Below, piece after piece: positions 1-64,000 of a DNA stretch of 64,000 bases (its first letter is position 1; each line of letters starts with the position of its first letter). The notes below the pieces were generated by a model. That model was not told where the DNA came from and did not search any database. It was given only the letters and a program-made list of their open reading frames with translations. The stretch is taken from positions 31,186,001 through 31,250,000 of the forward strand of contig NC_091477.1 of the NCBI RefSeq assembly GCF_036971445.1, read 5' to 3'. The translations under genes and the position numbers were made by a program. The DNA is from Narcine bancroftii (taxonomy: Eukaryota).

Positions 1-270
1 ACTATCCCTGCTCTGCCCTGAACCCAAACTATTACTTGCTTTCAATTATGTAGAGCTTGCTTCTTGCAGGAGTCCACCAGTGAAGGGAATGGAGATGCCA
101 GAAACACCTTCCTTAACAGTAGCGGAAGCTCTACAGGACAGCATTCATTCTCTTAGAATGATGCTTTTCATCTTTATGCTTAATTCCTTGAGCATCAACT
201 GATGTGGCTTAGGAATTGCACTCTGGCAGTCTTTGCCACACATGCTGCAGATGACAGGAGTGGATTGAGA
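1..270 (-). mobile_element. Degraded RTE-clade LINE 3' fragment
   Basis: Minus strand near 200-260 reads PVICSMCGKDCQS, resembling the RTE C-terminal CxxC finger. Boundaries approximate. Confidence 0.35.
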
Positions 271-614
271 AGCGGCAAAAATATGCTGGCCTATTTATCT
301 GGGCCCTCTTCTCAGCCAGCAGAGCTCAACTCAGGCAGACATAGTTATCTTCCAATGGAAGATCACTAACACTATCCAGAACAAAACAAAATCTGCACGT
401 CTAACATACCATCGGAAACAATCATTCGCCTTATAAATAATTATAGCTACAATATGTGCTATCTATAAAATAACACTTTCCCCTCATTTATTCCAATATC
501 ACCCACCAAATTAGCTGCTACTATGCCAAGACAAAAGGTGACAGGTGTATAGAAATGCCATCTACAACTTTTCAACAAGTCACAGAGCATCCTGATGGAA
601 GTGCAACATCAACA

Positions 615-790
615 TTATTGCAGTACCACCACCTAGGTTCGAATCCAGTGCTGTGTGGGTTTCCTCTGAGCTCTCTAGTTTTCTCCACTGTTTAAAAATG
701 GACAGTGTTTGTAGGCTAATTGGTGTATTGAGATGGTTCAGGGTCGTGGGCTGGAACAGCCTCCTACCATGCTGAACGTCTAATGAATTC
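615..790 (+). mobile_element. V-SINE (HE1-like), degraded
   Basis: B-box-like GGTTCGAATCC, V-domain remnant tgtgtgggtttcctctgagctctctagttttctccac, and a CR1-type tail. Confidence 0.6.
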
Positions 791-1445
791 TGGATGTAAA
801 TCCTAAAAATTTCTGTAAGTACAGTTTCCTTCAAATGGAAAACTACTACCTTCTCAAGAGCAGTTACTCTCACAGCCTATGCACAAGTTAAATGAAGCGT
901 GAGCCTATTGGAGCACTATGTAATGCTGAGTATTAAACTCTCAGCTGAGCAGCGCCAATAGAGTTGAAGTTGTTGTTGAAGATATGGATCATTTTATAAG
1001 GTTGCAGATTTCCTGCTCTTACGTTTATTTGCAATTGCATCATCTTGATTTTTCTGCAAGTCACAATCTCAATGATAATAAATTCATCTGCATCTCACCA
1101 ATCTTAGGTTTTGTTGCATTGTAAATTTGTAGATTACATTTGTAAATTTCTTGGACATGGGTGAAGGACCTGCTTTGCTGGGGTTTGAAGGGTAGAATGT
1201 TAAATGGTTAATCCAGATGCTTAAATGATTATCTCTAATGAACCACACTGACCTTTGCAACTTGATTTGACAAGTACTGGGAAAAAAAATCAATAGCCTT
1301 AACTAAGGACAATATGTCTGGTCAATGAGGAGTAATCAATGCAATTGATTAACCAAAAATGTAAAATATATACTAATTCAAGATAATTTTTCATGCTCTA
1401 AGTGGTGCTGCTAACATTTTGCCACTTTTTTTTTGAAAACCTCTC

Positions 1446-1845
1446 TTTTTTTATTTTTAAAAAATTTTTCACTCTGTGGACCATATTAACCAAAATACAC
1501 ACAAACATTTCCCTCTTGAATATACACAGTATCATTTTCTCCCCTTTTTCCCCCCTCCCTCCTTCCCACTCCCCTCCAAACCCATTAGACGTTCAGCATA
1601 TACAATACAATAAACCCATTAAACAATGTCATCACACAATGAAAATAAACAAGAAAATTGTGTCATCTACTTTTACACACTGGGTCAGTTCATTTTGTCT
1701 TCTTCTCCTTCTGTCATTTTAGGGGGTGGAGGTCGGCGGTAGGCCCTCTCTGTTGTGTTCCAAGTACGGTTCCCAAATTTGTTCGAATAATATGACTTTA
1801 TTTTTAAAATCATATGTTATTTTTTCCAATGGAATACAGTTATTC
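1446..1845 (-). mobile_element. L1-clade LINE 3' end (5'-truncated)
   Basis: Minus strand encodes NNCIPLEKITYDLKNKVILFEQIWEPYLEHNREGLPPTSTP*, typical of an L1-clade ORF2 C-terminus, then a G-rich 3' UTR and A-rich tail. Confidence 0.7.
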
Positions 1846-2334
1846 TCTCTCTTTACATGGGTATCTGAGATCTGTTTGTTTGGGGCTCAGAAGCGAAGGA
1901 GAATAATATCAATGGATCCTTATGTTTGCAATCTTCAGCAAAACAATATAATTGTGTCATGTTATTTACGTATTGGGCAAAATGTGATCATAATATTCAC
2001 ACTGATGAGTGATTGCCTCGAAATTTGTTAGCACCGTTTGGCAGCACTGACTGTGTTGTTCCTTAGTTCATTGATTAAAAGTTTAGAGCCTGAAGCAGGA
2101 TCTGTTGAAGAGAGGACTAGTTATCGGACTACAGGGTCTGAGAGGAGTTATGATTTAGGATCTAAGGGTAAAGAGGAGGTATGAGTTGGGACCTGGGGAT
2201 TAAGAAGAGTTACAACTTGAGAGATCATCAATTAACGATGAAGATTCCGAAATTGGTGTCAAGGTGCAGAGATAATGATTCAGTGAATAGTGCATAAGTG
2301 AAAATAGAACATAGATTGATTCAATCTGAAAATT

Positions 2335-2492
2335 GTCACAAGCATGTCCATGTGGACATGCTAAAACCTCTTGTAAGTCAGTTGGAAAGGTTGAAGTGGG
2401 TGGGGGGGGGGCCTTCATGTGTCTCTGGACTTTGGAGGTTTGGCAATGCATGCATATCCTGACTGAGTGCCCGACCTATGTGCACAGGGTGT
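2335..2492. repeat. Local duplicate of Gypsy integrase sequence (source ~3616-3752) flanked by a 10-bp direct repeat
   Basis: Near-identical to the stretch tggacatgctaaaacctcttgtaag...gtgcacagg at 3623-3749; TCTGAAAATT at 2325-2334 and 2493-2502. Confidence 0.85.
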
Positions 2493-2605
2493 TCTGAAAA
2501 TTAAATATTTACCTTCTAACACAACTTCCAAACAGATAGACCCGACTTTCGATGGTTCCACTTATGATTTTTCGAAGTTACGATGGTAGAATTCATACAC
2601 TACTT

Positions 2606-5600
2606 TGTAGTCATGCTAGCCAGCAAAAGACCACGCAGAGTCAAAGGTGAGTTGAACCAGCTGCTTCACTGATTCAAAAGCCGCACGCTTAAGTACCTTC
2701 TCACAGCAACCCATGCGACTCAGCCGCCAGGTTGTGGGCTTTCCCCACACTTGGAGCCCTTACAGTCAGATCTGCCTGGGCGAGCTACCAATGGACACCC
2801 CCCCACCCCCCAGAACTGGCATTAGTCAGTTAGTTTGGGTGGCCAACCTCGTCGGGGTGGGATTGGCGGAGTCACAGGGTGTTCCAGGTGGAGGTGCACT
2901 GACTTGAGGAGGTCAATGATGAAGGTCTCCTCATGTGGAGGATTCACATGGTTCCGTTCCGACACACCAGCTTGAATGGGCTGCTATGATGGAATCTAGT
3001 GCATTCCCTTGCGAACAAAAACGTAGCCACAGTCCTGGAGGTATTTGAGGACAAAAGAAGGTGTCAGGCCATGGCACGAGGTTGGGATGGGGGCTAGTGT
3101 TCCTACCTTCTCTCAGAATCTGCAGAGTGAACACCACAGCATGTGTCTCCTCTGTGCCACGAGCTGCTGGGACAAACTTGCCTGGAATCATCAGAGCGGC
3201 GCTGTGTACCAACTCTGGCAACGACATGGCTAAGTCTTCTTTGGGAGCCATGTGGATGCCAAGAAGCACCCATGAGAGCTCATCTACCCAATTCAGGCCT
3301 CAGAGGCATGCCATCAGTGCCGATTTCTGGTGCTGATGGAACTGTTCTACCAGGCCATTGGACTGCGGATGATAGACCGTGGTGTGGTGCAGCTGGGTAC
3401 CAAATAGCTTTGCCAGTGACAACCATAGGCTGGATGTAAACTGCGACCCGCCTGACTGAAGTGATGTTGGCAGGCGGCCAGTTTACGATGAGAGATCTGG
3501 TGCAGGACTTAGTGGACAAATCGACGAGTGGTACGGCTTCTGGCAACCTGGTGAACCTGTCAATCATGGTGAACAGATACCTTGCCTCTCGAGAGACCAG
3601 CAGTGGACTGACGACGTCCACATGGACATGCTAAAACCTCTTGTAAGTCGGTTGGAAAGGATGAAGGGGGGGCCTTCATGTGTCTCTGGACTTTGGAAGT
3701 TTGGCAATGCATGCATATCCTGGCCGAGTGCCCGACCTGTGTGCACAGGCTGTGTAAAATTAATCTATCCACCACCAGTCAGATGATTGCCCAAATGGAT
3801 GGGTGGGCCAAACCATGTAGTGCGTCAAAAAAATGTTACACCTCCAAATGGGAGGAAATATAGGCTAGGGTTGGCCAGTGGACACACGTCACAGAGGAGG
3901 TTGGTGCATGTTGGGCCAATAGGGATGTCCTCAAGTTGCAGGCCGGAGATTGCGGTGGGGTAGGCCGGCATTTCTTCGCCCAGCTACTGTGCCTCAGCGA
4001 GTGCCGCTTAGTCCAACCCCGGGGACAACGATTGCACCGAGTTGATGGAGGTGCGAGAGAGTGTGTCAGCCACAGCGTTGTTTTTCCCGAAGTTGTGTTT
4101 GACGGTGGTGGTATACTCCAATGACAGGTGACATTGCTGCAGTGCTGACCATGGATCCAACACTTTGGCAAATGAGAAGGTGAAGGGTTTGTGGTCCATG
4201 AAGACTGTGAACTATCGCCCCTCCAAGAAATACCGAAAGTGCTGGATGGCAAGATAGTGGGCTAGCAACTCCCTGCTGAAGGTGCTATATTTCAGTGCTG
4301 GGTGGAGGGGAGGGGAAGGGGGTTCACAGGTACTGGCTGAAGAATGTGAGTGGTTTCCACTGACCCTCAATTAGTTATTCTAGCATGCTGCTGACAGCTG
4401 AGTTGAAAGCATCAACTCTAAAGGCTGTGGGAACATCCACCCGCAGATGTATCAGGAAGGCGGCATTGGCCAGGGCGTCCTTGGCCTGCTCAAATGCTGC
4501 CGTTGACTCCGTGTTCCAGGTTATTTGCTTGGCCTTGCCGGATATCAGACCGAACAGGGGTCTCATGAACCGGGCTGCTGACGGTTGGAATCGGTAGTAA
4601 AAGTTAATCATGCCCATCAACTCCTGTAGGCCCTTGACTGCACTGGGCCAGCCAAACGAGCGTATGGCCTTGACTTTTGCCACCATGGGAATTGGTCCAT
4701 GCCAATCGATGCTGTGCCCAAGGAAATCAATGGCCGACAGTCTGAACCAGCACTTTGTGAGGATGATAGCCAGACCATATTCACTCAGGTGGCGGTAGAG
4801 ATAGTGCAAGTCCGTCAAATGCCCTTGGTACAAGCAACTAGCAATCAGGATAGCATCTAAGTAGATGAGGATGAAATCCAAGCCACACCCCATTGAGTCC
4901 ATGAGCCACTGGAATGTCTGTGCCAAGTTCTTGATTTCAAAAGGCATCCGCAGGAAATTGAATATGCCAAAAGGGGTGATGAGGGCTGTCTTGGGGATGT
5001 CGTTGGGGTGGATGGGAATCTGGTGATACCCGTGGACCAGGTCGACCTTGGAGAAGACGTGTGCCCCATGCAAAATGACCGTAAAATCCTGAATATGGGA
5101 CACTGGGTAGCAGTCTGCTGTGGTGGCATCATTGAGCCTTCTGTAATGGCCGCATGGTCTCCATCCTCCAGCTGACTGGGGCACCACGTGCAGTGGAGAA
5201 GCATGGGCTGTTTGAGTGGCGGACGATCCTCATCTCCTTCATTTTCTTGAACTCCTCATTGGCAAGGCAGAGCTTGTTTGGCAAAAACCTATGTGCTTGG
5301 GTGTGTAGCGGAGGTCCTTGAGTGGGAATGTGGTGCTGTACACCATGTTTTGGGGCATCTTTGGAGAACCGTGGTGTGATAATGATCGGGAATTCCACTA
5401 GTACTCTAGCAAATTCATTGCCTGACAGAGTCCAGGTGTGGGACCACTAACTTGGCTTCACCGAGCATGAAGGTCTGGAAAGTCTTGGCATTCACTAGGC
5501 TCCGTCCCATGAGGTCCACTAGGAGGCAGCGCGCCAAGAGCGCCCAATTAAGGCTGCGACACTGCTGCCAGCATAAATGACCTTGTGAAATGGCTGGAAC

Positions 5601-6670
5601 TGAACTGTAGTGGGATGGTTCACGTGCTGTATGTTCGAATACTGCCTTTGTTGGCAGTGGTGAGCACCGGTCCTGACTTCCTGGCACGGGTGTCATAGAT
5701 CGATGGGGAGCAAGACACTAACCTCTGCCCATGTCTATGGAGAAAGTTTGCCCAGAGTGTCAGTCCCACAAGTATAGGAGGCTATCACAGAGGCTGGCCA
5801 CCATTAGTGATGGCCTGCCCTGGCATTTCCTGGGAAAAAAAAAACAGGGTGGGCAGCAATGGTAGGCTTATGAACCCCACTTTTGGTGGTAAAAACACCC
5901 TGCTGTGGGTGTTGTTGGTTACATTGGTGGCGTGGGGAAGGCCTGGGCCTTAGGGCGTGATGCAGCAACTTGGTTGATGGAGGCCCTGTCCTGCTGCGTG
6001 GGTCAATCTCTAGTGATGAGGAGCCATATATCTTCTTTGGCACCTGCTGAAAAAAGACTTATTCGAACAGTAAACGCGGCTTACGGCCATCCACTAGTTC
6101 CAGCATTTTATTCGACGTGCGTTACCTAGGCTGTCTATGAGCAGCAACTGCGCTGCGCATTCATGGCGGCAGAGGCTAAAAGTACAGATCAGGAGTGTCT
6201 TGATTGTCTGTAACTGGTGACTGGTATAGGAAGTCAATAATGCAACCTGCTGTTTTCCCAGTTGAGTGAACCAACCACATAGTAGTACTTTGTGGTGTCC
6301 GAGACAATTTGCCTGACCCAGAATTGGGCTTCAGCCTGTTCAAACCAGACCAGTGGCTGCGAGGTCCATAAAGTTGGCAGTTTCTATGAAACTATATTCT
6401 GCATGCTTGGGTTGATCATCGTTGGGTCCAAATGCTGTTTGGACCATCAAGATCACCAATGTAGTCGTGCTAGCCATGGAAAGAGTAAAAGACCACTCAG
6501 AGTTGAAGGTGAGTTGAACCAACTGCTTTACTGATTTAAAAGCTGTGCGCTTAAATACCCTTTCACAGCAACCGCGGAGTGGAACTGATGACAGCTGCCA
6601 GTCACATCTGCCACGGACTTGCCTGTGAATCAGTGAGCCAGTTCATCTGTTGTGTGGGTGAGCTGCCACA
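2606..6670 (-). mobile_element. Gypsy/Ty3 LTR retrotransposon, near full length, decayed
   Basis: LTRs at 2606-~2790 and 6460-6670. Perfect 4-bp TSD ACTT (2602-2605, 6671-6674). PBS TGGTGATC next to the 5' LTR and a G-rich PPT at ~2798-2811. Frameshifted gag (KLPTLWTSQPLVWFEQAEAQF), RT, RNase H (DHKPF) and integrase (YLFTMIDRFTRLPEAVPL) in Gypsy order. Confidence 0.95.
4375..5187 (-). pseudogene. Gypsy reverse transcriptase remnant
   Basis: GGWRPCGHYRRLNDAT, FSKVDLVHGYHQIP, KTALITPFG and MPFEIKN; catalytic YLDD is mutated to YLDA. Confidence 0.9.
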
Positions 6671-7335
6671 ACTTTGAACTTTGGCTAGGCTAGGCTTTGA
6701 TGTTCAGTGTCTCCTCTCAGCCTGAATCAGACTCCACATTGATCCCACTGCCCTGTGCCCTCCCGACAGCCCACTATCAGTCCCCACACTGATCCCACTG
6801 CCCTTTTTCGGCTTAAGATTCTTTTGACTTATGGTGGGAGTGACAGAACGTAACCCCATCGTAGGTTGAGGACTACCTGTATATTGCTGCCTGATATGTT
6901 TGCTAGCATCAAATTAATTGGTCAGACTTTCAGTTTGCTATCCTGATAAGAATTGGATGAATGAAAGTTAAGGGTCATGGCGACAGACATTTCTCTTCAG
7001 AACAAGATTAATTGCAGTTTTCATTGCCACCATTGCTACAACTAAACCTGAGCTGAAGGATGCAATTCTGTGTTAGCTCTGGTAGTTATGAATACTAATA
7101 CAGTAGTGAATGTGTTACCTGATCTCCTAGACATAGTTTTCCTTCCTCATTATGCACAAAACTCTCAGAATGAATGAAAAGTTCTGCAATTCTTTTCTCT
7201 GTTTGCCCTTTCACTGGATCACGGATTAATAAATCATTTTGATGCACTTCACAAAGACTTGTTTCAGATTTTGTAAGATATACACTTAAAGACATTCTTG
7301 GAATCTTAACAGCAATTCTTCCAAAGTCCACTTGC

Positions 7336-7730
7336 ACTCATTCACTCAGGTGCCTTGCCGTTCGGCGTAGGGGATCATGTCTCTCCATCCGTCACAATCT
7401 CTGACCCTCTGAGTTGTAGTTGCCACCTCCCCTATTCTCCTTTGATGAAAAATACTGGTGGTTTTCAGTTGCCTTCTTCAGTTGCAGTGTCCACACTGGA
7501 TGGGTAACCCTGGCCATTGATCCGCAGATTCATCTGCCCAGCGTTTTTAGCTTTACAACCATAAATTCCAATTTGTGTAGCGTGTTCTTGTAAAAACCAT
7601 CCATCATCTGCAATTCATGGCTTCCCGTGACCCTGATTGGGAAGTTAAACAAGGTACTGCACCTTGCCCAAGGCTATCAGATGGAATGAGCACCTTACAC
7701 CTACTGAGCAATTGCACAGCACCGACACCG
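7336..7730 (-). mobile_element. Probable non-autonomous retroelement (RTE-related SINE-like)
   Basis: Short-repeat tail (actcattcactca) and an RTE-3'-like body; recognised only by resemblance. Confidence 0.3.
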
Positions 7731-8689
7731 AATCTCACTTGCAGTAAGATTCAAATAAATCACCATTTAGTTGTTTTGAACTCCTGATGGACCTGAACCT
7801 TGCTCACAGAATTATTACATCACCTTGCTCTCTTAAATCTCACTGGGACATTATTTTTGATGCTGACATAAAATTAACCAAGGAATTGGTTCCAGCACTC
7901 CCTTTCAATACACAAGGACTGTATTTCCCACATTTCCTTTTGTTCATTGAGCCCTGTTTCCCACTCTCCATTTAGACTTAAGGGACCCTGTTTTATTTGT
8001 GTTCCTTTTAATCTCATTGGGCTCATTTGAAAATAAATTATACCACTGTGTAATATTTAAAACAAAGCACATTGAATGTGTGGGGACACAGAAACTGCAA
8101 ATGTTGGAATCTGGAGCAAAAACTGCTGGTCAAAGCAGCCTCAGGAGAGAAAAAGGAATAGTCAACATTTTTCATTGAATTCCTTCATCAAGACTAAAGT
8201 AACTGTATGTTGGGTATAATTAGGAACAATATCCAATATACCAGAATATCTGCCAGTCTGGCATTACCCAAGTCTTAAGGGTGCTGTATTATCAGAGTTC
8301 AACTCTATGCAGAAGTTTATTCCCTACAGTACAGTCGCTGTTCTGTTACTGACAAAATCAATATCAATATAGCAATATTACTTCTGTCAGGGCAACCCAG
8401 ATCACCAATACTGCTGGCTTTCTGCCATTCCTCTGATGCCAGGGCTTCTTTAAGCCATTCTACAAAATGCAGGCTGCTACAATCATCCAGGCTCCTATCA
8501 TACAAGCTGTCTGCACAGACGATGGAAAGGGAATAACACAAACTTGCACATGCATGTGGAAAATAGATCTGTTTGCCATACCACATACAATGAAAATGGA
8601 ACATTTCAGGAAATTGATTTAAAATGTCCTTTATATACTGCTTGAATACTTTAGTAAAAGCAAAGCAGTAATTATAATTTTTTTTCAAT

Positions 8690-8945
8690 TAAAAAATATT
8701 TAGACATCCAGCATGTAAACAGGACCTATCAACTCATGAGCCCATGCCACCCAATTACACCCAATTGACCTGCAACCCCTGATACACTTTGAATGGTAGG
8801 AGGAAACCAGAGCACCTTGAGGAAACCCACACAGGCATGGGGAGAATGTCCAAGCTCCTTACAGACAGCACAGGATATGAACCCCAATCGCTGGTGCTGG
8901 AACAGAATTGCACAAACTGCCCCCTATGCTAACAGGGCCATTCCC
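8690..8945 (-). mobile_element. V-SINE (HE1-like)
   Basis: Reverse V-domain ggaggaaaccagagcaccttgaggaaacccacacaggcatggggagaatgtccaagctccttacagacagc with a CR1-type tail. Confidence 0.75.
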
Positions 8946-8959
8946 TCAACCAAGAGTAC

Positions 8960-9318
8960 ATCACGGCTGTGGTGTACATTAACTACAAAATGCATTGCAA
9001 GAGCTTGCCAAGGTTTTGTCAGCAGAATCTCCCTAACCCACAACTCCAAGGATCTGAAAGGATGAGGGTAAGTAGGTTGCATGGGATGACCAACTACAAC
9101 ATCTTTTTCATGTCACTCATTATCCTCATTCTTTGTTAACATCAAGTAAAACCCTAGAAACCCTAACTCAACAGAATTATGGAGTACTTTCTCCAACAGG
9201 AATGCAACAATTTAAATAGATAATGCATTACCACCATCATCAGAAAGGTAATTAGGGCTGTGTATTTAAATAATGACCTTTCCTTTCGACACCTGCATCC
9301 CTTGAGAGTGAAAAAAAT
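8960..9318 (+). mobile_element. Old CR1/L2-group LINE 3' end
   Basis: Degraded 3' sequence ending cacctgcatcccttgagagtgaaaaaaa. Confidence 0.45.
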
Positions 9319-10797
9319 AGACCGCAGTAGAATCAATGCTTGACATTTATTCTAATCATGTGGATTCCGAGTATTTTGTGTGAACTGTGTCGTTGATAAT
9401 AGGAACAGTAATTGACATTTTCAAATCTAATTTGAGATCATGATTTTACATTATTTGAGACCCTATTAATTAAAAAAAAATTGTTTGCTGTGAAATTGGC
9501 ATGAAATTAACTATTTTTAATTTTGATCTGTCAGTTTAAGATTTAAATAAAATTACTACAATATAACTTATTTCAGGTATAATTTTTTTATGTCAGCTGA
9601 TCATTTTAATGATTCTGATATTTCATGTAACAAAATTAAAATTTAAAGATATTAATATGAAACTAGTGCAATTCTCCAGTGGCACAAGTTACCGTGAATG
9701 GGGGAAAATGCATTAATCTGCCTCAATAATTTCATCCTGAAACACAACATATTGAAATCTCATGAACAAATTAAATGACTGTTTTTTCTTCTTATAATTA
9801 ACTAGGCTTCTTTATCAATGTGTAATTATTACTGTTGGCTTTCCAGTTATTTTTTGTGTAATATACACTTTGAATTATCTCTCTTTCTACATGTCAAAAT
9901 ACTTTTCTTGTTCCATTCTTACTCTGTACATCTTTTTCTGTAGTTCGTATACCTGCCAATTTCCCTATTTCTCCTATTTGTATTTCAGTTTTAATTCACT
10001 CAGTTTCCATCTCTGACATTTCCTGTGAGCTGAGAAATGCTGTAAAATGGGAGGCCACATTTGAAGATCGCTACTTGGTGGGGCTGGGCTGCAAATAAGT
10101 GACATTTTATAAAGTGTAAGAGATAAACAGAAAGTTTCAGAAAGGATCTGTAAATTTCTAGGGTGAAATAAACAGGGGATTGTGGCTTGTCTTTGTGCTG
10201 GGTACATTAGGCTCATGCAGGAATAAAAGGGCTTGAACAAAATACAAAAATAATAAACATTGCATATCCTTGTAACATAGATAATAACATTCACACACAA
10301 CAAATGTTAAAAAAAATATAAATAGTCCATTAAAGACTGACATTAATTAAGGGTGGCTGAGACTGACCAGAGGTACAAGGAAGACCCAGGAGCATTTACA
10401 CAGAATAAAGTATTCACATCTATGGCAGACCAGAAGACTGGAAGAACCAAACAGGTTGAACCTTGGTTTCTGAAGTTGGAAGACAATAAGTTGGGGTAGA
10501 GAACTGCATGATCATTTTGGAGCCAGAAATCACCTCTACTGCTGTTGTCTTGGTACAATAGAGAAGGTTGGTCAGGGATATATGTTAGTTTGGAGGGGGA
10601 TGATAGTTTGATGTTGAGTGGATTTGGAAAAAATGGGAAAGATGGGCTTTGAGAAACATTACAAAATGGTACTGGAATGATAGCCAATTGTACAGGTCTT
10701 ACCTAGGTCTCAGGGACAAGCTCAAGTTTACAAGCAATCAGCTTGGAGATGACAGATGACCATGCCAAAACATACCAAAGTGGTGGCAAGTATTAAC

Positions 10798-11035
10798 TTT
10801 TTTAGTTTAGAGATACAGTATGGTAACATGCCCTTTCACCCCACGAGCTTGCGCTGCCCAATCCCACCCATGTGACCAATTAATCTATTAACCCCGTACA
10901 TTGTTGGAATGTGGGAGAAAACCACAGCACTTTGAGGAAATCTATATGGTCACAGATAGAATGTAAAAACTCCTTACAGACAGACAACGCTGGATTCAAA
11001 CACAGGTCACTGGTGCTGTAATAGTGTTGCATTAC
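10798..11035 (-). mobile_element. V-SINE (HE1-like)
   Basis: Same reverse V-domain (ggaatgtgggagaaaaccacagcac...aaactccttacagacag) and tRNA-like head as other copies. Confidence 0.75.
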
Positions 11036-11353
11036 CTGGAATTAATAGGGATCTAAGGCCATAATTTAAAAAAAATAACCAAAGGGGATTTTAAATAGAA
11101 TTGGCTGACAAACAAAAGACACAAACAAAAAGGATTGCATGTGTGTAATAATTTAATGATTTAAAGTAATATTTGAAAAATGTCACTTAAAAAAGTTGCA
11201 GAAAGAGGTGTCCAATTCTTACTTTACATTCAAACATTAAGTATCATTTTCTTGTCTTTATTAAATTTAGTCAAATATTAAAGTGAATACATCAGTACAG
11301 TTATGCTTGAAACACATTTAAAAAATAATATGAATTTCATTATCTAAATGCTA

Positions 11354-12490
11354 TTTTTTTTTTGGCTTGGCTTCGCGGACAAAGATTTATGGAGGGATAT
11401 GTCCACGTCTGCTGCAGGCTCGTTGGTGACTGACAAGTCCGATGCGGGACAGGCAGGCACGGTTGCAGCGGTTACAAGGGAAAATTGGTTGGTTGGGGTT
11501 GGGTGTTGGGTTTTTCCTCCTTTGTCTTTTGTCAGTGAGGTGGGCTCTGCGGTCTTCTTCAAAGGAGGTTGCAGCCCGCCGAACTGTGAGGCACCAAGAT
11601 GCACGGTTGGAGGCGATATCAGCCCACTGGTGGTGGTCAATGTGGCAGGCACCAAGAGATTTCTTTAAGCAGTCCTTGTACCTCTTCTTTGGTGCACCTC
11701 TGTCTCGGTGGCCAGTGGAGAGCTCGCCATATAACACGATCTTGGGAAGGTGATGGTCCTCCATTCTGGAGATGTGACCCACCCAGCGCAGTTGGGTCTT
11801 CAGCAGCGTGGATTCGATGCTTGCGGATTCTGCCAGCTCGAGTACTTTGATGTTGGTGATGAAGTCATTCCAATGAATGTTGAGGATGGAGCGGAGACAA
11901 CGCTGATGGAAGCGTTCTAGGAGCCGTAGGTGATGCCGGTAGAGGACCCATGATTCGGAGCAGAACAGGAGAGTGGGTATGACAACGGCTGTGTACACGC
12001 TGATCTTTGTGTGTTTCTTCAGGTGATTATTTTTCCAGATTCTTTTGTATAGTCTTCCAAAGGCGCTATTTGCCTTGGTGAGTCTGTTGTCTATCTCTTT
12101 GTCGATCCTTGCATCAGATGAAATGGTGCAGCCAAGGTAGGTTAACTGGTTGAATGTTTTGAGTTCTGTGTGCCCGATGGAGATGTGGGGGGCTGATAGT
12201 CATGGTGGGGAGCTGGCTGATGGAGGACCTCAGTTTTCTTCAGGCTGACTTCCAGGCCAAACATTTTGGCAGTTTCTGCAAAACAGGACGTCATGCGCTG
12301 GAGAGCTGGCTCTGAATGGGCAACTAAAGCGGCATCGTCTGCCAAGAGTAGTTCACGCTCTTGTGTCTTGGTGTGAGCTTGCAGGCGCCTCAGATTGAAG
12401 AGACTGCCATCCGTGTGATACCGGATGTAAACAGCGTCTTCATTGTTGAGTTTTTCATGGCTTGCTTCAGCATCATGCTGAAGAAGATAG
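11354..12490 (-). mobile_element. RTE-clade LINE, 5'-truncated, fairly young
   Basis: RT motif LLADDAALVAHSE and ORF 11387-11998 (YTAVVIPTLL...ERFHQRCLRSIL...CNRCNRACLSRIGLVSHQRAC); A-tail at 11354-11363. Confidence 0.92.
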
Positions 12491-13069
12491 TAAATGAAAG
12501 TAGTAGAACATGGGAAATATTTTCCCCCAGTGTGCAGGAGACATCCTTACCAATAATTATCTCAGAAACTTTTAATGTGACAATTTCAAAACAAAAGCTT
12601 GAAAGAGGGAGTTAAGATTGATTCGGGGTGTTTAAAATATGGTGAACTTCACAACATCATGCATACTAGTGAAATTGCTCTTCTCTGCAAACGGAGTTAA
12701 CTATAAACAGAATCTGACTTTTCTGGAATACAGCTCTACCTACTTTTGAGGAAACAAAAATCAGTGTCAGTTCTGCGGAGACAAGTTGCTCGCATTGTTC
12801 TGAAGTGAGTTGCAGTAAAGGAAATTGCACACAGATATGACTGAATTTGGATGGATTAACAAGTCTCTAAATAGCAGCAGTACAAATTTGGCATGAGATA
12901 TAGAATTCACTTCTACCCACAAAACTGGAGTGGACAATTGAAAGGTCTCAAAAAATTTTTATTTACTGATATTGTTTAATATAAAAATGCCCTGCAAACT
13001 TTGATTCGTCAACCAGAAGTTAAAACTCTGCCCTTTCAATTTTAAGTCAACTTAATTTGTAATTCATAA

Positions 13070-13692
13070 GATAGGTGGAGAGGCAAGAAGTGAGAGAGAA
13101 ACAGATGGATAGATCAGGAGAATGGGTAAAGAAGTGGGAAATGAAATACCATGTTGGTAAGTGTATGGTCATGCACTTTGGTAGAAGGAATAAAAGGGAA
13201 GACTATTATTTGGATAGGGAGAAAATTCAAAATTCGAAGGTACAAAGGAACTTGCGAGTCCTCATGCAGTATATCCTGAAGGCTAAGCTTCAGGTTGAGT
13301 CAGTGGCGAAGAAGGTGAATGCAGTATTGGCATTCACATCAAGAGGAAACGGATACAAGAGCAGGGATGTGATGTTGAGGTTAGAGGCTCCGATAGCTCA
13401 GTGGTTAGAGCACTGGTCTTGTAAACCAAGGCCACGAGTTCATTCCTCATTTCTGTGAGGGGCGATTGACAAAGTGGCAACTCTCTGTCTTCCTTACAGT
13501 AGATAAGGTTAAATGAATCTCACGTATGTTATCTTCTAAATGTAGTATTACGTGACAAGATTGGAACCTTTACCTTGGAGGCCTCACTTGGAGCACGGGG
13601 TAGAGTTTTAGGCATCCTTATTTAAGAAAGGATGTGCTGGCATTGGAGAGGGTTCAGATAAGATTCACAAGAATTATTCCTGGAATGAAGGG
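13070..13692 (+). mobile_element. CR1 LINE RT fragment interrupted by a tRNA-derived SINE
   Basis: KKWEMKYHVGKCMVMHFGRRN...KKVNAVLAF; resumes after 13577 with gaggcctcacttggag...ttggagagggttcag (RPHLE, LERVQ). Confidence 0.8.
13386..13576 (+). mobile_element. tRNA-Thr(UGU)-derived SINE with LINE-type 3' tail
   Basis: Head GGCTCCGATAGCTCAGTGGTTAGAGCACTGGTCTTGTAAACCAAGG closely matches vertebrate tRNA-Thr(TGT). The 3' acceptor stem is missing and is replaced by a tail ending ttacgtgacaagattggaacctttacctt. Confidence 0.75.
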
Positions 13693-14313
13693 AACCAGAG
13701 CACTTGGGGAAAACCCATGCAGGTCAAGGGTAAAACATACAAACTCCTTATGGATTTGACACTGTAATAGCTTCCTGTTGACTGCTATGTAACCGTGCTA
13801 ATCTAACACAGAAGTCTGCAATGAAAAACATCCTTATTTTTGGTTTTGCTGATTTCCTAAAAGGAACAGAAAGAGGACCAGTGTATCATCCTAAACTTCT
13901 CTAAGCATTGTTCAATACTTACTAAACTATTCCTTTTTTTAAAAAAAGCTGCATTAGTAAGAGTTTCCATTTAAAAGGCATTTTACTGAATTCATGGGAA
14001 ATTTTAAATCCTTCACAAACATTTTTTTTTAAAATCTAGTCACAAGTAGTTAACATTCAGCCCCAAAACAAAAACAGTCCAATAATGCTGATGTTGCTTC
14101 TGGGATAAGCATTGGGTAGAATAATGTTCTAATGTTCAGAATAAAGTCACTAATGTTCAAATCCTGCATTATTAGCTAATGGCTTCTATCCATTGCGTGG
14201 GACTTTGATTTCATATTTTAGCTGATTAATGATGTAAATATAATTAGGAGATGCACTTTATTTTGCTCTTTTACCCATGAAAATTGAACCTGAGGGCAAG
14301 TTGAGATACTCAC

Positions 14314-14457
14314 ATGCAATGCGGACAAAAGCTTTTTGACTTTTCGTGGTGCCTGAGGAACTCCATGCCACACACTGGCACCAATATTCTTCCAAGCCAA
14401 ACATCTTCTCGACTTGCTGGCGTGAAATATCAGTTTTAACCCGTAGCACCATGAGCC
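14314..14457 (-). CDS. unc5a: UNC5 (most likely UNC5A) coding exon, C-terminal part of Ig1 (equivalent to exon 3)
   Basis: Translates (G)[47 protein letters not shown]. [28 protein letters not shown] is UNC5A-type. Acceptor ttgttgtttacAG|GG, donor GCAT|GTGAGT; 144 bp; splices in frame to 38928-39149 (G|GG = Gly). Confidence 0.93.
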
Positions 14458-17164
14458 CTGTAAACAACAATAATTTTATCAGCGAAGAATGAAAACCTCA
14501 GTTCTAATCTACCTCACCACAGGCCATGGAAGTTACAACTAGTGCTCGCCTTCAAGAATGTCTCTGTAAAATCTATCACTTCATCATTTGCATTAGATCA
14601 AGCTTTATATGGCAGACAGTTTTCTTCAATGCCTTTTTTTTTAAAAAGAAGCATTGCTCATATGTTCCAAGCAAATTGGGTAGACCATAATTATTTGTTA
14701 ATAAGAATTTTGCTAAAAAGCAATGAAGGGCATTCTTTAAAAAAATGGTGTTTGATGATAACTCCAGGTAGTTCATTCCAATGTATCAACTTAAGGAGAA
14801 TCAAGTAAGGCAGTAATTGTACAGGATGAAATGATTTGTGACCTGGAGGGAATCATATGGCTGAAAAATTGTTCTCCTTTTCAGCACCAAAGATTTCATG
14901 GTCAATAGATTTTTTTCAGATATTCAGAAATATTTGAAATAACAGCTATCGTAAATTCCAGTATTAATGAGAATATCCACCTTCAGTTGCTTATTTTAAT
15001 CAGGGACAATTTGTGAATGAAGAACCAAGAGGAAAACATAGTCTTGTAACAACAAAACCATTAGATACACATCAAGCTAAGTGGATAATTTTTAAAAATG
15101 GGCAATAAAAAAATGTCCAACTCTAAATATTTTACATGTTGGTATACAAGATGACAATAAGACAACCTCAGAATTTCAATTTAAAATGTTAGTTTTGAGC
15201 TATACTTGCTGTATAAAACTATCCCAAGTATAGCACTTACCACTGAGAGCATACTGCCCCAATAGTCCTTTACCAACAATCCCAATGACAAGCGGAATGA
15301 TGCCGTCACAATATTTTAAAAACAAATGACCTTATGAAAGGTTTAGATTTATTAATATAATTAAAATATTGTTGGCTCCTTTAACATGCCCTTTAAAGCC
15401 TGCAACGAGCCAATGGCAGTCAGGCTGGGTGGATGAACTCTGCAGGGGGGCGCTGAGACTTCGCTGTTCATCAGCTGTTGCAGTTGGACTGAGCGGATGG
15501 ACCCCACAGGCAAGTACTGAGTTTTTGCTGTTTGTCAGCTGTTGCAAATAGCCCCTGGTATATGCGGTTAGCTTTATTTGTTGTGTTGTTTTTTTTAAGG
15601 TATATTAGACAAGTTTATAATACATTATTATTATTTTTATATCACATTACTATTAATCCAATCTCCTGAATGTAAGTTTCAGTTAAGAAAAAAATTAGTG
15701 GTAGGACTGTAGGAGTTAAGTGAGTGTTTTATGCTGTTCTCCATTGCCATGGGGGACACATTAAACCACAGGATATTAAGATTTGGATTTTATACTCGTA
15801 CAAGATGACACCTAGCTTGGGGGTGACATTTTTAAGTTTCAAATATCATCTAATCTGCCAACATAAATGATAATTTTCCATGATCTGTAAATAAATTTGC
15901 AAAATATGAATTTCACTCTTTGTATGTTCTCAGGTAAGTAAGAACAAAGATTAACATATTACACAGTAAAATTAAGATAAATAAAAATAATAAATATTTC
16001 CTGATAGGCATTTAAGCATTATAATATATTTACAAAACTATAAATTGAACCAATGAGAATATGGATCCTCTGTCTGTTCGTGCCAGTTTGGCATGAAGTA
16101 TTACACAAAAGGCTCCTTGTTATTGCTTACCAGCTGTTTGTTAGCTCCAGGGTTACTATTTCTTAAATAGACAGCCCGCAAAACTTTACACTTCAAATCT
16201 TACAATGTGAAGCTAATTTCAGAACAAAAATTTCAGTTGTAGAAATGTTTTGCATTGCTTGAAGCAAAATAAAAGTAGTTGAATCTAAACGGCAGAAAGA
16301 TTACTACTGCCTTGGTGGTACAAGATGTCCAAGAGTATAGGAAAGTGGCCAGGACTGTCAGATGGTATGGTCAAGCCTGGTGTCTGTGTTGCCCATAATA
16401 TCAGCGTCCATCCCTGCAGGGAAACCATGAAAGAAATCTGTCAGCCATGAAAGCATCTGAAAAAAAATTTTTATTGTCCATATAATCACTGGTGAATCTA
16501 CTTCAGGCAGCTGGAGAAGTAACATGGCTCTTGAAAGGAAGAACAAGAGTACAATTACCCAACCTATAGGAGAACATTTGAGTTGTTTTATGATGTATTC
16601 ACATGGTACATGTCTCATCCTATTGATTATCTGCCAATGGAAAGACAACTCTGGTGAGAAGGGAGAACATAAACTCAAAATCCCAGTTAAAAAGCCAAAC
16701 TAATCACACAAATTCACCCAAGCAATTACTTCTTTTCGGCATATTTTTAAGCAGCTTGTCTCACACATTGGACAGTTTCATGCTCAGTTTATCAGTATGT
16801 ATTTAGAAATTTTCAAAACAGGACAAAGAATACCCAAACATTACCACAATAATTTATAGAGGCATCAATCATGATTAGTGCCACACTTGCAAAATTCCAC
16901 ATTCAAATGCAGAATCAGAACATACTACAGATTATGACAAATTTATGAAACCAAGTTTCAAGGTGTAATATTTTTCACACAGCATTTTTTAATGGAATAT
17001 TACATGTGCATTCAAAGATAAATTAATATGAAAGATGAAAAGCATTTTACTTCAGAGAAATTTAATAATTGGAGCAGGTAGGCCTTCAATTTGACCTGGT
17101 GGAGGTTGAATTGGAGAGCCTCAATATTTTCCCTCCAAAGTTTTGGAATAATTTGCATGTTTCA

Positions 17165-17470
17165 CGGAACAGAACAGTGCGGCCCACGAACTAGTCCTTC
17201 CGCCCACAATGCCTGCTTCAAACACAATGCCAAATTAAACTAAATTTCCCCTGCCTGCATTTGATCCAAAACCTACAGATTCCTACAGATTCCTGTGTCT
17301 ATCTGAAAGTTTCTTAAGTGCTAATATTGTATTTGCTTCTATCACTATCCTTGGCGATATATTCCAGGTATCTTCCACACTCTGTGTTGGAAACTTGCCT
17401 GGCACATCTCATTCAAACCTTCCACTTTCAAGGTTCCTTTATTGCCTTTTGCCTAAATACACAAAATTTG
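17165..17470 (-). mobile_element. CR1 LINE 3' end, degraded
   Basis: Reverse CR1 3' sequence (cctgcctgcatttgatcc...tatctgaaagtttcttaa...attccaggtatcttccacactctgtgt). Confidence 0.5.
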
Positions 17471-19310
17471 TTTAATTTGCCTGTAAAGGGACAAAGAGGT
17501 GCTACTAGACTCGCACCCTGACCAAGAAGAGGAAGAGTAGGGGAAGAGTGTCCATTCATGGACATCAAGTGTCTGTGGACTCCATCATCTTCTCTGATGC
17601 TATTGCCTCTTGTGCTTCCAAAGATGGACAGCCTCCTGTCCGATCCAATTGTGAAAGCTGGCTCAGGCATCCTAGTCACACTCCTTGGCACCTGGTTTGA
17701 ACCCCCAAGACGATTAGAAAGCTGTTAATGTCCAAGGCTCTTTGGCAGCCATGCTCATTATTGGCATCATCATGTATCCTGGTCCTGATACCTGGTTACT
17801 ATGAGCCAGTTTGCACCAGCTCCCAGACAGGCCACAACATAGTGTGTGCAATTTGGCCATTGAGCATTTCCACTGTTTTTGTCTCTTCCTCAGTAGGGTC
17901 TTCTCCTTCTCAGTAGGGTGGTGTACTCCCGCTCTGGTGCCTTGGAAGCTCCGCAAAACCCCGCAACTCTCATGAGACAGGCTGCCAAGCATGGGTTCCA
18001 CTACCTTGGACACAGAACTTCCTCAGTTCTCCGATGTTCAGAGATCACAAGCTGTTTGTCCCTGCCTGATGTTATCAGCAGAATGACAGGGAATAAGGGC
18101 CCTGCAGAAATTGATGAAAGATACATTTCCATTCCTCACTCTTCCTGGTCTGCACTGGTACTGTTGTTACCACAGCAGCGCTGCCATATTCCTTTGTATC
18201 TTAAATGCATGTGCTCTAATCTTTCAAATTTTTACCCTGTAAAGAAGACAACCCTCATAATAAACAAGACTCTCAAAATTTTAAAAACCTTAATCAGTTT
18301 CCTCTAGCCTCTAATGAGTAAGAACAATCAATCCAAGTTTGTCCAACCCCCTATTGTAGATCATACATTCCAACCCTGGCAGCATTATGGCAAGTTTCTT
18401 CTCTCCTCTTACCAAAACTTTCAAATTCTTTTTGAAATGGGGAGAACAGAATTTCACACCACACCCCAAAACTTCATCTTCAGGACCAGTCTGCCATGAG
18501 GGCCTTGGTGAATGCCTTAAAGTCTTGAACTTCCTCTGCCATGATTTGGGAGGGCGCTCATCCCACCAAAGTTGGCAGGATTACTCATGCCATGGCTCTC
18601 AAAATCTTTTTGATTGTCAATGCTCCTCATATCATATCACTATTTACTGAATAGACTTATGTCACCACTGGTAAAAAGCCTCAACTTTTGAGGATGAATG
18701 TCACTCCAGGGGCACAGGTTTGGTAGAGGGACACAAAACTCTTGAGGACATATCTCAAACCCTCATCTGCTTGAGGAATAATTGAAATATCAGCAATCTT
18801 CTCAGCCAAGAACTTCCCATCTTGGTCTTTGTTTTGTTATATTCCTGGGCAATTATTAAAAAAAAATCTCCTTTCACCTGCGATTCATTCTGATATGGAC
18901 CCATTATACTGTATATATCCCTTACTGTGCACAGAATAATTCACTAATAAAATAACCTGACCAAGGAGACTAACTGTCCCTTTGCAGAGAGACCTTAAGT
19001 AGATGATCATTTGTCTTCCATCAACACAAGTAGGAAGTTCAGAATGCTGCATCAACCCTAAGCAAACAAAACTTTATTTTTCAAAGTTAACAGACAAACT
19101 CAACATTCCCTAAAGAATTTCAGACAATGAAATTTGCTCTTTGAAGTATTAAAGGTTGAGAACTAGCTATTTTGTCAATGCCATTTTTGCAATACAGTAT
19201 GGTTGTTTAGTTGTTTCAATATCTCAAATTCTTATTGAGCTCTCTTTATGAACCCCAAATTTAATTCAGCAATGAGTCCACTTCCCTCTGGGAGGGAGGG
19301 AATCTAACTT

Positions 19311-19664
19311 AAAAAAAAATGTTTGAGGCTCTGAAAAGAGCCCTTGGGTTTTTGGTTTGTTTGTCCACACTTTGAGGAGCTTTACTTGGAGCTGGTGTTC
19401 TTCGTCACTGCCTTTGTCCCTTTTGACATGGCATGCTTGGCCAACTCCCCAGGGCAACACGACAGTCTGGATCTCCCAGGAGCTGATGCTGATATCCAGG
19501 TGAAGCTGCTTCATCACTTTGTAAATATTGATGGGTTAACTCTCCTTCATCACCCGCCTGCGCTTCTTGCCCACTGGTTTGGCCAAGGTTTTCTTGACGT
19601 CCTTCTTGGGAGCTGCTTTCTGCAGCTCAGGCATTCCCTCAGTCACTTTCAAACACAAAAATCA
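19311..19664 (-). pseudogene. Processed histone H2B pseudogene (replication-dependent type) with 11-bp TSD
   Basis: ATG at 19634: MPELQKAAPKKDVKKTLAKPVGKKRRRVMKES*PINIYKVMKQLHLDISISSWEIQTV, then after a frameshift PGELAKHAMSKGTKAVTKNTSSK* (TAA 19382-19384). Histone stem-loop follows. TSD GAATCTAACTT at 19300-19310 and 19665-19675. Confidence 0.93.
19327..19342 (-). other. Histone 3' stem-loop (SLBP-binding element)
   Basis: Minus strand GGCTCTTTTCAGAGCC preceded by an A/C-rich flank (CCAAAAACCCAAG); canonical 6-bp stem and 4-nt loop. Confidence 0.9.
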
Positions 19665-20094
19665 GAATCTAACTTGAAGAGTATGTGGTTGCAAACATCT
19701 CAACAACTGCACTTCAATGACCATCCAATTAATCCAAATATCAATCGCCTTTTGAATCCAGAGAAAGATTAATAGTTTCCAAGAGTTTAGTTTTCATTAG
19801 GGTCTAGCATATTTCCCTAGCTTGCACCAATGTACAAGGAAATTTAACCCTTTTTTCAATAAATGCAACGATCATGTCAAACTATCAATGGGAGGAATTA
19901 ATCAAGACTCATTCTGTTGATTTGGGGAAATTTCTTGCTGAAATTATAACCCCAATATAATAAGCCTTCACATCACAAAATGACACAGATCCAACTTGTG
20001 CTTTACTATGCTGTATTTTTGGTCAGTAGGTTTTATCCCAACACTGCCTGCTATTAAAATGGGTACATTCCATAATGATAATGTTTATCGTCAT

Positions 20095-20835
20095 GCAATA
20101 CACAAGAGCGTTGGAAAAACTCAGCAGGACACTCAGAATCCATAGGAAGTAAAGGGTGACAAATGTTTTAGGTCTGAGCCCTTCATCAAGGTATGAGCAA
20201 AAAGCAGACAGGCACCTGAATAAAAGTGGGAGGAGAGGAGGAAGGAAAGGACAGGTGGAGGATTACAGGCCAGCAGGCAAAAGGTCATGGGGGATATACT
20301 GCAGGTGGAAGGGTAGAAGAGAAAAAAAATTGAGGTGCTGGGTGAGGGAATGGTTCTCTGAATGGAGAGGGAAGGGGGTGGGTATCTCTAGGAAAGAAAA
20401 CAGGGGGATATGGAAAGAGAGGGACTCTGGAGAGGGGGTTAATGGGAACTAGAGACAACTATATTAATGTTGTCTGGTTGAAGAGTGACCGGACGAAACA
20501 TTAAGTATTGTTTCTCCAACTTGTGGGTAGTCTCAATTGGCTGTACATGAGGCCATGGATAGACCTGTTGGTGTAGGAAAGTGTGTGTGGGATTAAAATG
20601 TTTGCCACAGGGAAGTCCCTGTTATTGCTGCAAACAGAGCAAATGTGCTCAATGAAATGATCTTCCAGTCTGCAGACAGATTCTCCAATGTAGAGGAGGC
20701 CACACTAGGAGCACCCAATGCAGTGAATGACTCTTGCAGATTCACAAGTAAAGTGTTGTTTCACTTGGAAGCATTGTTTGGAGCCCCAAATGGTGGTGAG
20801 GGAGGAGGTTTGGGTGCATGTGCGGGGTTACAGAG
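20095..20835 (-). mobile_element. Penelope-like element remnant (GIY-YIG endonuclease region + terminal repeat)
   Basis: Minus strand 20640-20790 reads FQVKQHFTCESARVIHCIGCS*CGLLYIGESVCRLEDHFIEH (GIY-YIG). Terminal repeat with a decayed hammerhead motif at ~20157-20192. Confidence 0.8.
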
Positions 20836-23800
20836 GTAGGTGCCGAGAACAATGTACACATGCAGTATGGAGAGATGATAAATATTTGATTGGCCGTTAG
20901 TGCAAGAAAAAAGTGGCACTTCATTAGTGCAGACTGATCTTTTTGTGGTTATGGAGTAGCTTATGGTTGGGGTTGCAAGGGATGTTTCAAAGACCAGATC
21001 GCCATTGGAAAAAAAAGCAGTTCTTAAACCTTAAGGTGCTGGACTTCAGTCTTCTATATCTTTTTCCTGAAGGTAGCAGCAAGAAAAGGCTGTCATTTTC
21101 TAACCAATTATATGACAGTGAATGGCTAGAAAATTCAAATGAACATGTATTTTAAAATATGCACTCCTGCCAAACAAACCTACCACTGGAAACTGCAAAA
21201 TTTAGAATGCTAAACTGTCTTTTATTTGTCATGCAGCCAATAATTAGGTGCCTATTTAAAGTATTCCACGTCACTAAATTTTAACCTTTACCATTCACCA
21301 TTGTGAATAATTTATCAGGATTAAATTCATTAATTCCTTTTAGAACCTTGAAAATTTCAATTACAACAGCTTTAAATTTCCTCACTGAACCATTAGTTCA
21401 CCAAGCCACTTTCTAACTGAATGCATTATCATCAGGGAGGGGGGGGGGGGAGGGGAGAGGAGAAATGAATAAAATTGGAATTTTGTTGGAAAAACATGGC
21501 AGGCTGCATTGTATGTCCCATTCATTGGAATGGGGTCATCAATCTTGATTAAGAAAGACAAGTGTAGATAACTGGGATTTTTAAGCTTTATTTTATTAAA
21601 TGCACCACATTGCACTCAACTTGGACTGAGGCTCACATTCATCTCCTGTAGCATCACTAACTTTTTCCAACTGAACAGGTCCGATCAAGCTCAAAACAGC
21701 CCTGCTGTGGCCAGCCTGAGCAGTAAGGAAGCTCGTGAGTGCCTTGCAACTGCTCCACCATATTATAAAATCAGAGCTGATCATTTTTCTGCACGAGCTC
21801 TATATCCCTCAGTTAATTAACATCCCAAAGTCTATCAACCTACATTGAATATATCAGGCAACTGAGTCACCACAACTATGACAGGTAGAGAATTCCAAGG
21901 CATCAGTATCCTCTTTGTGAGAAGATCTTTCTTCGTCTCTGTACTGAAATCCTGATCAACTTATTTTGAGATATGACTCCCACTTCTTTACACCCAAGAG
22001 GAAACATCAAATCTTCATCTGCCCTGACAAGCAAAGTATTTTACATCTTGAGATAAAAGGATATATTTGGGAAAAAAAAAGTTGAAACAGATTTAAATCA
22101 TTAAAAAAATTATAATTTGATTTAAAACACAACTGAATATATTAAAAAATGAAATGAATGACGACAATGAAAAAACTCCACGCTGGCCAACAACCCTATT
22201 CAAGCAGATGGTATTCCCTTGTGTAAAGTGGAGGAGCTTCGCTCAACTCCATGCTCGGTCTTGGTCAAAGAGTAATGCAAAGTGCAGCTGTAGTGGCATC
22301 TAACCTCCACCACTTTCCTGACTTGTCCACAACAGGGAGAAAATAATCAGCACATTTCAGGAACAATAAGTAATTTTTTAAAAATCCTTTAAATAAATTT
22401 GTAAAAGCCTTTGATGGTCAGAGGCATTTATAAGGCAGGCCAATCAATAGGGAGTTGGAAGTGAAAGACTATTTCATCCAGAATTGCAAGCATCATGTAT
22501 TCCTTTCTAATTGGCATTACTCATTGTGCACAAATGCCTATAGGATGCAATATAAATACAGGAATGTAGCAGAGATTTCAGGCAGTTTCAAAGAAATTTC
22601 AAGAATTTCCACACATTTGAAATTGAATCACAGTCCTCAAAATGCCTTCTGACAAACCAAATTTCTAGTGGCTCACCTTCAATTATAACAGCTCGGGTGA
22701 TGCAGTTTTCAAAAGAGAATGTGGAAAATAATCCACCATTAAATGCATTAAACCTGCAAATTGGTAATCTTCATATGTTAATTTCTCTCAAACTTGGTGT
22801 CAGGAGAAGCATCCAAGGAATATACATTCCTACATGATGGATTTAGCGTCTGCAACAGTGAATTAATTCTACCATGTGTTTCATGATTAATCTATTTTCG
22901 TGACAAAATTTAAAAAATCATTTGAACTTATTCTAAATTACTTTGAAGAGATGAGACTAGAAATTCTATTGCTTGTGGCAACAGTTTTATATGCCAAGAT
23001 TGGTCCCCTCATGCACACAAGGCACACTTCATGACATTCAGTCTCTGTATTTGACACCCTCTTGCAAAGATGATCACAGAGAGTTCAGTGGCCTCAACTG
23101 GCATTCGTGACTAATGCAACTCTGCACCAAATACACCACATGCAAACAATACAGGTTTTAACAGATGGAGCACACTGTTACAAGAGAAGTCCATAATCCC
23201 AGAGGTTAAAAGGCCCTAACATATCTGGAGAACAGCTGTGGAACCTGAAAGTTCCCCATCGCAGCTGTTCTTCCTTCAGGTAAATGCAATCACTTTGCAA
23301 CACCTTATCACTGAATTAATTTCTTGCTTTGTCAAATCCATGTAGCTGACATACAAATGATATCAATGTTAAAAGAGGTCAGGCTTGAGCATCTTCAACT
23401 CATCTGAGCAGGAGAGAAATTTATCTTGAATCTTGCAGCATGCAGTCTTCTTGTCCCTTGTGTTCCTGGAGACTCGATCAACCACTGGCATCCATATTTC
23501 ATATGTCTAACTCCAGCACGTTGCCCTATTGGCTGGAGGAATTAGTTGCATGTTCTTAACCATGCCCTTTGCCTGCATAAAAGCCACTTCTAAGTATCAC
23601 CACTAGGGTTGATAAGGATAGCAAATTCCAGCATTTGTCTGACCTGTGCCTTGTAGGAAGGCTTTGGGGAGTCAGGAGGTGATCTGCAATTTCAGGGATC
23701 TGCAAAAAAACAAAATTGCTGGAAGAACTCAGCAGGTTTTTCCCCAGCACCATTGATGAAGGCTGAATGGCAGTTTTGCAGCTGCAGTAACAGTGATGTT

Positions 23801-23899
23801 GCCACTGGTGTGGATTTGGGAAGAGTAGGAAGCTGAGACAAGTATTCCACTGTTCCTCCATGGTGTCCTACTGCTCAGTCAATGTGCCAATAGCCACAT

Positions 23900-24824
23900 G
23901 CATGTTTAAACCACCACTAAAATAGGGCCAGCAGAGTTTTTCCTTAAAGAAACAATATTGGAGAACCCAAGGAGGTCTGTGCTCAAGAGGGCAGTGTCCA
24001 TGGTTGGTGGCACAGACCATATTGGTTGCAGGTTCTGAGGGGAGCAGTGGACCAGTACAGGGCATGAGAGTGGGAGAACATCACTTTGCCAAGGAGAAGC
24101 TTGTGAGATGAGCTTAGGAGACAAGAGCAGCAGACCAGCAGGGCTTGGCAAATGAAGACATTGCATATGGCTGTGAGCCTCGGAGACTGGGTTGTGGGAT
24201 TCAAGTATCGGGACTAGGATTCATGAGGATGCCAATGGAAAACAGGGTTCCTGAAGGGCCTTGGGTGTTTACAGCTTCCGAATCGGATTCAGGGTTCAGA
24301 TGTAAAGGGTGAAGATGGTGACTTGGATCCTGGACCTCGTGGCTAAGGAGTTATAGGAGTGCAGCATGCGGTGACATCAGAGGAAGTGGCAAGATTCACA
24401 GACACTCAATATTTCTGTAGGGACACTCTTTTGCTTCGCTTTCTCTTCTTGGTGGGGTCATTGCATGAGTGGCATCTTAGGAACCAGGTATCGGAACCGC
24501 AATTCAAGAAGGTGTTGATGGCAGGAAGGGCTCCCAAACGGTCTCAAGCTCTAAAGGCTTCTTGATTGTATCGAAGGTTTGGATCTGGAGCTCATGTTGC
24601 CAGTGGATAGAACAGGGGTCTGTGCAGCTGCAGAGGTTGCGGGGGGCGCTGGGGTGAATCCACGGACACTCAATGACTCTTTCTTTGCTTCTTTTTCACT
24701 CTTATTGTAAGGGGTGCAGGGCAACACTAATAGCAACTCTTTGCCTCACAGCAAGCAGAAGGAAATTTTGTGTAATATTACATGCTCTGTACTATAACAT
24801 GACAATAAAGGAATCTTGATTCTT
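23900..24824 (+). mobile_element. Copy of a non-coding, LINE-tailed non-autonomous retroelement family
   Basis: Shares blocks (ggtttggatctggagctc; actctttctttgcttct) and the tail catgacaataaaggaatcttgattctt with 31280-32128 and 35770-36115. Left boundary uncertain. Confidence 0.6.
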
Positions 24825-24829
24825 AACTT

Positions 24830-25470
24830 GCTCTTATAATTTTGTCTTTATGAGGTTGATCCAGTTGATTTTGAGGTTAATGGTGATGGAGAATTCAGTG
24901 AAGGTAATGCCACTGAATGTGAAGTGCAGATGGTTGGAGGCTATCATTGCCCAGAACATGTACGCTGCAGAAATTTCCTGTAACTCATCTGCATCCACCT
25001 GATCATTGTCTGTCTTGCTTGATACAGGCATGGAGAACTTTATTAGTTAAGGAATTGCCAATGAAATATAACACTGCCAGATCTATGAATATTCTTACTT
25101 CTGGCCTTATGATGGAAGGAAGGCTCATCAGTAAAGCAACTGAAGCCTTGCACACCACACCGAGGAACCCCTGCAGTGATTCCATGGGCCTGTAGTGATT
25201 GATCTTGAAGGAGAAACATTTTTTATTTGTGCAGGATAGGACTCCAGCCATCAATTTTCCTTTTGATGGTCACTGACTTCACTCGCGTCAGATACCTTGT
25301 TACTACAGTGAAATGTTACCTTGATGCAAAGGGCAATCACAATGACCTCATCTTTGAAGTTCAGCTCTTAGGCTCACGTTTGGACCAAGGCTGGCATGGG
25401 GTCTGGAGCTGAGTGTCTTTGGTGAAACCTAAACAGCGAATAGGTCATTGGTGAGTGAGGGCCACTTGCT
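24830..25470 (-). mobile_element. Old CR1/L2-group LINE RT fragment
   Basis: Minus strand gives HLHFTFSGITFTEFSITIN-like RT C-terminal remnants; heavily degraded. Confidence 0.45.
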
Positions 25471-27059
25471 GTCACCTGAGCTTTTATCTTGTTAGCATGA
25501 TGTACCTGGACATTATCTGGTATTTCAGCCTTTTGGAACAATTAGGAGAGGCCTGATTTAATCTGGCTCTTCAAGACGACAAGCTGGACTACTGGTTGTT
25601 ACATATCTGTTTCACAACATCACAGAGAAGTTTCTGCCTTCTAGACTAGTGGGGCTCTCAGGAGAAGATCAAAGTGATCACATATTTACCATTTATGACT
25701 GAATATGACCATCAATACAATCTACAGGGAATCTAATTTATGGAAGCAAGGGCAAATAGATAATGGGATTTAGAGTAACTATAAACCATAACAGTCAAGA
25801 AAACAACAGCTACCTTTGTAACAGCCAAGATTTCCCCATATAGCCAAAAGCAACATTTGGATTTCTGAAATCCTCACATTACAGTCAAGTGTTTTGCAAT
25901 TGTGCCGTGATGTGAATTTCTATTGAGATTGGCAAGAGAGCATGCAGTGCAGGGATTTCCCTGTTCTTCTAATGAAGTTGCTTCAACTACATGTGCCTGC
26001 TTGGATTTGACATAGAGGAATCTTTACTGCATCAAATGGAGAAGGATAGCTACAAGTGATAGGAGAAATTGTGCTTTTATCCCCAAATGTTTATATGTTT
26101 TAAGCAGTGTGTTTTCATTCTTTTAAATTATTTTTGATAGTTTTTGAATATTTCCAAATAGCAGAAATTTTCAAATCACAAAAATCAACAAATGCTACTT
26201 GGCCAAAGTTTTTTTCTAATGCTGAAGTTTGTGAGCAAATCTGGTTCTGAACTCACCACACGATGGCTTCATTTCATCGTCATTATACATCAAGATGATC
26301 CTCTACATAGATTTCTTTTGTGGTATGTGTGGAAATTGTGAAGTTTGATGTAGGACAACGATGAGCTTGAACCAATTTACTGTTTTGATAAAAAGATTGA
26401 GAAGGAAGGAACCAAATATCAAGATACTTCACTCAGTTACTCCAATTATAGTTACGTAAAAATTAAGCTAACTGCAACAATTTAAATGACCACATTGGCA
26501 AATAAACTAGGGACTAAAGAACATTCATTAGCATGCAGACTAGTTACACTCACCATTAAAATGTAAAGGGCATGTCACAAAATCAAGCGTTTCCTGGTGG
26601 AATAAATAATTTAAGGGGACATTATTACAAATGCAAGGCTGTTAAAATTCAAATCAACCCACATTTATAAACTATAAAGGGGAAAAAATAATAATGGAAC
26701 TATAAAAATGTCTTGACAGATGTGTATGAAAATAGCAAGGATATTTTAAAATTCTTGAACATCAGTTTTCCTTCACTGATTAAATGGTAAATTACATGAT
26801 CATCAATTACAGAAGTTACCTTGTGTGGTAGTGAAGGTGTAAATTATATCCACAAATATTTCCAATAATGGAGTAGAGAGATAATTAGATACGAAATGGG
26901 AAATTCTCATGATGGATGTAAAATGAGTAATTTCTATTTTTTTTCCTAAGAGACCAATGTCTATAATTTCATTGTAATTGATTGTTTTAAGTATTTTCCT
27001 TCATTGCAAGGTGAGGGGAATTACCATCTCACAATGAAAGGAATTCCATAAAATACAAA

Positions 27060-27560
27060 TTTTAGAACAATATAACTGCATAGAAAACAGGCCCTTCTGG
27101 ACAGACTTCTGATGACACAGCTTTTATTCAGTCTAGTTGCCCTGTCTTGGACTCATCCATACCCCCCATACCCCTCTCATCCATATACCAGTCAAAAATG
27201 TTCTTAAATTTTAAAATTAAACCCACATTCACTTCAGCTGGCAACCTTTTTCATACTGTCCCTTGTTTCACACTCTGAGCGAAGAAATTCTCTCTAATAT
27301 TCCCCCTAAACTTCTCCCCTTTCACTCTTCACCTATGTCAGTTGAAAACCCCTACTTGCACTTACTCTATCTGTACCCATCAAATTTCAATCAAATCTCC
27401 CCTCAAGGTTCCAGGGAATGAAGTCATAAACTATTCAACTATCTCAATTCCTCAAATCATGGCAATATCCTACAACATTTTCTCTGCATTCTTTTAATTC
27501 TATGAATATCTTTCCTGTAGGTAAATAACCAAAACAGCACACAATACTTCAAATCTGGTC
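27060..27560 (-). mobile_element. CR1 LINE 3' fragment
   Basis: Reverse CR1 sequence (aaacttctcccctttcactc; aaataaccaaaacagcacacaatacttcaaatctggtct, i.e. RPDLKYCV). Confidence 0.65.
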
Positions 27561-30190
27561 TCACTCTCATAGAGAGGGCTCACACTAAATGGTTAGTTTA
27601 TTTTTCAAAAAAATATGTGCGTCCAGACCCTTAAAAGCACAAATGTGTGAGAATTTATTTGGAGCATGGAAAATGAAAATTATTCCATTGCAATATTCAG
27701 CACACTGCATTCTGCTTTAACCACCATATTTTAGAATGTCGAATCCGTGCAGGTCTTTAAAATTAACAGTTTCGTGTGTTCATGGTATACTGGCTGCACA
27801 AATTTCATCTAGAAAAAGATAATTTCTATCAGGACTGATACTTACATTTTTATTCAAAATTAATAAAACAATAAATGAACCATTTTGATGGTTCAATATT
27901 TTAGGTTGGTGAACTCCAGCAGATTAAAGTCCATATAGGACAAATAGAGAGCAGCAATGAATACTTTGTGCTGGTTTGCCAATGTAGCTTTGAATAAATT
28001 CAGAACATTTCAGAATTAGAGCTCAATTCAGTCATTTATGTTTACAATCCTGTGATTTAAAGTAAACATTTAATTATTTTATCATTCTAATTTATTTCAA
28101 AATTTCTCTATTATTTGCCAATTAGGAATTATTTTTTGATATTTCAAAAGTGAGTGTATTTAAAAAAAAAATAGATGTGTTTATTCTCTCTTATTTCCTT
28201 TACAATAGAGTATGTATAGTTGGAAGTAGATATGTAATGAAACAGATCCAGTCAATAACTGATGAACATAAATTAATTTTGAAACCTGGTGCTTCAAACA
28301 ACAAGCAAGTTCTTTATTAATTTGCTCTACAATATTTCTATTAACTACACTAATCATACAGAACACTACCAATAACATAACAAGACCTTCAAGGTGATGT
28401 GAACAAGTCTTTTAAAATGCATTGGCAAATAAGAAAGGCCGCAGATGCTGGAAGAATTGCAACGACGTACAAAATCCCAAGAAAAGGGTTATTACTCAAA
28501 CTGTTGACTGCATATTGCCTTCTGTAGATGCGCCTGACTTGCAGAATTCCTCCAGCATTTTGTGTGATGCTCCACTTAAAAACTATTCTTCATATTAGTT
28601 CACATTAATGAAAATAGTCCAAAATGTTTAGCCAATCATGTGCTTTCCCATTTTAAAGCATCAGATTAAAAATAGTTAAATTATTTTGATACAATTTATA
28701 TCTAAACCATTGGAACAGGGAGGCAAATAACTGCATTCCTCTTTTATAGGCCAGTTAATGTATTTTACAAATTTACTATCTTGATATTTTCATTTCTATC
28801 CTGTTATTGTATCCCACTGCAGCCCCTCACACTCCTAAGTCAACACCATCAAGATTTAAAAAAATTATAGGTATATAGCATGGTAACAGGCCATTTCAGT
28901 CCATGAATCTGTGCTGCCCAATATGCTCTGCAAAGTTCAATTGGTTTGTTCCTGTTCAATTTTTCACAGCAAGAGCTGTATCTTTTGCATTTGCTATCAA
29001 ATTTATGATTGAATGGATTTTTAGACTTTCATCAACAGAAATAATTCTTAAAGGAAAATAATATCTTTATAAAATCAATAGTAATGGCACAATGCACTGC
29101 TCATTGGGACAAAAAAAATGTTCTTGTGATCTCAAAAAAGAACAAAATTACAAGCATCAATGAAAGTTTATTTAATCACTACGTAATGAAGTGACTGACT
29201 CCAAACACAAATGCATCAATAATAATGACACATTTAAAGCCAATAATTTAAAACTCACATTTACATTACCCTGTACAATGCTTCATTGAAATAACATGAG
29301 CATTTTTAATTTCATTATGTCTGTACAAGTTCTCCAGTCAAAATTCTGTGGTCATGAAGCGCAATGAAGCAATAGTGAATATTTTTGGACCACAAGGAGC
29401 AATGATAGATCCTGCTTCTGCAGGAGGAGTTTCATTTCAAGGATAACAAATCAACAAGCCTTAAAAAAGAACCTAGCAATTCCTAACACAAGGGTCAAGT
29501 TAAAAGATAAACTGATGATGCTGAAGTCAGGAAATATGCCAGAACCTAATAATTGACATACACAAATTTTAAAGGAAGTGGCAGCAAAAAGATCAAATTC
29601 ATTAGTTGAAGAATTTTTTTAAACTTGGTGAGTTTGTGAATATACTGGTATGTTGAAAACCACAAATCTTATGCTGATGTTCAAGAAAGGAAAGAAATAG
29701 AAAGCAGGAAACTACACACCAGCACCTTAACTTCAAGAATGTCAAGAATATGATAGAGTCTATATTTTAAGGAAAATAGCCAATCAATCATATTTGACAA
29801 ATTTGTTATCAATCTTTCAGGATTCAGCTAGTAATCATTAAATGAGATAGTGTATTTGAACTTCCTGAAAAAAATTGATAATTGCCATATAAAAACTATG
29901 ACAGATGAGCCCAAACATTTGTAAGTTAACATGGGTTGAAGGCTGGTTATCATATCAAAGACAGAGTGGAATAAATGGCTGTTTTTTTTGAGACTGAAAG
30001 ATGTAATAGGTGGAGTACCACAAGGATCACTGTGCGGTCCATATTTACTATCTGCAAGTGGAGGCAGAAGATATCCAAGTTTGTTGAGAACAAATTGGTC
30101 AGGGAGCATGCTGTAATGAGGAAATTTAGACATCATAACTGGTTGTAGATAGGTTGGGCAAAAATTTGGCAAATGGAGTTTAATATAGTA

Positions 30191-30764
30191 CATTTCTCCT
30201 TACATGAAGTTCTGTTAATCGAAATGATCCATTAACCGAACCTTTTTGCTGTGATGACGTGATGTCACAAATTGAAAAACTAAATCACCCAATTTGTCCA
30301 TGTAGGGCTCTGATGCTCTATTGGTGCCATTTTGATAACAACTGAGGCCTCATGGTAGGCAGAGATCAAATTGTTTTTGGTACGTGTTAAATTTTATTTC
30401 ATACTCGAAAAGCCTGCTGTTGTTTTTAAGTTATTCTTTAACTGCTGATGCTACTGACCTGTTTAAAGCCATTATTCTGTTAACCAAAAAATACCCAATA
30501 ACCAAACAACGTCCGGTCCCAGGCCTTTCAGAAATGGGGAAACATTCTTTGGCTTGGCTTCGCGGACGAAGATTTATGGAGGGGATAAAAAGTCCACGTC
30601 AGCTGCAGGCTCGTTTGTGGCTGACCAGTCCGATGCGGGACAGGCAGACACGATTGCAGCGGTTGCAAGGGAAAATTGGTTGGTTGGGGTTGGGTGTTGG
30701 GTTTTTCCTCCTTTGCCTTTTGTCAGTGAGGTGGGCTCTGCGGTCTTCATATTGTAACATATTG
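30191..30764. mobile_element. Tc1/mariner-Tigger-like MITE, with an RTE inserted in its right end
   Basis: TA-flanked; subterminal repeats ttctgttaatcgaa/ccattaaccgaa and ttctgttaaccaaa/caataaccaaa; right terminus ttcagaaatggggaaa...attg is split by the RTE. Confidence 0.5.
30547..30748 (-). mobile_element. RTE LINE 3' fragment (same family as 11354-12490)
   Basis: Near-identical to 11360-11560; encodes EDRRAHLTDKRQRRKNPTPNPNQPIFPCNRCNRVCLSRIGLVSHKRACS. Confidence 0.92.
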
Positions 30765-31279
30765 TATAGGTAAATGTGAGGTAGTGCACTTTGTTTGGAA
30801 GAAGCAAAATATAGACTATTATTTGAATGGGGAGAGACTGTAAAAAGATGTTCTTCTCCCCAAAACAAAAATGATAATGTGCACGCATAACAATTCAGAA
30901 GGCAGATGGCATAACCACTTCTATAATTTATGGGTTAGATTTGGAGATCAACATTTCAGATGGAAAAAAATATTTTTTGTATCTACTTTTAAGAATTTTC
31001 TGTCTTCAATATGATCATTTCTCATTCTTCTAAATTTCAGAGAAAAAATTAATATTATAAGCATATACAGAATCTATTGGCCTGGTTTTAATTATGAAAT
31101 AGGTGCATTTTCAGGAATGGTATGGTATACACATAAGGAATTCTCATCTTATGATATTTTAAATGTCAGGCCTCATTTAAATATTAGACAGATGTAAACT
31201 ATTCTCATTTGGGAAGAGGGGATGAAGGATTGTTAAAATATGCATCAATTTAGTAATGAGATGCACTTATATGAGATGT

Positions 31280-32128
31280 AAAGATGGGGGTGCTGACGGA
31301 ACCACTGTAGCACCAGTGCTGCCACTGGTGCAGACCCGCAGGGAATTAGGGAACAGAAATACAGTGTTCTCGCAGAGTCCAGCCACCAAGTCGACTGCTA
31401 CTGGCTCCACACGTGTTTGGAATGGCCTGTTGGTGGTTTTATTTGCGATCCCGTAATTGTGGGGTCTGCACCCAAGATGGTGACACCTATTAATTGGCAG
31501 CAGCCATGAGGGGCTGTAGACTCCGGGGAAGTGGAGGACTGGAGCAAGGCACCAGAGGATGGGAGGATCACACCCCCCCCCACCCCATGTGTAAGATGAC
31601 CCACGAAAATTCGACCACAGAAGTGGACCAGTGAGAAAGCTCTGCGACGGGCTGCTGGCGACTTGAGGCAAAGAACCCACGGAAACTGCAGTGTGCTGGA
31701 GACTGCTGTCGGGAGACTCGTGCCGGGCTGAGGACTGCTGGTGTCTGGCTCAAACTGGCCAGAGGAGTACCAGGTATTGGAACCGGGATGTGAGGGGATG
31801 CCAAGGGTGCCAAAGGGTCCCTGACCGTGTCACAGGTTCGGATCTGGAGGTCGGGTTGCCAATAGTTTGGACTGCACTCTGTATGGCTGTGGAGGCTGCG
31901 TAAGCCCTGGAGGGGAATCCACAGATATTTTGTGACTCTGGGGGGTGGGGAGGGGGGACGACACTCTCTTTTGCTTCTCTTTCTCTGACTAAGTCTGACT
32001 GTAAGAAGTGCTTAGGCAATTTCTGCCAGTGGCTCATCCATCTGCCTTGCAGCAGGCAAAACAAAAAATGAATTTCATGTAATAGGACCCTGTTTTATTA
32101 CTATGACAATAAATTGAATCTTGAATCT
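31280..32128 (+). mobile_element. Near full-length (~850 bp) non-coding non-autonomous retroelement
   Basis: Starts aaagatggggg and ends atgacaataaattgaatcttgaatct; homologous in reverse to 44820-45520. Confidence 0.7.
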
Positions 32129-32261
32129 ATATGGTTTGAGAATTAATAACAGAAAGCGAAAGAAAATGAGGATAAAAGCTTAAGAAAGAGAATCTATCTC
32201 ATCGTGCAGTCCCTCAAACCTGTTGTTTCCATTATTATTTTCCTCAATTTCATGAGAGACA

Positions 32262-32375
32262 GTAGATGCTAGAACCAGTCCTGATGAAGGGCAATTGCCC
32301 AAAATGTTGACCATTCTTTGTCTCCCACTGAAGCTGCCTGATCCACTGAGTTCCTCCAGCAGATTATTTATTGCT
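32262..32375 (+). mobile_element. Penelope terminal-repeat fragment with a decayed minimal hammerhead ribozyme motif
   Basis: AGTC-CTGATGA-A-GGGCAATTGCCC-AAAATGTT-GACC followed by gctgcctgatccactgagttcctccagc. Confidence 0.65.
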
Positions 32376-32534
32376 CTATTTCTATGCAGCCTACCCCCAC
32401 ATAAAGGCTGCTTCACTAAATAGTTTCATTGCTGGAGGATGGATTATATGGTAACATCTAATGGCATTCTTCCATTCTACTTTGCTACAGATGGAAAACA
32501 CTGAAATAACTTGTTGAACACATTACATTTTTCA

Positions 32535-33180
32535 GTCAAGGTCTCAGGAGATTATTGTGAACTTCAGGAGGACCACCCTCCACAACACATTAACAGCTCT
32601 GTAGTGGAGAGAGTATGGAGCAACAGGTTCCTATCCTGGACCCAAAACATCTCATTTGTCAGCAAGTTACAACAATGAGTTCACTTCATAAGAAGACTGA
32701 GGCAGGCAATAGTACCAGCCACCATCCTGTCAACTTTCTGCAGAAGCTCTATCGTCCTGACAGGTTGCTTCACAGAAAAGAGAATTACTGAAGCTTCCCT
32801 TCCATCTCACCACCCACCACAACACCCCCATCCATGTGGGATCATTGTCTAAACAGGGGTCACAAAACCATCAAGGACCCTATCATGCCACATGCACCGT
32901 CTTCCAGCTACTCCCATGATGAAAGAGAAACAGGAGTATCAGAGCCAGAACCACCAGGATGAGAAACAGCTTCCTCCCACAGGTAGTGAACAACAGATGA
33001 ACTGCTCATATGACTCAACTATTTATTCAACAATAATATTTATTTATTTTAATATTTGTATATATCTTTCAGTGCATATATATCATTTGTCTTATGTATC
33101 ATATATGTTTACCATGTGTGACATTGAGGACTGGACAACACTGTTTCATCAGGTTGTACATGTACAATGGCTGAACTTGA
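32535..33180 (+). mobile_element. Rex1/Babar-like LINE 3' fragment
   Basis: EIIVNFRR...HINSSVVERV remnant and the 3' motif ccagaaccaccaggatgagaaacagcttcctccc. Confidence 0.65.
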
Positions 33181-33959
33181 CCATGAGTATTTACTCCTGC
33201 ATACTGATTACATTGGGCCAGACATAGTGAAATTCTTCAATATCTCGTTCACAAACATAGCTTATAGGTGAAAAAAAATCCCCTCAAGTGTGTTAAGTAG
33301 CCTTCACTTGGATGATGTGTGTGAGCTGTTAACATTTTTACAGACACACACAGATGCATGGACTTGCTATAGGAATGACTCAGATGCACAAGGGATTCAC
33401 CTCATCAGGATAATTAAATTGATAATTAAGTAATAATGGCAAAGGAATAATCATAATCACCATTCAATTCAAGGATAAACTTCCTGTAGTATGACAGGAA
33501 TCATGGGATGTTAAGAAATATCTGCAGCTGTGAAGAGTAGATGTGTCAAAATGTTTGTCAAAAGAATTGAGGATTAAATAGTCCTCTAAGGCATATATTT
33601 GGGCTCTTCAAAGGCTAGAAACTTGTCAATCACAAGTGACCAGATGGTTTATAGGAGTTACTGGGGAAACAAAAGCCAACATCTCTGCTTACAATCTTAC
33701 CAACTCTGTCATGAAAGAACATGAAAAACTAAGAATAAATTAATGTGCTATTGTTCAGAATTTTGTATCTGATTCACCTTAGACTTCAGTTCATACTTTT
33801 AGGGGAATATTTTGTGACACCAATAGATAAGAGGGTAAGAAACTCAAGACAGCTTAATGTTCAGAACACAGGAAATAAGAAAGTTCAGTTTGGATTCTAT
33901 GATTTACGAGGTTGTTTGGCCTATTGAACCCATGATGGTTTGATTCTTCAGCTCTTACC

Positions 33960-34130
33960 ACAAGGAATAATTGGTGACCAATTAACTGATGAGCTCATCT
34001 TTGAAAGAAGATTGAAGACACTGGCATAAATCCACACAATCACACGGAGAACATGTAAAGTCCACACAGGTCAGAACTGAATCCTAATATGTACAGCTGT
34101 GAGGCAGTCGCACCATCTGTATCTCACCGT
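33960..34130 (-). mobile_element. V-SINE, degraded
   Basis: aaatccacacaatcacacggagaacatgtaaagtccacacag...cagctgtgaggcag. Confidence 0.55.
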
Positions 34131-34183
34131 ATCAATGGAAGCTAATTTTGAGTGATTATCTTGTTCATAATGAGTCAATTTTA

Positions 34184-35241
34184 CCATTAAGAACAGCAAG
34201 TTTTTTTAAAAAACAATCTAATCACATTGATACAAGCAAAATAAATCAGTGCTTGCTGTCTCATTAGAAGGATTTGAAACAACTTAATCCTGATCATTTA
34301 CCTAATCTAATTTTTTAAATGTATACAGATTTATTAGACTAGTGCCCTAAGATTTCAATGTCAAGCTGAAATATCTACAATTTATATTGCAACTGGCCCA
34401 CAATGGTCCCAAGCCATTCTAATGTGTTGCATGTTGGATAGCTATCAAATCTTCTGCTAACCCTCTTCAGCCCAACCTCAGCTGGCAACAACTAGCCCTG
34501 TCCAGCCGCAGGTCTTTGAGGTCACACGGGGAAGTTTGCCTGCCTGTCCTTATGCAGTTGTAGCCCAGTGCCTCCTGTTGAAAATACATGTAAATTTCTG
34601 AGTGACCCGTGGTTGGTAGCACATGTGTAAACGAAGGAGTAGCAATAATAACATTGCACAATGGATTTTTCTTCCTATACGCTTTTGGGTGGATTTTATG
34701 GATTTTAGGCTGGTGATCAAGAAAATCACCACAAAAATCCCCTATCACGTTCCGTTTTGTGATTCCTATCATATTTTAAGTCTACTTCAAGCATTCAAAA
34801 CCAGACGTGCAATGTCATTGAAAATTAATTTTCTGCATTTGGTCTTGGACTTCTTCCTGATCTTGGTGCATTCAGTGATGAACAGAGTGAAATGTTTCAC
34901 CAGGTAATTGCGACCATGGAAAAGCAGTATCAGGGCAACTGGAACCCATCAATTCTGGCTGAGCATTGTTGGACACTGACGTGAGTAACATCAGATGCTG
35001 AGCACAAATGAAAAACAGGTCAAAACATTTTTAGGTCAGTTGAACTAATGCAATGAGTCAGCGTCATTACACAATTAAACATGCTAAGTTCAATAAAAGT
35101 TTATCTAATGTTTCTTCAATTTCCTACATGATACTGCAAATTTGAAATTATCTTTGTGTTCAACATGAAGTTGTCTATCATAATTCCCAATCGTTTTTCT
35201 GGAAACAAACCGTTTGGAAAAAAATATATCGTTGCCCAGTG
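34184..35241 (+). mobile_element. Chapaev3 (CMC superfamily) DNA transposon, internally deleted
   Basis: 34812-34980 encodes MSLKINFLHLVLDFF/DLGAFSDEQSEMFHQVIATMEKQYQGNWNPSILAEHCWTL, matching the Chapaev3 transposase C-terminal H..DFF..NLG..SDEHGERFHQDI motif. Right terminus GTTGCCCAGTG followed by TAA. Left end approximate. Confidence 0.8.
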
Positions 35242-35769
35242 TAATTTAACTTTATTGCCACGTTATTGCCTACCACAGTGAGAAAGATCCTTTGGTGAGC
35301 AGTCTACAGGTTAGATGTTTGGTTCAAGCCAGTTCTTTTTTTGGTCAGTGACTTCAGAGGAAGCTGTGTAACCAGAAGTCTGTCTGGTAGCTGGAACTAA
35401 GGGAGCACATGGACAACAGAGGACTATACAAAAGAAGTGTACCGGTAATTGTTTCCTACTCATTACTATATATGAGGCATGAACTTGCTTTAATTTCACT
35501 GCATCTCTACATTCTGCTTTTGTTCCTGCAATCTGTCTCTCCATTGCTCTCTCCTCCCAGTTATCTCCACCTTTAACTATCACCTCCACTTTCAAACCTT
35601 CCACTCTGCCACTTGCACTATTTCCCCCCCCCCACCCCCCACCATGTCACTTCATCAATTATACTGTACCATTCATGACAAGTGATCCTCTCTGTTACAT
35701 CCCCAATGGCCAACTCAACCTAGATTCACACTGCACAGCCAACTTACTTTGATTTCTATTCTCTCCCTT

Positions 35770-36115
35770 GGGATGAGACTGGCTGAAGGGGTACCCGGTA
35801 TTGGAACCAGGATTTGAGAGGGTGCCAAGAGCACTGAAGAGTTCTGAATCATGTTGGAGATTTGGAGCTCAGGTTGCTGATAGTTTGGACTGGACTCTGT
35901 ATAGCTGCAGAGACAGCAGGAGCACTGAAGGTGAATTCATGGCCACTCGGTAACTCTGTGGGGGTGGGAACTCTCTTTTGCTTCTCTTTCTCTGACAGTA
36001 AGAGGCATTCGGCAGTCTCTGCTGATGGAGAATCTGTTTGCCTTACGACAGAGTAAAGGCAGTCCTGTGTAATATTTCACTGTTTTTATTACATGTCGAT
36101 AACAGAATCTTGATC
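35770..36115 (+). mobile_element. 5'-truncated copy of the 850-bp non-autonomous family
   Basis: gggtacccggtattggaaccaggatttgagagggtgccaa and the tail acatgtcgataacagaatcttgatc match 31770-32128. Confidence 0.7.
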
Positions 36116-38043
36116 ATCAATCATGGCTGTTGGTGCCTTCAAGTACCATCTCTGAACATTGCAGGTGTGAAACCAGATGCATTTTTGCTCAGAACTCTAT
36201 GAGAAGCTCCAAGCTGTTGCACAGGAGCATACAGATGACATAGTGGAAATGATCACATCTGGCTTCAGCCAGCTCCAGTCATCCATTTTAGACTTCCAAT
36301 TGGATTTGCAACCATGGAGGACCCGGGCGAGTGTTAGATTGCTCAAGAGCAGCTTTGATTCTGGATTATTTAGAAAAAAATAAATAGTTTGAAACACTTC
36401 ATCTGAAAGATATGCAAAATATCCTTCTCTTCTTCCACACACTTTTTCCTGCTTCCCCAATTTAAGTTTGTCATTATTTCTAGGTCATGCATATTTTATG
36501 TTATGGATCTTTTTCTCTACAAGTTATTAAATGCACCATGTTTCTTCTACTTCTGAGTCTCATCATTTATTCTGGCACATTGTCAAATTTTCTGAATAGT
36601 TGAAAACTGACTCCAAGAGCATAAAATATTGATAGGAAAGAGTAACTTGTTACATCAAACTTGCTTGCCTGTCAATGTCAATGCAGCAGATGTTAAAGTC
36701 AGCTGAAGGACACTAACAATTCAGAACTCCAGGGTAACAATAATCCATTTCTCAAACTGGTATCACTTAAATATTTCTGTGAACTTTTCACAGAAATATT
36801 GCTGCTTTAAATATGATGGTCACTTAGTTACACATGTTAATTTATGAAACTATTTTTGCTCTGTTTCATCCTTTTTTAATTGGCAGGAATGGTCTCCAAG
36901 TTATGGACATAACTTTGTGTTAGAGCACTGGAGAAATTACTATTCCAATGTATTTGTATATGTTCTGAGAACCTTTATGGAGGGCATCTGTAACCCCCAT
37001 GAAACGGATGATTTGTTAACCAAGTTATCATGGCTCTGTGTAGGTACATGAAATTAACGTACCTCAGACAATTGAGGTTCCTTGTGTTCAGAGACATTAG
37101 TCAGATCTGTTGGCGTGGTGCTGCACTGATCAATAAACACAGTTTCTCCGGTGTGAGCTCATACAATAATCAGGTCACAGCAAGATATAAAAATAATGCT
37201 GCAAATATTCAAGAGGTTAGGCAGCATTTGTGGAGGGGAAAAATGGTTAATGTTTCAGGTTAACAACTTCATGTTTCAATTTACAAGGACTGATTAAATG
37301 CAATCTAAAAATATAATCGGGAGCATTAAGCCCCATGGGAAAAAAGGAGCAAAAGTAACAAGAGAATCTGAGCATAATCAAGAAAGTAAATCAGCTTTTA
37401 AATCCTCTTATTGTGAAAATTTGAGTTTATAGTCACAGAAGAATCTATAAATTGGAGATATTATGGATAGTTATTACGAAGAATGAAAGACAAACATTCA
37501 GTATGTTCAACAGCTTGAAATGGCTTACAGTGATCGTGAGACATATGGGATGAAGTAATTTGTTGAGGAAGACGGAGGTAATTATGGAAATGCAGAAAAT
37601 TTTTGAAACAAAGGAAACTCTGGGACTTCAAGGTACACAAACACAACTATTACTCAAGATCAGTTGTCCCACATTATAGCAATGCATCACACATCATTAG
37701 CTAACCCTGAACTTTAACAGGAGGTAAATTAGGCAAAACCGTCATAAAATTTAATTTAATTGATGGTGGGTGAGTAAGAATGTGATGAAGATCACAATAC
37801 CTATCTGCCAAATCAAAAAGAAATTGGAAAATCTAGGTCAGGCTTCCTCTGTGGGAAGTTAAATGTTTAATGTTTTAGGTTAATGATATCTTGTCATAAA
37901 TAGCAAGACTAAAAATCTGAACAAAGTTGATATTTCTCTTCCCACAGAGGCAGCCTGACCTACCGAGTCTTTCAAGCATTTTCTGTTTATTTCTTGGTTA
38001 TGATTCACATTCGTTTTTTGAAGGGGTTGCAAAGGAGAAAGAT

Positions 38044-38347
38044 TGTACAGGTAATAACACTGATTCACCACAGCTTGCAAACAAAAAAAAATACACTCAC
38101 TCATTTAATTCAGCACACCAGGACGTGGACTTTCATTTTATTATTCACTAGACACAACACTGCATTCTTCAACTCCCCAAACACCACCCAACTAAACTTC
38201 TCTGGCCACACGGGTGATCTTGCGTCTGGAATTCATCACCCATATACTGACGCTTAACACACCCACGCATGCTCATTATTACTCTCGCGCATCGTATCGC
38301 TTACATCATTAGCGGCGGCCGGCGCAGGGAAGTACGAGACCACGACA
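38044..38347 (-). mobile_element. Probable solo LTR, CpG-rich
   Basis: TGT...ACA ends, minus-strand AATAAA at ~38135-38140, and many intact CpGs at 38286-38345. No clean TSD seen. Confidence 0.5.
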
Positions 38348-38927
38348 CAGGAAGGCATGCCCAAGGTTTCCTTGTGAAATACGATGGAGAACTGGTGCAC
38401 CTCCTGCTTTTCAGGGAAAGCTACAACAAATGATTTTATTTCACCAGAAAAGGCTGGACTCCTTCAACTGGTTATGCAGCCTTTATGCACGAAAATGGAT
38501 GATGTTTCAGTTAGTTTTTCAGAAGTAGAACAAATGGGGTGGCCCAAATCAGTACTTGCAAGTGTTAGAAACACATTATGCAACTTTGTCAGTGTAATGT
38601 GTGGTAAGCAGCAAGGCTATGGGACAAGTCCAGCACATGTAGAGCAAGAAAATCCATGCTAATTTAAAGTTGAAGAATTCAAAATCAAATCTGTTCTCCA
38701 GTAATTCTAGTTCTTGGAAAAGTTTGGGGAGGATATAATTAAATGTTTTGATTTTTATTATTATTCTTATTACAAATTCTAATTTCTCCATTTTATGAAT
38801 TCTAATCATCAGCGCTAAGTTGTATCCAAGACAAAGCACCTTAATTACCTTAAAGCACCTTAATTACACATTTGGTCAAAAAGCTCACAGTAAATGCCAC
38901 TGTCAGAAATGGGAAGTGTTGACATAC

Positions 38928-39149
38928 CTGTGACTTTATCTATGGTTTCTTCTGTGACATGATTCATCTGATGTACCCATTCACCATTGCATTTGAAGTA
39001 TATCTGTGTGGCTGGTGTTGCTTTGCAGACCAAAGTGACAGGTTTGTTTTTCACAATGTACACATCTTCTGGTTCAACAAGAAAATGAGGCAAGGCTTCT
39101 GAAGAGGAGACTGGGATGGTTTCTGATTGTGTTTCACTGTATTCTGCAT
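38928..39149 (-). CDS. unc5a: Netrin receptor UNC5 (most likely UNC5A) coding exon, N-terminal part of Ig1 (equivalent to exon 2)
   Basis: Translates (D)[73 protein letters not shown](G). [19 protein letters not shown] is UNC5A-like. Acceptor ttttttcccccttcAG|AT, donor ACAG|GTATGT; 222 bp, phase 1-1. Confidence 0.93.
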
Positions 39150-40784
39150 CTGAAGGGGGAAAAAACGTGAGAATTTCATTTTCTTGTTCTTGTAAGAAAA
39201 CAAGGACTTGAGAGGCAGGCATTGCATTACTATCTGACTCAGAAAGATGGTGACGATATTCATTTTTGGGTCAGTGCCAAATTAAGAGCCAATTAATTTA
39301 GTGAGGGTCAAGGAAGGAATAAATCACAAACTATAGGTTTTCTTCCAAAAATGAATCAATCAAGTTAATATAATCCAAAGATTTATTGTAATTTTTAGTG
39401 ATTTCAGTTATCATTGAGGAAATTATTTTTCCAATTTCTCTTGAGCCATTTAAAAATAATCATAGCAAAAAGTTCTTTCCAGTGTTCTTTCTTAAAAAGT
39501 CTTCCATATATTTAATACATTAATTTACTAATTGCAGCATTCAGCAAAAAAAGTGTTCAAGATAGTTTTCCAATTAAGTTTTTGATGATCAAAATATAAT
39601 ACTGATTAAAACACCTAGCTGTAATAACACATCATATAACATGTAACCAATATCTGATGAAATTTTCTCATAACTTTATATTCATTGAATTATGCAGCAT
39701 GGAAATACTACCTCCTACCAAATGTCATATGGGATGTCTATTGAAGCGAATTTTATTTTCTGCATTTGACCCATATCCCTCTCAGCCCTTCCTATACAAG
39801 TACCGGTCCAAATGTCTTTTGAACATAGAAATTATACTCGTCTCCAACACTTTCCCAAGCAGAAAGAACTTCCATCTTAAAGACAGCACAGGAGTTTTCC
39901 ATAACTTTTATGGATACAAATTTTACATTGAGTTTTCACCAATGACTCAGCTCTGCCAATGTGCATTAGCTGACACTGAAAATACATACACTGTATTGTT
40001 TCCCCAATGAGTCAAGACCAGTTTAAATAACATTAAAAGTATCTTTGGCCAAGGTATAATACTGTTTTTAACAATGAATGTGTTTCAGGTGGTCATTACA
40101 AGCTACTGAATTGCAAACTTTACAATGCCACCAATTTTTTGAATTTGCTCAGCATTAATCTGTAATTAACTGAGGTAATTCTCTATCAGGAGATAGAAGA
40201 TCTGTAAGATTATGCTTTTCAAATATTAATTTCTGAAGAATTCCATTCAATGGATAAATTCCATATTTTTTCTTATGTATAGGTCATATTAAAAGAGCCT
40301 CATTTCAAAGTAAATTTTCACCCAATTTTCACCACCACTGAAAATTGCTAGAATAACTTTTTTTTTTAATATACAAAATTCAGTTGTTTTACAGAGGGAA
40401 GATTTGAAATTCCTAAATGGTTATATGGTTATTAGTTTGCAGAGAAAAAAACTAACATGGGCTTGAAAATTCCATTTAAAATTTTACTAGTGAATGCACT
40501 GCACCTAATCGAGTTGACTACATTACATTCCTCAACTGAATTTGAAAAACCCTCAGCATTCTAAAAATTGTCCAGTTCAGATCCAGAAAATTCAATTCTG
40601 ACTCTCAAACACCAGGTCTTGCTGAATTCAGTCCACTAGCCAGACTGAACACCTAGGATTAGCATCTCCTCCCCAATCTTTCCCCTAAGCATGGTGGACT
40701 AAATAAGCTGAACCGAAACACCCAGTAGATATGCTATGAGGTGGATCAGCGATTCCTACCAGTAATGCTCTGACAGCTTGAGCT

Positions 40785-41420
40785 TATTTGTCATCTGATT
40801 GTACCCAACAAAATACCGCTCTCCAGTCAAATGATGCATATACCATTTCCATATGTTAAAATAAATATTTATAATAAATAGTAGAGTTACAGTCTCACTG
40901 TCATGGGAAGAAGCTGTTCCTCAGCCTGTTGGTTTTGGCTCTGATATTTCTGCATTTTTTTCCCCCCAACAAGAGTAGCTCGAAGATGCTATGTGTGGGG
41001 TAGTAAGGGACCTCACTGATTTTTTTTGAGCCCTCTTTAAACAGTGATCCTGGTGAATCCCATTGATGGAGGGAAGGGGTGTGGAGAGGAGGGTGACCCC
41101 AGTGATCCTCTGTTACTTTTGTGGTCCTGTGGATTGTCATCCAATCTGATGCTCTACAGTAATCGTACCACACTATTACAGCCAGCCAGAATGCTCCCAT
41201 TGAAAATTGACAGAATGGTGGCCGATCACCTTGCCCCCCTCAGCCTTCCAAGGAAGTAGTCACTGATGCACCTTCCTGACATGTGAGAGGTTTTGTGTCC
41301 AGGATAGGTCACTTTTAAGTGGACTCTGAGAAACATTGCTCTCCACTACTGAGCTATTAACGTGTAGTTGAGGATGGTGGTCCCTGGTCCTCTTCAAGTC
41401 CACAATTTCCTACTTTGTCT
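40785..41420 (-). mobile_element. Rex1/Babar-like LINE 3' fragment
   Basis: ORF 40901-41200 ends RNIRAKTNRLRNSFFP, a Rex/Babar C-terminal motif. Confidence 0.7.
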
Positions 41421-43871
41421 TGTTCACATTGAGACTTGGGTTTTATTCTCACATCACTTAATGAGATTCTCCTCCTTATCTCTATATTTTGACTGATTGA
41501 TGATGCTGATGGGGCGAATGGGGACTGTATAATAATTTTTTTAACATGTTTGATAGTCAACAAAAAAATAAAGCTTTTTAAACAATCATCTTAAAAATTC
41601 TAACTAATTTAAAATTAAAATCAAGTAAGCACAAGTCTCAATGAAGGGCCCAGGCACGAAACATTGACTGACAACGTCTACCCACGGACGTTGCCTGACC
41701 CGAGTCCCTCCAACTTCTCGATGCTTGCTCCAGATTTCAACATGGGTAATTTTTGAGTTCAAATATTTAGCTCCTGCCCCTCCCCCCTCTCTCACAGGTT
41801 GTTGTTCCCATTCAAATGAACGGATCATTGCGCATATCAGATATTGCTGGCACATAGATAAGTGCCAGGCCTTCTTGAAGAAGAATCATTGCTAAGATGC
41901 TGGATGTGGTCAGTTCTGCAAAGGAAGGGGATATAATTAGAGATCTCAGCCATCAGGATTACCTAACGTCCACCATTTAGTTGTAGCTAAATGGGATTTT
42001 GAGATTTCCTTAAATGTTAAAATTTCTGAGCTAATGCTTGCTCCAACTGGGATTTGCATCTGTACATGATCTGTCATTCTTAATTACAGAAACCCTAATA
42101 AAAGTAGTGGTGTACTGTCATAAATATTAATTAAAATAATAACATTTATATTTTTTTAAATCTGCAATTGAAACATAGGGTTCCTGGTAGGATTATAATG
42201 GCATATTTAACAATTAAATTTTTATTAGAAAATATGATGGATTGAACAAACTATTGTTGACTATTGTTTTAAGCTTTTGTACTGTTTATCATGATGGGCA
42301 AAATTTTACGTAGTTGTGTGGTACCATAGAACTGGTAGATTTTGTATTGATCTGCTAAGCTACTGCAACATGATATAATGTTTGCCTTTTGGTTGCTGCC
42401 GTCAGTTTGCGAGACACTGATTGCATCAATTCATCAATGTAAGATTCAAGTCCAGAAAAAAGAACTCACTGAACCCTTTCCAATATGTTTCATGTATGCA
42501 TTTAACTGTTAATGAAAAATAAATGTTCTGGGACTGATGGCAAATATATAATCACATTCCGTCACTTCAAGAAGCCTGTTGATTATATTTGACAAGTACC
42601 AAGATGGAAAATAAATTAGACACGTTTCACGAAGCACAGTGTATTTTTTCTGTTTCTGAATAGAATATTTATATCATATTACAGCAAATAATAATGTTAC
42701 TAACTTAAATTAAACTGCATTGTTTGTTACTTATTAAAGCTACTCAGGGGGATAAAAACAGAATTCAAATAAAACACTAATAGTGGACCTCAGTGACTTC
42801 ATGAAATGAGTTCATTGTAAAAACAACATTATACCATGGCCCATGGTTTTTTCAAGGTTATTTACATTGGTATGAATTCATCGAAAAAAAATTTCTGCAA
42901 ACAAAGGGAATCAGACATGAATCTCCCCAGTCATCTTGTGAACATTGGCTGCAGACATTCCTGAGAAATGCATGCAAAATTGATAAATTGCTGAAAAGTT
43001 GTTTGGATACGCCTATGCAGTCATAAAAAAACCTGCAGTTTTTGTACTTCAACACCTGCCCAGCCTATAACAGAGAAATAGTAATTTTCTTTTACATTGC
43101 ACTCTCTAATAATATCAATATTTTTAAGAATAATTTTAACATACTCCTCTGGAATTATGAACTATCAGACATAATCTGGGCAATGAAGGACATGCATCAG
43201 GCTGGAGGAGATAAAATAACTTGTACGTACACAGACAGTCAAGTTGAACCTAGCTAGAAATACCATTTATATTGCAGGTCCAAATGGCATCTTCCCTGAG
43301 TGCCACCCGCAACCCTCAGCAGTGCAGAACAATGATCGGCAAACAAACACAGTGTTGTCCATTTCTTCCTCATCAACGTGTGCTTTACTGACACACTCAC
43401 AAAACACAGTGTCATCGATCATCCTTCAAAATGCATTTTATAGATTAGTTCCCCATTTTAAGACAAAGTCTAACAGAAAAAGCTGTATTTTAGAATAAAT
43501 TTGTAAATTTGATGTCGACTTCATGGTGTCCTTTTGTTAATTTTCACCCACTTTATAGGTCAGCCACAGCTCAGTAATATCATTCACTTCTCATTAGATG
43601 GTTTCAAATCCCAGCCGACAGCATAAAACAAGAAATGCGGGCAGGTGGGACATTCAGACCTTGATACCTGCTGTGCAATTCAACATGATCAGGATTGATC
43701 TTCAACCTTACCACCACTTTCAACATTAGATTCCTATATTTCCTTGTTATTTAAAATAAACACATCAACATTCCCCTTGAATGTACTCAGTATCTGAACC
43801 TCTACAGCCTTCTTGGAGAGGACTTCAATGATGTACATAAAATAATATTTTCAATTATTAATCAACAATTA

Positions 43872-44708
43872 TGTAACAGCTACTTTAGAAGATCTAAACT
43901 TGTATACAATTATCTAACTTAAACGTTAACATTACCCGATTATATTGGTGTGCGTGGAATACACCAAACCACTACAGCTCAAGGCTCAATTCTGGGAAGG
44001 CAATTAAAGTTCAAAGTTCAGAAATTTGGTGGTGATGCATGGGCTTGAGATTGATGCGACACAACGGCTTTAGATGGTTGAGGCATGCAAGCCTTAGACA
44101 AATGGTGATACACGTAGATGTTAAAATGATGGGACAGGCAGGCTTTAAATGATGGAGACTCACAGGCCTTAAATGGTGAGACATACTTAGATGGAAGGAG
44201 CAGTTCATAAAGTGGGTGAAAGAGGCTGGGGGCGACAGAAGGTTGATTAACTCACGAAAATCCTTGCTTTGGTACTTCAGGTAAATGTCCCTTTTAAATG
44301 AAGGCCTTCTTCAGCAATTAGAACCCTTTTACAGATCAGTCGAAGTGGAGTGCAATATTTTATCTGCCAATAGAAAACCCTTTTCGTGGGTCAGTCGAGT
44401 ACAGTGTTTCTTCTTCAACTTTAAAACCTTTTTTGTGGGTCAGTCGAAGTGGTTTCTCATCCCTTGGTAAGCAAAAGGAGGAAATCTGTCAATTCTGCCT
44501 ATAGCAACACAATGAGGCCAAGTGGGTTTCTCCATCCCACAAAGGAGATTGAAGAGAAGTTTCTCTTGACTTCTTAAAATGGCCTCTTTATCAAAATGTG
44601 CACCATCATTTTAAGAAGCTAGTGACATGGTCTTTGCTTCAGGGCTTCTCCCCTTCACTGTGCAAAATGTATGAACAAGCTGTCTCTGAAGCCTGGTGCT
44701 TGTTCACA
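43872..44708. mobile_element. Probable LTR-derived element with internal degenerate tandem repeats
   Basis: Begins TGTAAC; ~24-bp units (ggctttaaatgatggagactcaca-like) at 44040-44190 and three aaccctttt..tcagtcga units at 44320-44450. No TSD found. Confidence 0.35.
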
Positions 44709-44819
44709 GTCACTTTCCAAAACCTGTAGGCTTTTGCTAAATCTGGTCTCTTAAAGGGACAGTCCCACACAAATAAAATAAAGTGGAAAATGGTGGGGGG
44801 GGGGGGGGTGTGTGGAAAA

Positions 44820-45520
44820 TGTCACATATGAAATTGCATTTACCATCTGCAGAAATTGCCTGGTGCCCCTTACAGTCAGAGACAAAGGAGGAAAAGGGAG
44901 CCCCAGAGTCACTGAGCGCACATGGATTCACCTTCATTTGGGCTTACACAAACCATCGGCAACCCAAGCTCCAGATCCAAACCTGCAAGATGATCAGCAA
45001 GCCTTTAGCCCCCTCGGCACCGATACATGTTATCCCTTCAGCCAATCTCCAGCAGTCTGTAGCCCAGTGGGTCCCTTAACAGCAGTTATCATCAGCCCAT
45101 AGTCTGCATGGGTTCCTCACCTCAAGTCACCAGCAGCTCGCCATCTGTGTGTTCTTCAGCTGCAAAGCCCCACACTGGACTGCTGCTTTGGTCACCGTCC
45201 CATAGGATCATCTCCTTTGCTTCTCCTTCTCAAACACAAGGTGGTCTCCCCATTACTGGTGCCTTGCACCACTCCTCTGCTTCCCCAGAGTCTGTGACCC
45301 TTTGAGACTGCTGCCGAACATGGGCACTGTCATCTTGAGCCCAGACCCCATGGTCACAAGATTTAAATATAAACCACCATTGGCCACTTAAACCCTGCTC
45401 AGAGCGGATGGTGGACTAGGTTGTTGAACTTTGCAGAGGAGTGCAGCGTCTCTGCTCCCTGCTCTCCGTGGGTCTGCACCAGTGGCAAGACTGCCATTCA
45501 GCAACTCTGACACTGCCTCC
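44820..45520 (-). mobile_element. Reverse copy of the 850-bp non-autonomous family
   Basis: ggtctgcaccagtggcaag and ctccagatccaaacctg are reverse complements of blocks in 31280-32128. Confidence 0.7.
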
Positions 45521-46499
45521 ACTTTGTTCTACCTCTCTATGAAGTCATTTCTTATTGCTTCCATCCTGAATGGCAGACACTATTTGAAGTGTAATCTTTT
45601 GTTTCTAAACACTCTGATTGGAAAATAAGTTAGTAATTTCACATCATTAACTTCAAACACCGTATGGAGACCAATCATACTATTTTGAGCAAGAGACTAC
45701 AGGGCTAGTCTACTTAAATCAACATGCCAAGAATTTATCTGGTGACTCTCCAATTGAAAGTTTCTTTGAGCAGCATTGGCTTTCAACCTTCTACCAGACT
45801 GGATGACCTTGTGCTTTTCCATCTGCCCTGTCCTTACCCTTTCGTTTAGCTTGACAATGTCCACAGAACCTTGCTGTATCTTCCTCATAGCCCATACTGG
45901 TATCAAGTTTGGAATCACCTGTAAACATGCATGATAGAATGAATCCCTTCATCGGGGCCACTGATATATTGAGAATAGTTGGGGTTTCTGAGCACCCTAC
46001 CAAACTGAATTATCATTTGCCTGAAAGATAGATAAATGGCCCATACACAATGTACAAGTTCATTTAAAACATATGGGCAATTAACTCACATTCCTCTTAA
46101 TGTGGTTTCCCAACTCATAACCAACTCACAACTCATGCCTTTGTGGTTTGCTTTATTCTGGTTGAAGATCCAAATTTTGGATTGAAATTGATTCTGTTCA
46201 ATCTTTATACAAATTCTATAATGACAACTCTCAATTAAAGATTTTTCACTGGGAAAAATCATACATTAATCCTTCTTCATTTCATAGTACGAGATCTAAA
46301 ATAGATCTAAATCCCTCACTGGTGCCTTAATGTGCGTGCTGGAAAAAAACAAGCTCTTCAACTCTCCATTATTTTACTCTCCACACTACTGCTGACATAC
46401 TGATTTGCCTCTTATATATGCAGATTAAAATCCCCATGATTATTGTGACATCGCAAACTGTTACATACATCTTTAATTTCCTGATTAACACCATTTCTT

Positions 46500-47130
46500 A
46501 CAGTCCTCATCAAGGGGACAGCAGTGGAGTGGGTCGCGTCAAGAACTTCAAATTCCTTGGTGTCATCATCTTGGAGGATTTGTCCCAGAGCCTATAAGTA
46601 GATGCAATCACAAAGAAGGCTTGCCAGTGGCTATACTTTATGAGGAGTTTGAGGAGATTAATATGTCATCAAAGACTCTCAAAAACGTTGGGTAGCATCA
46701 CTGCTTGGTATGGAGGTGCTGATGCTCAGGACAGGAAAATATACCAGAGGGTTGTTAACTCAGCCTACAACATCACAGATGCCAGCCTTCACTCCATGAC
46801 ATTTGCAAGAGTCGATGTCTTAAGAAAACAACCTCTATCCTCAAAGACCCCCACCACCTAGGCCATGCCCTCTTTACTCTGCTACCATCGAGAAAAAGGT
46901 ACAGGAGCTTGAAGACATGCACTCAGTGGCATAGGACAGCTTCTTCCATTCTGCAATCAGATTTATGAATGAAAAATGAACCAAAGACATTACCTCATTT
47001 TGACCATTTCTTTTTCTTACACTATTTTATTTATTTATTTTGAAATGTGGTTAATAGAAATGTTTGCACTGTGATTCTACCACTAAACAACACATCTAAT
47101 GACCTGTTCATGACAATAAATTCTGATTCT
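46500..47130 (+). mobile_element. Rex1/Babar-like LINE 3' fragment
   Basis: AVEWVASR/NFKFLGV, LYFMRSLRR and SITAWYG remnants; tail atgacaataaattctgattct. Confidence 0.75.
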
Positions 47131-48439
47131 AACCATTACTGGTACTTCTTGGAGACATATTTAATATTTTCATTCCTTTGCTGCTCATTTGCTCTACCCA
47201 AACTGATTTTTTTTTTTGCTTTGAGCAAAGATCTTTTCTCTTGACTGTTTTTAATCCAATTCTTTAAATATCAGGGGTACTCCATCTGTTACTTTCTAAT
47301 AACTATGTAACCATGATTATTTAATTCACATCCCTGGAACTTTGTAATCACAAACCTATAACAGCCATTAGATTGAACATTTTATTTTATATATACCATT
47401 AATTCGTATATCATTTTATGAAAGGTATGCACATTGAGATAAACAATCTCTTTCATCACTGTTTCTTTGCTCATTCTCGAAGTTCCTAATTTTTCATTCA
47501 CTATAAATTGCCCTTTACTAGATTAAAGTCTTATCTATAATCCTAGTTGCTTGACTTGGTAATGACAATGGATGCAGCTCACTTCAAATGAAGCCTGTCC
47601 CAATGGAGTGGCTCCCTCTCATTTTTTGAACACCAATCTCTGAGTCACATATTCAATCCTCTGAATGGATTTATGGATGCTAATTTGTATCTGGCTCTTG
47701 GTATATTAATTTAGTTTAACAAATTTATTAGCAGAGATCAGTTCCATAGTGATACTACTTCAATCAATCTGTTCTAGATGGTTACCCAATTTCCTGGGAG
47801 AATATGGCAATATATTTATTACTTGTTTATCATTCCAATTTAAACATTAAAGGTGAATTGAATGCAAATGAAAATCTCAATTTAACAACCAAGTATTTAC
47901 TTACTAAATCCATATTCTGTGGCCACTGCTCTCAGTGTCAGATTAACTACCACCCGGGCCCCAAGGCTGAGCTTTAGTAAGGTTCGCCCTGACTTTGGGC
48001 CCCCCCCCCCAACTCACCCCACCCTTCATTGAATAAGTTACATTAAATAACTTATTAGAAGTCTCCAAAGTGGTCAATATTGCCCCCTGGGGGTTCAATG
48101 GGATTATCCAAGGGGTTAAAAAAATGGCAGGAGTTTGAAAAATGCCACAGAGGGTTGCGGGGGTGGGGGGGGGGAGTGGGGGGTGTACATTGAACTTTTG
48201 GGGTCGAAAGAATTGTAGAGCCCGAAGTACCTGCTCCTGCCCAGGAGCCCCATGCCGCTGCTCCAGCCGGGAGTCTGACACTCCTGCTCCTGCCAGGAGT
48301 CCCTTCCTTCTGGGCCTCTAGGCTTAGACATCAACTGCTCTTGAAATGTGGTGTGCTAAAATGTAAACTTTAGAACCACTTCAGAACACATTGACCAGGA
48401 AAAAGTTGTAGTCCATTGTCTTTCAATTAAAGAGTTGTC

Positions 48440-48520
48440 TACTCAACAGGATATCATTTATCCCAAAGCATTATTTGAAGAAGGGAATAATCCTGGTGCA
48501 TTTGCAACTATTTATGTAAG
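48440..48520 (+). mobile_element. Possible Deu-domain SINE remnant
   Basis: atcccaaagcattatttgaagaagggaataatcctggtgcatttgcaactatttat resembles the DeuSINE central domain. Confidence 0.3.
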
Positions 48521-50572
48521 AGATGTAACAGCTTTTTATATACATTTACTCCATCAATTTAGAAGCCATGCATTCAAATTGCAGAATTGAACATTTATAG
48601 GAGTTACTCATGAAAAACACATTTTAATTGCAACACATTTGCCACATATGAAGGGTGCTTTCAAGGTAATAATCATCCAGCAAAAGCTACGCGATGTTTC
48701 CATCATCAAGTCAATGATTCTTGTGGCTGTTAACAGTGTTGAAGCTGTTTGAAGATTTAACATTGTCTGAAATTAGTAGAAATTTTAAATCAACCCATAC
48801 AGAGTTACATTTTTAATGTGATTTAAAAAGCCCTTTATAACTGTTCCCCATAACAAGACAAAGTTAATAGCTTTTTATAAGTGTGGATAATATAAATAAT
48901 GACTGCAATGTTACAATAAATGAAACTAACTTATTTCAAAGAGCAATATCTGATTTTGCTTTCCTATTCAATAATCTGAACAGGCATTGTTATGCAGCTT
49001 ACAAAATAGAGTACCAAGGATGATTTTATTTTTCCTAACATGCATTTTCAGGGTTTATTGCTCTTGTTCATGTTGTCCTGTACATATTGTCCAAATCCCT
49101 TTGATAAAGATGGGGTCAATGATTACTATATTGTAATAGTTTGTTAATAATTGCCCAGCTTTCTTGTAAATAAAGTAAGTGGCATAATGCCTGAGGCATA
49201 TGGGAGCATCATTCATCCCTGCATGGGAGCCCAATGCAACTTTTGAAAGATTTGCAGAACAACCATTGGCATTTGAAGACAGACCATAAAAGAGTTGTTG
49301 TAAGATACCTAAATTCTGCTCCCTTCACCCACCAAATTACAATAATTGACTTTATGTGGAAAATCCAGGATATCACATTTTGAGCACGAATTATATTTGA
49401 TAATGACAAGAGCAAAGACACCAATTTTCAGTTTGAGATTGAACGTAATTATGGAAGTTGCAAGAACAATGTAGGGAAACAGGAGCAGCAGTAAACCAGA
49501 TAGCCTCTCAACTTGTTCGGGCATTTTGCAACTTTGATTAAATTTCTACAAGGACCCCACTCCTTTCACCTAAAGATCAAGATCCTGCTAATTGTTCTGT
49601 ATACAATACACACAAAACACACTTTCCTCTGCTTGACCTGCAAAGGCACACAGAGAGGCACTCACCAGAGAGGCGACCATTAAGACAAGAAAGAGAAGCT
49701 AATGAGTCCCTTTAGAGATAGAATGTTTGTAGATCCTGCCACTTTCTTCGACATTGCCATCTCCTGTGCCCTCTGTCCAGTCTTTAAGGTAAATCAGAGC
49801 TCAAGTCATTTGGGTCACTCTTCCTGGCCTATGGTTCTAAAAAACCCCTGAAGTAATTTGGAAGCTGTTAGCACCAAGGGTCTATTGGGAGTCTTGCTCT
49901 TGAGTCTTAGTACCCCTTTCCCAGAAGGCAGTTTTTGGCAGCTTGCGGTCTGTTGTAAGGCCTTCAGCTACCAAGCCCCGTGCTGGTCTGTTACCACAAT
50001 TTTCTACCCTGCTAGACTCCTCTCCTGGGCTTCTTTTCAAGCAAGGGGATTTGAGGTGCTGAATCTGTTGCTTCCACAGAGCTGGCAGCTTTGGGAACTG
50101 AATGTGTAGGTACTGCCATTTTGGTTTCAGACCTCCGAGGATGGAAAAGCTGCTGCTGACCTCAGTCTGCATGGGGCCCAAGCGATGGACAGACAGTAAA
50201 CAAGAATGCTGCAGGGGAGCCTTGTAAAACTGTGTCTTTATACCCTTCTCGAGTCTTCACCAGCAGCAGAGGTGGTGTTTTATTTTCAATGGTAGTGGGG
50301 ATCAATGCTGACCTATAAATACATGGGAGCCTTCATGAAAACAAACATGGTCACACCAAATTAATTCCAGTTGCCAGGATTTTTCACTGCAATCATACAG
50401 CATCTTGGTGAGAGCAGCTGGAACATTATCCAATACTTAGTTTTGGCCTCCTTACCCAAAGATAGACCTGGCATAGAGGGGCTCTTGCAAATGTTCACCA
50501 GACTTTGGTATCTGAATGGTTGGACTTCCTCATGAGAAGAGAGAAAGTTGATCAGGTTTGTATTCACTAGAC

Positions 50573-50935
50573 CAATGGTTCTCAACCATTTTCTTTTCAC
50601 TCACATACCACTTTAAGTAATCCCTATGCCATCAATGTTTGGTAAGGGATTGGTTAAGGTGGCATGTGAGTAAGAATGGAAGGTTGAGAATCACTGCTCA
50701 AGACCCAAATTTTACTGAAATATTTTGCTTGAGAAAAATTGTCACTGGTCCATTTCCTTTGGAGTTATGAAACCATGCACATAATGAGTCAATTAGGTAC
50801 AATTAAAGCAGTGGTTTTTCAATTTTTTTTCTTTCCACCCACATAAGCAACCCCTTACTAATTACAGAGCACCTATGGCATAGGGAATACTTAAAATGGT
50901 ATGTGAGTGGGGGAAAAAAAGGTTGTGAACCACTG
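50573..50935. mobile_element. hAT (Charlie-like) composite MITE inserted in a CR1 fragment (~50390-51130)
   Basis: TIRs CAATGGTTCTCAACC / GGTTGTGAACCACTG; 8-bp TSD CACTAGAC (50565-50572) / CACTAGAA (50936-50943); two internal TIR-bounded units. Confidence 0.85.
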
Positions 50936-53309
50936 CACTAGAATTTAGAAGAATTTGAAGGGATCTAAATGAAAATTCTGATTAAGCCTGGGAAATTTGT
51001 TTCCCCCCTGTCAACAGCATCGAGAAAAAAGTGTCAAGAGATTTTTAAATGAGATGAGAATGTGTTCCCCCACTCAGATCGTCATGAGCCTATATACTTT
51101 GCTTTGTACTTGGTTAAAGAGAGTGGGGTATTCAAAGCAATGGAAGAAAATATTCCTCTTCAACATATAACTATACAGGAACATGCACCTGAAATGCATT
51201 GTAGCAGCATTCATGTATGGTGAATATCTTCCTGAGTAGAACGTTAACATTAAAAATAATATGGCTGGCATCACATACCAGGTGGAAACAAAGTTACATA
51301 AAGTCTTTTCCATGAAATTAATTTAGCGGGAGCTCAAAGTGTCTTTAGGGTCACATAGAACAATCAATAGTTCTCTAAAGGATAGGTATGTTCTCTCTGC
51401 CTTGAGAATATAATGTGAATTATGAGACTCACTTGAATGTGGCATCAAAATGGCATCTGTTCTCAGTTTTATGTTGTGAGGAACAACAGAAGGAATTAAG
51501 TGGTTTACGTCTTCTCAAGGCAGGCTGGAAGGATCTCATATCATAAAAATTTTAGTAAGGTTAACTTTTTACCACCCCTGACTGGGATTTCCTTGTAGTT
51601 GAAATTAGCTGTAATTTTAATGAAGTGAGCTGGCTTAATTCAAATATTACATAAAAGAGCAAACACAAACTTCACAGACAATTGGAGTGATCTAGCTCTG
51701 CCTAACTTTTGAAACCAGTTGGTCTGCTAGTTCAATTCTTCACAACCCTTTTGCTTTTGGATGGATAGGATCAGGCCCAGCAGAATTTTTACTTACACTA
51801 TTGCTCAGGACAAGGACAGGAGCCCCAAGAAGAATGGTTCCTGTTGGCACGAGTGTGACAAATTCACTTTTGGTACTGGGCTGTAACTCCTCCTCCCCCA
51901 AACCCCACCAAGGTGTGATTGACAAGCAGAGTCAAGTTTCCAATAACCTAATCGAATACAGGGATGCTCATTGCTGGGAGAGGCACCAAGATGCATGCTT
52001 GACTACTTCTTTAAAAATAATCCTTCATGACTCCACAAAGAAATAGTGAACCATTGGTACCATTATTATGGCAAGAGAGTGAATGGGCAAGGAGGAGCCA
52101 TCCAAAGCAATAAATTCTTCTTGAACATTTTGATAGAAGAGGTGCACAAAGTCTTTTCCCCAATTCTTTTTATTTTCTGCCATCAGAGACAACATTAATT
52201 TGAAAATTATTCTGCCTGGCTCCATCCCTCCACTTCTCAGTCTATTTTAATGACATTAATGTAGGGTTTGACACTAAAATTTATGAGTTAAGCTGTAACT
52301 GGAAGCTTTTCCTCCTGTTCCTCTACTAAATTGTTTGATTAATTGGGCCTGATGGTTCTGTCAGTAATTATTACTGCCTGCATTAAAATTGACTGGTAAT
52401 GATATGGTCACAAGTAGATTTACTGCCAATAAACATGTTTTACTCAGTAGTAAATTCAGGCAAATGCAACTGAACATTACAAAACTGAATCCCAGGAAGT
52501 AATTGCTGGCACTGAAAAAGATCCACATAAAGTGGTGACATGATGGAAACATCAGTATCTGCAATTTAAACCAGTTCTACTGGCAGGCAAAAAAAAATTC
52601 ATCAACTGAGAATTACAATGCATGCATTTTGGTCACAATGCAGATGAAGGGATAAGAATAAAGACCACCTCCACAGGGGCTTGATAGAGATATTAAAGGA
52701 CTAAACAGAATTAAATGCTCCTGCTTGGATGTCTATCAGTGTCCATTTGTTGCTTCCCAGAGAGTACATGCCGTTGAGTACAGAAACCAATGGAGTTTTA
52801 ATTTTTTTTCAATAATTCCTTTCAAGAGTCAAATATAGAATTGAATGCTGATCAAAATATTAATTTCACATGCTGGAGGGGAAAAAAAATATCAGAGAAT
52901 CATTTCCATTTCAGTGAAAACAAATTCCAATTCATTGCATCCAAGCATTTTTGTCTGTAGCTCCCTTTTGTCATAGTAGAAACAATGTTTACCTTGGGTT
53001 ACAGCTGCTTGTGCCAAATTTAAAATAAATTTCTCTCAGCTTCAGGAAGTTGATTAATGTATTTTTTGATAAGGAAATGAAAAAGGACAGCTGATGTTAC
53101 ATAGCTGCGAGATAATGGAAATAATATTACTGCATTGCAAGCACTTTCATGTGTTAAATTTCTCCGTTATCTCAAAGGAAGTACTGTACAAGCCAGTTTC
53201 TCTTAATATGCAGTTATACTGCCAATAAATTTGTAGAGAAGTATGCTTCATAAATTAAATAAGAAAATTGAAGGGCTCAGGGTCAAAACATTAACTGTCC
53301 TTAACTTAA

Positions 53310-53550
53310 GGGCAGCATGGTCGGTGTTGCAGTTAGCGCCACGCTTTTACAGTGCCTGTGATCAGGACCAGTATTTGAATCCGGTGCTGTCTATATAGAG
53401 TTTGCACATTCTCCCCGTGTCTGTGTGGGTTTTCCCCGGCGGCTCCTGTTTCCACCCACTGTTTGAAATGTACTAGTGATGTAGGTTAATTAGACGGCAT
53501 GTACTCATGGGCCAAAATGGCCTGTTACCGTGCAGGATGCCTAAATTTAA
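53310..53550 (+). mobile_element. V-SINE (HE1-like), full length
   Basis: tRNA-like head, V-domain gagtttgcacattctccccgtgtctgtgtgggtttccccggcggctcctgtttccaccc, and tail atgggccaaaatggcctgttaccgtgc. Confidence 0.85.
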
Positions 53551-54038
53551 ATTTTTTTTTAAATTTTAAAATTCAAATTCTATACATACTTCTTGATCTG
53601 CTGAGTTTTTCCAGCACTTTTGTGTACTACACCTGACAAATTAAGTTGGAATATTTAATGTACGACTCCTCGAAATTTCTGACAAACATGATCAGTGTTC
53701 TAATTTTGCTAGCAACATATTGTCCTTCAAGAACAAGAAATTGGGTGTAAAATATGTACTGTTGGATTATTGCGGGTCTACAATGTAGACTGTATCCAAT
53801 CATTGTGGTGAATACATGTAGCATTTGAAAGATGCACAACCTGAAACATGGGGTTAGTAATCCTGAATTAATTTTAATTCACCACAATGACAGTGAACTG
53901 TAAAACCATTGGCAGTGAAGAAAACGCTGCAGATTTAAGACCATCATATGACGATTTTGCATTTACTTGTTAAAGATGCCATACTACTCCCATTGCAGCA
54001 AGCAACTTCACTCACTGCAAAATGGACAACCTGAAGTG

Positions 54039-54401
54039 TGTTAGGTCTGCTTTGTTCATGAATGAGTGAGACAAACACCAGGCTGAGTCAAAATCAGGGT
54101 TCTTTGTTCTTTATTACCGGATTGTAACACTTGCAACTAACCATGTTAGTCGGAGAATGCATTCTGCCGTTATCAGCAAAATGGTGATTTTTTATACCCT
54201 TGGATACATGCTTAGAACATCATCATATCATTACTTGTCCAATGACTAAAACTGTTGCTATCCTTTCCCTGCTAGCTTCCTGCCTCTCAATCCATCAATG
54301 TCTCTCTTATCTTGTAAGTACAAGGATGCATTCACATCTTGTTACAGCCCTGTACAGGGTAACTCCTTACACATTCCCATCTCATGATGTTTTACCTTAC
54401 A
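54039..54401 (-). mobile_element. Solo LTR with 4-bp TSD
   Basis: TGTTAGG...CCTTACA near-inverted termini; TSD AGTG at 54035-54038 and 54402-54405; minus-strand TATAAAA upstream of AATAAA. Confidence 0.85.
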
Positions 54402-55529
54402 AGTGTTATCAGGGAGCAATTTGCACATTTTCATCAAAACACATTTCTGAAGCAGTCAAGGAAAAAATTAGACAATGACATCAGAATCAAGTCTAATCAC
54501 CATCAGACACTAATTTCTGCACGAAGAAAGAATGGCAACAGAACGATTATTAGGATAGCACTTGTGTTATGTATTGATATTTTGATGGGGAATTTGTCAG
54601 GAGAAATACTTCAATAATGACAATAAATTTAGATCCAAATAACACAAAAAAAATCAGGAACAATTTAAGAAAATTGCAGATTTCTAAAGATCCATTCTGG
54701 AGACTCAAGTCCTCCTGCTCCAATAGTAAAGCTGCTACACGCAGCACATGGGTAAATGTTTTTTTTCTATAAATTATAAGAGTATTACCATTAAAATTAC
54801 ATTTCTAAACATTGCACACATGTTGCTTTTTTGAACTGCAGTAAATTTGGCCCATTCTGATTTAAACTTGCATCTCACAAGGATTCAGTTTTATCTCACC
54901 AAAGAATTAAAAGTGGTGTCTGTCATTTTTGGTCCTAAACACCATATCATCTTTTTGTTGAATCAGGAATTGATCAACAGAATGCATTTTCCTTAGGTTG
55001 GGGGTGGGAGGATGTTGGAGGGTAAATAAACCAAGGGGGCAAATCCAAGTTTGTGCAGAAAAACCATGTTGAGATTTTGCATACGGATTGAAAGTGTAAA
55101 GGGGAAGGCCATTATAATGAGGTGAGAGGAAGGAGTAAACAATAGGTAGATTAATGCAAGGAGGAATTGATGAACGGAGAGCCAGGAGGGAGAAGGATAG
55201 AAATAGCAGGAGGAGATAACTAATCAGTTGAAATTTTTTCAGTAGTCAATTGTTTGAATATACCACTATAACCAAATTCATCAGTGTGTGAAAGACTACA
55301 AGATTAAGAGGACAAGATATTTCTTAATTGAAACTCATGGCTGAAATGCAAGGTCAACATATTACTAAAAACCTGGTTAGAGACATTCAAGTCAGGTGAT
55401 TTAGTGCAATACAAGAAATTCAGGTACAATATCTGTTAGGCCTTCAGGGAAATAAGAAATAAACTACACCAAGCTCAGGTCACGCAAGAACATTGGGGAT
55501 ACCCGATGATTAATGAAGGGCATGCATAA

Positions 55530-56095
55530 TTTCAGTGGGTACAAGGAAACCAGACAGCTTGAAACAGTGCCCCACCCCAAGAAGCTTAATGCATTCTTTG
55601 CTGCTTTACTTTGAACAGGGTGCAAGTAAGACAGAGACATCCACCCCAACTGTTTCATGCTCTGCTATTTTGCCTAGTTACAGACGCTGACATCAGATCA
55701 GTCTTCTGAACAATGAAGTCATGGAAAGGGAACAGACCCAGATGGAATCACTTGGTCGCATCCTATCATTCAAAGACCAACAAGTACCACAAGAGGATTG
55801 CCTGCACTATTACAAAGCCATTTTTTTTTGCACTAGGATAACTGGAAGTATAGGAAGTCTCCCATGCCCCTCAACATCCACAGGTGCACCATCGAAAGCA
55901 TACTTGTTCGGTGCATCACACCATGGTACCCAACTGCTCCACCCATGATCAGAAGAATTATGCCAAAGGTGGTAAATGTAACTTGGAACATCACACAAAC
56001 CTCCCTCCCCTCCATCTACACTTCCTGTTCCCTGAGAAAAGCAGCCAAAATCCAACCCCAGCCACACTCTCCTGGAGGTACAAAAGACATTTGCT
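55530..56095 (+). mobile_element. Rex1/Babar-like LINE fragment, internally deleted
   Basis: HRCTIESILVRCITPWY...SLPSIYTSCSLRKAAKI remnant. Confidence 0.6.
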
Positions 56096-57477
56096 GAGCC
56101 TTAATGAAGTACATAAAAGTTCTGGAAAAACTCCTGAAGAATTAAGGTACAACAACATTGATTGCCTTTTATTTTCTATGTATGCTGCATGACCTGCTGA
56201 GTTTATCCAACAATTTTACATTCACCACACTCTCTTCTCTCTCCTCCAGTATACCAGGTATATACAGTGTAACAATTACACTTGGTCTGTCTCAAATTAC
56301 AGATTCTAATACGGCCCAGCAATAAATGATAGACATGCATATTTATTTTTTCTTGTTTCTCTCACACTTTCCATAAATAATGGAGTTGCATTTAGAGACT
56401 GGAGTAAAATATTCATAGAGTCTATTTGGTGCAGGACCAAAATCACTCAAAAAACACTGCTTTACCTGATTAAAATTCAAATCTAGTTTTGAGATTTTAT
56501 ATTTAGTTGGAAGAAATTGGGCTGGAATGAGGATCTTAAATGTCAATCTATGCTCCTCTTTTGTATTGTCATTCTGGATGAACTTGCAATAAATCATTCA
56601 AGGAGTTTTTATTTCCAGACCAGAGATACCTTGTAGAAAATCTTTTAAGGCTGTTTCAGACCTACGTCAGCTTCCATGGTACTTCAATTATGGGACTTTG
56701 CTTCAGACAGTTTTTGAGACTCGAGTTTTGCATTGCAAATGTTCTTCTTACAATTCATCCTTTAACCATGACTGTACAAGTGTTCATCTGCTGCAAGTAC
56801 AAGTGCAGCAAACTAATATTCCTTTCATGGTACTTTGTTACAAGAAAACAAATTGGATTTCATTTGATGTTTTCATTCTATTCTTAGATTTTGATTTCAT
56901 TCAGCCACACTTATTTTTAAATCACGCTTTGATAGTTGGAGAGATTCTGACACTCTGCGTACAGTTCCTGGAAAAGTCAAACAGCGCTTCATAGAATATA
57001 TTCTTAATAGTTACCTAGTGGCTCTGGGAAGAAGGGCACTTACTATGACATGCATTATTCCCAATTAAATCATATTTTTTCTGAGTTTTGAGGTTAACAG
57101 AATAAATTTGACTTCTGGAAATTTTCAATTGAAGAGCAAAATAAATGAAGAGATTAATAACATTTTTGACTATGGAGTACTATGCTGACAGGGCAAAATC
57201 TCCATATACCTACTTGTCTTCTCAACAAAGCAGACTAATATTTATCCAAGGGAAATTAAACGAATGCAGGTACTTCATACATCACAATTACACTTACAGT
57301 ACTAGGGTCGCTGATGCTAATTTGCTCAGATACAGATGATGATAAAATACTTACTTCAAAACATGTAACGAAATACGCAGTTAGTAGCAGCTTTTATTTT
57401 TAAAAAATGATTATGAACTTTATGCTTCACTACTCTTGCCAAAACAATGCATGTTTTCTTTTGTAAAATATTTATTG

Positions 57478-60400
57478 CAGTAAAACCCCTGGTATTTAGC
57501 ACCTCAGGGACTGGTAGATGCTGGTTGAGGGTATTTGCCGGTTATTTAGGATTGTGCGTTGCATGATCAGTAAATTAACTGCTCGACAACACCAAATTTA
57601 AACATTTGGTTTTTATAACGTATGTAGCGAGGTTGCTACGCTACAGTTAGGTGACAGCCCTAAGGGTGTAGCTCAAATCCGCAGGAGAAGAAAGACACAC
57701 TCACCAGTAGAGTGTATTCGACACTGAGTTTATTCAGTGGCAGCTCTGCCTTTTATAGTCAGCTTGGCTGCGTCATCACCAGGGCGTGGCTTGAGCGGGC
57801 CTGCTGCCAATTGGTTACCTCAGATGCCCAGGCCCTGATTGGGCCCCCTGCAATCCACTGGTGGTGATTGGCCAGTATCACTACTCTGCCGGCAGGTTAT
57901 GGAAACAGGCGTTTCAGCCCGCATGACGCTTTGCCAGTTGCCGCTACATGACTCCCTCCTTTTCACCCCCCTCCCCCCCCCCGAACCAGTGATTGGGGCA
58001 TTGTTTTTGAGGCCGACCCCTGCGCCGTGTAATGGGCTGGTCAAAGTCCAGGTAGGCCAGTTTCAACCAGTCTCGTGTCCCTGCTGCCAATGTCCAAAAC
58101 ACAAGTAGAGCTCTTGTGTCTGAGGACATGGTTTAGCCCCTCGTAGGCCTACTGTAGAGGTGGCCAGTGGGCCCCGTGCCAAACAAGCACATATTTACAG
58201 TCAGTAAAGTTCTTTGGTACGTAAGTGCAGTGTTGGCCGTGGGGTCTTGGTTTAGCAGGGGCCAGGGTGCCTAGGTGCTCATGTAGTCGGGATAATGTGG
58301 TCACCGGGGGCTCCCCAAAGTCCTCAGGGGCCGTAACTAATTCACCCAGTATAACTAGGGGTGCACCATAGACTAACTCAGCAGAGGATGCCTCGAGGTC
58401 TTCTTTGGACATGCTGCCCAAGCTTTGAGTAAAGCCCGTGCGCATCCTTCTGTGGAAGCCTCTGAAAGTGACACTGCCTCTGGCCATTTGGTCTTCTGGT
58501 CAACCATTGCGAGAAGGTAATGTGCACCTCTGGATACAGGTAGAAGACCCACAATGTTAATGTGCATGTGGCTGAAGCGGCGATATGCTGGCTCGAATAT
58601 CTATGGTGGAGCTTTGATACGAGTCTGAATTTTGGATAACTGGCACTGAGTACAAGTCCTGGCCCACAGGGTGACCTCTTTGCAGAGGTTGTGCCAGATA
58701 TACCTGTTTGCCACCATTTTGACTGTAGTCCTGATGGTGGAGTGAGCCAAGTTGTGTACCGAATTGAAAACCTGCCACTTCCATGCAGGCAGAATGACAG
58801 GGCAAGGTTTACCTGTTGAGATGTCACAGATCAGCATGCAATTGCCGGAGGCGATCTGGATGTCCTCCAGTTGTAAGCCAGTGAGCGCTGTCCAGTACGT
58901 TTGCTGTGCATTAGCCAGGGCCACATACTCAATGTCAGGTGTAGGGTCATACATCGCCAAGGTAGCCAGACAGGATAGGGCATCGGCCACCACAGTAGAT
59001 TTTCCAGCTATCTGTTCAATGTCCATTGTAAATTTGGAAATGTAGGACGGGTGCAGCTGTTGCCTGGCTGACCACAGATCTGACACCTTACTGAAGGCAA
59101 AAGCAAGGGATTTGTGGTCTGTGTCAATTTTGAACTTGATATCCACCAGAAGTGAGTTGGTCCAAAGGAAATCTGCACCCAGTAATGGTTGTTGCATGGC
59201 CGCTACCGTAAACTTCCAAGTGAATTGACTGTCCCCGAAGCATAGGGGAATGGTGCGGAAGCCGAATCTTCAGGCCATTTGCTTCTCGGAGCACCCAGCC
59301 CACTTTGCCACAGTGGGCCTCCAGGCTGGTTGGGGGAATGACGCTGTATTGTGCCCGTGTCCACCAAAAAAATGTCAGTCCGACAGGGAGTCTTGAATAT
59401 GTAGCGGGCTATACAGTTGGCCAGTCGTCGCAGCCATTAACAATGGCCGGCTTTAGTATTTCCCTGGAATGCACAGGGGAGCGGCATCGATGGGCCTCAG
59501 AACACAGGTGGGGTGTGGAAATCGGATGGTTGGTTGGTCGGTGGTCTTCCTGGCAGGGCACTGATGACGTGGTGCTGTCAACTGCTCAAGTGAAATGCAG
59601 GCATCCCTCTTTGCCACCTATAGCAGGTCTGCTCAGGCAGCCACCTTAATGGGGTCATTGAAGTTTTTCTTCGCAATGAGTGGCCTTTCCAGGAAGATTT
59701 GCTGTAACAGCGGGCAGGAAGTGTGGCCACCATTGAGAGAGAGCATGTCGCTTATGAGGCGGAAGGGGCCTTTTCTTCCAAACCATTGATATGCAACAGT
59801 CGGGCAGTGCGCTCATGTTTTGAGAGCCCAAAAGTGCAGGTTAACAGCTCTTTGATGGCCACATACCTTCCTTATTCCTTGGGCTGCTGGAGGAAGTCGA
59901 TGATGCAGGCTGCGGTGTCCTGATCGAGGGCAATGACCATGTGGTAGAAGCACGTGTCATTGGCAGAGATTCGTTGAATGGCGAACTGCGCCTTGGCTTG
60001 CTGGAACCACATATGTGGTTGCGATGTCCAGAAGCTGGGCAGCTTCAATGCTATGGCATTGATCACAGGTTGCTCTTCCATCTTCAGGTCCAAAGTGCCA
60101 TTTGGACCAGTCAAGGCCACCACTGTAGCAAGCTCGTTATGGCTACAACTAGGTTATAACTCTTGGTTATAGCCCTAAGGCTGTAGTTCAAATTCGCAGA
60201 AAACAGACACAAACACCAGTAGAGTGTATTCAGTGGCAGCTCTGCCTTTTATAGTTAGCTCAGCTGCGTCACCACCAGGACGTGGCTTGAGCAGGTCATC
60301 TGCCGATTGGTTACCTTGAATACCCAGACCTCGAGTGGGCCCCCTGTGATACAGGGGTTGGCCAGTTTCGCCATTCTACTGGCAGCCTATGAAAACGGGT

Positions 60401-60559
60401 GTTTCAGCCCGCATGATCTGTGGCTGGTCGCCGTGTTCAACGGCCATTTCCTGTGTTGGCCTGAAGCGCGGGTCACTACATGCATTTATTTTCTGCTGCC
60501 GTTTGCCAATTGCTTGAGGTTGCCATTTGCTTAAATTCCGGATACCAGGGATTTTGCAG
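57478..60559. mobile_element. Tigger-like MITE split by a Gypsy insertion (arms 57478-57622 and 60481-60559)
   Basis: Left TIR CAGTAAAACCCCTGGTAT; right ATACCAGGGATTTTGCAG followed by TA. Confidence 0.7.
57623..60480 (-). mobile_element. Gypsy LTR retrotransposon with RT/RNase H deleted
   Basis: LTRs 57623-57948 and 60124-60480 (TGTAG...CTACA), PBS TGGTGGCC, PPT ~57950-57982. Gag AIALKLPSFWTSQPHMWFQQAKAQF, protease end LLGADFL, integrase HHCC (HNLAH...CTQCQ) and core remnants. TSD degenerate (CGTA/TGCA). Confidence 0.93.
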
Positions 60560-61109
60560 TATCATATTTTTGTAATCATAATATTGTACAATCAATATAT
60601 TTTTAACAAAAATTGAGATTTATAAAATCACCAATATTTTCATTCAAGGAACAATTGTAATTGGAAATCCATTTTAATGCAATTCTCTATCCTACATTTT
60701 ATGACCATAGTTTTAAATTAAAAAAATCTCCCACTCTGACCTCTGCCTAAGTAATTGAATTTTTAAAAAATGGCTAGATACATTTCCATTAGGAATTTAC
60801 AATTGGATCTAGAACCATTTCTCACAATATAAAAAATAATTGTTGTGATAAGAGTGAAATATTATCCACTTCTCTTATATTTTCCACAGATTTGTTCCTA
60901 CTTCCCACTTCACTTTTATATCTTGCGATTGCTATGACTAAAGGACTTCGGTCAAATATCTTTGCAGAATGGTACATTCAGAATCTTGGAAGCTCATTTC
61001 AATTCCTTCAAGAGGGACAGCTGCTTCACAAGCAACTCCAATCCTGAGAAAATCTGTGCTGCCAAATGTATCAAGATGGGTGCCTTCAGCATGCACACAA
61101 TGCAAGGCC

Positions 61110-61725
61110 CCTCACACATGTAGAATTGCGGAGGAACATAGCAGGTCGGACACTATCCATGCGTAGAAATGGTCAGTGTTCAGTTCAAATACTTTTTCAA
61201 GACTAAAATAGAAATCAATGAAATTACATATATAAAGGCGGAAAGAAGCTAGGGGACAGGCTGAGAGGCAAACTTATAGGGCAGAATGCGGGAGAGGTGG
61301 AGAGGCAGGTTGAGGGAGAAACCATGAGGAAAGTGGGTAGGAGAGAGAAGAAGCAGATGGAAACAGTGCATTCCTACAATTCACAAAATCTGCTCAGGCC
61401 ATTAGGTTTAAGGCTGTCCAGGAGGAATACGATATTGTTCCTCGAGCTTATGTTTAGCCTCGTCCTGATAATGGATGAGATAAAAGACAGACACATCACT
61501 GAAGAAATCATTCTGGAGTTTAAAAAAAAGTCAGATGGAGGAAGCTCAAGCTTTGACCCACAAAAAGGAGTGTACTTGTTTGGCGAAGGGGTGGGTCACG
61601 TAATTTACTTTTGGTCTCACCAATGTCGAGAAGGTCACACCAGCTGTACCAAATGGAGCAGATTTGGTTGGCTGATGTGCATATAAAGCTCAAGATTCTA
61701 GCATTGCAGCTTTTGTGTTCCATCA
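61110..61725 (-). mobile_element. Penelope-like element remnant
   Basis: Same layout as 20095-20835; ttggtctcaccaatgtcgagaagg reads LLDIGETK on the minus strand (GIY-YIG YIGETK). Confidence 0.65.
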
Positions 61726-63870
61726 GCTATGCACCTTGATTTACAAGAGCATTAACACGGTACCAAGCTTTCCCATTTCCAAAGCCAGTCTTTTTTGCAG
61801 CCTTTGATCCATATATATATAAAATTTAATTGAAAACTTAATTTGCCTTGTACATTAATGATGAATTATCAAGAGTCAAATTTTTCTTTCCTTGGACATT
61901 TGCAGATTTATTCAAGCAACTTTATTCAAGCTCAAATGTGATTCAGGATCAGTTGCTGATTTATCCAATATCCTTTTGATAAGCACCACTGTGCAATGAA
62001 AATGTTAATGCATCCGGATATCCATTCCAATGAAAAACAAAATAAAAACATCTTGTGGAGTTGGCAAACATGGTGAACCATACAAATGTCTATATCGTCA
62101 ATAGGAAATAGAGAAAATCATTATTGAAAAATAATAAATGCCTTGATCATTGTTTGTTATTTTCTAACTATATATGGAAGTCTGCAAATTGTGATACGAT
62201 GCTACATGCAGGAATAAGCAACAATTATCTTGTATGGCTGAAACTGCTAATTACAAGAATATTACAACTGCAAGTAATTTTTTTGTTTGAAAAAAAAAAC
62301 ATGTATATTGTTAAATCAAATGAAATTCTATTCTCAGTCATGGGGATCATTAGGAAGGTAATTAGACTATTTCACAAATATTACCACCGGATAGTTTCAC
62401 CAGGATGTGTCACCTTTGAATTTCCTGATGCAGGACCTCAATACCTGCTAATAATAAGCTTCAGTCAAGGAGAATGAGTCATGGTTGGTACAGATACTGA
62501 GAAGCAAGCAAAAAAAACATTGGAAAAGAAAATTCCTCTCTGTTGACAGCTTCTCTAACAACAATTTTTTTTGCATGAAAAGCTTTCATTAAGATTTTTT
62601 AAAAAGCAAAAAAAAACTATTTGAAATTTATTTTCCACAATTTATTAATTGGTATTCATTAGTCTCAGGCTCAAAATGTCCTCTTTTAGTGTAAATGATT
62701 ACTGATAACAGATGAGTTTTAAACATTTGTGTTTCTCACTGGTATACAATGGATCTAACTTCCAGGCTTTATTGTGGGAAATGAATAAGCTCCTCATTAA
62801 AGATTGCAGAGTTGCCAAAAAAAGTGCATCGATTTACTGGTAAAAAAAAACAAATAACGTCAAAACATGCTTCGACTGGTTAGTTAATTCAGGGCAATGG
62901 AGTCAAGCTTCACTTTAGCCAGCAGAACATGAGCTCAAATGGAAATAGAACAGATGACCCAAGGACAAAGAAAACGTAGCCAACTACATCATTGGAGCTG
63001 GAGAATGGAGTGGGTCAGGAAACATTGACCTTTAACAAATAATGAAAATCCAAACAACTGGTTGATGAGGTTAAATAAATGTGGGCATCAGTCATCTGTA
63101 ACAGAATTTAAACATGATAAGAATCTCATCTGGGTTCAATAGCAGTGCCTTTAAATTAAGATCAACTTGAACTAAAAATCACCCACATCTCAACTATTCT
63201 ACATTGTAAATTCTAACATTGTGTCAGCTGTGCAATTCGAGAGATAACAAACTAAAAACAGGATTTGATATGTACAGCTATTGCTCTCCTGAAGGTGTCA
63301 GTTATGACAGATCACAATTGCTGGTTTCCTGTTATGGAGTTTGGGATGTCACTGGGATGGCTTCTAAATTGGTCAGGGCAGACATGTCTCTCATCATTGA
63401 TTGTGTGTCCACAGCTTTCTGTGGCATTGGAGCAAGGGTAATTTCCTGATCCTAAGAAATATAATATCCCATGCTTCTCTTTTATAAGTAGGTATATATG
63501 CTTTCTTGTGAACAACAATGCAATTGATATGCAAACAGAACAAAACCCTGTTCCCCCCAAGTATCCCAACATCTTAACATATGCAACATTATTTTTTTTT
63601 GTCCATTAGTAGGATAATAGATGCTAATTGAATTAGGAAGATATGATTTTGTGATTGGGTCTGCAATGCTTCATTAAATTAGTTCACACATGGCTATGAC
63701 GACATTGATGGAATTAGTAATTAAAATCAAATGACTGAAAAATAAGTATGCCAATGAATGAACAAGCCGATAAGTATGCCAAACTTTGTGAGACTAACTG
63801 CGTGCAGAAGATGAACACCTGAAACATGCTGATTTATTCATAAACAGCAGAGATATTGTCTTTCATAACA

Positions 63871-64000
63871 CGTTATGGGCCCAGAGGACCCCAAAACCCA
63901 GCAGCAATAGAAATTCACCAAGACAAATTATTACTTAAACAAAAGTTGATTTTAATTATCTTTAAACATGAAAACAGGATCAAACTTTAACTTATTACCC
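63871..64000. mobile_element. Probable start of an LTR, cut by the window edge
   Basis: Abrupt change at cgttatgggcccagaggaccccaaaacccagcagc, a (T/C)GTTA LTR-like terminus. The other end is not visible. Confidence 0.4.

What the first reader, a model, noticed from the sequence alone, without database searches (positions are those of the whole stretch)
19300..19675. Histone H2B retrocopy ending in stem-loop + T9 instead of poly(A): possible fossil of an oligouridylated mRNA
Seen: between perfect 11-bp TSDs, the insert runs from a short 5' UTR (TGATTTTTGTGTTTGAAAGTGACTGAGGGA-ATG) through H2B and the stem-loop to TCAAACA-TTTTTTTTT, then the TSD. There is no promoter, no poly(A) and no obvious downstream element (HDE). 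Established: replication-dependent histone mRNAs lack poly(A) and are 3'-uridylated by TUTases during turnover, while L1-type retrotransposition normally primes on poly(A). Inference: a non-polyadenylated, perhaps U-tailed, histone mRNA was retrotransposed by a LINE that does not need poly(A). Caveat: 7 nt follow the stem versus the usual 5, so the Ts could be genomic read-through or untemplated RT additions.
Basis: partly seen in the sequence, partly recalled or inferred. Interest (0 to 1): 0.7.

Follow-up and report, generated by a model that had tools for sequence, protein, structure and literature searches.

The report
Histone retrocopy with eroded A-tail
A dead, pasted-in copy of a histone H2B messenger RNA sits in an intron of a UNC5 gene, and its odd run of nine T's is likely an ordinary A-tail that turned T-rich, as seen in other pasted-in RNAs of this genome, rather than a fossil uridine tail.

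Summary
A 354-bp broken H2B copy (minus strand, 19311-19664) lies between perfect 11-bp duplications, from the 5' UTR to stem-loop + 7 nt + T9, with no promoter or downstream element. No parent gene has the T-run. The oligo-U reading is weak. Human U-tails start within 3 nt of the stem or inside it, whereas here a non-parental AACA comes first, and the target primer ends in TT, which pairs with A. An in-genome control decides most: of 41 duplication-flanked U6 retrocopies (U6 RNA ends in U), none has a T-only end, all have added A-rich sequence, they use the same site type, and 4 carry T6-T10 runs inside the tail, one abutting the duplication. Best reading (0.5): an ordinary LINE-made retrocopy of an A-tailed histone mRNA whose tail became AACA-T9-AA. 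Rivals: filler copied from a 17-nt match 5.3 kb away (0.15), U-containing RNA tail (0.13), read-through priming (0.12), LINE T-run end (0.10). The empty site could not be tested. This scan earlier found tailless histone retrocopies in other shark-type genomes.

The parts
19665..19675 (-). 5' copy of the 11-bp target-site duplication; site reads CTTC|AAG in mRNA sense
   Evidence: same site type as U6 retrocopies
19635..19664 (-). H2B 5' UTR, starting about 30 nt past the TATA box of parent genes (start site inferred from spacing)
19382..19634 (-). Broken H2B coding sequence: in-frame stop 19538-19536, about 105-nt deletion at 19489/19488, 9-nt and 8-nt deletions; at most 83% identical to any aligned parent
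19343..19381 (-). 3' UTR of the C17-cluster H2B type
19327..19342 (-). Intact histone stem-loop
19320..19326 (-). TCAAACA: read as TCA (remnant of the processed mRNA end ACTCA, AC lost; inferred) plus non-parental AACA
19311..19319 (-). T9 run, absent from all parent genes seen; likely part of a decayed A-tail
19300..19310 (-). 3' copy of the target-site duplication, beginning with AA
14016..14032 (+). Exact 17-nt match to the tail plus first 2 nt of the duplication, inverted, 5.3 kb away (possible template in a rival reading, or chance)
38908..39156 (-). UNC5 Ig-domain exon (approximate limits); with a ZU5 exon 78 kb left of the window on the same strand it places the retrocopy in a UNC5 intron, in sense orientation (inferred)

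Best explanation
This is a dead, full-length copy of a stem-loop H2B mRNA between 11-bp target-site duplications, likely inserted by this genome's L1-type retrotransposon from an RNA that likely carried a short A-tail, which then likely turned into AACA-T9-AA. Steps: (1) a LINE endonuclease nicks at CTTC|AAG, leaving a primer ending in TT (site shown; enzyme inferred). (2) The primer pairs with an A-tail of about 13-15 nt behind the normal mRNA end ACTCA; the tail was either put on the mRNA, as in Xenopus oocytes, or copied from LINE poly(A) before a jump onto the histone mRNA (inferred). (3) The reverse transcriptase copies the mRNA to its 5' end (extent shown). (4) The promoterless copy decays (stop and deletions shown), and the A-tail gains a C and a T-run, as A-tails of U6 retrocopies do here (pattern shown in U6; applied to this copy by inference; whether by micro-inversion or substitution plus slippage is untested). 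It has no likely function.
For: U6 control: of the 48 best U6 matches, 41 have a duplication; 41 of 41 have added A-rich sequence after the U6 T-run and 0 of 41 end in T alone; 9 of 41 have an inner T-run of 3 or more and 4 of 41 of 6 or more (T10 in L225; T7 directly against an AA-starting duplication in L242); 13 of 41 tails hold a C. Their duplications are 8-17 bp in 40 of 41, start with A in 32 of 41, and follow TC in 12 and TT in 12, as here. Inner T-run length rises with divergence (Spearman 0.42, p 0.006). An abundant RT-encoding LINE (RVT_1) ends in a T-run of 4 or more followed by A in 15 of 30 copies. The other dispersed copy that ends at its stem-loop, an H4, has 4 extra A's there (L075). 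Xenopus oocyte histone mRNAs have about 10-nt A-tails behind an intact stem-loop (PMC11997800 passages).
Against: Only 3 A's before and 2 after the T9 remain, and those 2 belong to the duplication, so the A-tail itself is not seen. A 2-nt deletion (AC) must be assumed. The age trend weakens when tail length is controlled (tails of 15 nt or more: rho 0.40, p 0.058; Fisher p 0.09, 0.18 and 0.39), and the T10 tail L225 is in a young copy, so the T-runs could be laid down at insertion or at RNA level. The 5 other dispersed copies with candidate duplications are tailless, so tails are not the rule for histone copies here. Adenylation of histone mRNA in this animal was not tested.
Confidence: 0.5

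Rival explanations
1. Templated filler: the nicked primer first copied 15 nt of nearby genomic sequence (window 14016-14030, inverted), pairing through TT/AA, then jumped to the histone mRNA end through a shared CA.
For: Exact 17-nt match incl. 2 nt of the duplication, 5.3 kb away; 138 copies in 3.33 Gb; best match among 310 other T-runs in 264 kb; 0 of 167 control runs have such a same-length match within 5.3 kb and 0 of 156 within 10 kb. Templated inserts at L1 sites are reported (passages) and ORF2p copies DNA and jumps templates (passages).
Against: Found after the fact in low-complexity sequence; with run length free the chance is about 2% (0.0017 per pair x 14 runs); 3 of 125 controls match within 32 kb. 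Reported templates are typically within 15 bp and rare (22 among about 3,600 insertions). Two T9 runs would have had to stay identical while the insert decayed. The same 15-mer turned up unrelated near L088. A 7-nt match 17 bp from the nick is expected 1.7% of the time and leaves T8 unexplained.
Confidence: 0.15
2. U-containing RNA tail: the mRNA was oligouridylated (first reader; about 0.05) or carried a mixed A/U tail made by terminal transferases (about 0.08), and the T9 is its direct copy.
For: T9 is in no parent. Histone mRNAs are uridylated by TUT7 (PMC5066620 abstract and section 5). Some young U6 copies already have long inner T-runs (L225), which a mixed RNA tail would explain.
Against: In human cells most ends are ACC, ACU or AUU, 3 nt past the stem, and decay intermediates are cut into the stem; here the stem is intact and 7 nt, 4 of them non-parental, precede the T's. 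The primer ends in TT and cannot pair with U. 0 of 41 U6 copies were inserted from a bare U end. No second T-tailed histone copy among 23 other dispersed copies; the one T9 after an H4 copy is the A-run ending an opposite-strand LINE.
Confidence: 0.13
3. Read-through priming: an uncleaved histone transcript was primed internally 16-17 nt past the stem, either H2B's own downstream element or an H1-like gene followed by a switch to H2B through the shared stem-loop, and the spacer later mutated to T's.
For: In parents AAAG sits 16 nt past the stem, the same register as the duplication's AAG. An H1-like gene (L259) matches tail plus duplication best of 63 post-stem sequences, 10 of 16 in the spacer. 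Internal priming makes tailless histone copies in humans and here.
Against: H2B spacers match at only 4-8 of 16 while the rest of the insert is about 83% identical (binomial p 0.002 for 8 or more mismatches). The H1-like match has a chance of 2-6% and needs an extra switch.
Confidence: 0.12
4. LINE end plus jump: the enzyme began on its own RNA, copied the A's and the T-run that end this genome's L1-type family, then jumped onto the histone mRNA, giving a minimal histone/LINE chimera.
For: 15 of 30 LINE copies end in T4-T10 followed by A. Chimeras exist here: H4/CR1-like (L075) and U6/RTE-like (L212).
Against: That family has AAAG, not AACA, before its T-run, and none of 30 loci with AATAAACA-T8 formed a LINE-end family.
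Confidence: 0.1

Closest known systems
Poly(A)-tailed snRNA processed pseudogenes (group II of Doucet et al. 2015, PMC4476161; passages)
   Same: A normally non-polyadenylated RNA, full length, followed by an A-rich tract and flanked by duplications at an L1-type site; the same two routes to the tail (adenylated RNA, or early switch from L1 poly(A)).
   Different: The RNA is a histone mRNA, and the tail is now mostly T.
Tailless retropseudogenes, including 51 human histone-derived ones (Noll et al. 2015, PMC5322556; passages)
   Same: Histone mRNA copied into the genome with a duplication and no clear poly(A).
   Different: Those are primed internally and end in parent sequence; the 51 histone cases are 5'-truncated. 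This copy is full length, keeps the stem-loop and has 13-16 non-parental nucleotides.
Oligoadenylated maternal histone mRNA of Xenopus oocytes (PMC11997800 passages; Sanchez and Marzluff 2004 seen only as a citation)
   Same: About 10-nt A-tail behind an intact stem-loop, in the germ line, where a heritable insertion must arise.
   Different: Not shown for this animal; here only a DNA copy with a T-rich tail.
L1 insertions with 5' poly(T) from twin priming (Meyer et al. 2010, PMC2837659; abstract)
   Same: A T-run inside a duplication that derives from an A-tail.
   Different: There the T-run is at the 5' end of an L1; here it is at the 3' end of a sense-strand mRNA copy.
TUT7-uridylated histone mRNA (Lackey et al. 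2016, PMC5066620; abstract and section 5)
   Same: Non-templated T/U behind the histone stem-loop.
   Different: Mostly 1-2 U within 3 nt of the stem, or tails on ends cut into the stem; no AACA spacer.

Membership tests
LINE-mobilised processed pseudogene | Flanking target-site duplication | tested here: met
   11 bp exact; null 9 of 20,000
LINE-mobilised processed pseudogene | Limits match the mRNA; no promoter or downstream flank | tested here: met
   Homology starts about 30 nt past the parents' TATA box and stops at the stem-loop; the start site is inferred, not mapped
LINE-mobilised processed pseudogene | Endonuclease-type site (pyrimidines | A-rich) | tested here: met
   CTTC|AAG; U6 copies follow TC in 12 and TT in 12 of 41 and start with A in 32 of 41
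LINE-mobilised processed pseudogene | 3' A-rich tail | tested here: inconclusive
   AACA-T9-AA; similar T-runs in 4 of 41 U6 tails
LINE-mobilised processed pseudogene | Empty orthologous site with one copy of the duplication | not testable with these tools
   No related genome held; only one sample found, with no empty allele listed
Tailless retropseudogene | Ends in parent sequence that pairs with the target, no added tail | tested here: not met
   4-8 of 16 post-stem matches to parents
Copy of an oligouridylated histone mRNA | U-run starts within about 3-5 nt of the stem or inside it, directly on templated sequence | tested here: not met
   7 nt, with non-parental AACA, precede the T's (rule, human cells)
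Copy of an oligouridylated histone mRNA | T-run absent from parent genes | tested here: met
Copy of an oligouridylated histone mRNA | Local machinery inserts RNAs from a bare U end | tested here: not met
   0 of 41 U6 copies with a duplication
RNA/LINE chimera (U6/L1 type) | 3' part recognisable as a LINE end | tested here: inconclusive
   T-run + A fits the local LINE, AACA does not

The most novel reading that the evidence does not exclude
The T-runs in this tail and in the U6 and LINE tails of this genome were put on the RNAs by uridylating and adenylating enzymes, so the genome's retrocopies are a fossil record of mixed U/A tailing in the germ line, and this locus is the first fossil of a uridylated histone mRNA.
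Probability: 0.1. Interest if true: 0.6.

Novelty: new member of a known kind. Interest (0 to 1): 0.22.

Why it matters
As best read it is one dead pseudogene and matters little. Two points carry over. In this genome a T-run at the end of a retrocopy cannot be taken as a U-tail, because A-tails here often hold T-runs. And a full-length, stem-loop-bearing, tailed histone copy would be indirect evidence that oocyte-type oligo(A) histone mRNA exists in this lineage. If the tails were instead mixed U/A RNA tails, retrocopies would record germ-line RNA decay marks and show that uridylated RNA can still be inserted.

Tried and rejected
Parent with a genomic T-run: none (84 genome-wide with exact stem-loop patterns; 27 distinct post-stem sequences with at most T3; no other contig over 19311-19326). 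A repeat family ending in the tail 17-mer: first 20 of 138 matches share no upstream sequence and have no duplication over 8 bp. A LINE family ending in AATAAACA-T8: first 30 of 171 matches show none. A second T-tailed histone copy (L084/L134): the T9 ends an opposite-strand LINE. The 7-nt inverted repeat between tail and own 5' UTR: no simple mechanism, treated as chance. H1-like gene L259 as parent: coding region and 3' UTR do not match. Empty allele: runs found were one sample only, no result. Rfam found only a tRNA-like hit in the window. Pfam found nothing on five short fragments, including two H2B pieces of 30-31 aa; H2B identity rests on DNA alignment. H3.3 retrocopy L205 has an A-rich end without a T-run and no clear duplication: uninformative. 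Paper searches (listings only) showed no report of a T-tailed histone retrocopy or of T-run decay of A-tails in cartilaginous fish; the library lacks most subscription papers, and table S3 of PMC5322556, which lists the 51 human histone copies, was not opened.

Full report
Observation. The window is part of a 3.33-Gb animal genome, G000:C21:31186001-31250000; an earlier, unchecked note of this scan calls the animal a ray. The sequence shows an exact 11-bp repeat at 19300-19310 and 19665-19675 around a 354-bp insert; chance gave such a repeat in 9 of 20,000 random flank pairs. On the minus strand the insert is a 30-nt 5' UTR, a broken H2B coding region, a 3' UTR, an intact stem-loop, TCAAACA and T9. 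Against parents it has a stop, a deletion of about 105 nt between CATC repeats, and 9-nt and 8-nt deletions; best identity is 83%. Homology begins about 30 nt past the parents' TATA box and ends at the stem. A UNC5 Ig exon near 39,000 and a ZU5 exon at C21:31108263, both on the minus strand, put it in a UNC5 intron by inference. Short-read contigs of one sample, possibly the source, match with no difference and show no empty allele.

Is the T-run in a parent? No. Stem-loop followed by T5 within 10 nt occurs only here. A relaxed stem-loop followed by an A/T run gave 9 places: this copy, an H4 copy (L075), an H1-like gene, five H3 genes and one H3-derived gene. Of 28 distinct H2B-type post-stem sequences, one is this copy and one proved H3-derived; none of the other 27 has more than T3 in 17 nt, and nearly all read ACTCA-CAGTCTC followed by the purine-rich downstream element. 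These searches need a near-exact stem-loop and miss decayed ones.

Other histone copies. DNA searches with H2B, H4, H3 and H2A (38-40 candidates scored each, of 38-63) gave 23 other matches outside clusters, H3.3 exons left out; all were fetched. Five have candidate duplications of 8-13 bp, three with a mismatch and not tested against a null (L044, L076, L078, L079, L082); all five stop before or at the start of the stem-loop with no tail. L075 is a nearly full H4 mRNA ending at stem + A, then AAAA, then a CR1-like 3' fragment (family name recalled). The T9 after H4 copy L134 is the A-run ending a LINE on the other strand. The rest are genes, fragments or copies without clear ends. No second T-tailed copy was found.

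The control that shifted my reading. U6 RNA ends in U, so its retrocopies test whether U-ended RNA inserts directly. All 48 scored U6 matches (the best of a far larger candidate set) were fetched. 41 have a duplication; 7 do not (two probable genes, one U6/RTE-like chimera, four A-tailed with no duplication found). Of the 41, none ends in T alone; the duplications start with A in 32 and follow TC or TT in 24, like CTTC|AAG here; 9 have an inner T-run of 3 or more, 4 of 6 or more, and in L242 a T7 abuts an AA-starting duplication, the geometry of this locus. Inner T-run length correlates with divergence (rho 0.42, p 0.006) but also strongly with tail length (rho 0.78); among 23 tails of 15 nt or more rho is 0.40, p 0.058, Fisher tests are not significant, and the T10 case is young. 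So T-runs in A-tails are shown; that they arise after insertion is only suggested. An abundant LINE with a reverse transcriptase domain (L1 clade by recalled motifs, endonuclease not tested) ends in T4-T10 followed by A in 15 of the 30 best copies.

Mechanism. The primer implied by the duplication ends in TT and needs A in the template. I read the 3' end as the processed mRNA end ACTCA with AC lost, then a 13-15-nt A-tail that became AACA-T9-AA (0.5). An A-tail has precedent: Xenopus oocyte histone mRNAs carry about 10 A's behind an intact stem-loop (PMC11997800, passages; PMC12803260, passages), and A-tailed snRNA copies arise from adenylated RNA or an early switch from L1 poly(A) (PMC4476161, passages). 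Against it, the A-tail is not seen and a deletion must be assumed.

Rivals. Templated inserts are known, typically within 15 bp (10.1101/2024.08.27.596794, passages; PMC11702581, passages; PMC10830420, passages): 0.15. (b) A U-containing RNA tail: human ends are mostly ACC, ACU or AUU, and decay intermediates are cut into the stem (PMC5066620, abstract and section 5), which fits neither the intact stem nor AACA; a mixed A/U tail is not excluded: 0.13. (c) Read-through priming: register fits but the spacer is too divergent (p 0.002); an H1-like gene fits better, with a chance of 2-6%: 0.12. (d) A jump from the LINE's own T-run end, AACA unexplained: 0.10. Several of these matches have chances near 1-2% and were found after the fact; they exclude each other, so most are coincidence.

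Comparison and verdict. It works like a group II A-tailed RNA pseudogene and meets three of five processed-pseudogene features, with the tail inconclusive and the empty site untestable. It is not a tailless retropseudogene (PMC5322556, passages), nor a 5' poly(T) twin-priming product (PMC2837659, abstract); chimeras are reviewed in PMC13174262 (passages). Listings showed no T-tailed histone retrocopy; an unopened supplement of PMC5322556 could hold one. New member of a known kind; interest 0.22.

Noticed in passing
L075 = G000:C21:10122500-10123120 (+): Nearly full H4 mRNA copy ending at stem-loop + A, then AAAA, fused to a CR1-like LINE 3' fragment; no clear duplication. Looks like a histone/LINE chimera.
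   Followed up: partly
L212 = G000:C29:57394670-57394850 (+): Perfect U6 fused to an RTE-like 3' end, with what looks like a duplication; matches the RTE-like end at window 11350-11420. U6/RTE chimeras are reported in lizard.
   Followed up: partly
L211-L258: At least 41 young, full-length, A-tailed U6 retrocopies with duplications; the first look gave about 335,000 rough candidates, unexplained. Many tails hold TTT-T10 runs or AAAT/AGAT repeats.
   Followed up: partly
L136-L164: Abundant L1-like LINE (3,995 candidates) whose copies end in AATAAAG, a T-run of variable length and a short A-run.
   Followed up: partly
L040 (C11:252.33 Mb), L041 (C15:26.97 Mb), L035, L038, L042, L043: Tandem arrays and single units with a histone stem-loop and a downstream element only about 5-8 nt away, with little or no coding frame; several look like decayed H3 pieces, L035 like a TATA-driven non-coding unit.
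   Followed up: partly
L259, L128, L129, L045, L046 (C5:180-182 Mb): A cluster of divergent histone genes with stem-loops: two H1-like, two H2B variants, an H2A variant; the H1-like gene L259 lacks a clear purine-rich downstream element.
   Followed up: no
L089, L090: H3 3'-end fragments with stem-loop and downstream flank inside the same repeat, possibly captured by a DNA transposon.
   Followed up: no
window 13393-13576: tRNA-headed SINE-like element inserted in a CR1-like fragment.
   Followed up: no
window 20075-20400: Very high-copy repeat; contig depth above 170,000 against about 10 for unique DNA.
   Followed up: no
L205 = G000:C1:142882700-142883700 (-): Spliced H3.3 retrocopy, 94-96% identical to the gene on C8, ending in an A-rich tract within the 3' UTR.
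   Followed up: partly
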